Source: an uncultured Candidatus Saccharibacteria bacterium (GTDB lineage: Bacteria; Patescibacteriota; Saccharimonadia; Saccharimonadales; Saccharimonadaceae). Taken from it: a stretch of 64,000 nucleotides of DNA. Of this stretch, positions 1-64,000 are shown one piece after another (within the stretch, counting starts at the first letter, position 1; each line of letters starts with the position of its first letter). Made by a program: the position numbers and the translations under genes. Under the pieces are notes generated by a model. That model worked only from the letters and a program-made list of their open reading frames with translations, had not been told where the DNA came from and ran no database searches. The stretch is from contig CAMPBO010000002.1 of the NCBI GenBank assembly GCA_946638615.1, positions 5,746 to 69,745 of the forward strand, given 5' to 3'.

Positions 1-229
1 CTTCGGCCACCTCATTGATATTTTCCGTTGAAGTTACATCGCATTTATAAGCTTCCACCTTTTGAGCTCCCGCTTCAATCAACTTTGGTTTGAATTCTTC
101 TAGTCGCTCTACTCGCCTTGCCAAAATCGCAAGACTCGCTCCCTGACGAGCCAAGGCTAAAGCCATTTGTTGCCCAAGCCCAGACGAAGCCCCTGAAACT
201 ACCGCCACTCTACCTTTTAAGTTAAACAT
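1..229 (-). CDS. SDR family oxidoreductase (5' part; runs off window edge)
   Basis: Hand translation MFNLKGRVAVVSGASSGLGQQMALALARQGASLAILARR..CDVT contains the SDR GxxxGxG Rossmann motif; AAGGAG RBS upstream. Not in the ORF track. Confidence 0.9.
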   Translation of the reverse strand, partial: MFNLKGRVAVVSGASSGLGQQMALALARQGASLAILARRVERLEEFKPKLIEAGAQKVEAYKCDVTSTENINEVAE

Positions 230-306
230 TACACTCCTTTCTTTCTTCTATTATAGCAAAAAATAAAGCCACAGCAAATTCCCATTTCAAAACTTTCCTA
301 AAATAC

Positions 307-336
307 AAAAATCCCCGGCTGGCTGCCAGGGATTTT
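307..336. terminator. Intrinsic terminator-like hairpin
   Basis: AAAAATCCCCGG-CTGGCTG-CCAGGGATTTT directly after the stop of the 353..796 gene. Confidence 0.65.
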
Positions 337-352
337 AGTTTTAAAAAAGATC

Positions 353-796
353 TCACGTATTAACGCGAGCGACACTAATAAATCTACGCTCGACGCCCCC
401 ATCTTCGCCATATGTACATACGTTCTCACACAGCTCATTCTCTTCAATTATCTTGCGCATCGCATAATTACAACCGTTTAAAGGAATGAAATACCCCTGA
501 TCATCTACAGTTATTACCCATAAAATATCTCCAGGAATGTCGTCTGTTTTATTTTCTTCATCAGGCTCTATTGGCTTAATTCTTATAATATTCCTGATAT
601 TGAGAGTAGTGATTTTTTTGAAAACACTACTATCATCACAGCTATAAGCATCCCCTCCCAATCTGACGGAAGGGCTCACCTCGATATTCCATTCTTCCAA
701 GCCAAGCATTGCCTTTAACAGTTCCTTAATTTTTTCGCCATCTTTGCTTATGAACTCCCATGAACACACCATGGGGGAATAATTATCGCAAAACAT
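353..796 (-). CDS. Hypothetical protein (accessory, downstream of tRNA-Tyr)
   Basis: 147-aa ORF with AAGGAGG RBS and its own terminator; no recognisable motif. Confidence 0.65.
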   Translation of the reverse strand: MFCDNYSPMVCSWEFISKDGEKIKELLKAMLGLEEWNIEVSPSVRLGGDAYSCDDSSVFKKITTLNIRNIIRIKPIEPDEENKTDDIPGDILWVITVDDQGYFIPLNGCNYAMRKIIEENELCENVCTYGEDGGVERRFISVARVNT

Positions 797-1051
797 AAAT
801 AATTATACCTCCTTCAAAAATGAGCCTGTCCTAAAGTCGCCCCAAAAAAACAAAAAATCCTTTCAAAAACTTCTAAAATACTCACCTCCTCAATACTGAC
901 TTTTGAGTCGACTGCTATTTTATTATCGCACAGCTAACTTACTTTGTCGAGGCGCTTTCCGCGCGAAGCGCGTCTAGTGGACGAGCAAAGCGCGATTATT
1001 GATCGAGCAAGCACGGAAAAACGCCGAGATGGCGCCTTTCAATTCGGAATT

Positions 1052-1072
1052 TGGTGCTGGAAGTAGGACTCG
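1052..1072 (-). repeat. Exact 21-bp duplicate of the tRNA-Tyr 3' end (att-like / pseudo-tRNA end)
   Basis: TGGTGCTGGAAGTAGGACTCG at 1052-1072 and 1128-1148. Confidence 0.9.
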
Positions 1073-1127
1073 CTTGGAGCGTTAGCGACAACGATGTCCT
1101 GTTTTTTGATGCATTTCCGACAGGAAA

Positions 1128-1212
1128 TGGTGCTGGAAGTAGGACTCGAACCTACGAAGCCCGAAGGCGAGAGATTTACAGTCTCTTGTCATTGCCACTA
1201 GACGATTCCAGC
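1128..1212 (-). tRNA. tRNA-Tyr(GTA)
   Basis: Cloverleaf; anticodon arm AGAGA-CTGTAAA-TCTCT, long variable arm, GGTTCGAGTCC, encoded CCA. Confidence 0.96.
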
Positions 1213-1259
1213 ACATATAATCTTCTGATTATATTTCTCTAACCACCAGCAAGAACCAG

Positions 1260-1336
1260 TGGAGCCGCGACCGGGGCTTGAACCCGGGAACCTCATCCTT
1301 ACCATGGATGCGCTCTACCAACTGAGCTATCGCGGC
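1260..1336 (-). tRNA. tRNA-Thr(GGT)
   Basis: GCCGCGATAGCTCAGTTGGTAGAGC..CATCC-ATGGTAA-GGATG..GGTTCAAGCC..CCA. Confidence 0.96.
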
Positions 1337-1393
1337 AAGAAATACAATCTAGCAATATTGTAACATACTTTTCGCCTTTTTCGCAAAAAATAT

Positions 1394-2185
1394 TTAGATT
1401 CTTTTTCGGCTAGCGTGTACTTTCATGGTTCTAGTAGGTTTACTATGAATAACTTCGCGAGAGACACCAGACTGTCTATGCATTTTTGTAAGTTCGTTAG
1501 GCATTTTCCTTCTTTTGTTTGTCAAAGCTTGCCGTTTTTCCGTCAAGCTTCTCCTTTTCTTTGCTAAATTATCTTTTGTGATTTGCTCTTCTATCCTAGC
1601 AGTTGTTATGGTAGCCGCTTCCGTATCTCCTATTGACTCATAAATCGCTAATATTTGTCTGAGCGTTGTAACTTTCGGATCTAGCTCAAAGGCGTTCTCA
1701 AGCGCTTCAATCGATTTTTTAATGTTACCTAGCTCTTCTTCAGCTTTTGCAAGCGCAATATATCGAGACGGGACATCACCCTCAAGTTCTATTGCCTGAC
1801 GAAAAGCCATCGCAGCTTTCTCATAAGCTCCAGTTTCAAGATAAATTAATCCCACATTATGAATCGAAGCTGGATTATTATCAAGTGATTGCGCAATCTC
1901 AAAACATTCTACTGCTTCATCATATTTCTTACCTTTAGCATATAAAATTCCTAGCCTGTTGTAGGCTGCTGCATTCTTCTCATCAAATTTCAAAATCGTA
2001 AGAAGTGCCTTTTCAGCCCGAAAAGGTTTACGCTCTTTCATCGAAGTCTGTGCTATCTGCCATAATTTTTTCATTTGAGCAGTATATTTTGGCGATTTTT
2101 CTTCGGTTTCCTTTTTTTTAGGAGTAAGCGGAAAGAAAAAAGTTAAATAAATCACAAAAACCAAAATCACAAAAATTGCAATCAT
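1394..2185 (-). CDS. Tetratricopeptide repeat protein, N-terminal membrane anchor
   Basis: TPR units (AYNRLGILY, SIHNVGLIY, RYIALAKA), hydrophobic N-terminus, basic tail. Confidence 0.85.
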   Translation of the reverse strand: MIAIFVILVFVIYLTFFFPLTPKKKETEEKSPKYTAQMKKLWQIAQTSMKERKPFRAEKALLTILKFDEKNAAAYNRLGILYAKGKKYDEAVECFEIAQSLDNNPASIHNVGLIYLETGAYEKAAMAFRQAIELEGDVPSRYIALAKAEEELGNIKKSIEALENAFELDPKVTTLRQILAIYESIGDTEAATITTARIEEQITKDNLAKKRRSLTEKRQALTNKRRKMPNELTKMHRQSGVSREVIHSKPTRTMKVHASRKRI

Positions 2186-2194
2186 GATTCTATT

Positions 2195-2863
2195 CTAGCA
2201 TAAATCCGCCACTAAGTGTAATTTTACATGACCATTTCGCGAAATACTTTCGTATGCATGTAAAAATTTAGGTAGTTTTTGCAAAAATATCTCTTTCCCA
2301 TTTATCAAATAGGTTTTGTATAACATTTCAATTGCGATGCTTAAAACCTCTAATGCTTGTTTCCTAGCAATGTCTTTCTTTTTGGTGATTTCTTCAGCAA
2401 GTATTATTAAATCTGCTGGTTTTGCCACGAGTAATCTTTTTGCAAGAGCTAAATCATCATCGTCTGCCACAATTTTGGCATCAACAGACCAAGGCTTTCT
2501 TATTAAATATAATTTTGCCCGACTTAAAATTGTTGGCAAAATTAACGATGGGGCATCAGTGATTAATATAAAGTGCACTTTGTCTTTTGGCTCTTCTAGG
2601 GTTTTTAAAAAAGCATTCGCCGCCTCTTCATTCATTAATTCCGCTGGACGCACAATAATATACTGATCGGATGTTTGTTTAACTAGTAGTCCTTGGAGTA
2701 CTTGTCGCACTTGCTCAATCGTGATTACATTTTTTTCTTCTGGTTTTAATATGATTGCATTTTTGATGTTTATTTCTATATCTTTTGGCACCACAAAAAT
2801 TGTTGTTCCGCTTTTGCTTGCAATTTTTAAGATGTCATCAATTTTCTCGAAATACACTTTCAA
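2195..2863 (-). CDS. holB: DNA polymerase III delta' subunit-like (short form)
   Basis: ITIEQVR, AELMNEEAANAFLKTLEEP and ILPTILSR motifs; start uncertain (TTG 2863 or GTG 2857). Confidence 0.8.
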   Translation of the reverse strand: MKVYFEKIDDILKIASKSGTTIFVVPKDIEINIKNAIILKPEEKNVITIEQVRQVLQGLLVKQTSDQYIIVRPAELMNEEAANAFLKTLEEPKDKVHFILITDAPSLILPTILSRAKLYLIRKPWSVDAKIVADDDDLALAKRLLVAKPADLIILAEEITKKKDIARKQALEVLSIAIEMLYKTYLINGKEIFLQKLPKFLHAYESISRNGHVKLHLVADLC

Positions 2864-3722
2864 ATTCCTCTGGCACTGGCGCTTCAAACACTTTCCTGAC
2901 GCCACCAGGTAAAGTTACTTCTAAACTTTTCGCATGTAAATATAGTCGATCGCGTTTTTTACCATACACCGCATCCCCAAGAATTGGATGACCTAAATAT
3001 TTCATATGTACTCGAAGCTGATGAGTTCGACCAGTTGTTGGACGAAGCTCCACCAAAGAATATTTATCATTTGACTGCAAAATCTTATAAAATGTCTCCG
3101 ATTCCTTACCTTTTGGATCAACCAAAAACGTAGTCGGTCTTTTCATATTTCGTGCCAACGGCAAATCAATCCTCGCCTCGTTTAATTTTGGTCGCCCCTC
3201 CACTACCGCTAAATATATCTTATGTGCCGTTCGGGCCTGAAATTGTTTTTTCAAAAACACCTGCGTGTCCTCATCTTTTGCCATAATCACCACACCAGAT
3301 GTATCACGATCTAAACGATGCACCAGAAGTCCATATTGTTCCAAAGTATTTTCTGGACAATATTCACCTTTTGCCATACTAAGTAATCCTGACGGCTTAT
3401 TTAAAACCACTACCTTTTCATCTTCATAAATCTTTTCCGGCACTAAATCGGCGTTTTTCATAATTTGAGGAATTTTAAGATCAATTTTAACATTTCGTTC
3501 TACTTTAAAATTTGGTTTTTGAATCATTTTTCCATCCACTGTCACAAAACCATACTCAATAAATTTCTGCAAAGTCGAACGGTTATAGCTCTTATAAATT
3601 TCTGCCATCAAAACATCTAGCCGCACCTTCTCAATTTGTTCTGGCTCCTTTTCAAGTACTCTGTCGCCATTAATCACTCGCGACATTTCTGGCTTACTAA
3701 ACTTTTTTCCCGTTATAATCAT
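2838..3722 (-). CDS. rluD: RluA/RluD family pseudouridine synthase
   Basis: S4 domain (RLDVLMA), NKPSG, HRLDRDTSG, TGRTHQLRVH. Confidence 0.93.
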   Translation of the reverse strand: MIITGKKFSKPEMSRVINGDRVLEKEPEQIEKVRLDVLMAEIYKSYNRSTLQKFIEYGFVTVDGKMIQKPNFKVERNVKIDLKIPQIMKNADLVPEKIYEDEKVVVLNKPSGLLSMAKGEYCPENTLEQYGLLVHRLDRDTSGVVIMAKDEDTQVFLKKQFQARTAHKIYLAVVEGRPKLNEARIDLPLARNMKRPTTFLVDPKGKESETFYKILQSNDKYSLVELRPTTGRTHQLRVHMKYLGHPILGDAVYGKKRDRLYLHAKSLEVTLPGGVRKVFEAPVPEEFESVFREN

Positions 3723-3762
3723 ATAACCTCTTATTATATCACATTTATGCTAAAAAGTCAAT

Positions 3763-4776
3763 CTATCTCAATCTGAATGCTTTTTGCACCTCTAGAAGTT
3801 TAGCGTTTGCAACTTTGTTAGCATACTTTTCACCATCTTCTAATAGCCGATAAACTTCCGCATCATCAATTTCTGCTAACCTAGACTGAAACATTGTCAG
3901 CATCTCCGAAACACTCTCGGCTACTTTCTTCTTTAAATCACCATATTTAGTCTGACCAGCCCAGGTTGCAATTACATCTTGGAGCGGCGTGTCTGTCACC
4001 AATGCCTCAATTTGTAGTAAATTAGAAATTCCTGGCTGCCCCCACATATCAAATTTAATTTTGCCAATCGAATCAGTAGTGGCTGACATAATCTTCTTTG
4101 CTGCCTTTTCTGGCTCGTCATCAAGCATGATTTTGGAATTTTCTGCCACCGTAGATTTACTCATTTTTTTCTCTGGATTTAAAAGATCACGGATTCGAAG
4201 ACCATCCGAAACACCCATAAATTTTACTTGATCAGAAGTTTTAGCTGGCACTGTAAAAATTTCTGCCCCAAAACGATGGTTAAAACGCATAGCAATGTTT
4301 CGTGCAAGCTCAATATGCTGAAATTGGTCCTCGCCAAGTGGTACATATTCCGCATCGTAAAGCAAAATATCCGCCGCCATCAAGATTGGATAGTTAAAAA
4401 TCCCCACATTACAAGATTCTTGGCCTTTAGATTTTTCCTTAAACTGAATCATCCGCGAAGTTTCACCCATCGTTGCCACACAATCCAAAATCCAACACAG
4501 CTCAGAATGCGCTGGAACATAACTTTGACGATAAATATGTACATTTTCATTTACTTTCAAGCCAGCCGCCAAATAATATTTAAATGTCCGAATAATGTTT
4601 TCTCGCAAATCTCCATCCACGTCCGAAATGATCGAATGAAGATCTGGCGCAAAAATGTTTATTTGAGAATCACCCGAGTGTTTATTAGCTAGACGCACCA
4701 TTGGCAAGAGCGCCCCAAGATAATTGCCCAAAGTTAAAACCGAATTAGATCTAATTCCCGTTAAAATAGTTTTCAT
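3763..4776 (-). CDS. trpS: Tryptophan--tRNA ligase
   Basis: TLGNYLG, YPILMAADILLY, GEDQFQHIEL, KMSKS. Confidence 0.97.
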   Translation of the reverse strand: MKTILTGIRSNSVLTLGNYLGALLPMVRLANKHSGDSQINIFAPDLHSIISDVDGDLRENIIRTFKYYLAAGLKVNENVHIYRQSYVPAHSELCWILDCVATMGETSRMIQFKEKSKGQESCNVGIFNYPILMAADILLYDAEYVPLGEDQFQHIELARNIAMRFNHRFGAEIFTVPAKTSDQVKFMGVSDGLRIRDLLNPEKKMSKSTVAENSKIMLDDEPEKAAKKIMSATTDSIGKIKFDMWGQPGISNLLQIEALVTDTPLQDVIATWAGQTKYGDLKKKVAESVSEMLTMFQSRLAEIDDAEVYRLLEDGEKYANKVANAKLLEVQKAFRLR

Positions 4777-4899
4777 TTATTCTCCCTTTTTAAAAATCAT
4801 AAACTCAACGTCTTACTAAAGCGCCAATGCGGTAAAAAAGCTGAATTATACATTTTCATGATTTTATTTTAACACAAAGTATGCTAAAATAACAACATC

Positions 4900-4975
4900 G
4901 GGGTGTTAGCTCATCTGGTAGAGCGCAGCTATGGCATAGCTGAGGTGGCGAGTTCGAGCCTCGCACACTCCACCA
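4900..4975 (+). tRNA. tRNA-Ala(GGC)
   Basis: GGGGTGT..CAGCT-ATGGCAT-AGCTG..ACACTCCACCA with G3:U70. Confidence 0.96.
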
Positions 4976-4985
4976 AAAATAGCAT

Positions 4986-5021
4986 AAAAAGTCCCTGAGC
5001 TTACAGCTCAGGGACATTTTT
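4986..5021. terminator. Bidirectional terminator
   Basis: GTCCCTGAGCT-TAC-AGCTCAGGGAC flanked by A/T runs, between convergent tRNA-Ala and a CDS. Confidence 0.75.
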
Positions 5022-5894
5022 GTTAGAGTAAGATGTGCGAGCGTCGCTATCACAACTCCAGATTGGAGTTATGAAGTCTTCAAGCTTCTCTCCTGGACGT
5101 AGTAGATAGTTTTGCCACTCCGTCCGCACGCTAGTGTCGGTGCTACTAACATCAACATTTTCTCTCGAAATTAACCCCGAAATAACGTAGAGCATAGAGA
5201 TAAGCACATACCATGTATAGTTAGGATCAATTAAATTCCTACGACTCGACTGAGTAGGTATTTTAATTTCCCCTTCTCCGTCAAGTGTGAAGCAATACAC
5301 TAAATTTCCGTCCACGAGAACCATATCGATCCTTACCGCATCGTTAAAACTATGCTTATTGACAAAAACCCCTACATGTTGGTCGGACCCATCGATTATC
5401 CCAAGATCAACGAAGAAATTTGAGAAAGGCAATCTAAAATCCTCCACTCTATACTTGATAACCCTAAGTCCGTCCGAGGGCTGTTTAATTAGCACCTGGT
5501 TAAGTAGCGTCGCTGAAACGAGATAGCTTTGCGCAAGATGCTTCCAAGCCTCAATAGTACGATAGGTGACAAGCGTAAAATAAATCTCCTTTGCCTTCAT
5601 CGTTTGAGATAAATTTTTCAATAGGAAACATTCACTGTATTTTTCAATGCTTCCAAATTCCGTCATGATATTATCATGATCCTCAAAAAATCCCCGCGGG
5701 TCCGTTAAAAACTCCCGCAAAACCGGATTTTGCCTAGCAACCTTAATCCCGAGAGATCCATCAATAGTATCATCGTGAAACTTTTTTATAGCCTCGATGA
5801 TACGTCTTTCCCTCTCACTACTATCTTTAGACCTAACCTTCCCCCTAGGTTTCGACACAAAACTCACTCCTTCATATTTTTTAAGTGCATTCAA
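5001..5894 (-). CDS. Hypothetical protein (accessory, convergent on tRNA-Ala)
   Basis: 297-aa ORF, TGTTATAAT upstream, no recognisable family. Confidence 0.7.
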   Translation of the reverse strand: MNALKKYEGVSFVSKPRGKVRSKDSSERERRIIEAIKKFHDDTIDGSLGIKVARQNPVLREFLTDPRGFFEDHDNIMTEFGSIEKYSECFLLKNLSQTMKAKEIYFTLVTYRTIEAWKHLAQSYLVSATLLNQVLIKQPSDGLRVIKYRVEDFRLPFSNFFVDLGIIDGSDQHVGVFVNKHSFNDAVRIDMVLVDGNLVYCFTLDGEGEIKIPTQSSRRNLIDPNYTWYVLISMLYVISGLISRENVDVSSTDTSVRTEWQNYLLRPGEKLEDFITPIWSCDSDARTSYSNKNVPEL

Positions 5895-5960
5895 AAAAAT
5901 GAACTCTTCATATTATAACATTTTACAAAAATTTAGTCAATTTATGATAGCAACACTTCC

Positions 5961-6578
5961 TTAAATAGCATTTGCAAATAAAACCAAACGATGCGAAGCG
6001 TCGTCATCTTTATACATTGTCCCATAACAAGTCATAATCGCGCGGTCGTATCCATTAGCGTTACGTTCTACGCTCCTCGTTAAAGTTGTATCACCATTAA
6101 GATATCCGTTACTAGCTTTCTCATAAATCAATTTATCCATCACTTGGTATTTTTGAGTTACGCCCGATTCGGTGATTGTAAAAATATCATCTTTTTTCAG
6201 ATTTTTTAAGCTCCCCAATAAACGAGGAGTATTATGAGCATAGATAAACTTACCCGTTCGATAGATATCATAATAACTTAAATTTTCCAACACAATATGG
6301 TTAGTCACTATGGTCACAGTATAATTAACTTCAGGGACTGAAGATTTCGTTGAAACGCCCGCCAGCGGTGCTTTTGCAACGATTTTTGAATTTAAGGCTA
6401 AATTTATTTCCGATTTTGAAGCTATCGCTTCTTCTGATTCTGGAATAGTTAGCAAAATCGTCTCGACCGACCGAGCGTCATTAATTCCAATTATCTCCAC
6501 ACTATCCGTAGCCATCAAAAAACTAGGCGAAAAACTCGCCCCCACAATCAGTAGCAACAAAAAAAGGCATTTCGCCAT
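5961..6578 (-). CDS. Sortase-like protein
   Basis: Signal/anchor peptide; His (YAHN), MTC and Arg (HRLV) spacing typical of the sortase catalytic triad. Confidence 0.7.
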   Translation of the reverse strand: MAKCLFLLLLIVGASFSPSFLMATDSVEIIGINDARSVETILLTIPESEEAIASKSEINLALNSKIVAKAPLAGVSTKSSVPEVNYTVTIVTNHIVLENLSYYDIYRTGKFIYAHNTPRLLGSLKNLKKDDIFTITESGVTQKYQVMDKLIYEKASNGYLNGDTTLTRSVERNANGYDRAIMTCYGTMYKDDDASHRLVLFANAI

Positions 6579-6701
6579 TTCAAACTCCCATTAACGACCA
6601 ATTCTCTTTCAATTATATCAGATATTTTAAAAATATCAAATCGTGTTATAATTACCTCAAGAGAGTATTCTGCACATTACCAATATAGGAGGTATCGTTT
6701 T

Positions 6702-7592
6702 TTGTTTTTAGAGAAAGTGGACATTAATGAAATATATCGCAAGATAAAAGATCCCTATGTACGCATTCTACACCAAGAAAAAAACCTAACAGATCATTCT
6801 TGGTTAAAAATCTTAGACAATCCAAGAACGATTCTTGGGCAAACTATCCAATTGCTTGAGACAGCAAAATCTTCTACGCTACCAAGAGTATACATTAAAC
6901 GCTATAATCTTGATCCTAGTGACATAGCCTACGAGTCAATTGGAGCGCACGCTAATCTGGGCAGCGCACTAGTCGATCGCGCCATCATGAATATTTGTGA
7001 TGGATATCCATCTTATGCAAAACTTGGATATAGTTATCGCCAGATTATGCAGGCTTTTCGGCGACATGATCTTCCAGAAAACGTTATCGGCGACCAACCA
7101 GACGATGGCACCAGAGACGATAAAGCTCTTGCAGTTAAAGAGCATAGATACTTTAAAGCTTACAGTCAGTTATCTCCAAAAAACGAAAATGAAGACGAAG
7201 GCAAAATTCGCCAACTCCTGAAAGAAATGGAAGAAAAAAGCAGCGACATCGGTCGTCTTCTCCATTGCAGCGACAAAACCATAGCTATCATCACAAGTCT
7301 CTGCTACGACTTATTCGGAAAATCTCCAAAACTGGCAAAAAATGCCCCTAACGTGTCCGAAATAGACATCAAGAACATGTCATTTTGTGATTATCACGAC
7401 GGCAACCTCTACAAAGCTAGCGAAATGTGGACTGTGGGTTTTTTCAAAACCAGGCAAACTTTCATATATGACGATTATGGCTTTTTCACGGCCATTTTGA
7501 TTATGGCCACACTTCTAATCAACGGAACTTGGTACGCGTGGCGCGAAAAAGATTACGAAGAATACTCTCTCAAAAGCCCTAGGTTTTCCTAG
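6702..7592 (+). CDS. HD-domain phosphohydrolase (YfbR/5'-deoxynucleotidase-like)
   Basis: LPR..ESIGAH..HDLPE..GD..SDK pattern; AGGAGG RBS. Confidence 0.7.
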   Translation: MFLEKVDINEIYRKIKDPYVRILHQEKNLTDHSWLKILDNPRTILGQTIQLLETAKSSTLPRVYIKRYNLDPSDIAYESIGAHANLGSALVDRAIMNICDGYPSYAKLGYSYRQIMQAFRRHDLPENVIGDQPDDGTRDDKALAVKEHRYFKAYSQLSPKNENEDEGKIRQLLKEMEEKSSDIGRLLHCSDKTIAIITSLCYDLFGKSPKLAKNAPNVSEIDIKNMSFCDYHDGNLYKASEMWTVGFFKTRQTFIYDDYGFFTAILIMATLLINGTWYAWREKDYEEYSLKSPRFS

Positions 7593-7601
7593 GGCTTTTT
7601 T
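7572..7601 (+). terminator. Intrinsic terminator
   Basis: AAAAGCCCTAGG-TTTT-CCTAGGGCTTTTTT. Confidence 0.75.
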
Positions 7602-7641
7602 CATGTTATCTTTCGTGCTATAATCAAAAAAAGGAGGTAAA

Positions 7642-8607
7642 GTGAGTAAATTTGACGACCAGTATGTTGACCTTTGTCGACGCATTTTAGCACATGGTGA
7701 AAAAATCACCAACTACAAAAAACAAGATTCTCGTAGCGACACGGTCGCTTCTGCTATTCCAGATCATACCGCCCAAGGCTCCTCCGAAGCTCGCACAATT
7801 CGTTTGCCTCATCAAGTTCTTCAATTCAATCTTGAAGAAGAATTCCCTATTCTCTCATCAAAACGAGTTGCTTTTAAGACTGCCGTTCTTGAAATCCTTT
7901 GGATTTATCAAGTCGCCAGTAATGATGTCCGTTGGCTTAAAGACCGTGGAATTAAAATTTGGAACGAATGGGAAATTTCTGAATCCGGTGAATATCAAGG
8001 TCGCAATATTAATCAAATTTTTATCGACAAACATCCTAATGAACCAGCGGAAGATTTTGCTCATACAATTGGCACAGCCTACGGCTGGATTGTTAAAAAA
8101 TACCATTTAATTGACAATTTAATTGCAACCCTAAAAGAAAATCCTGGCAACCGCCGTATGGTTTTATCTCTTTGGCAAAACGAGTGGCTTGAAACCGCTG
8201 CTCTTCCTTCCTGCGTTTGGAATTCTCAATGGAATCTTATTGATGGTCGATTGAATATTCTCGTTACTTCTCGCTCTTCCGATGTTCCTCTTGGATTACC
8301 ATTTAATGTGGTTCAATACGCTACTCTCTGTCATTTAATCGCCCATTCTGTCGGCGCCAAACCAGGTCAACTCACTTTTATCACCAACGACGCCCATATT
8401 TACGAAAATCAAATCGACGGCATCAAAGAACAAATTACCCGCTATGATAAAGCCATTAAAGATAGCACTCTGCCCAAAGCCCCCAAGCTCTGGCTTAATC
8501 CAAACATCAAAGACTTTTATGATTTTGATAATTCTCGCGAACTTAAAGATATTAAATTGGAAGGCTACGAGCATCTTGGCGCCATTAAGATGCCAGTTAC
8601 GGAATAA
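7642..8607 (+). CDS. thyA: Thymidylate synthase
   Basis: RRMV, ALPSC catalytic Cys, RSSDVPLGLPFN, DAHIYENQ. Confidence 0.97.
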   Translation: MSKFDDQYVDLCRRILAHGEKITNYKKQDSRSDTVASAIPDHTAQGSSEARTIRLPHQVLQFNLEEEFPILSSKRVAFKTAVLEILWIYQVASNDVRWLKDRGIKIWNEWEISESGEYQGRNINQIFIDKHPNEPAEDFAHTIGTAYGWIVKKYHLIDNLIATLKENPGNRRMVLSLWQNEWLETAALPSCVWNSQWNLIDGRLNILVTSRSSDVPLGLPFNVVQYATLCHLIAHSVGAKPGQLTFITNDAHIYENQIDGIKEQITRYDKAIKDSTLPKAPKLWLNPNIKDFYDFDNSRELKDIKLEGYEHLGAIKMPVTE

Positions 8608-8609
8608 AT

Positions 8610-9080
8610 ATGTTTAGTTTAATAGCGGCGGTTGGCAAAAATCATGAACTCGGACAAAAAGGCCAGTTGGTTTTTCATCTTCAAAACGACATAAATTTTT
8701 TCCGCCAGACCACAAATGGGCACAAAGTCGTCATGGGACGCAAAACTTGGGAATCTCTCCCCAGTAAACTCAAAAATCGCGAAAATATTGTTATTTCTCG
8801 TCAAAATTTCAGTGGCCCAGATCAAATCATCCACAATGTTGATGATTTTATCAAAAAAAATCAAGCTACCAACGAAGAAATCTTTATCATTGGTGGCGAA
8901 GCAATTTATTCCATTTTTTTACCTTATGCCAAAAATCTCTATCTTACTGAAATCGACGCTTCCGCTCCTGCTGATACTTTCTTCCCAAATTTTGACAAAA
9001 CAAAATACCAAAAAACCTTAATCACGAAAGGCTCTGAAAATGAATTAAATTATTCTATAGCTAAATACACCAAAGATTAA
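8610..9080 (+). CDS. folA: Dihydrofolate reductase
   Basis: LIAAV..LG, VVMGRKTWESLP, IIGG, DTFFP. Confidence 0.96.
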   Translation: MFSLIAAVGKNHELGQKGQLVFHLQNDINFFRQTTNGHKVVMGRKTWESLPSKLKNRENIVISRQNFSGPDQIIHNVDDFIKKNQATNEEIFIIGGEAIYSIFLPYAKNLYLTEIDASAPADTFFPNFDKTKYQKTLITKGSENELNYSIAKYTKD

Positions 9081-9089
9081 AGGAGTTTT

Positions 9090-10445
9090 ATGAAAGATTT
9101 AGTATTTGATTTAATTGAACAAGAAAAAAATCGTCAAAGTGAAGGTCTTGAACTAATCCCAAGCGAAAATTATGTCTCAGAGGCTATTCTTAAAGCTATG
9201 GGGTCAATTTTAACCAACAAGTATTCCGAAGGTTATCCAAATTTTACAGGTATTCCAGGCTGGGATGAAGCCAAAATCGCCGAAGAAATTTTGCCAAATT
9301 ACCGTTATTATGGCGGGCAAACCAACATCGACCGCATCGAACGTCTCGCCATCGATCGTGCTTGTCGGCTTTTTCACGCTGATCATGCTAATGTTCAGCC
9401 TCATTCTGGCGCACAAGCCAATAACGCAGTTTATTTTGCTTGGCTAAAACCAGGTGACACCGTGCTTGGTATGTCACTTCCAGCTGGTGGTCATCTCACT
9501 CATGGTTCACCAGTAACTCTTTCGGCTCAAATTTATAATTTTATCGGCTACGGTGTAACCGATAGTGGCGACATCGATTATAATGATTTGGAGAAAAAAG
9601 CCCTCGAATACCAACCCAAAATTATTTTAATCGGCTATTCAGCTTTCATGAAAATTCCCGATTTTGATCGTGTCGCTAAAATCGGCGCCAAAATACCTGG
9701 CTGTCTCCTGATGGCAGACATGGCGCACGTCGCAGGTTTAATTGCTGGCGGTATGCATCCCAATCCCCTAGAACACGGTTTTCATGTTATGACCACTACA
9801 ACCCACAAGACACTACGCGGACCTCGTGGCGGGCTCATTTTAAGTCGTGGCAATGTCGCCTCTCCACTCAAAAAACCAGAAAAAACTCTCGAAAATATTC
9901 CCATTTTAATCGATCGTGCCGTTTTCCCTGGTACTCAGGGTGGCCCACTGGAGCATATCATCGCTGCTAAAGCTGTTGCTTTCGGCGAAGCTTTACGACC
10001 CGAATTTAAAGAATATGCTAAAAATATCGTAAAAAACGCCAAAACTCTTGCCAACGAGCTTATTAAGCTTGGGTTCATTCTTCAAGGAGACGGCACAGAC
10101 AATCATCTAATCTTAATCAATACCAAAGAAAGTTTCGGCTTTGATGGTAAAATCTACGAAAAAGCCCTCGACCAAGTTGGGCTAACCCTCAACGCCAACT
10201 CTCTACCTTCTGACGCTAGTGGCTCTTTCCGTCCATCTGGAGTCCGCCTAGGCACACCAGCTATCACCACTCGTGGTCTCAAAGAGCCCGAAATGAAAAC
10301 TCTCGCCCTCTGGATGAAAAAAGTTGCTGATATTTGTAAGGAAGCTGATGCTGAAGAAAATCTCATCAAATTCTCCGCCGAGCTCGAAACCATCCGCAGC
10401 GAAGTTCGCGCGCTCGCCCTCAAATTCCCTGTACCGGGCATCTAA
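9090..10445 (+). CDS. glyA: Serine hydroxymethyltransferase
   Basis: LIPSENY, NVQPHSG, TTTHKTLRGPRGG, SGVRLGTPAITTRG. Confidence 0.98.
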   Translation: MKDLVFDLIEQEKNRQSEGLELIPSENYVSEAILKAMGSILTNKYSEGYPNFTGIPGWDEAKIAEEILPNYRYYGGQTNIDRIERLAIDRACRLFHADHANVQPHSGAQANNAVYFAWLKPGDTVLGMSLPAGGHLTHGSPVTLSAQIYNFIGYGVTDSGDIDYNDLEKKALEYQPKIILIGYSAFMKIPDFDRVAKIGAKIPGCLLMADMAHVAGLIAGGMHPNPLEHGFHVMTTTTHKTLRGPRGGLILSRGNVASPLKKPEKTLENIPILIDRAVFPGTQGGPLEHIIAAKAVAFGEALRPEFKEYAKNIVKNAKTLANELIKLGFILQGDGTDNHLILINTKESFGFDGKIYEKALDQVGLTLNANSLPSDASGSFRPSGVRLGTPAITTRGLKEPEMKTLALWMKKVADICKEADAEENLIKFSAELETIRSEVRALALKFPVPGI

Positions 10446-10455
10446 TCATAAAATT

Positions 10456-10484
10456 AAAAAGAGCTTGAATTGTAGCTCTTTTTT
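10456..10484. terminator. Bidirectional terminator glyA/rsmA
   Basis: AAAAAGAGCT..AGCTCTTTTTT. Confidence 0.65.
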
Positions 10485-10492
10485 AATAAAGC

Positions 10493-11275
10493 TCAATTAT
10501 TTAATTTGTTTTTTAATTTTTGCCATTTCTCTAATTTTAAATCTCCTGGCCTAGCGTTTAAATCTATTTCAAGTTCCCCTAAAATCTCTTCAAGCTTTTT
10601 CTTGTCTTTCAAACCGCTCAGATTGTGAATCAGTTTCTTTCTCGGCGACCTAAAACCAATTTTAATCAAATTAAAAACCTCGCCATCTACTACGGGTTGG
10701 TGTGGCTCAAAAATCACCACTTCGCTATCCACCTTCGGTGGTGGCGTAAACTCATCTCTAAGTACTACTGGCCCCGCCCACACGTTGGCTCGGTTTTTTA
10801 CAAACAATGACAACATTGTTTCTTTCTCGTCCAAAATCCGCTCTGCTACCTCTTTTTGCATCAAAAGCACCACCCTCTCTGGTAGTTTTGGGGCTGTCAA
10901 AACCTTTTCAATAATTGGACTTGTAATATAGTAAGGAATATTTCCTGCTATAACATATTTTTCATTAATAGTCGAGAAATCAAATTGCAAAATATCTGCA
11001 TTTATTACTTCCAAATTTTTACCAGGGAATGATTTTGGCAAATTTTCAGCCAATTTAGCATCATATTCTATCGCTAAAACCTTCTCAAACCGTCGGAGTA
11101 GCGACGAAGTCAAAGTTCCTAACCCTGGGCCAATTTCTACGCATAACTTTACCTCTTCTACCCCTGTTTTTTCGGGATAATCATACGCGCTCCCTAAAAC
11201 TGCTAAATCCGCAATTTTATTCAAAATCTCACGATTCTTAAGCCAATGTTGGCCTAGAGCTTTATTAGCGACCAT
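10493..11275 (-). CDS. rsmA: 16S rRNA adenine dimethyltransferase KsgA/RsmA
   Basis: KALGQHWL, EIGPGLG, GNIPYYIT, QKEVAER, FTPPPKVDS; start reassigned to MVANK. Confidence 0.95.
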   Translation of the reverse strand: MVANKALGQHWLKNREILNKIADLAVLGSAYDYPEKTGVEEVKLCVEIGPGLGTLTSSLLRRFEKVLAIEYDAKLAENLPKSFPGKNLEVINADILQFDFSTINEKYVIAGNIPYYITSPIIEKVLTAPKLPERVVLLMQKEVAERILDEKETMLSLFVKNRANVWAGPVVLRDEFTPPPKVDSEVVIFEPHQPVVDGEVFNLIKIGFRSPRKKLIHNLSGLKDKKKLEEILGELEIDLNARPGDLKLEKWQKLKNKLNN

Positions 11276-12335
11276 CTCTATTCGTCCAATCTGTAGCAAG
11301 GTCAAATTGTTCTGGGTTAGACAGCACAAACTCCCCCGTATCATAAACCTTACCTAACCCTAAGCTAGTTTCTACAATTGAGCATCTCGAATAACGTGAT
11401 AAATCCGCCGCCACCAATACATACCCATCGGCATCGACTTTTGCTCCATCTGCTCTCACTACATAATTACCGCCACCACAATAATGCATCACCCCAGCCA
11501 TTGGTAAATCATAATAAGTCTCTTGTCGTTCAATTATTCTTCCATCAGCCAAAGTTACCGTATAGCGGTTTCGCCCCATCGAAGCCGTAAGTGGCTTTTT
11601 TTCGATCGGACTTGCGCCCACAGCCACGATTCTCGTTACTGGTTCTCTTACTATTTCGTCCGAAATCAAATTTTTTGATATTTCTGCTCCGTTTATATAA
11701 AATACTTCATAAATCAACTTCTTTGTGCCTACTTCACCCAATTGCCTAACTTCAGAAACCCCTGGTTTCATATTATAATCTTTAACTATTTCCTCATTGA
11801 ATGGAATTTCTTCTTCTATTGTTAAAGTTTGTCCACCATTCCGCGTTATCTGGTATACTTCAGCAATGCCTACTTCAAGAAAATTCGAATTAAGCATTCG
11901 TTCGATTTTATCACCATCATAAACCAATAGCCCTGCTTCAGCTGCTATGGTTTTAGCATCGCGACTGGCAGTCATTAAGTATCTTTGATTTTCCCCATCC
12001 TTTACAATTACTGGTCTTGCTCGATAAATATTTATATAAAAATTATCTACATCGATTATCGACTCCAGTGTAGGTTCAATCTTATCCCCCGCACCTAGAG
12101 TGATCCCTGCACGTTTTAAAGCTTCAGACACAGTAGCCGCTTCAGTTTTCACAATTAATTTGTTCCCATCATCATAGAAAGTCACATACTTAGCTCCCCG
12201 AGTATTTTGTAAACTATTTTCACTATCAGCAAAAGTCTGCGTTGAATTTATTTTCACTAAACACCCCAAAAAAAACACGACAGCAGTCGCTATCACCAAA
12301 ATCATAATTCGATCAAATCTTCGCGTTAATTGCAT
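11265..12335 (-). CDS. YabE/RpfB-like cell-wall protein (DUF348 ubiquitin-like + G5 + C-terminal catalytic-type domain)
   Basis: TVSEALKRAGITL..DKIEP (DUF348), EEIPF..GEVG..EPVTRIVAVG (G5), VAAD..G..YDTG tail; upstream of rsmA as in Firmicutes/Actinobacteria. Confidence 0.85.
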   Translation of the reverse strand: MQLTRRFDRIMILVIATAVVFFLGCLVKINSTQTFADSENSLQNTRGAKYVTFYDDGNKLIVKTEAATVSEALKRAGITLGAGDKIEPTLESIIDVDNFYINIYRARPVIVKDGENQRYLMTASRDAKTIAAEAGLLVYDGDKIERMLNSNFLEVGIAEVYQITRNGGQTLTIEEEIPFNEEIVKDYNMKPGVSEVRQLGEVGTKKLIYEVFYINGAEISKNLISDEIVREPVTRIVAVGASPIEKKPLTASMGRNRYTVTLADGRIIERQETYYDLPMAGVMHYCGGGNYVVRADGAKVDADGYVLVAADLSRYSRCSIVETSLGLGKVYDTGEFVLSNPEQFDLATDWTNRDGR

Positions 12336-12359
12336 ACATACCATATTATACCACAATCA

Positions 12360-12498
12360 CAATAAAAACCCGCTAATCGGGCTCTACAAACTGATTTCTA
12401 GGTGGTATTTAAACAAAACTAACCAAAGCAACTCTGCACTCTCCACCCGATTTGTTATTGATTTAGGCTTCTCTCAACGTCGGAAATAGTCTAAATCT
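12360..12498 (-). ncRNA. Candidate structured leader RNA / attenuator
   Basis: Promoter TTGACA-16-TAAAAT (12532-12505), 5' hairpin GATTTAG/CTAAATC, terminator AGCCCG-ATTAG-CGGGTTTTT, competing arm AATCGGGT. Confidence 0.5.
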
Positions 12499-12638
12499 AT
12501 TTTGATTTTAGCATAGGCAAGTTCATTGTCAACATTGTTTTTTAAACGTAAATATGGTCTAATATTTTTAGCTATTAACAGATTAAAACCGAACAAAAAT
12601 CCTTGACTTTTCTTTAAAACTTATGATAATATATCTAC

Positions 12639-13259
12639 ATGAATTGGAGGAAATGGCTTGACGAATTCGTTCTGGCTGGCAAAGGAATTTTGCTTGCTAC
12701 CAGAAAAAAGCGCTTTTGGTATGGTTTTTCATTGGCATTTTTATTTTTTGGGCTACTTATGAATCTTCTTGCTGGCGGACTATCGAAATTTGAACTCATG
12801 GCTACACTTAGTTTTATGGATAGCCTAAAAATCATCGGCGATAGTTTTTTGGGTATTTTTGGTTTTCATCAGCCTTTTCTTGATTGGCTACCAATTTTTG
12901 CCATTTCGATTTTACAAGGAACTCTAATTGGTCTTATCGTTGTACTTTGGGACAAAAAGCGCAATAACTCCAAAAATTCCGAAAACCTCGGAAGTATAGG
13001 CATTATTACTGGTCTTATAGCTCTCGGGGCAGGTTGTCCTACTTGTGGAACAACTCTAATTGCACCTCTCATAGGAGCCATTTTTTCATCTGGTAGCCTA
13101 GCAATCACAGGTACTGTCTCAACCATTATTACTTGGGTCGCAATAATCGTGGCAATCCTTTCTCTAAAACGTCTTGGTGAAGAAACTTATGTTATAATAA
13201 TTAACGAAGAATATCTCGCAAAGAAAGCAAAAAAGGAGTCTTGTGAAAAACATTCTTAA
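12639..13259 (+). CDS. Integral membrane protein with CPTC motif
   Basis: About four TM segments, GAGCPTCG; overlaps the downstream DsbA-like gene. Confidence 0.8.
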   Translation: MNWRKWLDEFVLAGKGILLATRKKRFWYGFSLAFLFFGLLMNLLAGGLSKFELMATLSFMDSLKIIGDSFLGIFGFHQPFLDWLPIFAISILQGTLIGLIVVLWDKKRNNSKNSENLGSIGIITGLIALGAGCPTCGTTLIAPLIGAIFSSGSLAITGTVSTIITWVAIIVAILSLKRLGEETYVIIINEEYLAKKAKKESCEKHS

Positions 13260-13932
13260 AGTTACAGGTCTAGTCGCGATCATCGTCATTATAATTGCCG
13301 CAATTGTCGTTAGCATAAATACCAAACCATCCAATTCTGATCGAATTTGGGACGAGAAGACAACTATTGGCAATATTGATGCTCAAAACTATTTCATTAT
13401 TTATTCCGATATCATGTGCCCATATTGTGTTGCTTTCGAAAACGCCATTTTTGAAAACGAAGAAGCTTTCGAGGAATACATCAAAGAGAATGACATTTTA
13501 ATTGAGGTACGTCTATCAGATTTCCTTTATGAATTCGGAGAAACTCGTCCTATAAACTCTCGCTATTCTGCTATCAGTAGTTATTGCGCCAAAAAAGAAG
13601 ACAAATTTTGGGATTATTATAAAATCGCCATCACTACTATTTGGAATGATTATTTCAAAGATTTAGGCAAATCTGCTTTCACTGAAACAAATAAACTCAC
13701 TAAAGATTATTGGATTAAACTCGGCAAAAAAATCGGCCTCAGCAATAACTTTGAGACCTGTGTTGAAAACGACGAAACTTTACCAGAAATTATCGTTAAC
13801 ACCCAAAAAGCCTCCAAGCTTATAAATGGTATGCCCTACTTTAAATTTAATAATTATGTAAACTCTGGTTTTTCTCTTTCTTGGGGTTGGGAATATGTTA
13901 AAATGTATTTTCAGGCTGGCCTAAATAGTTGA
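13243..13932 (+). CDS. DsbA/thioredoxin-fold oxidoreductase, membrane anchored
   Basis: YSDIMCPYC, CAKKEDKFWDY, GMPYF cis-Pro loop. Confidence 0.85.
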   Translation: MKNILKVTGLVAIIVIIIAAIVVSINTKPSNSDRIWDEKTTIGNIDAQNYFIIYSDIMCPYCVAFENAIFENEEAFEEYIKENDILIEVRLSDFLYEFGETRPINSRYSAISSYCAKKEDKFWDYYKIAITTIWNDYFKDLGKSAFTETNKLTKDYWIKLGKKIGLSNNFETCVENDETLPEIIVNTQKASKLINGMPYFKFNNYVNSGFSLSWGWEYVKMYFQAGLNS

Positions 13933-15105
13933 TTTGAAAATTTTTTCGTCTTTTATGCTATTTGGTAAATAATTTTTATCAAGGTGAAACCCTGATTCCC
14001 ACTTTTGGCCCTTTCCATAGCCCAAATCTTTCATTAATTTAGTTGGGGCATTCCGAAGCCAAGTTGGAACTGGTTCGCCTCGAGTTTTTCTAGCTACGTC
14101 TAGTGCTTTATACCAAGCGTCCGCCGAATCGCGATTCTTTTTCGATTTAGAAAGCGCTATGCAAGTGTGAGCTAGTATCAATCCAGACTCTGGCATCCCT
14201 ACTCGTTCTACGGCCTGGAAACAAGCCGTGGCAAGAGATAAAGCTCCATTACCAGCAAGTCCAATATCTTCTGAAGCAAAAATCACCATTCGTCTTGCAA
14301 TAAATTTTGGATCTTCCCCAGCTTCCACCATTCTCGCCAAATAATAAAGTGCTGCATCTACATCCGAACCTCTCATTGACTTGATAAATGCCGAAATCGT
14401 ATCATAATGGTTATCACCTTTTTTATCATAACCAGGCATTTTGCGCCCTGCCGCCTCTTCTACAATTTTTTCGTCCACTTTGTTTGAAAGTGACAAAGAA
14501 AGTTCCAAATCTCCAAGCGCACTTCTCGCATCGCCGCCCGAAAGCTCTGCTATTAAATCTAATGCGCCCTTTGTAACGGAATTTGTAACTCCTTCAGCCA
14601 CGCAAGCTCGCTTCAATACCTTCTTTATTGCTTCTTTTGATAACGGTGCAATAATCACCACCCGTGATCTAGACAAAAGCGGCGAAATTACTTCAAATGA
14701 CGGATTTTCGGTAGTTGCACCAATTAAAGTAATGAGTCCTGATTCCACGTGTGGTAAAAACGCGTCTTGCTGTGCCTTATTAAAACGATGAATCTCATCC
14801 ACAAATAGAACTGTTCGTGTCTTTAAATTCCAGTTCAATTTTGCTCGCTCCACCACTTCTTCGACATCTTTTTTCCCAGCCGTTACTGCTGAAATCTCCA
14901 CAAAATCCGCTTTAAACTCCTGTGCCAAAATTCGCGCAAGCGTAGTCTTGCCTGTACCAGGTGGACCCCAAAAAATTAAGTTTACTGGTTCTCCTTTTCG
15001 CGCAATTTCCGTTAAAATCTTACCTTTACCAATAATCTCATCTTGTCCCACCACTTCCGATAATTTAGTCGGGCGCATTCTTTCTGCTAGTGGTACTCTA
15101 TTCAT
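13921..15105 (-). CDS. rarA: Replication-associated recombination protein A
   Basis: PLAERMRP, GPPGTGKT, DEIHRFNKAQQD, ISAFIKSMRGSD, ASEDIG. Confidence 0.97.
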   Translation of the reverse strand: MNRVPLAERMRPTKLSEVVGQDEIIGKGKILTEIARKGEPVNLIFWGPPGTGKTTLARILAQEFKADFVEISAVTAGKKDVEEVVERAKLNWNLKTRTVLFVDEIHRFNKAQQDAFLPHVESGLITLIGATTENPSFEVISPLLSRSRVVIIAPLSKEAIKKVLKRACVAEGVTNSVTKGALDLIAELSGGDARSALGDLELSLSLSNKVDEKIVEEAAGRKMPGYDKKGDNHYDTISAFIKSMRGSDVDAALYYLARMVEAGEDPKFIARRMVIFASEDIGLAGNGALSLATACFQAVERVGMPESGLILAHTCIALSKSKKNRDSADAWYKALDVARKTRGEPVPTWLRNAPTKLMKDLGYGKGQKWESGFHLDKNYLPNSIKDEKIFKSTI

Positions 15106-15186
15106 ACCTCTATTATACCTAAACTATTTACTTTTTTTAATTAATTATGCTAAAATCAAATTAATTAACAATAAAGGAGTTGTGAC

Positions 15187-15624
15187 ATGTATAATTATGA
15201 CACATTACAATTATTTAATGATCTAAGCAAAACTGGTCCTAGTACCGATACCGCTACTGGTATAGGTGTCTGGATGGTTATTGCTACGATTTTGGCAATT
15301 GTTGGCGGTATTCTCGTGTATTTCCTCTTTGTTAAGGGAAAAACTTCACCAAAAGGTAAATTTGCAAAATGGCTTAAAGATTTCTTAGAATTCAAAATCA
15401 TGTGGATCGAGCCAATTTTGAAAGTTATTTATTATATTGCGACAATTTTCGTTGTGCTCAATTCATTCTCATTCCTCGCTCTTGGTGGTACTGGCATACT
15501 TATGTGGCTACTCACTATGATCTTAGGGCCAATTATTATCCGCGTTCTTTACGAAGCAACCATGATGTTTATCATGATCTGGCGAAATACTCGTGATATT
15601 GCGAAGAACACCGAAAAGAAATAA
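15187..15624 (+). CDS. Membrane protein (DUF4282-like)
   Basis: FLEFKIMWIEPILKVIY..GPIIIRVLYE pattern, three TM segments. Confidence 0.7.
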   Translation: MYNYDTLQLFNDLSKTGPSTDTATGIGVWMVIATILAIVGGILVYFLFVKGKTSPKGKFAKWLKDFLEFKIMWIEPILKVIYYIATIFVVLNSFSFLALGGTGILMWLLTMILGPIIIRVLYEATMMFIMIWRNTRDIAKNTEKK

Positions 15625-15637
15625 TCAGTTTTTCATT

Positions 15638-15666
15638 AAAATCCCCTCTAGAACGAGGGGATTTTT
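15638..15666. terminator. Bidirectional terminator
   Basis: AAAATCCCCTC..GAGGGGATTTTT. Confidence 0.7.
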
Positions 15667-15677
15667 GTATAAAAATT

Positions 15678-16340
15678 TTATTCATTTTTCCACAAGTTTT
15701 CCACTAATCGTTTTACTTGCATAGCTGTCCCATCTCCGCCATCCAACATTAGAGCGTTAGGAAAAAATCTCTGTATTTTATCCTTTATCAAAGGATAATG
15801 TGTACAACCCAAAACCACACAATCATATTTATTGGCTTGAGCTAAAACTTTCTTCAAGACATTTTCTAGAGTCTTTTGGATATCGTCGCTATTCTCTATC
15901 GCTTCCGCTAGACCAGGACAAGGCAAAAGTTCAATTTCCTGACCTGATTTTTTATTTCTATTCAGTAGCACTACCGTTCGTTCAGATTCAATCGTACCTG
16001 GGGTCGCCATTACTAAAATTTTACGTGCGCCAGTGTTCGTCGCCAATTTTATCGCTGGCTCCACGCCAACAAACCTAAGCTCGGGATATTTTTTTCGTAA
16101 ATCCTCGATGCAGTTCGTCGTGGCGGTATTACAAGCGATCACCACAATTTCAGCGCCCCACCCTTTTAGCTCATCCACTATTTCACTAGTAATCTGAAGA
16201 AGCTCCGATTTAGTTTTATTACCATAAGGACAGTTTTTTGAATCCGCAATATAATAATATTCTTCTTCAGGTAAAATTCGCTTAATTGCCTCAAGCACCG
16301 TCGTTCCACCTTTTCCCGAATCAAAAACACCAATTTTCAT
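15678..16340 (-). CDS. murI: Glutamate racemase
   Basis: IGVFDSG.GG, PYG, IACNTA, VLGCTHYP. Confidence 0.96.
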   Translation of the reverse strand: MKIGVFDSGKGGTTVLEAIKRILPEEEYYYIADSKNCPYGNKTKSELLQITSEIVDELKGWGAEIVVIACNTATTNCIEDLRKKYPELRFVGVEPAIKLATNTGARKILVMATPGTIESERTVVLLNRNKKSGQEIELLPCPGLAEAIENSDDIQKTLENVLKKVLAQANKYDCVVLGCTHYPLIKDKIQRFFPNALMLDGGDGTAMQVKRLVENLWKNE

Positions 16341-16391
16341 ATATCTATTATATAATAAAAATATAATAATAATTTAGCAGAAAGGTGCAAT

Positions 16392-17153
16392 ATGCTAACT
16401 CCTCAAGAAACAGCCAACAAAACTGTCGAGATCGGTATCCAGAAATCTAAATTAGCTCTTCTTAAAATGTTGTTTCTTGGCATTTTAGCTGGAATGTTTA
16501 TTGCACTTGCTGGAGCTGGTTCAATTCTTGGCAACATGTATGGCAGTAAGATAGTCGGAGCCTTGATCTTTCCAATTGGACTTATTATGGTAGTTATAAC
16601 CAGTAGCGAGTTATTCACTGGTAATAGCTTAATGATTATTGCTTTACTTAAGAAAAAAATCATTTTGCGAAAATTGCTTAAAAATTGGTTTTTTGTTTAT
16701 ATCGGCAATTTCATTGGCGCAGTAATTATCGCACTGCTAACTGTTTATAGCGGAACATTAAATAATGCTACAGAAATCATAGTCACAACCGCCACAAACA
16801 AAGTCGATCTTGGCTTTATTGAAGCTCTTACACGTGGTATCCTCTGTAACATCCTAGTTTGTCTTGCTGTCTGGATGGCAATCAGTGCTGAAACCACAAC
16901 CGGCAAAATCGCTGCCATTTTTGGCCCTGTTATGCTTTTTGTCTTATGCGGCTTTGAACATTCAATAGCCAACATGTTTTACGGACCCGCAGGAATCATA
17001 ATGTCCGCTAAAAACAGCATCGCAATCGAAGGACTAAACTTCGGTTCTTTTCTTTTAAATAATCTCTTACCTGTCACTATTGGGAATATTATCGGTGGAG
17101 CTGGGGTAATTGGTTTTGGTTATTATTTTACATATTTAAAAACAAAAAAATAA
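16392..17153 (+). CDS. Formate/nitrite transporter (FNT family)
   Basis: ELFTGN, GILCNILVCLAVW, GFEHSIANM, VTIGNIIGG. Confidence 0.95.
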   Translation: MLTPQETANKTVEIGIQKSKLALLKMLFLGILAGMFIALAGAGSILGNMYGSKIVGALIFPIGLIMVVITSSELFTGNSLMIIALLKKKIILRKLLKNWFFVYIGNFIGAVIIALLTVYSGTLNNATEIIVTTATNKVDLGFIEALTRGILCNILVCLAVWMAISAETTTGKIAAIFGPVMLFVLCGFEHSIANMFYGPAGIIMSAKNSIAIEGLNFGSFLLNNLLPVTIGNIIGGAGVIGFGYYFTYLKTKK

Positions 17154-17180
17154 ACCCTTCGGGTTTTCTATGATTTAATC

Positions 17181-17202
17181 TGGTGGACGATACAGGAGTT
17201 GA
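17181..17202 (-). repeat. Near-exact (20/22) duplicate of the tRNA-Val 3' end
   Basis: TGGTGGACGATACAGGAGTTGA vs TGGTGGGCGATACAGGAGTCGA at 17239-17260. Confidence 0.85.
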
Positions 17203-17238
17203 TTCGAAGAACGACTCCGCCGTTTGTTCCACTATAAA

Positions 17239-17315
17239 TGGTGGGCGATACAGGAGTCGAACCTGTGACCTCGTCTACGTCAAAGACGCGCTCTAGCCAA
17301 CTGAGCTAACCGCCC
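17239..17315 (-). tRNA. tRNA-Val(GAC)
   Basis: CGTCT-TTGACGT-AGACG anticodon arm, GGTTCGACTCC, CCA. Confidence 0.96.
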
Positions 17316-17320
17316 CTGTA

Positions 17321-17397
17321 TGGTGAGTCAGGTGGGACTTGAACCCACGACACCGGGCTTAAAAGGCCCGTGCTCTAACCAGCTGAGCTACTGACCC
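17321..17397 (-). tRNA. tRNA-Lys(TTT)
   Basis: CGGGC-CTTTTAA-GCCCG anticodon arm, GGTTCAAGTCC, CCA. Confidence 0.96.
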
Positions 17398-17689
17398 AAT
17401 TTTTAATGTTGGTTTTTGCAACCTGCGACTATTATACCACAAAAAATGAAAAATATACAGGTTTTTATTTTCTGCATAAAATACACTATAGCTATGAGGC
17501 AAATAAAGGACTATTAAACCACCAAGAAGATGATTTGCGTTCTATTGATAATAATGTGATTTTGTGTTATAATATATGTAGTTGAGTAGTGTGCTTAACT
17601 AAAAATGAGTACATTAAAATTTAGGAAAGAAGGCTATTTCTTTTTTTGTCTCGTTTTTGGGCTTAAAAATATTTTAGGAGGGTTATTTT

Positions 17690-18502
17690 ATGAAAAAAAT
17701 ACAGGAAGTCCCCAAAGGAGTAATAAAAAGTGCAGAAGAATTGGAAAGGCTTGACGATTTGGATTTGCCCCCCAAGACAAAAAATTTAATCGAGCGAAAG
17801 TTTGGCAAGGATCTTGAGAGGATTGTGTATGAGGGGAGAATGGCGACTTTTGACGGCTACGGGAATCATTTACTCATTATAGAAGATCTCGTAAAAGCCT
17901 TGGATGCGGCAGGGTTTATACGCCACGATTTAGATCCGAGGGTATTTTCGATTTATTGTCGTCTTTATGTGGCGGTTTATCGAAAAGGCGCCTCGGGTCG
18001 TGTCCATTATAGGAGAACTGGGTTATGCCCCATGGATGACCGGGGTGTTTTTAATTATCATCTCGGGAATAAACAATACGAGACTTTTCGTAATCTTGGT
18101 ATTGACGATCTTTCGGTGGTTTTAGAGCATTCTCTATACGAGAAAATGACTGAGGTCATCAAACTCCGGTTTGGGTTTGAAGGTGAAGCTTACAGCTTAA
18201 AAGCTACAGCTAAACGTCTCGATATTTCGTTTCATTACATCTACAACCTGGAAAAGAGGGCTTTGAATAAGCTTAAGTATGGTGGCCAATTATTAAAGAT
18301 TGCTGCATTTAAAGAATGTGACTACGGGTTGCCGGAGATCAATAGGCTTGGACTCAGTGCTCGAGCTTATGATCTCCTAGTGTCTTTAGGTGTTAGTAGC
18401 GTTGATGAGATTAAATCGTTGTCTGATGAGTCTCTGCTGGCAGTTAGGGGTCTTGGTCCCAAAACTCTGGCGGAAATTCGGGAGAAAAGTAGTAGCCTCT
18501 AA
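17690..18502 (+). CDS. Sigma-70 region 4-like HTH fused to RNA polymerase alpha-CTD-like domain
   Basis: EVIKLRFG..YSLKATAKRLDIS..NLEKRALNKLK (sigma4) and LGLSARAY..GVSSVDEI..LLAVRGLGPKTLAEIREK (alphaCTD). Confidence 0.75.
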   Translation: MKKIQEVPKGVIKSAEELERLDDLDLPPKTKNLIERKFGKDLERIVYEGRMATFDGYGNHLLIIEDLVKALDAAGFIRHDLDPRVFSIYCRLYVAVYRKGASGRVHYRRTGLCPMDDRGVFNYHLGNKQYETFRNLGIDDLSVVLEHSLYEKMTEVIKLRFGFEGEAYSLKATAKRLDISFHYIYNLEKRALNKLKYGGQLLKIAAFKECDYGLPEINRLGLSARAYDLLVSLGVSSVDEIKSLSDESLLAVRGLGPKTLAEIREKSSSL

Positions 18503-18505
18503 AAT

Positions 18506-18537
18506 AAAAGCCCTTGGTGACCAGCCAGGGGCTTTTT
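18506..18537 (+). terminator. Intrinsic terminator
   Basis: AAAAGCCCTTGG-TGACCAG-CCAGGGGCTTTTT. Confidence 0.7.
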
Positions 18538-18580
18538 ATGTACTTCTAAAAATACAGAATAACGCTTTCGGGATTTTACT

Positions 18581-18664
18581 ACTAAAAAATCGGCGAAAAT
18601 GCCGAGTTATATAAAGCCTGGTGGGGGGGCGAATTGGGCAGGTGTTAACACTATATAGAGAAGA
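18581..18664. repeat. Inter-cassette repeat copy R1 (tRNA-Phe terminator copy + TGGTGG + 17-bp core)
   Basis: ACTAAAAAATCGGCGAAAATGCCGAGTT identical to 21386-21413; core GGGGCGAATTGGGCAGG at 18626-18642. Confidence 0.9.
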
Positions 18665-18689
18665 TAATAGGGTCAAGCTACTCAAGTAT

Positions 18690-18741
18690 AAAAAGAAGCT
18701 CCTGCGGTAGGAGCATACTGCCCCGTGCAGGAACTTCATTA
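18690..18741 (-). ncRNA. Candidate small structured RNA downstream of CdiA-like nuclease
   Basis: 11-bp stem GAAGTTCCTGC/GCAGGAGCTTC, inner hairpin GGGGCA-GTA-TGCTCC, U5 tail; starts about 7 nt after a consensus promoter. Confidence 0.55.
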
Positions 18742-18747
18742 CCCATT

Positions 18748-18776
18748 ATTTTATCAAATTAGTGATTTGATGTCAA
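18748..18776 (-). promoter_or_regulatory. Sigma70 promoter embedded in nuclease gene 3' end
   Basis: TTGACA-17 bp-TAAAAT with extended -10 TG; no downstream ORF. Confidence 0.75.
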
Positions 18777-19146
18777 TGATTTGGCCGCGTTTCGTAATGA
18801 AGATAAGCCCACCGATTTGTTTTTGCTCTCTAGCTTTTTTAATTAAAAATCGTCGAAGATTATCATCTCGCATGTTTTTTATTCTAGATGAATCAAAGAT
18901 GATATTTCTAGATTGTTTTAGCCCACGTTTGATATTACGCTCTAATTTATCTGGTTTGTTAGTGAATGGAGATTTCATTTCATACCCAATACCGTCTAGT
19001 AAAATATCGGCGGTACTTATATTTGATTCTGGTAAGAATTCGATATTGTGGCCAGCCATTGCTAGAATATTAGCAATACGAAGCTCATGTGGCCATGGTT
19101 TGCGACCACCTGGGATTATGATTCTACCTCGCTTTATATTGTCCAT
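18754..19146 (-). CDS. CdiA C-terminal-like PD-(D/E)xK nuclease (putative tRNase)
   Basis: HE..IANILA..G..IEFLP..TADILLDG..YEMKSP..KQSRNIIFD pattern of stand-alone CdiA_C domains. Confidence 0.75.
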   Translation of the reverse strand: MDNIKRGRIIIPGGRKPWPHELRIANILAMAGHNIEFLPESNISTADILLDGIGYEMKSPFTNKPDKLERNIKRGLKQSRNIIFDSSRIKNMRDDNLRRFLIKKAREQKQIGGLIFITKRGQIIDIKSLI

Positions 19147-19192
19147 TCCCTATATTTTATCATAGAGGTCACCTCTTATCAATTCTAATATT

Positions 19193-19231
19193 GGGGCGAA
19201 TTGGGCAGGCATTAACACTGTATAGAGAAGA
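19193..19231. repeat. Inter-cassette repeat copy R2 (core only)
   Basis: GGGGCGAATTGGGCAGG-CA-TTAACACTGTATAGAGAAGA matches R1. Confidence 0.88.
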
Positions 19232-19287
19232 GATAAAAGCAAGAGCGTCTCGTGCTATAATAGATATATAAAATAGGAGGAATAAGG

Positions 19288-19929
19288 TTGAAAAACATAG
19301 TGGATGAAACTTTGGAGTATGTGAAAGAGTTTTTTAAGAATGATTTCAGTGGGCATGATTATTATCATACTTTAAGGGTGTATAATTTATCGAAACATAT
19401 TGCGAGATTTGAAGAGTGTAATGCACAATTAGTTTATTTGAGCGCATTATTGCATGATGTGGATGATTATAAGTTAGTAGGACGTGAAGAGGAGTCATTC
19501 CATAACGCAAAGTCTTTCCTAGAACGTCATGGTGTTTCTGATGAAGAAATAGAACAAGTTTGTCATATCATTTCTCAGGTGTCGTTCAAGGGAGAAGATA
19601 CCATCACTCCAGATACGATAGAAGGAAAAATTGTACAAGATGCAGACAGGCTGGATGCGATTGGGGCAATTGGAATAGGTAGAACATTTGCTTATGGCGG
19701 GAATCATAATGTGCCAATGCATATTCCTGATATGGAGTACAAAGAGAATATGTCTGCCGACGAGTATTATAAACATACAGGTACGACAATAAATCATTTT
19801 TATGAAAAACTCTTGAAACTTAAAGATTTGATGAATACGGAAATTGCTAGAAACATGGCGGAGCATAGACATAGGTTCATGAAAGAATTTTTGAAAGAGT
19901 TTTATGACGAATGGGATGGGGTAGCATAG
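19288..19929 (+). CDS. HD-domain metal-dependent phosphohydrolase (YedJ/YpgQ-like)
   Basis: GHDYYHTLRV, ALLHDVDD, VQDADRLDAIGAIGIGRTF, HFYEKLLKL. Confidence 0.92.
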   Translation: MKNIVDETLEYVKEFFKNDFSGHDYYHTLRVYNLSKHIARFEECNAQLVYLSALLHDVDDYKLVGREEESFHNAKSFLERHGVSDEEIEQVCHIISQVSFKGEDTITPDTIEGKIVQDADRLDAIGAIGIGRTFAYGGNHNVPMHIPDMEYKENMSADEYYKHTGTTINHFYEKLLKLKDLMNTEIARNMAEHRHRFMKEFLKEFYDEWDGVA

Positions 19930-19949
19930 ATTCTAGGATATTAACAGGC

Positions 19950-20028
19950 AAAAAAATCGGCCAAAATGCCGAGTTTCTTATAGTCTGGTGGGGGCGAATT
20001 GGGCAGGTGTCAACATTTTATAGAGGAT
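19950..20028. repeat. Inter-cassette repeat copy R3
   Basis: AAAAAAATCGGCCAAAATGCCGAGTTTCTTATA..TGGTG-GGGGCGAATTGGGCAGG-TGTCAACATTTTATAGAG. Confidence 0.9.
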
Positions 20029-20198
20029 ACGTTAAATCAAGGTTACTGAATTATTGTGAAAAAGAAGCGTTCCCGTCCCAACGGATGCTTCACTTACCTG
20101 CGTGAGCTTTAACAAGAACGGGAAATATGTTATAATTACAGGGGAACATGGGAAAATCATCACTGGAACCTTAACTTATAGTTCAGGAGGTAGATAGT

Positions 20199-21320
20199 AT
20201 GAAAACGGTACACAAAATCGTTCTAACCGGAGGTCCGTGTGCCGGCAAGACTACGGCGCTGAGCTGGATCTCGAACTACTTCGGCAAAGTCGGATGGCGC
20301 ACGTTGGTCGTCAACGAAGCCGCCACGGAGCTGATTACGTCAGGGATTTATCCCACGGACTTCGACGATCCATTATTCTTCCAGACGTTGTTGCTCCAAA
20401 CGCAGATGGCAAAAGAGAAAAATTGCGTTGACGCCGCCTACGAAATGAAAGACGCCGATAAGGTCCTCGTAGTCTGCGATCGCGGGATGCGCGATAACAA
20501 GGCCTACATGACCGACGAAAACTTTCACGAATGCCTTCGCAGGATCGGACTTCCGGCCGTGCAGGCCGTCGATAGCTACGATGCAGTTTTCCATCTCGTT
20601 ACCGCCGCGGACGGAGCCGAGGAGTTTTACACCCTCGCCAATAATACCGCCCGGAGCGAGGGGCTGGAAGAGGCTCGTGCCCTCGACCGCAAGACGCAAA
20701 ATGCATGGGTTGGACATCCCCACCTGCGCATTATCAAGAACGAGGGGAGCTTCGAGGATAAACTAAAGAAACTCCTCGCCGAGATTTCCATCGTGTTGGG
20801 CGAACCTGAGCCGTTCGAAATTGAGCGGAAATACCTAATCGAATATCCCGATTTGGAGCTTCTGCGTGCGATGCCGAACTGCCAAGAAGTCGAAATCCTT
20901 CAGACCTACCTGCGCGGCGGCGATGAGAACGACGAAATTCGCGTGCGCCAGAGAGGCGTGGACGGTAATTACACCTTTACTAAGACGACGAAGCGTTGGA
21001 CTCCCGATCCGGCAAAACGGGTTGAAATCGAAAAGCGTATTTCGCGGGATGAGTATGTCAAAGCCCTGATGGATGCCTACCCGGGCGCCAACTCAATTCG
21101 CAAAACCCGCTTCTGCGTAATGCAACGCGAGACTGGCCAATACCTCGAAATCGACGTCTACCCGACCTCGGATAAGTATGCCATTCTTGAGGTAGAGTTC
21201 GGTTCAACCGACGACAAGCTGGTTGTCCCCGATTTCATCAAGGTCATCAAAGAAGTGACCGGTGACAAGGCGTATTATAACAGCACTATCGCCTTTAATG
21301 GTAACCGCTTGCCTGAATAA
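20199..21320 (+). CDS. P-loop (AAA_28/NadR-type kinase-like) + CYTH domain protein
   Basis: VLTGGPCAGKTT, CDRG, EIERKYL (CYTH ExExK), EIDVY, ILEVE; visibly GC-richer than flanks. Confidence 0.88.
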   Translation: MKTVHKIVLTGGPCAGKTTALSWISNYFGKVGWRTLVVNEAATELITSGIYPTDFDDPLFFQTLLLQTQMAKEKNCVDAAYEMKDADKVLVVCDRGMRDNKAYMTDENFHECLRRIGLPAVQAVDSYDAVFHLVTAADGAEEFYTLANNTARSEGLEEARALDRKTQNAWVGHPHLRIIKNEGSFEDKLKKLLAEISIVLGEPEPFEIERKYLIEYPDLELLRAMPNCQEVEILQTYLRGGDENDEIRVRQRGVDGNYTFTKTTKRWTPDPAKRVEIEKRISRDEYVKALMDAYPGANSIRKTRFCVMQRETGQYLEIDVYPTSDKYAILEVEFGSTDDKLVVPDFIKVIKEVTGDKAYYNSTIAFNGNRLPE

Positions 21321-21332
21321 CTGTAATCCATG

Positions 21333-21361
21333 AAAAACTCGCTCGAAAGAGCGGGTTTTTT
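21333..21361 (+). terminator. Intrinsic terminator
   Basis: AAAAACTCGCTC-GAAA-GAGCGGGTTTTTT. Confidence 0.8.
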
Positions 21362-21385
21362 AATTCTATCTAACAGAAATCTACC

Positions 21386-21420
21386 ACTAAAAAATCGGCG
21401 AAAATGCCGAGTTTCTTATA
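21386..21420 (-). terminator. tRNA-Phe terminator (repeat copy R4)
   Basis: Minus strand TCGGC-ATTTTC-GCCGA-TTTTTT just after the tRNA CCA; copies at 18581 and 19950. Confidence 0.8.
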
Positions 21421-21424
21421 ACCA

Positions 21425-21500
21425 TGGTGGTTCCGGCTGGACTTGAACCAGCGACACAAGGCTCTTCAGGCCTCTGCTCTACCAACTGAGCTACAGAACC
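21425..21500 (-). tRNA. tRNA-Phe(GAA)
   Basis: GAGGC-CTGAAGA-GCCTT anticodon arm, GGTTCAAGTCC, CCA. Confidence 0.96.
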
Positions 21501-21540
21501 ACTTTCTTCATTATAACACAGGTATGATATAATTAAAAGT

Positions 21541-22836
21541 ATGAAAAAATTTAATACGTCCAAAATATCGGGGGCTGAAGAGCTTTTACCAGAAAAACAA
21601 GCTCTTTTTGAACAACTCAAAAGCAAAATTGACGAAACCTACAAGAAGCATGGGTTTTTGAGTGTCGAAACTCCACATTTGGAACGTACTGAAATTCTTT
21701 TGGCTAAAGCTGGTGGTGATACCGAAAAGCAAATTTACAAAGTAGTCAAAACTGCCGAAACCGCCGACGAATCTGATCAAGCTTTACGCTTCGATCACAC
21801 CGTACCGCTTGCTCGCTATGTCGTAGAATACGAAAGCAAACTAACCTTCCCTTTCAAAGTCTCCCAAATTGGAGTTGATTTTCGTGGCGAGCGTGCTCAG
21901 AAAGGTCGTTTTCGCGAATTTTATCAATGCGATGTCGACATAATCGGTCGCAATAATTTACCCATCGCTTATGACGCCGATGTAATTGCGACCTTGCTCG
22001 ATACTTTTAGCACTTTCGATCTTGACACGCCAATTCTTGCGCGTATTAATAACCGTAAAATTCTCACCGGTTTGCTTGAAGCCTTTAATTTAGAAGATAA
22101 ATCAAAAGATATTTACAGCATCATAGATCACTCCGAAAAAGTCTCTCCCGAAAAAACCAAATCCAGTTTTATTGAAATTGGTCTTTCCGAAGAAGACACC
22201 AACATGCTTATTGATTTTATTAATACTAATGGTCAGCGCAGCTTCGTCATCGATAGACTGGCTAAGCTAAACCTAACTAATCAGACTTTTCTAGATGGTC
22301 TAAATGAGCTAAATAAAGTCATGGCATTACTCGAGGCTCAAAATCTACAAGACTATATCACCGCCGACTGCAAAATCGTCCGCGGACTCGACTACTACAC
22401 TGGTACTGTTTTTGAATTCATATTACCCGAGCACAAAAATATCGGCTCCGTTTGTGGTGGCGGTCGTTACGAAAATCTCACAAAACATTTTTCAGATCAG
22501 TCTTTTCCTGGTGTTGGAGGCTCCATTGGCTTAACTCGTCTATTTTATGTCCTAAACGAAAATAACCTTCTTAAAAACCAAGTCGATTCCCTTCTTGAAT
22601 ATGCTATCATTCCAATCACTGAAGCAGAATATGATTATTCGAACATTCTTGCAAGCAATTTACGAGACAAAGGCTTCAAAACCACAGTTGTTTATAGTGA
22701 CAAAAAGCTCGGCGACAAAATCACTTATGCTGCCAAACTCGCCAAAAACGGCATTATCATTGGCGACGAAGAAGTTAAGACTAATAACCTGAAAGTTAAA
22801 AATTTCCTTACTGGCGAAACGACCAACCTAGAATGA
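21541..22836 (+). CDS. hisS: Histidine--tRNA ligase
   Basis: LRFDHTVPLAR, FRGERAQKGRFREFYQCD, VRGLDYYTG, GGGRY. Confidence 0.98.
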   Translation: MKKFNTSKISGAEELLPEKQALFEQLKSKIDETYKKHGFLSVETPHLERTEILLAKAGGDTEKQIYKVVKTAETADESDQALRFDHTVPLARYVVEYESKLTFPFKVSQIGVDFRGERAQKGRFREFYQCDVDIIGRNNLPIAYDADVIATLLDTFSTFDLDTPILARINNRKILTGLLEAFNLEDKSKDIYSIIDHSEKVSPEKTKSSFIEIGLSEEDTNMLIDFINTNGQRSFVIDRLAKLNLTNQTFLDGLNELNKVMALLEAQNLQDYITADCKIVRGLDYYTGTVFEFILPEHKNIGSVCGGGRYENLTKHFSDQSFPGVGGSIGLTRLFYVLNENNLLKNQVDSLLEYAIIPITEAEYDYSNILASNLRDKGFKTTVVYSDKKLGDKITYAAKLAKNGIIIGDEEVKTNNLKVKNFLTGETTNLE

Positions 22837-23384
22837 GAGATCCCAAGCTTTCACAACATTTTCTAAAGTCTCCCCGATTGGCTCTTATTTTGATTGGTCA
22901 TTCTAATCTCAAAAAACGCGATACGGTCATCGAAATCGGAGCTGGCTCTGGCGTAATCACCAGCGCGCTTAGTCATCGCGTCAAAGAAGTTATCGCTATC
23001 GAACCAGACCATGTCACTGCCCAGAAATTGAAAGAAAACCTCACAAAACGCAATATTGATAACGTTCGCATCATCGAACAAGATTTTTTGGATTATGAAT
23101 TACCCAGCACGCCATATAAAGTTTTTAGCAACCCACCTTTTCATATTAGTTCCAAAATCATCCATAAACTCATTGAGTCCAAAAATCCTCCTGAATCTTT
23201 TTATCTTATTCTTCAAAAACAATTCGCGCTTAAACTTTTAAACACCGATCGCCACTACACTTCCCAACTTGGTTTGCAACTAATCCAAAAATATCAAACT
23301 AAAATCCGTCTACCTTTAAAACCCACCGATTTTACTCCACCGCCTGGCGTACCAACCGTATTCTTTGAAGCCAAGAAAATCTAG
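22833..23384 (+). CDS. rRNA adenine N6-methyltransferase family (Erm/KsgA-like, short)
   Basis: SQHFL, EIGAGSG, FSNPPFHI, DFTPPP; lacks the C-terminal domain. Confidence 0.85.
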   Translation: MRDPKLSQHFLKSPRLALILIGHSNLKKRDTVIEIGAGSGVITSALSHRVKEVIAIEPDHVTAQKLKENLTKRNIDNVRIIEQDFLDYELPSTPYKVFSNPPFHISSKIIHKLIESKNPPESFYLILQKQFALKLLNTDRHYTSQLGLQLIQKYQTKIRLPLKPTDFTPPPGVPTVFFEAKKI

Positions 23385-23398
23385 TCGCTCTTGTGTAG

Positions 23399-25171
23399 TT
23401 ATTCTTCCTCCAAAAAAGCACCGCTTTGTCTGGACCATAATTTTTTATACTCCCCATCATTTCGGAGTAATTCCTGGTGACTTCCCTCTTCTACTATTTT
23501 GCCATCATTTAGAACTACAATCTTATCGAGTCCTGCAATTGTCGATAATCTATGCGCAACCACAATCGAAGTCCTACCTTTCATCAAGTTAGTCAAAGCT
23601 CCTTGAATCAAAGCTTCAGACTCAGAATCTAACGCCGAAGTCGCTTCATCAAGTACCAAAATCGGCGCATCTTTTAAGATTGCTCGTGCAATCGCAATTC
23701 TTTGACGCTGACCACCAGATAATTTTATGCCTCGTTCACCTACCAACGTATCGTAACCTTCTGGCATTTTGCTAATAAACTCATCTGCATTTGCAAGTTT
23801 TGCGGCTCTCACAACTTCCTCACGAGTCGCACCGATTTTACCATAGGCGATATTTTCATAAATCGAACGATGAAAAAGCGAAGATTCCTGCGGTACATAA
23901 GCAATCATTTCTCTCAAACTTTTTTGAGTTACGTCTTTTATGTCTTGGCCATCGATATAAATAGCGCCCTTCGCTACGTCATCAAAACGCAGTAATAATT
24001 TCGTCAAAGTAGATTTACCCGATCCACTCATTCCAACCAAACCTACACTTTGACCAGCTGGTATAGTTAAAGTGAAATCCTCAAAAAGTTTTTCTTTCTG
24101 ATCTTTATGATTAAATGTAATGTGTTCAATATCAATTTCAGCCTTTGTAATTTTTAAAGGCTTGTCCGTTTTATCGTCAATAATATATGGTGTATCAAGA
24201 ATTTTCACCATCTCTTTTGCATTACCAAAAGAATGATTGACTCTTCTTAAAATATGATTAATTGTCCATAAATTAGACAAAAGTCCATTTGATAATGAAT
24301 ACAAAAACACTATATTTGCGATCGTTAGTCCAAATAAATTGTGCCCAGTCACAATTAGCACTAAAAGCCCTACAAACGTTGCCGTATTTACTACATTCAT
24401 TGCTAAGTTTCGCCACAATGACACTTTTGCTACATTAAAAGTCGCTTCCCGAGTTCGTTTAGTCGCATGGCCAAATCTCATCTCTTCCATTTTTTCTCGC
24501 GCATAAGATTTCACTGATATCTCATTGGTAATTGCATCAGCAAGTTGTCCCGTCTGTTTGTTTTCTGCATCAGCCAATTCTTCATCAACATGCCGCGTCT
24601 TATAATAAGTCGTAATCGAAACCGTAATATAAATAGCAACATACAAAATCAAAATTATCGCAAACGGAAAACAAATCGCCCCTGCAACTATAATCGAATA
24701 AATCATTGTAAGTAAAAGTGGATAAATATCCCATATAAAATTTGATTTTAGTTCAATAAAAGCATTCGGCAATTTATTTGCTGCACTTGTCAGAGATCCC
24801 GAGAAACGGTCTCCATGAAAAGTCATCGACTGGTTAATAACTGCATTAAACGCAAGTTTTGACAAATATTCTCCACATTTTGCGTCAAGCGACCAGTCTA
24901 GCCAGTCGATAATTCTAATCACCGCTAAATTATTAACCGCTGCAGGAATAATTGTAAGCATCAATATGCCAACGTAATTTTTAACTTCAAAATCCCCACT
25001 AGATAATTTTCCGATAATTTCCGAAGTTCCAAAAGGCACAATTACATTAGAAATAAAAATCCATATTGGCACAATTAAAATTACCAAAATTGTACGTATT
25101 TTATATTGCATCAAAGCTTTCCAAAAATAATGCAAAACTCTACTAATATTCCCAGTTTTATTTTTCTTCAT
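23399..25171 (-). CDS. ABC transporter ATP-binding/permease protein (exporter)
   Basis: N-terminal TMD, GMSGSGKST, LSGGQRQR, DEATSALD. Confidence 0.96.
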   Translation of the reverse strand: MKKNKTGNISRVLHYFWKALMQYKIRTILVILIVPIWIFISNVIVPFGTSEIIGKLSSGDFEVKNYVGILMLTIIPAAVNNLAVIRIIDWLDWSLDAKCGEYLSKLAFNAVINQSMTFHGDRFSGSLTSAANKLPNAFIELKSNFIWDIYPLLLTMIYSIIVAGAICFPFAIILILYVAIYITVSITTYYKTRHVDEELADAENKQTGQLADAITNEISVKSYAREKMEEMRFGHATKRTREATFNVAKVSLWRNLAMNVVNTATFVGLLVLIVTGHNLFGLTIANIVFLYSLSNGLLSNLWTINHILRRVNHSFGNAKEMVKILDTPYIIDDKTDKPLKITKAEIDIEHITFNHKDQKEKLFEDFTLTIPAGQSVGLVGMSGSGKSTLTKLLLRFDDVAKGAIYIDGQDIKDVTQKSLREMIAYVPQESSLFHRSIYENIAYGKIGATREEVVRAAKLANADEFISKMPEGYDTLVGERGIKLSGGQRQRIAIARAILKDAPILVLDEATSALDSESEALIQGALTNLMKGRTSIVVAHRLSTIAGLDKIVVLNDGKIVEEGSHQELLRNDGEYKKLWSRQSGAFLEEE

Positions 25172-25231
25172 ATTCTTTTCATTATAACACTAATTATTAG
25201 GAAACCCTCTTTTTAGTGGTATAATAAAAAT

Positions 25232-26584
25232 ATGGGTAAATTAGAAGATATTGTAAGTTTATGTAAACGTCGCGGTTTTATTTTTCCAGGTAGCGATATT
25301 TATGGTGGCATGGCTGGAACTTGGGATTTCGGGCCGCTCGGCGTTATGCTAAAAAAGAATTTAATGGATGCTTGGTGGAACTATTTTGTCGAAAAACGCG
25401 ATGACATGTATGGTATCGACGCTGCAATCATTATGAATCCCAAAACTTGGGTTGCTTCAGGGCATGTTGCCACTTTTGCCGATCCACTCGTTGAATGTAA
25501 AGAATGTAAATCTCGTTTTCGTGCCGACAAAATTGCCGATGGCATTTCTGAATCTGTCACCACTGAAGAATTTTTATCGACACACACCAAATGTCCAACT
25601 TGTGGCAAAGAAAATTGGGGGCCAATCCGCAAATTCAACATGATGTTTTCTACTCATGTTGGTGCAGTTTTGCCAGAAGATACCAAGGAAAATCCTGAGC
25701 TCGCCGAAAAAAATATCGCTTATCTTCGTCCCGAAACCGCCCAAGGCATCTTCACAAATTACAAAAACGTCGTTGATACAATTTATCCAAGTTTACCTTT
25801 CGGCTTAGCACAACAAGGCAAAGCCTTTAGAAACGAAATCAGTCCTCGCGATTTTATTTTACGCGACCGTGAATGTTCCCAAATGGAAATCGAGTATTTT
25901 GTTGCACCAGAAACTTGGGAAGAAAATTTTGAAAAAATGCGCCTTCTCCAACATGATTTCTTCAAAAATATTGTTGGCTTAAAACCCGAAAACATTCATG
26001 AACTTGAAGTTCCCAAAGAAGATCGCGCACACTATTCAAAGCGCACTATTGATTTTATGTTTGATTATCCAAACGGCGAAGAAGAATTAATGGGTCTCGC
26101 CTATCGCACTGATTTTGATTTAAAAAATATCGAACGTGAGTCTGGCAAATCAATGGAATATCGCGACAAAATTACTGGTGAGACTTTTGTTCCACATGTT
26201 ATCGAACCTTCTATTGGTGTCGAACGTCTCTTTCTTGCTGTTATTAGTACTGCCTACACTGAAGACGAAATCAACGGCGAAAAACGTATCGTCTTAAAGC
26301 TCCCAGAAAACTTAGCACCATACAAGTTCTGTGTTTCACCACTACTCAAAAACAAACCAGAACTCGTTGAAAAAGCCCGCGAAGTTTATCAAAAGCTCCG
26401 CGAAAAATACACCAACGTCACCTGGGACGACTCTGGCAATATCGGTAAACGCTATCGTAAACAGGACGAAATCGGTACACCAAAATGCGTCGTTGTCGAT
26501 TTTGATACGCTAGAAGATGATACCGTCACCGTCCGCGACCGCGACACTATCGCTCAAACCCGTATCAAAATTAGTGATTTATAA
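25232..26584 (+). CDS. glyQS: Glycine--tRNA ligase (alpha2 type)
   Basis: KRRGF, YLRPETAQGIF, GKAFRNEISPR, PHVIEPSIG, IGKRYRKQDEIGTP. Confidence 0.98.
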   Translation: MGKLEDIVSLCKRRGFIFPGSDIYGGMAGTWDFGPLGVMLKKNLMDAWWNYFVEKRDDMYGIDAAIIMNPKTWVASGHVATFADPLVECKECKSRFRADKIADGISESVTTEEFLSTHTKCPTCGKENWGPIRKFNMMFSTHVGAVLPEDTKENPELAEKNIAYLRPETAQGIFTNYKNVVDTIYPSLPFGLAQQGKAFRNEISPRDFILRDRECSQMEIEYFVAPETWEENFEKMRLLQHDFFKNIVGLKPENIHELEVPKEDRAHYSKRTIDFMFDYPNGEEELMGLAYRTDFDLKNIERESGKSMEYRDKITGETFVPHVIEPSIGVERLFLAVISTAYTEDEINGEKRIVLKLPENLAPYKFCVSPLLKNKPELVEKAREVYQKLREKYTNVTWDDSGNIGKRYRKQDEIGTPKCVVVDFDTLEDDTVTVRDRDTIAQTRIKISDL

Positions 26585-26656
26585 AATATTCACGCGACCA
26601 TTTTTCGTAATTCTATTCTTTTTATGCTAAAATAGTTTTATAAAAGGAGAATTATA

Positions 26657-27184
26657 ATGGCTGAAAAAGCAAAAAAACCTATTAATAAGAAACTCATTAT
26701 CGGCATTTGCGCAGTAGTCGTAGTTGTCGCGATTATTGCCGTGGCAGTAATTTTAATTACACGAAATAGTTCAATCGACGATTCTTATTTCGTGTCTGAC
26801 AACACAAAATATGTACTTACACTCGATTCAAGCGATGTGTCTATGGATGATTCAAACTACAATCCAATTAAAACACACCTAGTCTATACTTATTCTGGTG
26901 ACGATATTACTGGACTTAAAGCTTATTATGAGTACGCCGATAGCGCTGCAGCCAAAGACGCAGCTGAATATCTCAAACAAAACTACGAAGATGATGAAAC
27001 CAAGGCTAAAGTTTCTGTTGATGGAAAATATGTCGTCTTTACTGCCACTGAAGCAGAATATGAAGGTTTAACAGCATCCGACATTAAGCAACAAATCGAG
27101 TTCATGGAATTACTCAAAAATATGAACACAGAAGATTCTAGCATCGAAGAAACTGACGTCATTGAAGAAACAACCAACGAATAA
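26657..27184 (+). CDS. Membrane-anchored hypothetical protein
   Basis: Basic N-terminus + TM helix, acidic extracellular part; AAAGGAG RBS and terminator. Confidence 0.8.
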   Translation: MAEKAKKPINKKLIIGICAVVVVVAIIAVAVILITRNSSIDDSYFVSDNTKYVLTLDSSDVSMDDSNYNPIKTHLVYTYSGDDITGLKAYYEYADSAAAKDAAEYLKQNYEDDETKAKVSVDGKYVVFTATEAEYEGLTASDIKQQIEFMELLKNMNTEDSSIEETDVIEETTNE

Positions 27185-27192
27185 TAGTTAAC

Positions 27193-27227
27193 AAAATACG
27201 GTATATAATTTATATACCGTATTTTTT
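27193..27227. terminator. Bidirectional terminator
   Basis: AAAATACGGTATATA/TATATACCGTATTTT palindrome. Confidence 0.75.
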
Positions 27228-27255
27228 ATTCAATTTTAGTTTTTAAACTAATTGT

Positions 27256-27786
27256 TTAAGCTTTTTTATAACGTTCAATTGCTGCAGCGATTACTTTTTT
27301 AGCTGAATCAACACCTTCAAAAGCTTTCACTTCTGTACTACCAGGTTTCTTCAAGTCTTTATAATGATTAAAATGATACTCAATTTGTTTCAAAGTTTGT
27401 GCTGGCAAATCTTCAAGTGAGTTATAAGCATCGCCATTATTGCGATCGTCTGCTGGTACGCAAATAATTTTATCGTCCACTTCATCGCTATCAATAAATT
27501 TCATCACGCCAAGAATCTTAGCTTTCATCCAAATACCAGTTGTAAGTGGCTGGTCTGTAATCATTAGAACATCAAGTTCGTCACCATCTTCATCTAAAGT
27601 TTGTGGGATAAATCCATAGTTACATGGCTTCGCAAAAGCCATTGGCTCTACCCTATCAAGCATAAAACACGCATGCTCTCTATCCCATTCAATTTTATGG
27701 TTTGACCCAGTTGGAATTTCGATCACTACATTTAGTTCACCATTCTCATAGTCGCCTGGCGTCAAAACTTTATTAAAATCTGCCAT
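27256..27786 (-). CDS. ppa: Inorganic pyrophosphatase (family I)
   Basis: NYGFIPQTLDEDGDELDV, DDKII, FNHYKDL; start MADFN after AAGGAG. Confidence 0.96.
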   Translation of the reverse strand: MADFNKVLTPGDYENGELNVVIEIPTGSNHKIEWDREHACFMLDRVEPMAFAKPCNYGFIPQTLDEDGDELDVLMITDQPLTTGIWMKAKILGVMKFIDSDEVDDKIICVPADDRNNGDAYNSLEDLPAQTLKQIEYHFNHYKDLKKPGSTEVKAFEGVDSAKKVIAAAIERYKKA

Positions 27787-27814
27787 TTTTACTCCTTTTT
27801 TTATTATAAGTACA

Positions 27815-28495
27815 TTATACCGCACCGCTCATTATTCGTGCAAGTCTCAGTATTTTTGGCAAAAAAGACTCTATTCCTTTTATTTGTGCAGTCACAGTTA
27901 ATTTCGTTGTAACCATTAAGCGTAATATTTTTATTTCTTCTTCTCCCAATTCCCCATTATATGTTGATACCAAGGCTTTTTCTATTAAATCATAATTATA
28001 TCTCTCCTTTGGGGATAATTTTATTCCATTTATATCTCGGTATAAGTTAATTTCCTCGCCAGAAATTCTAGTCAAATTCAACCAAAACCAACTTTCTATT
28101 AGTTCTTTGTTTAAGCCCGAATCAAGACCAGCTAAACTCTGATCCACAATCTCAAAATATTCTGGACTATCTAAATTTTCCGACGCTAAACTTATTTTTT
28201 TCAAAATCAACCCCGCAAATTCCATTGCTGTAAAATCTTTCAAAATGTTACCATAATATTTTTTCATTTTTGCACTTGTAATTGTTCCCAGTTCTCCTCG
28301 GCCTTGATGTATATTTATATCAGTTAAAGAAAACAGCTCAACCCCACCAGCTAATTTAGATTTTTCTTTACGGACACCTTTCGCAATTGCCGAAATTTTT
28401 CCTTTTGGTGTTATGATGTTTAATATTCGGTCTGCTTCACCATAATTAGTTCTTTTTAAAACATACCCGAGAGTTCTTATATCTCTATTTTGCAT
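27815..28495 (-). CDS. recO: DNA repair protein RecO
   Basis: GYVLKRTNYGEADRIL..GKISAIAKGVRK.KSKL. Confidence 0.93.
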   Translation of the reverse strand: MQNRDIRTLGYVLKRTNYGEADRILNIITPKGKISAIAKGVRKEKSKLAGGVELFSLTDINIHQGRGELGTITSAKMKKYYGNILKDFTAMEFAGLILKKISLASENLDSPEYFEIVDQSLAGLDSGLNKELIESWFWLNLTRISGEEINLYRDINGIKLSPKERYNYDLIEKALVSTYNGELGEEEIKILRLMVTTKLTVTAQIKGIESFLPKILRLARIMSGAV

Positions 28496-28832
28496 ATTTT
28501 TTTGCATATTGATATATTTCCTGTGGTGTCATTTTTTCTTTATTTAGATAACCCACTACGCCATAACTTGATAAATCTTCGTTAGAATAATCCAGTGAGG
28601 ATACTATTACAATTGGGATCATCCTTGTATCAGGATAAGAAACCAATTCATTCAAAAAAGTAAATCCGTCAGGCCCATCAAGTAGTACATCTAAAAAAAT
28701 AAGTTTTGGCATTTCGTCAGACGATATTTCATTCATCGCTTCAATTGCATTCGTAAAAATCCGCGTCTCCTTTTTAGTAGCTCGCGCCACGCATTTTGCC
28801 ATAATCACATCATCATCAACCACAAAAATCAT
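28485..28832 (-). CDS. Single-domain response regulator
   Basis: VVDDD, LIFLDVLL..DG, IVIVSS, K. Confidence 0.9.
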   Translation of the reverse strand: MIFVVDDDVIMAKCVARATKKETRIFTNAIEAMNEISSDEMPKLIFLDVLLDGPDGFTFLNELVSYPDTRMIPIVIVSSLDYSNEDLSSYGVVGYLNKEKMTPQEIYQYAKKYAK

Positions 28833-29512
28833 TCGAATAAGCTCGCTTGTTTAGATATCGGCAATTCAACATAAAAACTAGTTCCGTCTCGATGTCGTAC
28901 CGCCCCAACCTTTGCGTTCATATATCGTGAAAATTTTGAAGCAATATAAAGCCCTAGGCCAGAAGAGCCTGGTCGCATAGCTATCGAAGTAGGTTTTTCA
29001 ATAAAACCTCTTTTTATTTCTCGCCAAACATCGATTGGAAGCATCGGCCCAAAATCTCGTATTGAAATTTTCACTTTATCTAAATAGTCTTGTACTATCA
29101 ATTCTGATCGTGTTCGCTCACCTGAATAATGCATAGCATTTAACAAAAAGTTATAAATTACACTATAAAGCAACTCGCGATTTGCCGTTACAAGCTTAGC
29201 ACGATTAGAATATTTTATAAACAAATCTCTTCGGTTACAATCGAAAAGGTAGCTAAGTTCACGGGTAACATCATCGCAAACAGCTCGCACTGCAACGGGC
29301 TCCATTTCGAATAAGCCGTCTTCGAGTCGTCGAATCTTCGCAAGATCATTTACTTGCTTAATAGCCCGTTCCGAAACCCTTACCATCTCTGAGCGAATAT
29401 GTTCGCCTGTTTCATCCATATCATCAAAAGATAAAGCTAGCTGCCGAAGTACCGCAAGAGGCGCTTTTAACTCATGCGCCGCCACCAAAATCCCGTCAAC
29501 CTCCTTTTCCAT
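28829..29512 (-). CDS. Histidine kinase lacking a sensor domain
   Basis: AHELKAPL H-box, NFLLNAMHY N-box, IRDFG, GSSGLGL. Confidence 0.88.
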   Translation of the reverse strand: MEKEVDGILVAAHELKAPLAVLRQLALSFDDMDETGEHIRSEMVRVSERAIKQVNDLAKIRRLEDGLFEMEPVAVRAVCDDVTRELSYLFDCNRRDLFIKYSNRAKLVTANRELLYSVIYNFLLNAMHYSGERTRSELIVQDYLDKVKISIRDFGPMLPIDVWREIKRGFIEKPTSIAMRPGSSGLGLYIASKFSRYMNAKVGAVRHRDGTSFYVELPISKQASLFE

Positions 29513-29535
29513 GCCCCCATTATAACATATTATCT

Positions 29536-30288
29536 TTAGGCGTTGAAAGTCACAGTGTTTAGTAACTTATTAAAATCTTCTTCAAATAAAACTGAGTCAG
29601 TTTGCAAAATTGCAGTTTTATCTCGAATTTTAAAAATTACAATGTAGCCATTTAGATCAGTGTTAGGTATATTACCACTATAACGATTTGCTGTAATTCC
29701 CTTCGTAGTCGTAATCGTTTCAACGCTCAAGTTAGAATCTTTTTTATCCATATAACGCTGGTATTCAGCCGCAACATCATCAAAACTTTTATCCCTAATC
29801 GTCACTCTTAGAGCATTTATGGTATCTTTAGATACAACATTTACTTGAATTGGATTAAAATATGCACTAAAATCGCCTCCATTTGACGCATCAGCTGCCA
29901 CATATACACTCCAAGTTCTAGGATATTCAAAAGTTAGTTGCCCATAATCAGCTGGACCTGAAAAAGTTTTAAATGGGTATTTTTCACGTTCTAAAAATTC
30001 CGCTTCCAACGCTGTAGCTTGTTCATCTTTTGCAATTGCTACCGCACGATTAATTTGTCCATCAACGTCACTGCGCGTTTCATTATATTGCACAGACATC
30101 CAAACAAAAAGCCCTATGAATGTTACAGTAGTCAAAGATAAGACAATAATAACGATAGTTTTAACGAGATCGGCTATATTCTTTGTTTTATTTGAGACGT
30201 TCAAATCCTGTTGTGCTGTTGACGTGTTTGAAATTACCGATGTTGTCGGTTGATTCGATTGCGCTGACGAAGTTGTAAAATCATCCAT
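29536..30288 (-). CDS. Membrane-anchored hypothetical protein
   Basis: Single TM then soluble domain (TFEYPRTW). Confidence 0.8.
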   Translation of the reverse strand: MDDFTTSSAQSNQPTTSVISNTSTAQQDLNVSNKTKNIADLVKTIVIIVLSLTTVTFIGLFVWMSVQYNETRSDVDGQINRAVAIAKDEQATALEAEFLEREKYPFKTFSGPADYGQLTFEYPRTWSVYVAADASNGGDFSAYFNPIQVNVVSKDTINALRVTIRDKSFDDVAAEYQRYMDKKDSNLSVETITTTKGITANRYSGNIPNTDLNGYIVIFKIRDKTAILQTDSVLFEEDFNKLLNTVTFNA

Positions 30289-30305
30289 AAGCTTATTATA
30301 ACATA

Positions 30306-30503
30306 TTACTTACTAAAATCTTCTTTTAGAACTTCAATTTCGTTTTGTAAATTGGTTAAATCTTTCTGTAGTTCTTTCGCAAGAGATATAGCATTTTTAT
30401 AATTTTCAGTTGCCTCTTCAAGCTCAAAGTCATCTGAATAAAACCAATCGATTTTTTCTTCTAGTTCCTTAATTTTTTGCGTTAATGTTTTGTTATCTTT
30501 CAT
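30306..30503 (-). CDS. xseB: Exodeoxyribonuclease VII small subunit
   Basis: Short coiled coil (ELE..LEEA..Y) overlapping xseA end. Confidence 0.85.
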   Translation of the reverse strand: MKDNKTLTQKIKELEEKIDWFYSDDFELEEATENYKNAISLAKELQKDLTNLQNEIEVLKEDFSK

Positions 30504-31662
30504 CTATCTCCTTTACTTCTGCTTTAATTTCTTTATCAATTGTTGTAATTTTTACAACATTACCTATTGCTATTTCTCCTTTTAAAATTGCATACCCTCT
30601 CTCCAAAACTTTTTCTGGATTTAACGCCCCCAAAATTTTAATTTTGTCAGAGAGTTCTTTATGGAAACTTGTAATTTTTATATTAACAACGTTCAAAATT
30701 CGCATTATTTTATCGTACTGTTCTCTTCTTAAGCTGTCGATTTTGCTAATCAAATTTTGTCCTGCTCGACTAATCATCGTATTTATATCCACGAGCATCG
30801 CTTTGCGATCAAATGTTAGTAGTTCTGCCGCGTTCGATGGCGTAGAAGCTCTCACATCCGCCGCAAGGTCCACTAAAGATTCATCTATTTCATGCCCAAT
30901 ACCAGAAATAACTGGAATTTTTGAAGAAGCCACCGCTCGCACAAGTGCTTCATCGTTAAAACAAGCCAGGTCATCCGCCGAGCCACCACCACGGATAATC
31001 GCAACTGCTTCCACTTCGCCTCGTTCATTGAAATATTTTAAAGCCCTAATTATCTGATCTGGAGCATCTATCCCTTGTACCTGAGTGTGCGCTACTTGAA
31101 TTTTTGTTCCACCCCATCTCGCATTAAAAATCTTAATAAAATCCACATACCCAGCCGCCGCCGTACTAGATATTACCCCAATTTTAGAAAGACCCTTTGG
31201 AATAGAGCGTTTCTTCTCGGGGTCGAATAGCCCTTCTTCTGTTAACTTTCTTTTCAAAATTTCATAAGCCTTCTTCAGGCTGCCCTCGCCAACTGGCTGT
31301 ATTGCTTGCACCGTAAAAGAAAACTTCCCCCACTTAGTTATTTTAGGAACACCTTTTATTCTCACCTTCATACCATCTTCGATCGGGATCCGAAGTTGAT
31401 AAAGTGTCATAAAACAAGAAACCGACGACTCTTCATCCTTAATATCAAAAAATACCCATTTTCCTTGATTTATCTTAAAACTCGCCACTTCACCTACAAT
31501 CGTCACCGCCGAATAAGCATATTCAAGTGTCTGATTTACAACACTAATAAACTCAGTCGGGGTAAATGATAACATACTGTCGACGGATGGCGTCACTTTG
31601 GAGTCTTCATTCGAGTTTGACAAGAATGGGGAGAAAGTAGCAGTAGGGCCCGTCGGTTCCAT
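30493..31662 (-). CDS. xseA: Exodeoxyribonuclease VII large subunit
   Basis: GEV, RGGGS.DDL..FNDE, SGIGHE.D, ASTPSNAAE, VLERGYA. Confidence 0.96.
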   Translation of the reverse strand: MEPTGPTATFSPFLSNSNEDSKVTPSVDSMLSFTPTEFISVVNQTLEYAYSAVTIVGEVASFKINQGKWVFFDIKDEESSVSCFMTLYQLRIPIEDGMKVRIKGVPKITKWGKFSFTVQAIQPVGEGSLKKAYEILKRKLTEEGLFDPEKKRSIPKGLSKIGVISSTAAAGYVDFIKIFNARWGGTKIQVAHTQVQGIDAPDQIIRALKYFNERGEVEAVAIIRGGGSADDLACFNDEALVRAVASSKIPVISGIGHEIDESLVDLAADVRASTPSNAAELLTFDRKAMLVDINTMISRAGQNLISKIDSLRREQYDKIMRILNVVNIKITSFHKELSDKIKILGALNPEKVLERGYAILKGEIAIGNVVKITTIDKEIKAEVKEIDER

Positions 31663-31664
31663 TA

Positions 31665-32705
31665 TTATTGTTTATCCTTTATTGCTTTATAATACGGGAT
31701 CGAACCAGACGCAATCGTAAATACTAGCGTTATCACCCGTGTCATCACAGTAATGATCGTCGCCACTGGAAATTCCACGCCAAGCGCAATCATTACTCCA
31801 GCCATTCCGAGCTCATATAATCCATACGGGACAATCCCATCAAATACCGAGCCAACCGCCTCACCTATCATAATATATGGTAAAAGTTCTGGTCTCCCTA
31901 AAGATATAGCTACTATCCAGTATGTTGTTATCTCCAAAAAACTAAAAGCAACTCCCCAAATAATTGGCTTTTTTAGATAACGTTTATTTTCTTTGGCAAT
32001 TTTGACACTATTATATATATCACCAAAATAATCGTTTATTTTTCCGTTTTTTACAAGTTCTTTTTTTCTACCAAATGTCACTATTCTAGCAACACCTTTG
32101 CTGATTTTTGTTACAATTCTAGAGAAAAAATCTATTCTTTTTTCACTACTCGCTATGAATATCACAAGCCATAGCACCAAAATCACACCCGTATTCATAA
32201 TTAAAGCAAGCGGTATAATCCATTGTGCTTCAGTTGGAATAAGATTTAGGGCAAACAAGATTAAGATAGCGATCAAGGCTTGCGCATAATTAACAACCGT
32301 CGTCATTGCATATCTAAAAATATATAAAAAGCTCGCCTGCCCCGCCGATACACCAAATTCTCCTAAACGATAAGTCAAAAAAGCCAACCCCCCCAACCCT
32401 CCAGCTGGTACTGCATGGTTAACAAAGTTTAGCTCTGTTGAAATTCGGAGAACCTCTCCATTGGTAAATTTTTTTACTGATTTTTGGTTTCTGAGATATG
32501 AAAAAAATATTTGCCCACATGCAAAATACATAAGAAGTTGCTCTGGAATCAATAGCATCAACACAAAAACATTTGTCTCATATAAATGATTTACTGCCTC
32601 AAGAATATCTGGCCAGTTTTGATATATTACATACCCCACCAAAACTGCCGTTAAAATCAAAAGTATCGTGCGAAACGAAAAACCCACGTGTTTTTTCTTA
32701 GCCAT
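31665..32705 (-). CDS. Flippase-like domain protein (lysylphosphatidylglycerol synthase TM / UPF0104)
   Basis: Multi-TM, NFVNHAVPAGG.GG, P.GLYE, TRVI. Confidence 0.8.
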   Translation of the reverse strand: MAKKKHVGFSFRTILLILTAVLVGYVIYQNWPDILEAVNHLYETNVFVLMLLIPEQLLMYFACGQIFFSYLRNQKSVKKFTNGEVLRISTELNFVNHAVPAGGLGGLAFLTYRLGEFGVSAGQASFLYIFRYAMTTVVNYAQALIAILILFALNLIPTEAQWIIPLALIMNTGVILVLWLVIFIASSEKRIDFFSRIVTKISKGVARIVTFGRKKELVKNGKINDYFGDIYNSVKIAKENKRYLKKPIIWGVAFSFLEITTYWIVAISLGRPELLPYIMIGEAVGSVFDGIVPYGLYELGMAGVMIALGVEFPVATIITVMTRVITLVFTIASGSIPYYKAIKDKQ

Positions 32706-32802
32706 ATTCGTATTATATCACAAAATAAGCGGGTGATAATTCTTAAAAAATTCCTTGAAATCTGCACAACAGCTTCAAAGAAGAAGAATTAACCCGCTAA
32801 AT

Positions 32803-33075
32803 TTAGCGTACTTCTACGCGTACTCTTGGCAAAGATTTGCCAGAAAAATGAGTCTTCTTGGTCTTCACAAAAGTAACTACACCATCTTTAGCAGCATGGA
32901 TAGTAAAATTGCGTGACATATAGGTACCTGGACCTGCAATCTTTGTAGCACCAGTTTGGCGAACTATAACTTCACCATTCTTTACCTTCTGACCACCAAA
33001 GCGCTTGACGCCAAGGCGCTGGCCAGCATTATTGTGGACGTTTTTGGCGGTACCACCAGCTTTTACGTGTGACAT
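32803..33075 (-). CDS. rpmA: 50S ribosomal protein L27
   Basis: MSHVKAGG..RLGVKRFGGQ.V..G.VIVRQ.G. Confidence 0.97.
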   Translation of the reverse strand: MSHVKAGGTAKNVHNNAGQRLGVKRFGGQKVKNGEVIVRQTGATKIAGPGTYMSRNFTIHAAKDGVVTFVKTKKTHFSGKSLPRVRVEVR

Positions 33076-34166
33076 TATTTTTTCCTTAAAATTATTATAT
33101 CTCTCGCAACGATTTGTTCTGGCCGATGATAAAGTAGCCCCTCGCGCGATTTACTATGAACATTATACCCCATAGCTTCAATTTCGTCAAGAATATCAAG
33201 ACGTTCATACTTGTTATTTTCTCTTAACCAAGCCGGAATCGCAATTACTACTGGTGTATCAAGCTCTATCTGTCTAGTCAAATTCTTCAAAAAGCCTAAA
33301 ACTATTGAACCGCACTCTTGTTTTTGCTCTTTTAACTTCATCTCACCAGGAATTTGCGACATTGGTTTCCCGAGATACCCTTCACAAGCTACCGCATCAA
33401 CTTTTTCGCCCCATTTATGCCTCGTAGCATCACCAACTTCCAGCTTAAAATTCTCAAAATCAAAATATTCTAAATTCTTCCTGCTATATTCAATCATTTT
33501 TTCGCTGATATCAGTACCGTAAGCTCGATATCCCATCAGCAACGCCTCCTGTAGTACCACCCCCGTACCACAAAACGGGTCAAGCATAGTTGCACCTTTA
33601 GGTAAAACTCCGCAAAGATTTATCAAAACTTGTGCCAATTTCGGTGGCAACATCCCCACATAGGCATCTCGTGCTGGCCTGGCCTGATCACGCCTAGCAT
33701 ATGCATCAATATCCTGCACACCGACCACTAAGTACCAATCGTCATCCACTTTAATTAGCTCTACTTTTCGTTCATTCTTGCCAGACAGGCCATTATGAAG
33801 CGATGTCGCCGTCGACAGTGCGGCATCTTTATTCTCTACCACCCTCACCGAACGTCCATGTCTTACTAAAATCTTTTTTAATTTTAGTGCTTCCATTGTT
33901 GCTGTTTTTCGTGAAGCTTTCTTAGAATAATCCGACACGCCAATCGTGATCTTCCCCTCCGGCAACCCTCTCAAAAATTCGATTGGACTCAAGGTGATTT
34001 TCTCAGCAAATTTCAAAGTTCCGCCAAATCGACAGATATCAACAGATTCTGCCGAAAACACTGCCAATTTACCCGAAGCAATTTGGCTAACATCACCAAA
34101 AACCGCCTCAAGCTCAGCCACTGAAATCTCTGGTTGTCTCCCCAGTACTGCTAAATATCTGTTCAC
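33075..34166 (-). CDS. Trm11/UPF0020-like SAM-dependent RNA methyltransferase
   Basis: GMLPPKLAQVLINL, LDPFCGTGVVLQEA, GTDIS, GDAT. Confidence 0.85.
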   Translation of the reverse strand: MNRYLAVLGRQPEISVAELEAVFGDVSQIASGKLAVFSAESVDICRFGGTLKFAEKITLSPIEFLRGLPEGKITIGVSDYSKKASRKTATMEALKLKKILVRHGRSVRVVENKDAALSTATSLHNGLSGKNERKVELIKVDDDWYLVVGVQDIDAYARRDQARPARDAYVGMLPPKLAQVLINLCGVLPKGATMLDPFCGTGVVLQEALLMGYRAYGTDISEKMIEYSRKNLEYFDFENFKLEVGDATRHKWGEKVDAVACEGYLGKPMSQIPGEMKLKEQKQECGSIVLGFLKNLTRQIELDTPVVIAIPAWLRENNKYERLDILDEIEAMGYNVHSKSREGLLYHRPEQIVARDIIILRKK

Positions 34167-34191
34167 CTAAAGCCTCACCATATATAATATA

Positions 34192-35427
34192 TTACTTTAC
34201 TACTAAGAACTTGTTCTTGCCCTTCTTAATTATTGCCGTCTGAGAAAGCTCTACATCCTCTGTAACTTTTACACCATTAATCGTAATCGCCCCCTGAGCA
34301 ATAAACTCGCGTGCCTTTTTCTTGGATTCTGCTAACCCCTTATCCACTAAGGCGTCTACGAGCATTACGCCTTTTTTCACGGTCGGCAAATACTCCGCAA
34401 ACTCCATAAGCTCATCCGCGGTGAACTCTGCAAAATTAGTCTCTCGCGCAAATAGCAGTGTAGATAAATTTTCTATCGCTTCGGCCGCCACCTTGCCATG
34501 CACTACTTCAGTTGCTCCACGAGCCAAAGCTTTCTGCGCGATTCGCTCTGCTGGATTCTCAAAATGCCGTCTCAAGATATCTTCAATCTCTTCTTTTTCT
34601 AAGAGTGTGTAGATTTTGATCAAATATTCCACAGCTTCATCTGGCTGGTTAAGCCAAAATTGATAAAAATCAAAAATCGGCGTATAGTTACCCCCACCAT
34701 TATCTGAAGAAGCCAGCCAAATTGCATTCCCTTCGGATTTACCAAATTTTCGTCCCGTTACAGGATCAATTACAAGTGGTGTCGACCATACATCCGCAGT
34801 CGCACCCTCAAGCCGCTTAATTAAATGAATCCCCGAAGTACAGTTACCGTATTGATCTGCTCCGCAAAGCTGCAAGTCCACACCATATTTACGATAAAGA
34901 TGCAAAAAATCATATCCCTGAATCAAAGTATACGAAAACTCAGCATAAGAAATCCCTGAACCACCTTCGCCAATCCGATTTTGCACAAATTGACGATCAA
35001 GCAATTGCGTCATCGAAAACGCCTTCCCTACTTCGCGCAAAAAGTCCAGATATTTCATATCACGGAACCAATCGTAATTATCCACTAACGTTGCATCGTT
35101 ATAATTAATTACATTTTCAATCTGCTTCTTGATACACGCTTTATTGTGTTCTACTTCATCAAGTGGCTTTAAATCTCGTTCGCCATTATCTTTTGGATCG
35201 CCAATTTGCCCAGTTGCACCACCTACTAGTAGATATGGTTGATACCCATGTCGTACAAAACACGCACACATCATAAGAGCTGCTAGATTTCCAATCGTCA
35301 ACGAATCTGCCGACGGATCTGCCCCCCAGTAAAATTTTTTCGACACTCTACTATCTAACTCTGCTGGGTTTTCAATCGTTGTCTCCGCAGAGAAACCACG
35401 ATAAATTAATTCTTCCGATAATTTCAT
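34192..35427 (-). CDS. tyrS: Tyrosine--tRNA ligase
   Basis: GADPSADSLTIGN, EFSYTLIQGYDF, GADQYGN, KFGKS, C-terminal S4. Confidence 0.98.
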   Translation of the reverse strand: MKLSEELIYRGFSAETTIENPAELDSRVSKKFYWGADPSADSLTIGNLAALMMCACFVRHGYQPYLLVGGATGQIGDPKDNGERDLKPLDEVEHNKACIKKQIENVINYNDATLVDNYDWFRDMKYLDFLREVGKAFSMTQLLDRQFVQNRIGEGGSGISYAEFSYTLIQGYDFLHLYRKYGVDLQLCGADQYGNCTSGIHLIKRLEGATADVWSTPLVIDPVTGRKFGKSEGNAIWLASSDNGGGNYTPIFDFYQFWLNQPDEAVEYLIKIYTLLEKEEIEDILRRHFENPAERIAQKALARGATEVVHGKVAAEAIENLSTLLFARETNFAEFTADELMEFAEYLPTVKKGVMLVDALVDKGLAESKKKAREFIAQGAITINGVKVTEDVELSQTAIIKKGKNKFLVVK

Positions 35428-35471
35428 ATTCTTATTATATCATCTTATCTATAATGTGTTAAAATAATTAT

Positions 35472-35900
35472 ATGAAGATTTTATGGACCGATGGTAGCGC
35501 CGAGCCAAATCCTGGTGATGGAGGCTTTGCCGTAATTGAAGTCATTGACGGTGTAGGTAAGCCAGTCGCACTCGGTAGCGACAAAAACACTACCAATATC
35601 CGCATGGAAGGCTCCGCTCTCATCGCCGCCATTAAATATGCTGGCGAGGAAGGCTGTGAGATTCATACTGATTCTGAATTCTGGCTTAACGTTCTTAATA
35701 AATGGGCTCCTAGCTGGGCCGCAAACGGCTGGCAAAAGAAGTCTGGCCCCATCAAAAATCTTGATCTCGTCCAAGAACTATACGAGCTTTATCACAAATA
35801 TCCAGTCGAACTCATCTGGACTCGCGGTCACGTTGGCACCAAGTTTAACGAAATGGCCGACGAATGGGCAAACAAAGCCCGCCTCGGCACTACTTTATAG
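35472..35900 (+). CDS. rnhA: Ribonuclease HI
   Basis: TDGS..NPG.GG, TTNIRME, TDS, W.RGH.G..NE.AD. Confidence 0.96.
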   Translation: MKILWTDGSAEPNPGDGGFAVIEVIDGVGKPVALGSDKNTTNIRMEGSALIAAIKYAGEEGCEIHTDSEFWLNVLNKWAPSWAANGWQKKSGPIKNLDLVQELYELYHKYPVELIWTRGHVGTKFNEMADEWANKARLGTTL

Positions 35901-35965
35901 TATACAATCGGATTAACTCACTATAGTCAGTGGCAATAAATTTACCAAGCATAAGCAATATATAA

Positions 35966-35990
35966 GTGTCTACTTTTAAGGGGACAGTTC
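35966..35990 (-). mobile_element. Solo IS3-family (IS150-like) terminal inverted repeat remnant
   Basis: Minus strand TGAACTGTCCCTTAAAAGTAGACAC resembles IS150-group ends (TGAACTG..AAAAGT.AGACA); no transposase in window. Confidence 0.4.
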
Positions 35991-35996
35991 AAGGAA

Positions 35997-38348
35997 CTAC
36001 TTAACTATACAACGTACGCTAAATCCATCGCATCGGTTATTGTGGTTGCTAGGGATGATATTACTAGTATTCATGGCGAGGTTCCTCATGTTGTAGGTAT
36101 TATTCCAAGTAGAGGACCAAAAGTAGCCGCCTTCACCCTGATGGCGAGCCGAACCACTGTAGTAGGCCCCTGAGAGAGGGGTAGATAAGGCTCTGCGGAA
36201 ATCGGTGTAGTTACTGGAATAGGCTGAGTAGAGAGCTTGGTATTCACCGTCTGCGGTGCTAGTAGGCATTCGCCAACCTTTGGGGCAAATGTCTTCTTGG
36301 ACGTCTAGCAAAGTACCAGAGTTAGGGTCAGTCTCAGGACTACCAGTATAGTCTGTACCATTACCCCAGCAGTAGGTACCAGCACTGGCAGCACAGTAGT
36401 TATAATAACCGCCTACTTTCCAATTGTTAGCTAAGGCTTCACTGGCTAGTGGGTCACTACCTTGTGGGACTACGTCTTTATCGGCCAGGCTGATTCGTGG
36501 AACAGAATATTCATTACTACTGGTAAAGGTACCTACTCCTGCCGTGGGATATTGGTCAGTTGTAGTACCACCACCATTCTTTAAGTAATTTAGAGCAGTG
36601 TCACCGGCATTAGTGTTACCTTGAAGATTAGAAAGGCTCACAGTAGTAAGGTCTAGGACAAGATTATCTAACATCCAAACTCTACCGTCAGCAAGTTTAC
36701 CTACATGATAAGTAGTACCATCCCGACGATCCGTAAGAGTAGCAACAGTCCCTTCCGTGGTATTATTAACTATTGTATTATTAATATCCTGCATGTAAGT
36801 CAAATCTGAGAGGGTGCGAGTCTCTAAAATACAGCGTATTGAGAACCCGTACGCCTTGATGCTGTTGGGCACAAGGGCGATAGAACTATTGAAACCCAGA
36901 GAGTAAGCGTCCGACTCATAGTAGGCTGTACTAGACCAATAGTTGCCGGTCGAGCTACCATTGTCGAACGAGCTATTGTAGTAGCGGCTGGCGTAGACGC
37001 CATTAAATGGAGAGGCAGTTAAAGTGGCTCCAGTAGTATAAGTGCTTTTAAGAGTGTTGTATTCTGCTAGGGTAGGTAGTCTCCAACCTTTAGGACAGAT
37101 GTCACTGGTAGCATTTCCGCTAGATGGATTAGTACCAGCAGTAGCGGCTACGTAAGAATAGTAGGAATAGCAAGGTTGGTTTTCACCACATGTAGTGCTA
37201 TTACTATTATAGACGTAGGCAGTAGAGCCATCGTCAAAGCCACTAGTGCTAGAAGTTGGAAGAGTGTAGTTAGAGGTTACATTGGAATCTGCGCTGGTTA
37301 AGGTAGTGCCACCAGGAAGGTCTAGGTTCCTAGTCATCCAACAAAGACCATTAATGGTGGCAGTGGTGTAAGTAATACTTTTGTAAGAGGCTGTGCCGCG
37401 GTTATCATACATAAGTTTACCGCAATCTGCACTGGTGGCATTTTGGAAGGCCATTGCACTTACCTTACCTACCACTGTCACCGTCCCCTCACCCGTCACG
37501 GTGATAGTGGTAGGATTAGAAGTTGAGCTAGCTATAGATACATTACCCGTAGTAGACCAAGAATCTAACTCGTAGCCACTAGGAAAAGTCGCCGAGATGG
37601 TATGTGTACCATACTCAAGCTCTGGCGCGGCGCTGGAGCTAGTATAAGTAACACCGTCTACCACAATACTAGAAGTATTTACCCCAAAGGACAGATTAAC
37701 TGGGTATGACTCTAGGCTTCCATCCGCATTGGTGTAGTTGGGATGCACCACGGTGTATTTAACTTTACCTACATAAGTATCTGCTATTTGCGTAGGGTTA
37801 ACTGCTACAGCATAAGTAGTCTGAAATTCTGAAGACGATGAAACATTGATATCTCCAGTATAAGTAACCACTTTAGTGGCCACACTCGGTACCACATGGT
37901 AACCCGCATATGAACCGTTAGAATCACTTAAGATAGTAGGAGTGAAGCTACCGCTAACTGGGTTTAGCTTCATCGACCAGTTAGAAACAGAAGTATCCAT
38001 TGTAGTACCAGTCGGAATATTAAGGCTAGTAGCATTACCAATGAGATTAGTGTTTCCTTCGGTATCATTACTGTAGCCTACCGCATAGACCGAGAACCCG
38101 TTTCTATCGTTACAGACTATCGACACATTAGTGACGCCAATATTAGTTTTAGTAGTGCCTGCCGTGACGGTAGCATTGTGCTCACCGCCTGAGCCTACTA
38201 CACCCGAAATAGTACAGACATCTGGAACCGTAACCGAAGCGTCGGCCGCTATAGTGCTATCTGCATAAGCCGCTCCATTAAATATCAAGCAACTAATGCC
38301 TACAAGAAATATGCCTCCTAATGATATTATCAATCTGTTTTTAGCCAT
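35997..38348 (-). CDS. Secreted/surface protein with two tandem FISUMP (Fib_succ_major) domains
   Basis: Signal peptide; two copies of WM..NL..YY.Y.AA.AGT..ICPKGWR.PT..WSST..GFS.RC. Confidence 0.9.
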   Translation of the reverse strand: MAKNRLIISLGGIFLVGISCLIFNGAAYADSTIAADASVTVPDVCTISGVVGSGGEHNATVTAGTTKTNIGVTNVSIVCNDRNGFSVYAVGYSNDTEGNTNLIGNATSLNIPTGTTMDTSVSNWSMKLNPVSGSFTPTILSDSNGSYAGYHVVPSVATKVVTYTGDINVSSSSEFQTTYAVAVNPTQIADTYVGKVKYTVVHPNYTNADGSLESYPVNLSFGVNTSSIVVDGVTYTSSSAAPELEYGTHTISATFPSGYELDSWSTTGNVSIASSTSNPTTITVTGEGTVTVVGKVSAMAFQNATSADCGKLMYDNRGTASYKSITYTTATINGLCWMTRNLDLPGGTTLTSADSNVTSNYTLPTSSTSGFDDGSTAYVYNSNSTTCGENQPCYSYYSYVAATAGTNPSSGNATSDICPKGWRLPTLAEYNTLKSTYTTGATLTASPFNGVYASRYYNSSFDNGSSTGNYWSSTAYYESDAYSLGFNSSIALVPNSIKAYGFSIRCILETRTLSDLTYMQDINNTIVNNTTEGTVATLTDRRDGTTYHVGKLADGRVWMLDNLVLDLTTVSLSNLQGNTNAGDTALNYLKNGGGTTTDQYPTAGVGTFTSSNEYSVPRISLADKDVVPQGSDPLASEALANNWKVGGYYNYCAASAGTYCWGNGTDYTGSPETDPNSGTLLDVQEDICPKGWRMPTSTADGEYQALYSAYSSNYTDFRRALSTPLSGAYYSGSARHQGEGGYFWSSTWNNTYNMRNLAMNTSNIIPSNHNNRCDGFSVRCIVK

Positions 38349-38424
38349 TACTATACGCCTTTTAATTAATTGTTTCGCCTCATTATTAATTATATTAGCA
38401 TAATTGCTTTGGCTTGTGAATATT

Positions 38425-39006
38425 TTATTTTATTATTTTGTCAATGATCCCATAATCTAGAGCCTCTTCAGCGCTCATCCAGTTATCTCGGTCCATATCT
38501 TTCACGACCTGTTTCAAATCTTTGCCTGTATTTTTGGCAAAGATTTCCGCCAAACGTTTCTTCAGAAACACTCCTTCGCGAAGCATAATTTCCTGATCGG
38601 TAATTTTACCCTGCGTACCAGAAGATGGCTGATGAATCATTACGCGCGCATTAGGTAGACAATATCTCTTGCCCTTTGCCCCACACGACAAAAGCATTGC
38701 GCCCATCGAAGCCTGAAGTCCAATTCCAATCGTTTCTACATCTGGCTCGATATAGTTCATTGTATCAATAATTGCTAATCCATCATACACACTTCCGCCT
38801 GGCGAATTGATATATAGCTTAATTGGTTTTTTTGAATCTTCATGTGCGAGATATAATAGCTGTGCAATCACGAGATTCGCTGTATGCGAATTCACTTCTT
38901 CCCCAAGAAAGATAATTCGATCATTCAAAAGCCTTGAATAAATATCAAAAGCTCGCTCGCCTTTGTTGGTTTCTTCTATTACTGTTGGTACTAAGTAATC
39001 TTTCAT
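38425..39006 (-). CDS. clpP: ATP-dependent Clp protease proteolytic subunit
   Basis: [30 protein letters not shown]. Confidence 0.98.
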
Positions 39007-39025
39007 AATTCTCCTTTATATTTGC

Positions 39026-39097
39026 TGACGGGTCCTGCCGCCGCATTTTCCCCCGCGCGCGCTGGCGCGGGGGACCCCCAAGCGGCGTCACCCGTCA
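39026..39097. repeat. GC-rich nested inverted repeat (REP-like) between clpC and clpP
   Basis: TGACGGGT/ACCCGTCA, GCCGC/GCGGC, TCCCCCGCGC/GCGCGGGGGA. Confidence 0.7.
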
Positions 39098-41557
39098 TGT
39101 TAATTTAAGCTTCTTATTCACCAACCTCAAAGTTGGAATATCTCCTTTCTTTAACTTCCCCGCAATAATTTCCTCACTAAGTAATGACTCTACCTCATCC
39201 TCAATCTTTCGCCGAAGCGGTCTGGCACCATTCTTCGGGTCGTATCCCTCGCTAATAAGATACTCTTTGGCTTTTTCGTCAATCTTCAGGCCAATCCCCT
39301 TTGCTGCCAAACGTTTTTTTAGATCATCAATCAAATTGTCAAAAATCCTCTCCACGTTCTTTTTAGTTAAAGCATGGAATACGATCACATTATCAAGACG
39401 ATTGATTAATTCTGGCCGCATCGCCTTTTTTAGAGCCTTCATTGCATAGGCTTTGTTTTCTTCATACTCTTCGGCCAAAGCTTTTTTGTCTTTTGCAGTA
39501 TGTGCAGTAAACCCAAGCTCAGATTCACGATACATGTCCGCCGAACCAAGATTGGACGTCAAAATCACAATTGTATTATTAAACTTAATTTTATTACCTT
39601 GTCCATCCGTCAAAACCCCATCCTCCAAAATCTGAAGCAGTAGATTAAACACGTCTGGATGAGCTTTTTCAATTTCATCAAATAATATCACCGAGTAAGG
39701 CTTACGACGAACCGCTTCGGTTAGTTTTCCACCGTCATCATACCCTACATATCCAGCTGGTGCACCCACTAGCCTTGACACATTATGTTTCTCGCCAAAC
39801 TCAGACATATCAATCTTCACCAAAGCATTTTCGCCACCAAATACTTCCCTAGCTATCACTCGTGCAAGTTCAGTTTTGCCTACGCCAGTTGGACCCATGA
39901 AGATAAACGAGCCAATCGGCCTTCTCGCGTCCGTAATACCAGAACGCCCTCTCCGAATTGCCTTTGCTACTGCCGAAATCGCCTCATCTTGTCCGATGAT
40001 TGATTTTTTTAGCTCATCCTCAAGCCCAAGTAGCATCTTCATTTCTGAACCATGTACTTTTGATACTGGTATTCCAGTTTTTAATGATACTGCTGTTGCT
40101 AAATTCTCTTCGGTTAATTTTGGATTTTCGGTTTTCTTTGCTCCAGCTTTTTCAAGTTTTTTAATTTCTTGCTCTAATTTTGCTAGCTCGGTTTTATAAT
40201 TTGCCGCCTTTTCATAATCTTCTTTTTCGGCCGCTTCGGTGATTTTATCCTCAAGAGTAGCTTTTTCAATTTTTAATTTCTTGTATTTACTACCACCTTT
40301 TTTATCTGCCGCCACTTTACAAATCGCCGAAGCTTCATCGATAATGTCTATTACTTTGTCTGGCATGAATCTATCATTGATGTATCTTTGGCTCATCGCG
40401 ATTGCCGTCTCCAAAATCGCATCTGGAATTACTACACCGTGATGTTTTTCATAATGACCTTTTATCCCCTTCAAAATCCGCAAAGTCACAGCCGCCGAAG
40501 GCTCTTCCACCATCACAGTCTGGAATCGTCTCGACAAAGCCTTATCTTTTTCAATAGTTTTGCGATATTCATCTAAGGTCGTTGCACCAATTAAGTTGAT
40601 CGAATTTCTAGCAAGCGCTGGCTTCAAAATATTCGCCGCATCCATCGACCCCTCACTAGATCCAGCCCCGCAAAGCAAATGGATTTCATCGATAAATAAT
40701 AAAATCGAATCATCACTAGTTGCTTCGTCAATAATTCCTTTAATTCTTTCCTCAAACTCACCACGGAATTTAGTTCCCGCCACAACCGATGACAAATCCA
40801 CCTGATAAATATGTTTACCAATCAAATTCCCCGGGACTTCAGTCTTAGCGATTCTCGTCGCAAGCCCCTCCACAATCGCCGTTTTACCAACGCCAGCCTC
40901 ACCAATTAGAACAGGGTTAGACTTGGTTCTTCGTGAAAGCACCGTCACTACTCGCTCAATCTCATTTTCACGACCAATCACGGCGTCCAATTTACCAGCT
41001 CTTGCTTCTTCGGTTAGGTCCTTACCATATCGACTTAAAAACTTCAGCGGAGTTTTCTTTAGATATTTAGCCTTCTCGGCCTTTATTTTTTCATCCTTGG
41101 TCTGCTCTTCCACCAAGTCCTCAATCTCATCCAAAATTTTTTCGTTATCAACTTTAAGACCGTTTAATATCAAAGACGCTCGTGAATTCGGCTGACTAAG
41201 TAATGCGTATAATATATGCTCAGTACCTATCACTCTGAGGCCTTGTTCTTTCACATAATTCTGCGCCATTCGAAGCGTCAAAATTACCGCTTCAGATAGA
41301 GACATCATTGCCATATCTGAGCCTGGAACTTCCACCGCAACTTTATTCAAAGCCTTTTCCACTTCCTCCAAAGTTGCCCCCTCATCTCGCACCAATCTCG
41401 CTCCAGTCGACGTATCAATCGACATCACCCCAAGTAATAAATGTTCCGTCCCCATATAACCATTATTGTATCTTTTGCTATAATAATCGGCTTTTTGTAA
41501 GGCAAACCTCGCATTTTCCGACAAATTATTCATAATTTCACTAAATTCTGCTTGCAT
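39095..41557 (-). CDS. clpC: ATP-dependent Clp protease ATP-binding subunit ClpC
   Basis: Clp-N repeats, [11 protein letters not shown] coil, [11 protein letters not shown] loop; start MQAEF. Confidence 0.96.
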
Positions 41558-41574
41558 ACCTCTATTGTAACAAA

Positions 41575-41601
41575 CTAGCACTCTCACGTCAAGAGTGCTA
41601 G
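41575..41601. promoter_or_regulatory. CIRCE operator (HrcA site) overlapping clpC promoter
   Basis: CTAGCACTC-N9-GAGTGCTAG vs consensus TTAGCACTC-N9-GAGTGCTAA; overlaps TTGACG-17-TACAAT on minus strand. Confidence 0.9.
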
Positions 41602-41662
41602 TTTACTAACTTTCTATTATTTTTTGATGTGCTATAATATTATTTAATAAAAGCGAGGTAAT

Positions 41663-43363
41663 ATGTTAAAAATCAAAGGACAAAAAAAAGATCCGATTGT
41701 TCCGCCAATCAGCATTTCAGCACTCTATAATTTATCCAGTTTTCGTCACTGGAACCAAACCGTCGTCAATCAGAAAGAATTCGACTTCACTCGTCGCGAA
41801 CTCAAAAACGACCGTAAAATTCTCGCCAAAGCTTTCTTACAACTTGGCATCAAAAAAGGCGATATTATACTTGTTGCCACTGGTCGTTCTATGTATGAAA
41901 ATATCCTAATTTTCCTCACCGCTAACAAACTTGGCGCCATCGTCAGTTTTTTAGACGAAAAGACTCCCCGCGACACATTACTTCATTACATTGAAGAGTT
42001 CAATTCTCCGCTCGTTATTACCTATAAATACACCGACAAACGCATCAAAGAGTTAAAAAACGACGCTAGATCCATCAAAAATGTCATCAACCTAGATGGT
42101 AAGCTTATCGATGATGGCAATATTGACGAGAATCAAGTAGAAGACATTGAGATGTCCGTCCTTGATCATATGTGGCTGGGCCGCCAAACCGTTCGCAAAG
42201 TCGCCGAAAAATATCGCGGTCGTGTTCCTAAGAATATCTTTGGTGGCAACAACGAAGCTATTATTACCTTCACTTCCGGCTCTACTTCTGGGCCTAAGCC
42301 GATGGTTTTCACCAACAAAGCCCTCATTGCCGCCGCACTTTTTTCCAAAGCTGCTTCTGGCATCAAAATGTGGGACAAAGAAATCAAAACCTGGTTTTCA
42401 TTTGTTAAATTCGACTGTCCTTACGGATTTTGGACCTCAGTCTTAACCCCAATTATCGGTGGCAGCTCTGTGATTTTGACCCCAGATTTAGATGAATCTA
42501 ATTTTTCATATTATTTCAGCAAAGACATTAACGTCGTCCAAGCCGTGCCACTACTTTTTGCCACATTACCTAAGGTCCTACCAGAAGATCAGGATTTATC
42601 GTCGGTCAAAATGTGCATCTCGGGTGGCGAACGTCTCGAAAAACAAGCCTCACTCGACATTGCTGAGTATTTCAAAGCACATGGTGCTACCGTCAAAATT
42701 TGCAACGGTTATGGCGTCGGTGAATGTCTCGGTTCTATCACTGTCGCAGTAGGTTCTACTTATCACCCAGACACCGTCGGACGAGTAGTGCCTGGCGCCC
42801 ATGTCATGGTCCTAGACCCCGAAACTGGCGAAGAGTTAGGCTTTGGTAAAACTGGCTTGCTTCATGTCTCTGGCAAACACACTTTAAAACGCTATTTCAA
42901 TCGCCCCGAACTCACCGAAGAAAAAATCCTCAAAATCAAAGGACGTAATTTTATTAACACTGGCGATCTTGCCACCGTTTCTGAAACTGGTTTCATTACT
43001 CTAGTTGGCCGCGCCACTTTCTTTATTAACACTGTCCCAGCCAAGGTCTACTATGAAGTTGTCCGTGCCGCTGTTGCCAGAAACGAAGTCGTCAAAAGTT
43101 GTTATGTCGTTAAAATGCCCGACCGAAAGCTCGGTTGGGCATCTTGCGCCTTCGTTGTATTAAAAGAAGGTGTCGGTAAAAATAACGAAACCCGTCGCAA
43201 AATCGCCAAAGATGCCACCGAGCCTTTTTACATCGGCAAACGCCGCATCGCCTTAAAAGATTACGAAATCCCCCGTCGCGTAGTTTTCCTAGACGAATTG
43301 CCACTTACTCGTGCCAGCAAAACCGATTTTAGAAAACTTGAAAAAATGGCTAAAGAGCTATAA
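41663..43363 (+). CDS. Class I adenylate-forming enzyme (acyl-CoA synthetase-like)
   Basis: FTSGSTSGPK, NGYGVGE, TGDL, GR, LPLT..KTD. Confidence 0.92.
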   Translation: MLKIKGQKKDPIVPPISISALYNLSSFRHWNQTVVNQKEFDFTRRELKNDRKILAKAFLQLGIKKGDIILVATGRSMYENILIFLTANKLGAIVSFLDEKTPRDTLLHYIEEFNSPLVITYKYTDKRIKELKNDARSIKNVINLDGKLIDDGNIDENQVEDIEMSVLDHMWLGRQTVRKVAEKYRGRVPKNIFGGNNEAIITFTSGSTSGPKPMVFTNKALIAAALFSKAASGIKMWDKEIKTWFSFVKFDCPYGFWTSVLTPIIGGSSVILTPDLDESNFSYYFSKDINVVQAVPLLFATLPKVLPEDQDLSSVKMCISGGERLEKQASLDIAEYFKAHGATVKICNGYGVGECLGSITVAVGSTYHPDTVGRVVPGAHVMVLDPETGEELGFGKTGLLHVSGKHTLKRYFNRPELTEEKILKIKGRNFINTGDLATVSETGFITLVGRATFFINTVPAKVYYEVVRAAVARNEVVKSCYVVKMPDRKLGWASCAFVVLKEGVGKNNETRRKIAKDATEPFYIGKRRIALKDYEIPRRVVFLDELPLTRASKTDFRKLEKMAKEL

Positions 43364-43375
43364 AATTAACTCATT

Positions 43376-44206
43376 ATGATTACAAAAGCTATTATACCAG
43401 TCGCTGGTTGGGGTACCAGACGACTTCCAATCACTAAAATCATCGAAAAATCCATGCTCCCAGTCGGCAATCGCCCACTAGTAGATTATTCCGTTCAGGA
43501 ACTAATCAAGGCTGGGGTCAAAGACATTTACATGGTTATATCAAATGTCGAACCATGCCAAGTCCAAGAGTTTTATAAGGATAATCTTGCTCTCAATCAA
43601 TATTTAATTGATCGCGGCAAAGAAGATCGTCTAAAACTCGCCAAAACTTTACCCGACGATGTTACTATCCACTACACCGTCCAAGACCCAGCCGCCAAGT
43701 ACGGTACCGCCGTCCCTATTGCCATGGTCGTCAAAGAATACAACATAAACGAACCCGTGCTCGTATTTATGGGCGACGATTTCATCTGGAATCCTAATGG
43801 CAAATCTGCCGCCGAAGCCCTCATTGAAGCCGTCGGCGACACGAATGATTCCGCTATTCTCGGTGTCGAAATCGAAAAAGACAACGTCGAAAAATACGGT
43901 GTTTTGTCCGAAAAAGACGGCAAGCTTATCGGTGTAGTTGAAAAACCAACCCCTGAAGATGCCCCTTCTAATCTCATCAACGTATCAAAATACATCATGT
44001 CTCCAGAACTCTTAAATCGCATCGTTAAATATGTTGACGAAAACGATTTTGGCCCTAAAGACCAAGAATATATGGTTACTGACCCTATTGATGACTTCAT
44101 CAAAGATGGCGGTATTATGCGCGTTGCACCTACAAATGGCGAATATCTAGACGGCGGCTCCGTCGAAGGTTGGCTCCATGCCAATAACGTTGTTTGCGGC
44201 AGCTAA
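43376..44206 (+). CDS. galU: Sugar-phosphate nucleotidyltransferase (UTP--glucose-1-P uridylyltransferase-like)
   Basis: KAIIPVAGWGTRRLPITK.I.K.MLP, VEKP, YLDGG. Confidence 0.85.
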   Translation: MITKAIIPVAGWGTRRLPITKIIEKSMLPVGNRPLVDYSVQELIKAGVKDIYMVISNVEPCQVQEFYKDNLALNQYLIDRGKEDRLKLAKTLPDDVTIHYTVQDPAAKYGTAVPIAMVVKEYNINEPVLVFMGDDFIWNPNGKSAAEALIEAVGDTNDSAILGVEIEKDNVEKYGVLSEKDGKLIGVVEKPTPEDAPSNLINVSKYIMSPELLNRIVKYVDENDFGPKDQEYMVTDPIDDFIKDGGIMRVAPTNGEYLDGGSVEGWLHANNVVCGS

Positions 44207-44221
44207 AACGCAACTTTCCAT

Positions 44222-44250
44222 AAAAAATAAGTCCTTTCGGACTTATTTTT
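44222..44250. terminator. Bidirectional terminator
   Basis: AAAAATAAGTCC-TTTC-GGACTTATTTTT. Confidence 0.8.
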
Positions 44251-45955
44251 ATTGGGAAGATTCTGCTGGTGACTCTATAGATGGCTCCACGGACGACATC
44301 GTAGACAGCTCTATTAGCGGCTCCGCCCATTCCTCAGGATAATCATCCTGCCCCAACATTACCGCAATCGTTGATGCTAAATTTTTAAGTCCAGCATTTG
44401 GTATATTTGCAATTTTATATTTTCGACGATTCGCAGTATGATCATAAATAATACAGGGTACTTTATTGGTAGTATGCGCCGTTTTTTTCGCACCATTTTC
44501 ATCTAAAAGTTCTTCTGCATTACCATGATCTGCCACAATAATCATCACCCCACCCATTTTATCTACTTCTCCCGCAATTCTCGCTAAAGAAATATCAATC
44601 GCTTCCATTGCTACGATTGTAGCCTCCATATCGGCTGTATGTCCCACCATATCACCACCTGGAAAATTCAATCTCACAAATTTATATTTTGGTAAATTTT
44701 TAATTACCTCATCAGCAATTTCTGCGGTTTTCATCCATGGCCGCGTCTCAAACGGAACCGTATCAGATTCAATCTCGATGAATTCCTCATGTGGAGCTTT
44801 TTCATAACTATTACCATTAAAATAATATGTTATGTGACCAAATTTCACTGTCTCCGAAACCGCCAATTCACTTACGCCTCGCTCACTTAGGAAACGGTTC
44901 AATGTCATCATAGCACCACCTGGCTGAACCAATCGATGCTCTGGAACATGTGTATCTGAATTGTATTCTGTCATACCTACGAAATACACATCATCGGGCG
45001 TATAACCACCACGATTAAAATATGGAAAATCCCAATAAGTAAACGCCTGTGCTATTTCGATCGCTCGATCCGCTCTAAAATCAAAGTAAATCAATCCGTC
45101 ACCTTTTTCAATCTTACCCACCGGTTGATCTTTTCCATCTACCACTACAAAAGCTGGTAAATCTTGATCTTGTACTTTTGGGTTTAATCGCCTAAGAGTT
45201 GCTATACCTTCCTCCGCTGATTTAAAATAATAGTCTGCCTCTCCATTCACCATCATATCCCAACCTCTAGCTACTACCGACCAATCATTTTCATATCTAT
45301 CCGCTACCGTCGTCATACGTCCACCACCTGAAGCAATTTTAATATCCGCACCTGGAAATTTAGCTACAAAAGTTTCAAATCTTCTAATGAATTTCGGTTC
45401 AGATTGTGGAGGTACATCCCGACCATCAAAAATCGCATGTACCCGTATTCTCCGAATACCTTCTATATATGCCTGTTCAATCATCTGTTCTAGATGGGAA
45501 ATGTGACTATGTACACCACCATCCGAGAAAATACCTGCAAAATGCAAAGTTGCAGGTGTTATCTTCTCATTATACCACAAATCTTTTGAATTGTCAATCA
45601 TAGCCACTTTACTAGACTCGTGTAAAATTCTTGTAATAACACTTCGCCAAGCCTCAGAGTTAAAAATTTCCCCTGAGTTAAAGGCTTCTTCAATTCTAGC
45701 AATACCTTGTTTTATTGCCCGCCCTGAACCCATAGTACTATGCCCAACTTCGGAATTACCCATCTGCCCAGACAAAAGCCCCACCGCCTCACCAGAGGCC
45801 TCCAAAGCAATATGTGGACATTCTCTTGCTGCACGCCCCAAAAAAGACGTTCTTGCCTTGCTTACCGCATTGCCTGGTCCATCAGGCGCTAACCCTACTC
45901 CATCTAAGATGGCCAAAACTATCGGCCCATCAAACGATAATTTATCCATAACCAT
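44249..45955 (-). CDS. gpmI: 2,3-bisphosphoglycerate-independent phosphoglycerate mutase
   Basis: ILDG.G, GQMGNSEVGH, SDGGVHSH, DMVGHT, ADHGNAE. Confidence 0.97.
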   Translation of the reverse strand: MVMDKLSFDGPIVLAILDGVGLAPDGPGNAVSKARTSFLGRAARECPHIALEASGEAVGLLSGQMGNSEVGHSTMGSGRAIKQGIARIEEAFNSGEIFNSEAWRSVITRILHESSKVAMIDNSKDLWYNEKITPATLHFAGIFSDGGVHSHISHLEQMIEQAYIEGIRRIRVHAIFDGRDVPPQSEPKFIRRFETFVAKFPGADIKIASGGGRMTTVADRYENDWSVVARGWDMMVNGEADYYFKSAEEGIATLRRLNPKVQDQDLPAFVVVDGKDQPVGKIEKGDGLIYFDFRADRAIEIAQAFTYWDFPYFNRGGYTPDDVYFVGMTEYNSDTHVPEHRLVQPGGAMMTLNRFLSERGVSELAVSETVKFGHITYYFNGNSYEKAPHEEFIEIESDTVPFETRPWMKTAEIADEVIKNLPKYKFVRLNFPGGDMVGHTADMEATIVAMEAIDISLARIAGEVDKMGGVMIIVADHGNAEELLDENGAKKTAHTTNKVPCIIYDHTANRRKYKIANIPNAGLKNLASTIAVMLGQDDYPEEWAEPLIELSTMSSVEPSIESPAESSQ

Positions 45956-45961
45956 ATTATA

Positions 45962-47056
45962 TCATACTTCTGGAACCTGTTGAGTAATACAATGGATGTT
46001 CCCTCCACCAAGTAAAATTTCTCGCGCATAAACTGTCTCTATTGTTTTATTTGGAAACAATTCTTGTAAAATTCGAATCGCCGCTTCATCGTGTGGATCA
46101 TTAAATATTGGCAAAATAATTGCATCATTACAATTATAATAATTTATATAAGAAGCTGGTAGTCTATCACCTTCATTGCGAGGAAAAGTACCTTCTACCA
46201 CATCAACCCCCTCTGACTCTTCTTTAGTAATTGTTACTACATTCGGGACGTGAATCTTGATTATTTCAAGTTGTCGGCCACGTGCATCTGTTACAGATTG
46301 CAAATATTCTAAATCTCTCATCGAACGTTCATGTTGTGGATCGGCCGGGTTATCTTCCCATGCTAACACCACTTTACCTGGTGCAACAAATTGACAAACA
46401 TTATCGACATGACCATTGGTGTCTTCATCTTTATAAATGCCATACGGAATCCATAATACTTTAAGAGCACCACAATAATCTAACAAGTACTTTTCAATTT
46501 CTTCTTTACTTTTACCTGGGTTACGACCTTCGTCAAGTAAAGTTTCTTCCGTTACAAGCAAAGTCCCTTCGCCATCAGAATGGATCGAGCCACCCTCAAG
46601 TACAAAATCATCTGTACGATAGCGATCCACTTTTTCGATTGCCGCCATTTTACTTGCAATAGCATCATCTAAGTCCCACGGAAAATAAATTCCATTTATC
46701 AATCCACCATAACCATTAAAAGCCCAGTCTACTGCTCGCATTTCACCCTGATCATTTATTACCATTGTAGCGCCAGTATCACGAATCCAAGAATCATTAT
46801 TCGAAATTTCTACTACTTGAACATTTTGCAAATTCATTCCCAATACATGTGAATATTGAGATTGATTTACACCTAAGACTACGGGCTCGTGTTTAGCAAT
46901 TTTCTCAACCACTTCACGAAAGGCTTTCTGTGCTGGTTTTGCTCCATCTCTCCAATTATCAGGGCGTTCTGGCCAAAGTAAATATGTACATTTATGTGGA
47001 GCAAGTTCAGATGGCATATAAAATCCGTCTTGCTTAGGTGTCGAAGTTAATTTCAT
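45962..47056 (-). CDS. aguA: Agmatine deiminase
   Basis: WPERPDNWR, DSWIRD, LEGGSIH.DGEGT, TNGHVDN, GGGNIHCITQQ. Confidence 0.96.
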   Translation of the reverse strand: MKLTSTPKQDGFYMPSELAPHKCTYLLWPERPDNWRDGAKPAQKAFREVVEKIAKHEPVVLGVNQSQYSHVLGMNLQNVQVVEISNNDSWIRDTGATMVINDQGEMRAVDWAFNGYGGLINGIYFPWDLDDAIASKMAAIEKVDRYRTDDFVLEGGSIHSDGEGTLLVTEETLLDEGRNPGKSKEEIEKYLLDYCGALKVLWIPYGIYKDEDTNGHVDNVCQFVAPGKVVLAWEDNPADPQHERSMRDLEYLQSVTDARGRQLEIIKIHVPNVVTITKEESEGVDVVEGTFPRNEGDRLPASYINYYNCNDAIILPIFNDPHDEAAIRILQELFPNKTIETVYAREILLGGGNIHCITQQVPEV

Positions 47057-47127
47057 TTTCAAGACCTCTCTTTCATTTAAATAGTAGAGCAATTAGCTCT
47101 ACTATTTATTATATACTACTTTGTGTT

Positions 47128-48579
47128 TTAAACTCTAGCTTTTCGTGCTAACTTTTTTTGTTTGTCTCTTCGATCCATTCTAAATATCATTACTTCACCA
47201 ATCACTATACATACCGCCGAGCTTATCAATAAAGTAGCATTACCAGCAATTGCTTCTAAGCTAAACTCTGGAATCCAAGTGAAAAATAGTGAAATAAATA
47301 ATAGTATTAAAGGTACGATACCCATTAGCCATCGTCTCACTGGACCAACCTTGACCCAATATCCATTTTGAACTTGTTTGCCTTTTTTGTGTAACTTAAT
47401 AAATGCTGCAAACATTGGGATGTAAGATAGCAACAAGCATACAAGCGACAAATCAAAGAACGCCCAGAACATATTTTGACCATCTTCCCACTCTGGGAAA
47501 CAATATGCCAAAATAATTCCAGCCACGGCTAATATTGTAGCTACTACACCAGTCCACACACCCACCATATAAGGAACACCATCTTTGTTGCGCTTTTTCC
47601 AAGATTTTGGGAACATTCCGTCTTCTGCCGCATAGGCAATTACCGAATATACACCGAAATTCCACGATGACACGTTTGAAATCAAAGTCAAGATAAATAA
47701 TCCGCCTACAACAATCGTTACAGCTTGAATAGCTGCTTCTGCAAATCCAGCGTTCGCCATCAATACATTATATGAATCAAGAAAACCCGTATTGGTTTGA
47801 ATTTCTGCAAATGGCGTTCCCACGCCCATGCCAAATGAAGGTAAAATATAAAAAATCGCAATTAGAATTCCACCCAATATAATTGCTTTCGGAATTTGTT
47901 TTCTAGGTTTATCCATATCGTCATAGAACGTGCCTACCACTTCAAAACCAAGCATGTTAAAAATAATTAGCGACACAAAAGATAGCCCTGCCCAATCAAT
48001 TCCACCATCAGCTGATGCTAATGGCACGAAATCATGCCAAGATTCAATAGGGTTAGCTGTTCCCTTCGTAAATAATACGTAAAAACCGAGAAAACCGATG
48101 CTAGCAAGAATTAAAATTTTAATCACCGCTCCAATATTTGATACCCAGTCTGATTGAGAAATTCGAAGCATACCCAGTATTGTCACAAGAACAATATAGC
48201 CTACCTGTAGAGCAAGAACCATCCAAAGTTCCATTTCAATTCCAAACATTTGCATTATCATAGTAGTAATAAGGTCAGCGAGCGATGCAATCCAAAGTGG
48301 ATAGTTCACCCAATAAAACCAAGCAACTCGTGAAGCCCATTTTTTTCCAAAAGCCTTTTTTATCCAGGTATACATTCCGCCTTCAGATGGGTATTGGGTA
48401 CCAAGTTCAGCACTAATTAATGCGTATGGCACAAAAAAGCCAATTAGCATAATCGCCCACCAAATATACATTGAGTTACCAATGGCTGCTGTTGGTGCTA
48501 CAGCATCTCCAACCAAGATTATACAGACTGTCGCAAGTACAGCACTAAACAATCTGAATTTATATTTTTTCTTTGGCAT
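47128..48579 (-). CDS. aguD: APC family permease, probable agmatine/putrescine antiporter
   Basis: About 12 TM, PYALISAELG..YP.EGG.Y.W, GFEV; lies between ptcA and aguA. Confidence 0.88.
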   Translation of the reverse strand: MPKKKYKFRLFSAVLATVCIILVGDAVAPTAAIGNSMYIWWAIMLIGFFVPYALISAELGTQYPSEGGMYTWIKKAFGKKWASRVAWFYWVNYPLWIASLADLITTMIMQMFGIEMELWMVLALQVGYIVLVTILGMLRISQSDWVSNIGAVIKILILASIGFLGFYVLFTKGTANPIESWHDFVPLASADGGIDWAGLSFVSLIIFNMLGFEVVGTFYDDMDKPRKQIPKAIILGGILIAIFYILPSFGMGVGTPFAEIQTNTGFLDSYNVLMANAGFAEAAIQAVTIVVGGLFILTLISNVSSWNFGVYSVIAYAAEDGMFPKSWKKRNKDGVPYMVGVWTGVVATILAVAGIILAYCFPEWEDGQNMFWAFFDLSLVCLLLSYIPMFAAFIKLHKKGKQVQNGYWVKVGPVRRWLMGIVPLILLFISLFFTWIPEFSLEAIAGNATLLISSAVCIVIGEVMIFRMDRRDKQKKLARKARV

Positions 48580-49598
48580 TATTTAGCCTCCTTCTGTTGT
48601 TTTATATAATCGAGCGTAATCTGCGCTACTCGACCAAAATATAATACTAATCCCCTTTGAGCGGTTAGACGATTTTCCGCCTCATCCCACGCTATCGAGT
48701 TTGGACCATCCAATACAGAATCGGTTACTTCTTCATTACGATTTGCTGGTAAGCAATGCATAAATTTACAATTCGAATTCCCAGTCGCCATCATCATTTC
48801 ATCATTCACTTGATATTTAGGATAAAAATCTCGCATATATTCTTCTTTTGATGTCTCTTTGTCGTAGAGCCCATACCAAACATCGGTATAAATAAAATCA
48901 GCATCCCTCAAACATTCCGAATTGTCTGTATAACTGCATGAACCGCCATATTTTTCGACATTTTTCCGTCCAATCATAAGCCATTCGTCAGAAATCTTAT
49001 GATTTTTTGGGCCATAATGCACAAAATTCATTCCCATCTTCGTAACCATTTCACAAAGCGTATTGCAAACTTGCGTCGCATCGCCCACAAAAATAACCTT
49101 AACATCATTAGGAACTTTTCCTTCTGGCCAATGATCAAAAATCGTAATCATATCACCAATCCCCTGTGTAGGATGAACTTTGTCACTCATACCATTAATT
49201 ACCGGAACTCGTGCATATTTGGCTAAAGCTTCAATTGATTCATGGCGATCCACTCTTGACATGATCATATCACACATCCTACCTAGTACCACAGCTGTAT
49301 CCTCAATCGTTTCGTGTGCTCCAAGCTGAATTGCTCCAGGAGCTAAATTAATTGCATGACCACCCAATTGCACCATTGCTGTTTCAAAAGAAACACGTGT
49401 CCGCGTTGATTTCTGCTCAAACAGCATCGCTAAAGTTTTATGAAAAAGAGAATTTAAATATCCGCCTTTTTCAATATACATTCGTACAATTCGTGAAGTA
49501 TTAATAATATCTAATATTTCCGACTGATCAAAATCAGCTGTATCGATAAAGTCTTTTTTTGTTGGCACTTGATGCCCTAAAGTGTACAACTTATCCAT
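48579..49598 (-). CDS. ptcA: Putrescine carbamoyltransferase
   Basis: STRTR, IQLG.HETIEDT, VGDATQV, TDVWYGLY (PTC-type loop rather than OTC SMG), HCLP. Confidence 0.93.
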   Translation of the reverse strand: MDKLYTLGHQVPTKKDFIDTADFDQSEILDIINTSRIVRMYIEKGGYLNSLFHKTLAMLFEQKSTRTRVSFETAMVQLGGHAINLAPGAIQLGAHETIEDTAVVLGRMCDMIMSRVDRHESIEALAKYARVPVINGMSDKVHPTQGIGDMITIFDHWPEGKVPNDVKVIFVGDATQVCNTLCEMVTKMGMNFVHYGPKNHKISDEWLMIGRKNVEKYGGSCSYTDNSECLRDADFIYTDVWYGLYDKETSKEEYMRDFYPKYQVNDEMMMATGNSNCKFMHCLPANRNEEVTDSVLDGPNSIAWDEAENRLTAQRGLVLYFGRVAQITLDYIKQQKEAK

Positions 49599-49647
49599 AA
49601 GCTTTATTATAACACACTTATTGTAAATCTAACGAAATTAAAACTCT

Positions 49648-49686
49648 AAAAAATGAATTGAGAATAAATCCCAATTCATTTTTTTT
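49648..49686 (-). terminator. Terminator after arc operon
   Basis: AAAAAATGAATTG..CAATTCATTTTTT. Confidence 0.65.
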
Positions 49687-49718
49687 ATTATTTTTTGTTA
49701 AAATTATAGCGAGAAGAG

Positions 49719-51452
49719 TCAAAGCACTACAATATTAATCACCGCAATACATGCCACTACTCTAATTCCCCACTTGAACCAAGTTGAATAATCAACTTTG
49801 GCAAGTGCAAGACCAGCCATAATCGCACCACAAGTTGGCGTAATTAAGTTTACTAAACCATTGGCCGATACAATTGTCATTGCTGCCACGTTGGTACTGT
49901 AACCAAGATTTGCCGCCACTGGCGCAATAATTGGTGTTGACAAAGTTGCGAGGCCAGACGAAGACGGTACTAATACCGACAAAACAGTATGTAATATATA
50001 ATTTAGCGGCACAAATGCCATCTCTGGCAATGTTGCAAGGAAATTTGATGCGTTGTAAATAATATAATTGTCAAGCGAAGTCTCGGCCATCAATACCGAT
50101 GCTCCACGTGCTACCGCAATCACTAACACCACGCCGATCATGTCATCTGCACCATCAATAAAGGTATCGATAAACCCATGCTCACCTTGACGATTGATAA
50201 TTGATATTAGTATCGATGCCAAGAGGAACCATAATGCCGATTCAAAGAACCACCATTCTCCTAGAGGGGCACCAGTCAACCATCCCGTCCACGATACAAA
50301 GAAGTTTATTCCAAAGTCTTCCCAGGGAATAAATCCTACAATCATTACAAGAAAAGTTAAACCAAAGATAATTAGTGAAGCAATTTGTTTGCCTGTCAGC
50401 TTTTCAACCTCATCTTTATCTTCCAAATATCTTGCATATTTTTTCTCAGCAATTGCTTGTTCACGAAGGCTAAGAAAAGTAGAACCTTTGTCTCGTTGTA
50501 CTTTCTTTGCGTATCTCACTACAAAGAATGCTGCGATTGCCAAAGTTGTAAGCCACAACACTACAGCAATTAGAATAATCGTACCTTGATTAAACTCGAT
50601 CCCAGCATCCTTCATTGCTGATATAGCCACACCAGTTGCAAACGGATTAATTGTTGAGCCAAGCACACCAGCGCCCGAACCAAGCAAAATGGTTGCCACA
50701 CCAACAAGCGGATCCATTCCTGCCGCAAACATAGTTGCTGCAATTAGCACATAAAACCCAACGCTTTCCTCCAAAAACCCATAAGTTGTACCAAGTATCG
50801 AGAAAATAAACATGAGAAGCAGTATCAATAGATACTCCTTACCATTCATTTTTTTAACCAAGATTTTAATCCCAGTTTCCAAAGCTTTGGTTTTTGCCAT
50901 TACCGCTAGAAACCCGCCAAGTACCATCACGAAGATACAAACATCAATCGCATTTTCAAACCCAAGGATTGGAGCCATCAAAACTTGATAAAGTTTTGCG
51001 CCAGCAACGCCAGAGCCATCCACGATTACGCAACCATCCTCACCATTAACTTCTTCGCAAGCCTCTTTAGTCTCAAAAACTTCATCCGAATCCAATAAGC
51101 TTTCACCGATTGGCAATATCTCATCGTTCTCATCAATAGTTTCCAACACAACTGGCTCAGTTTGACCAAGAAGCCCACTCTGAACATTGTCTCCAACTTC
51201 TGGAGTAAAAGTCTCTCCATTCGGCAAAACATCAGGTGCTTCCTTTAAATCTTCCGCTGGAACCTCGCCTTCCCATTCGCCAGGACCAACTTCTACACTC
51301 GGAGCTTCATCGTCAAGTGGGGCCGCCATATATTTTGCTTTTGGCAATACATGTGACAAAATACCAAGCAAAATAATCAAAATCATGATAATCGAATACG
51401 CCGAGAGCATCGCGCGTGTTCGTCTCTTGCTTCGATTCTTCTTTCTAAACAT
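49719..51452 (-). CDS. arcD: YfcC-family transporter, probable arginine/ornithine antiporter
   Basis: GTTYG.LEE, GSTINPFA, VPSSSGLA, NLITPT; follows arcA. Confidence 0.85.
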   Translation of the reverse strand: MFRKKNRSKRRTRAMLSAYSIIMILIILLGILSHVLPKAKYMAAPLDDEAPSVEVGPGEWEGEVPAEDLKEAPDVLPNGETFTPEVGDNVQSGLLGQTEPVVLETIDENDEILPIGESLLDSDEVFETKEACEEVNGEDGCVIVDGSGVAGAKLYQVLMAPILGFENAIDVCIFVMVLGGFLAVMAKTKALETGIKILVKKMNGKEYLLILLLMFIFSILGTTYGFLEESVGFYVLIAATMFAAGMDPLVGVATILLGSGAGVLGSTINPFATGVAISAMKDAGIEFNQGTIILIAVVLWLTTLAIAAFFVVRYAKKVQRDKGSTFLSLREQAIAEKKYARYLEDKDEVEKLTGKQIASLIIFGLTFLVMIVGFIPWEDFGINFFVSWTGWLTGAPLGEWWFFESALWFLLASILISIINRQGEHGFIDTFIDGADDMIGVVLVIAVARGASVLMAETSLDNYIIYNASNFLATLPEMAFVPLNYILHTVLSVLVPSSSGLATLSTPIIAPVAANLGYSTNVAAMTIVSANGLVNLITPTCGAIMAGLALAKVDYSTWFKWGIRVVACIAVINIVVL

Positions 51453-51508
51453 TTCTTTCCTTTTTTAAAATTAATATTATCCCCCCCTCAGCGATATTCA
51501 ATTTCCTA

Positions 51509-52738
51509 TTATTCCTCCTCCCTGACTAACGCCATCGTCATACAATGCGTTCCGCCACGTCCTCTTGACAACTCCGAACTCGGTATTTCTATCACTCTAA
51601 TCCCATGTTTTCTTAATGCTTCGTTTGTCACGAAATTTCTATCGTACGCCGTCACCACGCCTGGCTTAATGCAAAACAAATTCACGCCATCGCTCCATTG
51701 CTCGCGTTCAGCGTCAATTCGACGACCATTACCGCATTTAATCAGCTCCACCTTATTTAGGTGTAAGTATTTTTCCAATACTTTTTGCAAATTTTGGTGA
51801 ATTTCAACAATATCAAGTTCACCACCCATCCCTTTAGTAATTTCGTAAATCGTCGAAATATCCATAATCGCATCCTGCACCGCAAATTTATCCACGTCTA
51901 CCCGAGTTATCACCGTATCAAGGTGCATGAAAGAACGCTCGTCCGGAATGTCAATCGCTAGTACATACTTGAAAGTATTTTTCTTGTCTTTAAACAAATT
52001 TCTCGCAAAATCCGCAATCGCATCTGGTTCTGTTCTCTGAGAAATACCGATTGCAATTACTTCCTTTGACAAAACCATAATGTCGCCACCTTCAATTGAA
52101 TATGGTTCCGTGCGGTCGTAATATAATTTTATATCATTATAAAATGGGTGGTACTTAAACACATAATCAAAGAACATTGTTTCTCGATTTCGTGTTGGCG
52201 CCCACATCTTGTGCAAAGTTGCACCGTAGCCAATCGTCGAAATTGGGTCTCTCGGGCAATAAATATTTGGAATCGGATCTAGTATCATTTTACCAATATC
52301 CCGCGTCGCATAAAATCCCGAAACATTTCGAAGCTTTTTTAATTCAGTAATGTCCGTGCCAGCGATACATTTTTTTACCAAATCACGATTATCTTTAAAA
52401 CCGTTTAAAAATTCAAAACAATGCCTTGCAAGTTTCGCCGACGTTACACCAGCTTCAGCGATAAACTGCTCGATAAATTTCTTTCGCACAGTCCTGCCAC
52501 CAGCATCTAAAGCTTCTGCAATCAAATCCGTTACATAAACCACTTCGACACCTTCTGCCCTCAAAGCATTTGCAAAAGCATCATGCTCTTGTTGTGCCAC
52601 CTTAAGATACGGAATTTCGTCGAACAACAACCGACTAAGCGAATTCGGTGTCAAATTCAAAAATTCTTCTCCTGGTCGATGCAACAACACTTTTTTTACT
52701 GGGGCAATTTCACTAAAATTGCAGATTGTGCTTCGCAT
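51509..52738 (-). CDS. arcA: Arginine deiminase
   Basis: VLLHRPG.E, LLFD.IP, IEGGD, FMHLDT, SELSRGRGG.HCM. Confidence 0.97.
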   Translation of the reverse strand: MRSTICNFSEIAPVKKVLLHRPGEEFLNLTPNSLSRLLFDEIPYLKVAQQEHDAFANALRAEGVEVVYVTDLIAEALDAGGRTVRKKFIEQFIAEAGVTSAKLARHCFEFLNGFKDNRDLVKKCIAGTDITELKKLRNVSGFYATRDIGKMILDPIPNIYCPRDPISTIGYGATLHKMWAPTRNRETMFFDYVFKYHPFYNDIKLYYDRTEPYSIEGGDIMVLSKEVIAIGISQRTEPDAIADFARNLFKDKKNTFKYVLAIDIPDERSFMHLDTVITRVDVDKFAVQDAIMDISTIYEITKGMGGELDIVEIHQNLQKVLEKYLHLNKVELIKCGNGRRIDAEREQWSDGVNLFCIKPGVVTAYDRNFVTNEALRKHGIRVIEIPSSELSRGRGGTHCMTMALVREEE

Positions 52739-53739
52739 TATTTTTCTCTCCTTTCGTAGAGTGTTAAGAATATTACCGCTTTGATAGTGTGCATTCGGTT
52801 TTCCGCCTCATCAAACACGATTGAACGCTCCGACTCAAACACTTCATTCGTTACTTCCATCTCGGCGATACCAAATTTTTTGTAAACGTCCTGCGCCACT
52901 GTAGTATTAAGATCGTGAAAAGACGGCAGCGCGTGTAAAAATACCGCTCCAGGCTTCGCTCGATTCATCATTTCCATATTTACTTGATATAGCTTCAATT
53001 GACTAATTCTCTCACCCCATTTTTCTTTATCTTCCCCCATCGAAAGCCATACATCGGCATAAATCGCATCTGCTGTATTATCTAGCGCATGGATATCACT
53101 TGTTACTGTTATAGTACAGCCGTTTTTCTCGGCAATTTTTCGACATCTCTCCACTAAATCATCTGCCGGCTTTAACTCTTCTGGTCCACAAGCAATAAAA
53201 TTCACACCCATCTTGGCACTCATCGCCATTAAAGAATTTGCCACGTTGTTTCTTGCATCCCCCACAAACGCCAAAGTAAGACCTTTTAAATTCCCTAAGT
53301 GCTCTTCCATCGTCATAAAATCTGCCAATACCTGAGTTGGGTGACATTCATTCGTCAAACCATTCCAAACTGGCACATCAGCGTATCTCGCTAAATCTTC
53401 TACTATCTTTTGATCAAATCCTCGATATTCAATACCATCATAAAATCTCGCGAGTACTCTCGCTGTGTCTGCAATCGATTCTTTATGCCCCATCTGTGAG
53501 CCCGTCGGATCAAGATAAGTTACCCCCATACCGAGGTCATACCCCGCCACTTCAAATGAGCATCTCGTTCGCGTTGATGTCTTTTCGAAAACAATCGCAA
53601 TGTTTTTGTTTGGGAAAAACTTGTGGTTTTTCCCCGCACGCTTTAATTCTTTAAATTTTTTCGCCGTTGCCAGCATATAGCGAAGCTCATCTTCGCTAAA
53701 GTCTAAGATTTTTAAAAAGTCTCTTCCGTAAAAATCCAT
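52738..53739 (-). CDS. arcB: Ornithine carbamoyltransferase (catabolic)
   Basis: FEKTSTRTR, HPTQ, DVWLSMG, H.LP, AENRMHTIKA. Confidence 0.96.
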   Translation of the reverse strand: MDFYGRDFLKILDFSEDELRYMLATAKKFKELKRAGKNHKFFPNKNIAIVFEKTSTRTRCSFEVAGYDLGMGVTYLDPTGSQMGHKESIADTARVLARFYDGIEYRGFDQKIVEDLARYADVPVWNGLTNECHPTQVLADFMTMEEHLGNLKGLTLAFVGDARNNVANSLMAMSAKMGVNFIACGPEELKPADDLVERCRKIAEKNGCTITVTSDIHALDNTADAIYADVWLSMGEDKEKWGERISQLKLYQVNMEMMNRAKPGAVFLHALPSFHDLNTTVAQDVYKKFGIAEMEVTNEVFESERSIVFDEAENRMHTIKAVIFLTLYERREK

Positions 53740-53798
53740 TTTTCACCCTTTTTACTTAAGTCTATTGTAACTTAAAAAAATTTTAAACACAAGCTTTT

Positions 53799-54734
53799 TT
53801 ATCTAATAATCGTTCCAGCCTTACCTTTTAAGGCTGCTTTTACATTTTCAATATTAGTAATAATTCCAACGCCACCCTTTTTAGCAAAAGCTACCGCTGC
53901 CTCAACTTTTGGCAGCATTGAACCTGCCTTAAAATACCCATATTTTTTAAGTCTCGTCATTTCGTCGGCAGACATCTCATTTAATGCTTCTTGTTCGTTG
54001 GTTCCAAAGTTTAAATACACATTTGGTACTGCTGTCACTGACACGAATATATCAGCTTTAACAAGCTCCGCTAATTTTTCTGCTGCAAAATCCTTATCAA
54101 TTACCGCATCAATTCCTTTAAGCCGTTTTAGTACCCGCGTTCTATAGACTGGAATTCCGCCACCACCAGCCGCAATTACAATCACGCCATCTTTCACGAG
54201 CTCCAAAATTGCTTTCTTTTCCACAATATCAACTGGTTTCGGCGACGCCACCACTCTTCGCCATCCGCGTCCCGCATCTTCCTTTACCATCCAGCCCTTA
54301 GCTAGTGCCAGCTTTTTAGCCTCTTTCTCAGTATAAAACTGCCCGATCGGCTTAGTTGGATTTTTAAAAGCCACATCTGCTCTATCTACTACTACTTGAG
54401 ACACCACCGTCACGACTTTTACATTCCGACCTCTTTTCAAAAATGCGTTATTAATCGCCTGGGTTAGCCAATAGCCAATCTGACCCTGGCTCATCGCTAC
54501 CGCCGTTTCAAGCGGCATTGCTGGAGCTTTTTCAGTGCCAGCCGACTCCTCATGAATCAAAATATTCCCAACCTGAGGCCCATTTCCGTGTGCAATAATT
54601 ATCTCATATTCTCCAGCCAAATTTGCTATTAATTCACCAACTTCTTCTGCCACAGCTTTCTGTGCCTCCGCCGTCGCCTCACCGTTTTTTTGCAAAGCAT
54701 TTCCACCCAGCGCCAGCACCACCCGTTTTTTCAT
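53799..54734 (-). CDS. arcC: Carbamate kinase
   Basis: ALGGNAL, HGNGPQVG, NPTKPIG, RRVVASP, GGGGIP, AVIDKD, GSMLPK. Confidence 0.97.
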   Translation of the reverse strand: MKKRVVLALGGNALQKNGEATAEAQKAVAEEVGELIANLAGEYEIIIAHGNGPQVGNILIHEESAGTEKAPAMPLETAVAMSQGQIGYWLTQAINNAFLKRGRNVKVVTVVSQVVVDRADVAFKNPTKPIGQFYTEKEAKKLALAKGWMVKEDAGRGWRRVVASPKPVDIVEKKAILELVKDGVIVIAAGGGGIPVYRTRVLKRLKGIDAVIDKDFAAEKLAELVKADIFVSVTAVPNVYLNFGTNEQEALNEMSADEMTRLKKYGYFKAGSMLPKVEAAVAFAKKGGVGIITNIENVKAALKGKAGTIIR

Positions 54735-55864
54735 TACTTCTCTCCCATTAACCTTTTTAGTTCATTCTTGTATGCTTCTACCCCTGGTTGATCAAACGGA
54801 TTTACACCGAAAAGTTTCGCCGAAATCGCGCACGAGAGCTCAAAGAAATACACCAGCTCTCCAAACCCCTTTTCGTCATAACTAGATGGCGTAATCGTAA
54901 GCACCGGAATCCCACCCTGCATGTGGGCAATTTTCACCGCTTGTACAACCTTAGTGTTTATTTCATCGGTTGGATAATCAATAATTGTTTCAAACAAATT
55001 CCGCCTTCCGTCCTGCATAAATTGTCCCATCGAATGAAGATCCGTTGAATAAATTACCGACGCTGGGAAAATTCCTTGTTTATTTTTACCTTCCGATTCG
55101 CCAAATAATTGTTTTAGCCATTCATTAAAATACATCGTCGCTGGCTCAAAGCTAGCAAACACCTCTGTGTCATAGTCTTTTATGCCCAAGTTATACCTCA
55201 TCGTAGCATACTCTGTTGCTGGTTTTACTGCTGACCCAGATGCCTCCGCCGCCCCCTCCAATAATTTATCTATGTCAACCCCAGCTACCGCCATCGGAAG
55301 TAACCCTACCGCAGTTAATACAGAATATCTTCCGCCAATATCATCTGGCACGACAAATCTAATATATCCATTTTCCACCGCTTCGTCATGTAAAGCTCCC
55401 GATTTTGCGTCCGTTGTTGCATAAATCCTATTTTTTGCAGCTTCACCATATTTCTCAAACAATTTTTTCTTAAATGCCTCAAAGGCTATCGCTGGCTCCA
55501 GCGTCGTTCCAGATTTTGAAATCACATTAATCGAAAAATCCGCGTCACCTACTTCTTCAAGTGCCCCCTCTAGCTCTTTTCTACTCAAAGAATTCCCCGC
55601 ATAGATAATTTTAGTTTCAGATTTTGGTCTAAGAGCTTCAATTATTGCTCTATGCCCCAGATAAGACCCTCCAATCCCAATGCAAACCAAATATTCACTA
55701 TCTTCGTTTATTTTTTTAGCGACTTCTTTTATCTTTACAAATTCCCCCATATCATATTGTCGTGGCAATTTCATCCATCCACCCATTTTGTCTTTTTCTA
55801 TCTCTGCCAAAATCTGAGCTATTCTTTTTTCATCAATTTCTACATTAAAATTAGTTTTTATCAC
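54734..55864 (-). CDS. pgi: Glucose-6-phosphate isomerase (compact)
   Basis: GIGGSYLG, SKSGTTLE, IGGRYSV, QLFGESEGK, DLHSMGQ, FDQPGVEAYK; GTG start after GGAGG. Confidence 0.96.
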   Translation of the reverse strand: MIKTNFNVEIDEKRIAQILAEIEKDKMGGWMKLPRQYDMGEFVKIKEVAKKINEDSEYLVCIGIGGSYLGHRAIIEALRPKSETKIIYAGNSLSRKELEGALEEVGDADFSINVISKSGTTLEPAIAFEAFKKKLFEKYGEAAKNRIYATTDAKSGALHDEAVENGYIRFVVPDDIGGRYSVLTAVGLLPMAVAGVDIDKLLEGAAEASGSAVKPATEYATMRYNLGIKDYDTEVFASFEPATMYFNEWLKQLFGESEGKNKQGIFPASVIYSTDLHSMGQFMQDGRRNLFETIIDYPTDEINTKVVQAVKIAHMQGGIPVLTITPSSYDEKGFGELVYFFELSCAISAKLFGVNPFDQPGVEAYKNELKRLMGEK

Positions 55865-55958
55865 TCTTACCTCCAACTGAATACTAATTTTATTATATCA
55901 AGCTTTTTTTAAAAAAATAATTGCTTTTTCATAAAAAGCGTGATATAATAATAAGAAG

Positions 55959-56261
55959 ATGAGTTCTAAGGGGGGTGATTTTATACAATCCAGAATTACC
56001 ATCCGTCTCAGAATAGCTTGTTCTGAGATATTATGCCGGAACCTTAAAAACAAAGGGTTCAAGCTTTATTTTAAAAAATTAAGCACGGACACATATCTGA
56101 AGTATAAATTCAGAAGTGGTCCAGAAATTACGGACGAAGACTTTGAAATTGTCGCTATTTATAATGGCGACAAAACGTTAGACCAAATGGATCTAACTCA
56201 AAGCAAAATCCAGCAAAACATAGCTTGCAAAAAAATCGCAGCTACATCAACCGAAAAGTGA
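55959..56261 (+). CDS. Hypothetical protein
   Basis: 100-aa ORF behind TTGCTT..TGATATAAT promoter, followed by GC hairpin. Confidence 0.5.
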   Translation: MSSKGGDFIQSRITIRLRIACSEILCRNLKNKGFKLYFKKLSTDTYLKYKFRSGPEITDEDFEIVAIYNGDKTLDQMDLTQSKIQQNIACKKIAATSTEK

Positions 56262-56337
56262 TGATTCGTTCTTTACCCCCTCCTACCCCCGGTTCGATTT
56301 TATCGGCCGGGGGAATTTTATGTTATAATTACCTCGT

Positions 56338-56424
56338 GCCCGAGTGGCGGAATTGGCAGACGCGCTAGCTTCAGGTGCTAGTGGTAGCAATACTGTGCAG
56401 GTTCAACCCCTGTCTCGGGCACCA
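56338..56424 (+). tRNA. tRNA-Leu(CAG)
   Basis: GCCCGAGTGGCGGAATTGGCAGACGC, CTAGC-TTCAGGT-GCTAG, variable arm, CCA. Confidence 0.96.
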
Positions 56425-56450
56425 ACCATTTGACATCCGCCAGGATGTTT

Positions 56451-57359
56451 TTATTTATGAAAACTTTTAATTTTCTTAAAATCAACTTTCAAAACCGCTT
56501 CACGCAGAGCTTTCTCGTTGCCATAGTGGGTATGTACTCCTGGCGAATCCGACAACATATGTTGCGCAAACGGAAAACTCACCACTTTATCGAGCACCGC
56601 ACCAAATTTCCCAACCCGAGACGAAGCTACATAAAAGTGCGTCACATCTTTTAATGGTATATCTAAAGCCTGTTTCATCTCTTCTGGAAAAAATGTTAAA
56701 GAAAATAAATCCCCGTCTGGCTCACCAGCAAGCCTTCCATAGGCAATCGAAGTGTTCCCTTCAATCCAAAGCCTTTGATTTAATGGTCTCATTTTGGCAT
56801 TCATCAAGTTCGCCAAGCACTCCACTTTTTTCGAACCATCCATATTCTTCATTTCACACACAAAATCCCCTTCACAAGTCGTCGTCATTACAACACTATG
56901 CGCATCTGGCGATTTCAAACCATGTTTTTCATCATACGAAATTGTATCACTAATATAATCCATCATTATCCATGACATAAGTCCAGTCTTAATATTTTCT
57001 GCCATCAAATAATATTCTGCTCTCGCACCCCAAAATACACTCGTATGGATCCGAAACATTGATACGACTCCATAATATTTTTCTTCATCACCTTCAAAAA
57101 CCGCTGATTTTGTCAATGTAAAACCTTCTGGTATAAACTTCTGAACTTTTTCGGGTTTAGATATTTCATAAAATAAAAAAGAGCAATATGGTTCTACCAC
57201 AAATGGCATCTTATCGGATTTTTTCGCCGATGAAACCACGATTTTCTTTTGTAAACAAATTGGCAGCCTCGCAAGTTTAGATTGCATATAATGAGCTTTT
57301 CCAACCATCATTGGGTCAACCAATTTTTCTACGCCTTTTGCATATTCTAATATGTTCAT
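56451..57359 (-). CDS. Hypothetical protein (possible acetoacetate decarboxylase-like beta fold)
   Basis: 302-aa ORF; FIPEGF..YYGVVSMF..GARAEYY pattern; function not established. Confidence 0.7.
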   Translation of the reverse strand: MNILEYAKGVEKLVDPMMVGKAHYMQSKLARLPICLQKKIVVSSAKKSDKMPFVVEPYCSFLFYEISKPEKVQKFIPEGFTLTKSAVFEGDEEKYYGVVSMFRIHTSVFWGARAEYYLMAENIKTGLMSWIMMDYISDTISYDEKHGLKSPDAHSVVMTTTCEGDFVCEMKNMDGSKKVECLANLMNAKMRPLNQRLWIEGNTSIAYGRLAGEPDGDLFSLTFFPEEMKQALDIPLKDVTHFYVASSRVGKFGAVLDKVVSFPFAQHMLSDSPGVHTHYGNEKALREAVLKVDFKKIKSFHK

Positions 57360-57396
57360 ATATATATTATAACGCTTATTGTAAAATCCGCCGAAC

Positions 57397-57810
57397 TTAT
57401 GTTCGGCGGATTTTTGTGCTATTTTCGCGAAATTTCAACCCCCCATATCTAGCGTAAAATTCGTCCGCCAAACGGACATAGAATCTATCCCCTTGTTTAG
57501 CTAGAGTAACATTTTTAAATGGTAGCTCGCCCGTCACATCCTGATAAGAACAAACATCCTCCACAGGAAACATTGTTCTGAAATTTTTAAACCCAGATCC
57601 AACTTCAACCTCTAAACAAAATTGGCACATCTCGTGTCCCCACTCTGTATATTCATTAGTGAAAGGAATAGTTCCGCTCGGGTTATACTTTCTTAGATAA
57701 TCCAAAAAGATCATCGCTGAGTGTACCCAACAAATAGTCCCACACCGCAGTTTAGCGTCCCTCACTGCCGCATAGGCTCTCTCCTTTAAGGTTATCTCTA
57801 CTTCATCCAT
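57397..57810 (-). CDS. Hypothetical protein
   Basis: 137-aa ORF with G-rich RBS; stop lies within perfect hairpin 57383-57414. Confidence 0.6.
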   Translation of the reverse strand: MDEVEITLKERAYAAVRDAKLRCGTICWVHSAMIFLDYLRKYNPSGTIPFTNEYTEWGHEMCQFCLEVEVGSGFKNFRTMFPVEDVCSYQDVTGELPFKNVTLAKQGDRFYVRLADEFYARYGGLKFRENSTKIRRT

Positions 57811-57877
57811 TTTTATCCCCCCTTCAAAATACTAGCACTACTAAATTACATTATGGCTACAAAAACCACAAGATTAT

Positions 57878-60244
57878 TTATAAAATATCATATTGTTTCA
57901 TTTTTGTAAAAATCTTATCTTTATTTTTCGTAATTAATTTTATCCTGGATTTGATTTCTTGTTCGCCAATTTTCACCGCTCGCGCAAGCGCTGGATCGTC
58001 TCGCATCGGTAAAAAGAATTTCAAATAATTATCCAGCTCTTCTTCCGTTCGAGCAAATCTTGCTATCAGCATTGGATAATCGCTAAGCGTCTTATCTCCA
58101 CCAGTCTTTTTAATAAAATCCCAATTTTTAGTCAGCCATTCAAAAGCTTCTTTTTTAACCTTAGGATTACGATACAAATAAACAAACAAGTATAGTTGAT
58201 CTTGCGGCTTCACTATATCAATATTACCAAGCAATGCTAATATTTTTTTAATTTGCTTCTCATCTCGCACTAAACATGCCGATACTAAATAATCAAATTT
58301 TACATCTGGATCTACTACCGTCTTATATTTTTCCAAATATTCATCCAAAATCTCTGGCTCTAAATAAATTTTTGCACTCAAAATATCACTTCTGATTTCT
58401 TTGTCTATTCTTTCGTAATTTTCGTCATATTCTTTCGCGAGCTTACCTAAGCGCTCTTTGTCTTCCGCAAAATAATCTAACGCCAACAAATTTGCTCTTA
58501 ATCTTATCGTGTTTTCATCGTCTTTTTCAGCAGTAGTAAGCCCGATTTCGGTCAATTTTTTATCCACCAGATCCAATACGTATTTTTTCAAAAGTTTTTC
58601 TTCTGCCGATTCGTCATCAAAATAAACTTTTAAATTTGCAATAAGTGAAGAGATTTTATTCCAGACCGCTGGCGCGGATTCATCCTTAAATTTTTGAGCT
58701 AACGGTATTAAAGATTCTGCACTTTTTAATCCTGATTTTGTAATTAAATCACGGTCCATCAAAAGCCGCAGTTTTTCTTCTAATCCAAGTTTATCAAAAT
58801 TCTGAAGTCTCGTCTCAAACTCTTCGTCCGACAAATTCAACACATAATGCCCCGACATATCTTCGGTAATTTCTGGAAGTGGCCAATCTGATTTTTTCAT
58901 CTGCCCATCCAACAAAAATCTCTTCTGACTATTCTTTTTAAAATAATCTCCCAAATTTGTAATCACTGGATATCCTGGCTTATCAATAAAAGCATGCATT
59001 AATTTTTTAGGATCAAACTTCGCATATGGTTTCAAGGCATCCCATAAGTCATCACCAATAGTATTTTGATATTTAAATTTATCAAAATAGTCTCTCAAAC
59101 CTTTACAAAAATTTTCCCATCCCATCAAGCGAATCAACATTAACATTAATCTTGCGCCTTTTGCATAAACAATCGCTGGATCAAACAAAGTTGCAATCTC
59201 TGCTGGGTTATGAACCTCTTGATGTACCGATTGCACGTCAATATAAGCATCACGAAGTAATGCCGCCGAACAGTCTCCAGTAAAAAACCCCTCAAAAATT
59301 TTATATTCTGGATGGATATAATCAACTGCATAATATTCCATTATCGAAGCGAAAGATTCATTTAACCACAAATCATCCCACCATGCCATTGTGACAAGAT
59401 CACCAAACCATTGATGCGACAATTCATGTGCAACTGTTAGCGCAACCGACTTTTTTGCACCAAGTGTAGCGTTTTTAGATATTAGTAACATCGACTCACG
59501 ATATGTCACCAGCCCCCAATTTTCCATCGCTCCCGCTTCAAAATCTGGCAAAGCTACTTGATCTAACTTTTTAAGTGGGTATGGTTCACCAAAAGTATCG
59601 TCATAAAACTCCAAACTTTTTGCCGCAATTTCATTTGCAAAATCTACCGAATCAATATCCTGCGCTAAAGTTGTATAAGTTGTAATTTCTACACCATGCG
59701 CATTTTTTATCGTTTTCCCATGGAATCGTCCAATTACCCATGCTAGTAAATAGGTTGACATTTTCGGCGTCGGTTCGCCCGCTGGCACATTCATTAAAAT
59801 CAAGTCATCTTTATCTGGCGTTGTAATCGAAAGTTCAAACACCGCTTTCGCAGCTGGCTCATCAATACATGGAAAAGCCTCTCTTGCATAATGACTTTCA
59901 AATTGCGTTGCAACAATCGTCTCAGTCTTACCCTCATACTCGTACGTAGAAAGATAAGCTCCTTCCATATTTTCATTAAGGCTACCATTATAATATATAG
60001 TAATCTCCGTCTCACCAAGAGGTATTTCTAAAATCTCTAATTTTTCGGTATCGGCTTTAAACTTTATTTTTTTATTATTTATTAGGACGTCCGTAATTTT
60101 AAGATTTACTGCATGAAATTTTACTGTTTCAGCCAAAGCCTTACCTTTAATCACTACTTTGCCACCAATTGTTTTAGCATTTTTATCAATTATTAAATCC
60201 AGAATATATTTTTCTGGCACAAAATAATCCAAAAATCTTTCCAT
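57878..60244 (-). CDS. pepN: M1 family aminopeptidase N
   Basis: GAMENWG, HELSHQW..LWLNE zinc motif, YAKGA. Confidence 0.96.
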   Translation of the reverse strand: MERFLDYFVPEKYILDLIIDKNAKTIGGKVVIKGKALAETVKFHAVNLKITDVLINNKKIKFKADTEKLEILEIPLGETEITIYYNGSLNENMEGAYLSTYEYEGKTETIVATQFESHYAREAFPCIDEPAAKAVFELSITTPDKDDLILMNVPAGEPTPKMSTYLLAWVIGRFHGKTIKNAHGVEITTYTTLAQDIDSVDFANEIAAKSLEFYDDTFGEPYPLKKLDQVALPDFEAGAMENWGLVTYRESMLLISKNATLGAKKSVALTVAHELSHQWFGDLVTMAWWDDLWLNESFASIMEYYAVDYIHPEYKIFEGFFTGDCSAALLRDAYIDVQSVHQEVHNPAEIATLFDPAIVYAKGARLMLMLIRLMGWENFCKGLRDYFDKFKYQNTIGDDLWDALKPYAKFDPKKLMHAFIDKPGYPVITNLGDYFKKNSQKRFLLDGQMKKSDWPLPEITEDMSGHYVLNLSDEEFETRLQNFDKLGLEEKLRLLMDRDLITKSGLKSAESLIPLAQKFKDESAPAVWNKISSLIANLKVYFDDESAEEKLLKKYVLDLVDKKLTEIGLTTAEKDDENTIRLRANLLALDYFAEDKERLGKLAKEYDENYERIDKEIRSDILSAKIYLEPEILDEYLEKYKTVVDPDVKFDYLVSACLVRDEKQIKKILALLGNIDIVKPQDQLYLFVYLYRNPKVKKEAFEWLTKNWDFIKKTGGDKTLSDYPMLIARFARTEEELDNYLKFFLPMRDDPALARAVKIGEQEIKSRIKLITKNKDKIFTKMKQYDIL

Positions 60245-60263
60245 GACAAGTCCCTTTTTTATA

Positions 60264-62186
60264 TTAATGTAATTTTGCAGTTGCAGGCAATTTCGCTGGT
60301 TTTAAAATCGATTCAAGTTCAGCTTCTTCAAGCGTCTCGTGTGTTAGTAGCTCTTCTGCCAATTTATCAAGTATTGCTTTGTTTGTTTTCAAAACATTTT
60401 CTGCACGCTTCGCGGCTTCATCCGACAACTTCTTTATTTCTGCATCTATTAATTCTGCGGTTTTTTCCGAATATGGTTTATCGGTCGTAATAGTATAATA
60501 TCCCGTGGCTTCACTCGGAAATACCAAATTTCGCGTTTCTTCACCCATACCCTCTTCGAGAATCATTGATTTTGCAAGTTGGGCTACATTTTTAAGATCC
60601 GATGATGCCCCAGTAGTTACGGCATCATTTCCAAAAATTAATTTTTCTGCCATTCTACCACCCATAGCACGAGCCAAAATATCTTTAAGTTCATAAATGT
60701 TCTTATAGCTACGATCTTCGGGTGGCAAGAACCAAGTCACACCTCCAGTATTGCCCCGTGGAATAATTGTTACTTTATGCACTGGGTCAGAGTCAGGAAG
60801 CACATGCCCCACGATTGCGTGTCCAGCCTCATGATAAGCTGTAATTTTACGTTCTTTTTCATTCATTACCTTTGACTTTCTTTCAGGGCCAATCGCCACC
60901 CGTTCAAAAGCCTCCACTACATCTTTATTAGAAATCGCTTTATGCCCTTCACGCGCCGCGCCAATTGCCGCTTCATTTGCAATATTCGCAAGATCAGCAC
61001 CCGAAGACCCCGCCGTCTTTTTTGCAAGAGACTCAAGGTCAACATCTTCTTCTACGGGTTTACCTTTAAAATGTACTTTTAAAATTTCCAAACGATCTTT
61101 TCTTTCTGGTAAAGTCACGTTTACATGACGATCAAAACGTCCAGGGCGAAGTAAAGCCTTATCTAACATATCTACTCGGTTTGTCGCTGCCATCACAATC
61201 ACACCAGAGTCATTGTCAAACCCATCCATTTCCACTAAAATTTGATTTAAAGTTTGCTCATCTTCACGTCCAGCTCCGCCTTTAGCGTCACGTTTATGCG
61301 CTACAGCATCAATCTCATCAATAAAAATAATTGATGGTGCATTTTTCTTAGCTCTCGAAAACAAATCTCGTACCCGACTTGCACCTACACCCACAAACAT
61401 TTCCGCGAACTCTGAACCCGAAATTGAAAAGAATGGCACATCTGCCTCGCCAGCCACCGCTCGCGCCATTAAAGTTTTACCCGTACCTGGATCTCCTGCA
61501 AGAAGCACGCCACGTGGAATTTTAGCGCCCAATTTTTCATACTTTTTAGGATTTTTCAAAAAATCCACTATTTCTGTCAAATCTTGCTTCGCTGCCTCAT
61601 TCCCAGCCACATTCTTAAAAGTTACTTTTTTCTTATCTGGACCATAAAGTCGCGCCCTTGATTTACCAAACGACATCGATTGATTGTTTGCTGCTGTCGC
61701 TTGCCGCATCATCCAAGAAAAGAAAATTACCAAAGCTACAATCGGAAGAATCGTAAGAGCAATATTAAAAACCATTCCCCATACATCAAAATCATCTTTA
61801 TACTCAATTATTGGATATGCTTGTTGGCATTTTGTTAAGTTTTCTCCCTCCAACCCATCACAATAATTTATTAACCCTTGATCATAAAGCGTTCCCGAGG
61901 GATCTTTGCGTGAAGTTTCAGTTGGCTCTTCTTTGCCTTTTAAAGTAATATCCAATGTATTTCCAGTTACAGTAATTTTCGCAATGTTGCCACTCGGGTC
62001 ATTTGCTCTTTGAATTACCTCTGAAATTGGAACTTCTTCTTTTTTGTTAGCTCCATAATTCATATTTGATATCAAAAATGCACCAAAACAAAGCAGTACA
62101 AAGACAAATAAAACACTTCGTATTGTATTTGATTTATTATTCGCACCAGGCCGTATTGTTGGCTTTTTGGATAAATTCTCCGCCAC
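60264..62186 (-). CDS. ftsH: ATP-dependent zinc metalloprotease FtsH
   Basis: Two [26 protein letters not shown]. Confidence 0.98.
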
Positions 62187-62276
62187 TTGTAATCTCCTTT
62201 ATCTATTTATAATATCACAAAAAAAGATAACATAAAAGCTTCTCCGTTCTCTTTTTTTGTGATATAATTACATTAT

Positions 62277-62352
62277 CTGGGTGTAGCACAGTTGGTAGCG
62301 CGCGACTTTTGGGAAGTCGAGGTCGCAGGTTCAAGTCCTGTCACCCAGACCA
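62277..62352 (+). tRNA. tRNA-Pro(TGG)
   Basis: CGACT-TTTGGGA-AGTCG anticodon arm, C1:G72, CCA. Confidence 0.95.
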
Positions 62353-62406
62353 TTTTTTTGTCTTAATTTTATTTTTCAAAAAATGCTATAATGTATCTAC
62401 ACCTCT

Positions 62407-62483
62407 CGGGGCTTGGCGCAGCTCGGTAGCGCGCACGCATGGGGTGCGTGAGGTCAGGAGTTCAAATCTCCTAGCCCCGACCA
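62407..62483 (+). tRNA. tRNA-Pro(GGG)
   Basis: CACGC-ATGGGGT-GCGTG anticodon arm, CCA. Confidence 0.95.
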
Positions 62484-62487
62484 AAAT

Positions 62488-62563
62488 CAGGGTATAGCGC
62501 AGTTGGTAGCGCGCGACATTCGGGATGTCGAGGCCGCGGGTTCAAGTCCCGCTACCCTGACCA
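62488..62563 (+). tRNA. tRNA-Pro(CGG)
   Basis: CGACA-TTCGGGA-TGTCG anticodon arm, CCA. Confidence 0.95.
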
Positions 62564-62576
62564 TACAATTAAGAAA

Positions 62577-64000
62577 TTAATATTCAAAAATTGGCAAATC
62601 TTCTGGAAACGGATCGAAATCTTCTTCTGTAAAATCATTAAAGTCAGTAAACCCATCGCCATTTTCATCTCTAAACCCCGCTGAACCATATGGATTATAC
62701 CCTAGTTCCATCAAAAATCTTGATGGAGTATTATAATTTCTATTACCGAAACTATATCGTGAATTTGCATAAGTCAGAAACAGCTTCTGCATTGCTCGCG
62801 TCATCCCGACATAGGCCAGCCTTCGTTCTTCTTCTAGCCCAGCTTCATCTTCGCAAGCCCTCGAACTCGGAAATAAACCTTCTTCCATTCCAACCATAAA
62901 TACTACTGGAAATTCCAACCCCTTAGCCGAATGCATTGTCATTAGTGTTACTGAATTTTTACCTGAAGTTTCATCTGCTGATGACATCAAAGACGCATCC
63001 GCCAAAAAATCTTCAAGCTCCGTATAAGCCGAAGCATTTGTCTCCAAAACCTCCAAATTACGCATCCTATCTTCCGCCACTGGCGTACCATCATCAGTTA
63101 ATGTCTTAAAATCAAAATACTCGATCATTTTTTTCACGATTTCACCTGGATTTTCATTCTCACCAATTTTACGCACAAAATTCACTAATCTCAAAAAACT
63201 ATTTTTAGCCCTAGCAGACTTTAAAACATCAGGCAAATCTGGGTTTAAAAGCGGTTTTTCGTCGTTCAGACTATCCAAAGCTTCAATAATTTTGTTCAAA
63301 GACGCTTCTCCTATACCTGACAAAACATTTTGCAATGCTCTTCCTAAACTCACTTTATCTCGCTGGTTCAAAATTAGCCTCAAAATCGCCAGTGCGTCTT
63401 TAATTTCTTTACGATCGTAAAATCTCACCCCACCCACAATTTTGTATGGTATTTGCATACTTATAAATGCCTTTTCAAACGCATACGATTGTGCATTCGT
63501 ACGATAAAGTACTGCAAAATCAGCAAAATCTGGATATTTTTTCTGCATATTCAAAATCTTTAGCGCCACAAAGTTCGCTTCAGCATTTTCGTCTGGCAAA
63601 GATTCAATATCCACTGGTTCACCCCTTCCTGCCTCAGTAAACAAAACTTTATCTGTCCGTGTTTTATTTTCACGAATAATCTTTTGCGAAGCCTCCAAAA
63701 TATTTCCTGTCGAACGATAATTTTGTTCCAATTTTATTATTTTTGCTCCTGGAAAATCTCTTTCAAAATGCAAAATATTCGTAAAATCTGCCCCCCGCCA
63801 TGAATAAATCGATTGCCAATCATCACCCACTACGCAAATATTCTTCTTTGCATTAACCAGAAGTTGTACAATTTGATATTGAACCATATTTGTATCCTGG
63901 TACTCATCAATCAAAATATGTTGAAATTTTTCCTGCCACTTCTTTCTAATCTCCAAATGCTTTTGGAAAAGCTCCAATTCTAGCAAAAGCAAGTCATCAA
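62577..64000 (-). CDS. pcrA: UvrD/PcrA family DNA helicase (3' part; start outside window)
   Basis: IDEYQDTN, VGDDWQSIYSWRGA, LEQNYRS, MHSAKGLEF, EEERRLAYVGMTRA. Confidence 0.95.
   Translation of the reverse strand, partial: DDLLLLELELFQKHLEIRKKWQEKFQHILIDEYQDTNMVQYQIVQLLVNAKKNICVVGDDWQSIYSWRGADFTNILHFERDFPGAKIIKLEQNYRSTGNILEASQKIIRENKTRTDKVLFTEAGRGEPVDIESLPDENAEANFVALKILNMQKKYPDFADFAVLYRTNAQSYAFEKAFISMQIPYKIVGGVRFYDRKEIKDALAILRLILNQRDKVSLGRALQNVLSGIGEASLNKIIEALDSLNDEKPLLNPDLPDVLKSARAKNSFLRLVNFVRKIGENENPGEIVKKMIEYFDFKTLTDDGTPVAEDRMRNLEVLETNASAYTELEDFLADASLMSSADETSGKNSVTLMTMHSAKGLEFPVVFMVGMEEGLFPSSRACEDEAGLEEERRLAYVGMTRAMQKLFLTYANSRYSFGNRNYNTPSRFLMELGYNPYGSAGFRDENGDGFTDFNDFTEEDFDPFPEDLPIFEY

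Follow-up and report, generated by a model that had tools for sequence, protein, structure and literature searches.

Four one-gene inserts behind tRNA-Phe in a gut Saccharibacteria genome, with joints that read as remnants of a large serine recombinase gene

Results and discussion

A stacked insert within a tRNA gene cluster

The window analysed here is a stretch of 64,000 nucleotides from an uncultured gut Saccharibacteria genome (assembly completeness 71%), in which an insert of 4 kb interrupts a Phe-Lys-Val cluster of tRNA genes (Table 1). The same cluster site is empty in 13 of 20 relatives, whose loci were picked via hisS. On its sequence, the insert is a stack of four one-gene inserts behind tRNA-Phe, with remnants of a large serine recombinase (LSR) gene at the joints. 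It starts at ~17410, where a decayed core presumably marks its far end, and a candidate fourth tail arm at ~17490 was rejected with a PWM score at genome-background level.

Table 1. Features of the tRNA-Phe locus, in coordinates of the window.
Feature	Position	Strand	Remarks
tRNA-Lys(ttt) and tRNA-Val(gac)	17239..17397	-	Separated from tRNA-Phe by the insert
Decayed distal core TGGTTT	17410..17415	+	As far from tRNA-Lys as the intact core is in the empty G002 site
Cassette 4 cargo	17690..18502	+	Sigma70 region 4 and RNA polymerase alpha-CTD-like protein; promoter-like site 17545-17573; decayed tail arm
Junction R1	18572..18668	+	Truncated body arm with hairpin 18572-18618, core 18619-18624, tail arm 18625-18668
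Cassette 3 cargo	18754..19146	-	CdiA_C-like protein, 130 aa (Pfam); promoter-like site 19182-19154
R2	19193..19240	+	Tail arm only, core and body arm missing; joined to the beginning of the CdiA_C-like unit
Cassette 2 cargo	19288..19929	+	HD phosphohydrolase (Pfam)
Junction R3, attP-like	19935..20035	+	Body arm 19935-19985, core TGGTGG 19986-19991, tail arm 19992-20035
Cassette 1 cargo	20199..21320	+	Pfam AAA_28 P-loop and CYTH-like domain, the latter detected on the L014 homologue; GC 0.53 (genome 0.40); promoter-like site 20109-20136
Body-side att arm of cassette 1	21371..21424	+	LSR last-codon remnant before the core; hairpin and T-run
tRNA-Phe(gaa)	21425..21500	-	ARAGORN; shared recombination core at its CCACCA end (TGGTGG on +, 21425-21430)

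Sequence searches recovered the repeat structure that the initial annotation had described, with 17-mer copies at 18626, 19193 and 19991, each followed by T(T/C)AACA-N3-TATAGAG, and with TGGTGG upstream of R1 (two additional G standing between it and the arm) and of R3; R2 retains only the final G. The 28-bp identity claimed between the runs at 18581 and 21386 is exact, and a third copy of the hairpin run at 19951 is 86% similar over 44 nt. Similar hairpins also lie 3' of tRNA-Met (C5) and tRNA-Ile (C13) in the same genome. The cassette 1 cargo is GC-rich, as had been noted, with values of 0.36 in the CdiA_C-like and HD genes and 0.42 in the sigma-r4 gene. With up to 3 mismatches allowed, the 541-kb assembly contains no other copy of the 17-mer, and such confinement of all three copies to the array, together with the association with tRNA ends in relatives, is not the pattern of a generic REP or MITE.

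The repeats as split ends of a recombinase gene

Reading frames at other loci indicate that the window repeats are the 3' end of an LSR gene, split by its own attachment site. LSR frames run uninterrupted through TGGTGG and the 17-mer at L154/L023 and L226, and the R3 tail arm codes in frame for the LSR tail W-W-G-R-I. At 24 of the 30 top LSR loci the recombinase 3' end overlaps a tRNA 3' end on the opposite strand, and the far-arm core is identical to the tRNA-end core in 69 of 77 arrays. Across 152 copies, arm positions 1-15 and 19-30 are mostly 97-100% conserved while the flanks diverge; a codon-level check of whether the tail arm is still selected as protein gave a weak result (20 synonymous vs 40 non-synonymous variants, 24% expected).

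Because the LSR frame runs through the motif, we dropped its readings as Xer/dif or attC sites, along with resemblances to Tn916-type arm sites and to a 5-bp transposon target duplication. TTAACA was also rejected as a promoter element, since the arms have no -10 box at proper spacing. An integron-like system, with a tyrosine recombinase (IntI or host Xer) acting on folded single-stranded sites, is largely refuted and in our view highly improbable: one-gene cassettes in an array, TTAAC within the arm, and a 312-aa Xer-like protein on another contig, the sole tyrosine recombinase found in this genome, would all suit it, but the motif is LSR coding sequence, the tail arm has no excess of structure over shuffled sequences (z -0.09 and -1.6), and the cassettes carry their own promoters and lie in both orientations.

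The hairpin occurs at 54 of 77 tRNA-side junctions, beside Phe, Met, Val, Ile and Ala tRNAs alike. Because it adjoins these five tRNA types and is absent from empty tRNA-Phe sites, it is not the copied tRNA-Phe end and terminator that the initial annotation had proposed; it is cassette-borne. In the arm next to tRNA-Phe, the hairpin and T-run read as a predicted intrinsic terminator of the tRNA transcript.

Distribution across the genus and its tRNA genes

A degenerate form of the motif was found in 140 of 369 genus genomes, and since the reversed control gave one match, its occurrence is not due to chance (six loci, L018, L019, L020, L074, L102 and L114, were removed as chance matches before all counts). 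The motif usually lies ≤3.5 kb from a tRNA gene ending in CCACCA (Phe, Met, Val, Ile, Ala); an opposite-strand tRNA lay within 3.5 kb in 67 of the 73 arrays with room for one, against 3 of 116 in the same-strand control. The targets are tRNA CCA ends, with a core of 5-6 bp. Arrays hold 1 to 7 cassettes, and relatives differ in whether their tRNA-Phe site is filled or empty. Neither motif matches nor LSR relatives were found in the viral collection.

Full-size elements and a candidate enzyme

Full elements with an intact LSR measure 9.7-14.8 kb (about 10-15 kb), with the LSR adjoining the tRNA, the tail arm at the opposite end and a core that matches the target tRNA: TGGCT at tRNA-Gln (L189, L190) and TGGTG at tRNA-Val (L184, where the arm score is weak). 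The LSR domain set (Pfam PF00239, PF07508 and PF13408; Resolvase, Recombinase and zinc-ribbon) was identified in loci of relatives (L183, L184, L189), not within the window. Besides the LSR these elements encode an SSB-like protein, a 530-aa P-loop protein and, in some, a second small serine-recombinase-like ORF; none of the 30 proteins scanned matched ParB or Mom. The tRNAs with ends overlapped by an intact LSR are those for Gln, Val, Ile, Leu, Pro, Trp, Ser, Arg and Gly. In a quick tree of 46 rows the LSR clades sort by the core that their target tRNAs carry. Copies of one LSR at tRNA-Val and at tRNA-Ile, from two species, show 100% identity over aa 337-557.

Searches of the window's own genome, at its present completeness, turned up no LSR, and by our own reading of the searches close matches (E < 1e-60) are confined to 9 of the 140 genomes with the motif. 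Since no intact LSR was seen immediately upstream of a hairpin-type body arm, the type present in the window, we infer the helper of these cassettes from homology.

Serine integrases place their zinc-domain motif 5 bp nearer the centre in attB than in attP (PMC3783163), and aligning the tRNA T-arm as attB with attP gave a best offset of 5 bp by a narrow margin (5.7 vs 5.1 of 11).

Cassette sharing and turnover

The recombinase-free cassettes have a median size of 1 kb and very diverse cargo, retaining just both arms around about one self-promoted gene. In thirteen pairs, cassettes beside different types of tRNA match over their full length, with ≥90% identity in 9 pairs, and a 705-bp cassette with identical ends sits at Met, Phe and Val tRNAs of four species at 92-95% identity. 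The HD cassette of the window (19193-19946) is 95% identical to cassettes of two other species, the match ending at the arms, and hisS is only 64-72% identical between these species. Homologues of the cassette 3 unit occur in other species at 68-85% identity, and a contig from run X5, 98% identical, tracks cassette 1 up to R3 and then continues into different sequence. These comparisons uphold the initial picture of one-gene cassettes, recombinase-free and acquired separately, that are stacked at a tRNA and turn over their cargo at the repeats. The proposed skew of that cargo towards defence was not borne out, as nuclease and defence types made up 8 of 56 Pfam-named representatives (113 scanned) and PADLOC gave no convincing match for the four window genes.

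Such cassettes could instead be fossil islands, full LSR elements decayed in place by internal deletion that are immobile alone or only co-excised with an adjacent full element, and decay is indeed visible: LSR pseudogene fragments adjoin arms (L025, L229, L230, L232), the LSR of L023 is 5'-deleted, LSR remnants of 30-130 codons are many, the distal arm in the window is decayed, and at L023 and L189 a mini and a larger element follow one another in tandem. We consider this unlikely, because the 705-bp cassette would then require repeated identical deletions, the arms are conserved despite diverging flanks, and the full elements examined carry other cargo than the minis. In run X2, one contig lacks 18572-19248, and with its ends outside the core this loss is decay, not site-specific excision. 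Among the contigs of sequencing runs no excised circle or recombination event was observed; arm-to-arm joints considered as circles had sides of 26-44 letters and were set aside as probably derived from other cassettes, and stretches that the runs left uncovered carry no weight as evidence.

R2 has no core and is therefore not a normal att junction; this type was found in 9 arms examined, and the CdiA_C-like unit, with its core-less tail arm, is followed by differing cargo between genomes. Saccharibacteria are naturally competent. These points, and the absence of a close LSR from most motif-bearing genomes, would agree with arms that serve as homology anchors, where resident cassettes swap cargo with taken-up DNA through homologous recombination and an LSR only founded the sites. 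The arms, however, are merely 45-70 bp and 75-95% alike, swapping cannot fill an empty site although both states occur at tRNA-Phe among relatives, and array length varies, so that we rate this about as unlikely as decay in place.

A model of cassette movement

We consider it probable that recombinase-free mini-elements, descended from tRNA-CCA LSR islands, make up the locus as a tandem stack and are likely moved by the LSR of a full-size element, so that the cassettes would be mobilised in trans. With the att site inside the LSR 3' end, an integrated element has the gene body running into the antisense strand of the tRNA and the tail at its far end. A circle carrying body arm, TGGTGG and tail arm would recombine with any tRNA ending in CCACCA, the universal T-arm acting as the attB zinc-domain motif, and new units would enter beside the tRNA and displace older ones outward. 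The body-arm hairpin would end transcription of the tRNA. Homologous recombination within the tail arm probably exchanges some cargo as well, as at R2, and passage between cells may, as a guess, involve small circles taken up from outside or excision together with a helper element. Canonical serine integrases do not act on attP paired with a hybrid site and need a directionality factor for excision (PMC3783163), and we identified no such factor here. The initial interpretation stands as to the tRNA-anchored stack and likely service in trans, and falls as to the terminator copy, integron likeness, defence skew and lack of precedent.

More tentatively, as a reading that we find plausible without leaning towards it, the genus Nanosyncoccus may share an integron-like pool for gene capture that spans the genus and relies on a serine recombinase, with one LSR clade and a specialised lineage of 1-kb non-autonomous cassettes. 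That clade would read the universal T-arm and CCA end as attB, so any CCACCA-ending tRNA would be usable, and cassettes with a built-in tRNA-protecting terminator would circulate between species and acquire new single genes. If true, this would be a naturally multi-target, tRNA-safe integrase and the principal route of accessory-gene flow in these reduced genomes.

To our knowledge, few mobile elements have been described in Patescibacteria, and miniature LSR derivatives occur in at least 38% of the genomes of this genus. They would escape island finders that require an integrase gene and a long tRNA fragment. In 2015 the Islander paper (PMC4383910) held that no serine recombinase was known to use tRNA genes as targets; the later tycheposon preprint (bioRxiv 10.1101/2020.12.28.424599) lists a small LSR minority, 27 of 937 integrases in Prochlorococcus. 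Arms, target rule and candidate enzyme are defined sufficiently for a direct plasmid assay, and a recombinase inserting harmlessly at conserved tRNA ends could serve as a genetic tool for Saccharibacteria, which are hard to manipulate.

Comparison with known systems

Integrons are arrays of exchangeable one-gene cassettes that gain new units at one end; unlike them, the Saccharibacteria arrays have no IntI, attI or folded attC, and their self-promoted cassettes bear two double-stranded arms. The architecture is not undescribed, as had been supposed, but matches the Dehalococcoides ssrA islands and the staphylococcal cassette chromosomes (SCC), the tRNA-CCA targets and one-gene size being new. 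In McMurdie et al. 2011 (PMC3146451), the ssrA islands are tandem units at the 3' end of a stable-RNA gene, and the gene for DsiB, a 540-aa CcrB-like LSR, overlaps the att site with its 3' end and reads into the target RNA gene or a neighbouring island; 16 of 31 islands have an integration module and the rest have none. As described there, those islands are multi-gene and use only tmRNA, with crossing in the T-loop and a 20-bp repeat, whereas the Saccharibacteria units are mostly ~1 kb with one gene and a 6-bp CCACCA core at several tRNA types, and their full elements have not the six-gene dsiB-dsiA-recF-parB-mom module. In SCC too, with its composite and ccr-less islands (PMC13739063), an LSR drives the tandem build-up of units behind the 3' end of a single gene, and the internal att sites are short; its target is rlmH and its units are far larger. 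The best NCBIfam match of our LSR is CcrB at 94 bits, against a cut-off of 900, and with its tRNA targets this sets it apart from SCC. Tycheposons, as described in the preprint, share tRNA-anchored cargo elements, an integration and replication module and accreting islands, but mostly use tyrosine recombinases, att sites of ~40-nt tRNA fragments and one tRNA per integrase. Main article texts searched gave no account of such a system in Saccharibacteria, and island catalogues may already list such elements. The direct repeat at both ends and the empty site in relatives are those of an LSR integrative element.

Arm score declines with distance from the tRNA (medians 69, 61 and 56); within arrays the age gradient was not significant (22 of 39, p 0.09).

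Repeats and cargo of the window array

The window sequence yielded every feature reported in the initial annotation: three 17-mers, hairpins upstream of two of them, the 28 identical bp and the contrast in GC content, and the 17-mer is restricted to this array rather than scattered genome-wide (search of the 541-kb, 71%-complete assembly). Pfam assigned the four cargo genes to the families listed in the table. Three of the four have a near-consensus sigma70-type promoter site, and a TG-TATAAT element was spotted by eye at the HD gene. The sigma70-r4 plus alpha-CTD protein is rare: among proteins of near-equal length it has just 3 homologues, of which two show 88-93% identity.

Coordinates and sizes of features in the window array and at related loci
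Feature	Position	Size	Remark
tRNA-Val 3'-end copy (D18)	17181-17238	22 nt	58 bp past gene, short insert between
Decayed core	17410		After 11-nt spacer
TG-TATAAT-like element	17425-17445, minus strand		Upstream of tRNA-Lys
Cassette 4 cargo	17690-18502		sigma70-r4 + alpha-CTD protein
17-mer at junction R1	18626
Cassette 3 cargo	18754-19146		CdiA_C-like protein
17-mer at junction R2	19193		Core-less
Cassette 2 cargo	19288-19929		HD hydrolase
17-mer at junction R3	19991
Cassette 1 cargo	20199-21320		AAA_28 protein
Hairpin-type body arm	G000 C5:5796		After tRNA-Met(cat)
Hairpin-type body arm	G000 C13:2283		After tRNA-Ile(gat)
Commonest cargo family	L005:5986-6888		28 relatives
Nucleotidyltransferase cassette	L069:4203-4976		AadA C-terminal domain
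Full element	L189	9.7 kb	Far arm, core matching its tRNA
Full element	L190	14.8 kb	Far arm, core matching its tRNA
Full element	L184	13 kb	Far arm, core matching its tRNA
Element with 5'-deleted LSR	L023:5482-13211	7.6 kb
Short serine-recombinase-like ORF	L183:7785-8708		Upstream of LSR

The repeat derives from the end of a recombinase gene

One inter-motif interval holds a fragment of a large serine recombinase (LSR), relatives of which were then traced in the genus. At locus L154 the LSR frame continues through TGGTGG (the core, read as W-W) and the entire motif. Read-through of the motif also occurs in a contig from a metagenome that shares 94% identity with another LSR. At 24 of 30 loci this is the point where the LSR enters a tRNA gene on its antisense strand. 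Because LSR frames read through the motif, the att site is located inside the end of the recombinase gene. The left part of each junction (the body arm) is homologous, in register, to the LSR codons preceding the core, and in most recombinase-free units (minis) its last 49 nt have turned into a hairpin and T-run. This hairpin had been read as a copy of the tRNA-Phe terminator, an interpretation we reject, since the hairpin-type arm adjoins Phe (24/29), Met (13/20), Val and Ile tRNAs and was not found at the empty tRNA-Phe sites of relatives; the body arm thus belongs to the cassette. Two further hairpin-type arms lie elsewhere in the genome containing the window (G000). Neither a tail arm nor cargo was found in their vicinity, and they are likely scars of lost cassettes that were retained as terminators.

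Empty and filled tRNA-Phe sites

Among 20 comparison loci chosen by hisS similarity, tRNA-Phe is directly followed by tRNA-Lys/Val in 13 and its site is filled by other cassettes in 5 (1 unclear, 1 uninformative). Judged from sequence comparison, the entire 17410-21424 stretch, sigma gene included, is an insertion, since the Phe-Lys spacer is 11 nt in the closest relative (G002) and the window likewise has 11 nt, then the decayed core. From the first tail-arm base through to the body arm, the HD cassette shares 95% identity with units at L046 and L008, while hisS is 64-72% identical. Contigs from 4 of 17 listed runs were also compared with the array: one (X5) matches cassette 1 up to R3 and has other sequence beyond it, and another (X2) lacks 18572-19248, with deletion ends that disregard the cores.

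Short duplications resembling the tRNA-Val copy also follow tRNA ends in L205, L206, L027 and L028, and possibly represent a separate tiny tRNA-trailer element. The TG-TATAAT-like element upstream of tRNA-Lys, spotted by eye, may have given the Lys and Val tRNAs severed from tRNA-Phe a new promoter.

Distribution of motif and cargo

A degenerate 24-nt pattern matched in 140 of 369 genus genomes, with 1 match for the reversed control. Scanning a genome collection for the motif gave 111 loci; of the 80 that were listed, 76 carry the title Saccharibacteria or Ca. Nanosyncoccus and 1 that of an uncultured bacterium, and 3 are unrelated chance matches. After removal of six chance loci, an opposite-strand tRNA, mainly Phe, Met, Val or Ile, lay within 3.5 kb in 67 of the 73 arrays with enough downstream DNA (same-strand control 3/116), which establishes the target rule.

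The 210 ORFs between motifs formed 133 clusters, some of which are flanking genes or spurious frames. Of 147 bounded intervals, 112 contain a single ORF. Pfam matched 56 of 113 scanned cargo representatives, chiefly NUDIX, GNAT, methyltransferase, hydrolase and other accessory types of a similar, housekeeping-like kind, with nuclease or defence types accounting for 8 of the 56. The commonest cargo is a divergent Pfam-less family (29 ORFs, 170-300 aa) with a hydrophobic N-terminal stretch, present at Phe, Met, Val, Ile and Ala tRNAs; these are possibly variable surface proteins. The nucleotidyltransferase in the L069 cassette resembles aminoglycoside adenylyltransferases.

Whole recombinase-free units are common to different species and different tRNAs. 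A set of 141 distinct cassettes with a median length of 1002 bp contains 13 pairs that are homologous over nearly their full length yet sit at different types of tRNA; one of these, a 705-bp NUDIX cassette, occurs at Met, Phe and Val tRNAs with 92-95% identity. Overall, arms farther from the tRNA are of lower quality (rho -0.38, with related genomes not independent), with no significant fall inside single arrays.

Proposed mechanism

We propose that cassettes would form circles, that a recombinase would act in trans on minis, and that new units would be added on the tRNA-proximal side, with the tRNA T-arm serving as a putative attB motif and the body-arm hairpin as a predicted transcription terminator. 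When the T-arm was tested against the serine integrase 5-bp rule for motif offset (PMC3783163), an offset of 5 was best, by a narrow margin. Counting against this mechanism, no LSR was found in the 71%-complete G000 assembly, just 9 of the 140 genomes with the motif have a close LSR (by our reading of the motif scan alongside the LSR search), no intact LSR was seen on a hairpin-type arm in the loci examined, and no circle was seen in the contigs examined. R2 also counts against it, as this core-less junction recurs with the CdiA_C-like unit ahead of different cargo, an arrangement that, as far as sequence can tell, points to homologous swaps inside the tail arm at such junctions.

Full elements and comparison with known systems

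Full elements encode an intact Resolvase-Recombinase-zinc-ribbon LSR, restriction-type cargo and a P-loop protein of 530 aa, for which the closest named Atlas clusters are helicase or primase types (a lead only). One also has an SSB-like protein, and the full-element proteins scanned included none for capsids or conjugation. In a quick, unfinished tree of 46 rows, LSRs group by target core, and two species have an identical LSR stretch, located at tRNA-Val and tRNA-Ile. More distant LSR clades (L234-L247, L196-L201) overlap Arg, Leu, Gly, Ser and Tyr tRNA ends, so that across the genus a separate LSR family exists for many types of tRNA.

According to the Islander paper, serine recombinases were not known at tRNAs (PMC4383910), and the tycheposon preprint gives LSRs as a small share of integrases (bioRxiv 10.1101/2020.12.28.424599). 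Dehalococcoides ssrA islands (PMC3146451) share their design with the Saccharibacteria elements, down to a dsiB gene that overlaps attL and the occurrence of islands lacking the module, and SCC composites provide a second precedent for the cassette stack (PMC13739063). The best NCBIfam match of the LSR is CcrB, at a score far below cut-off. The Saccharibacteria elements function like ssrA islands and SCC, yet belong to neither, because target and module differ. We found no description of such elements in Saccharibacteria in the full texts searched, a set with few subscription papers and no supplements.

In L183, L223 and L225, short ORFs resembling serine recombinases lie upstream of the LSR and are reminiscent of DsiA or CcrA. 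The L023 element carries a BsoBI-like restriction-modification pair and an SMODS/AGS_C nucleotidyltransferase.
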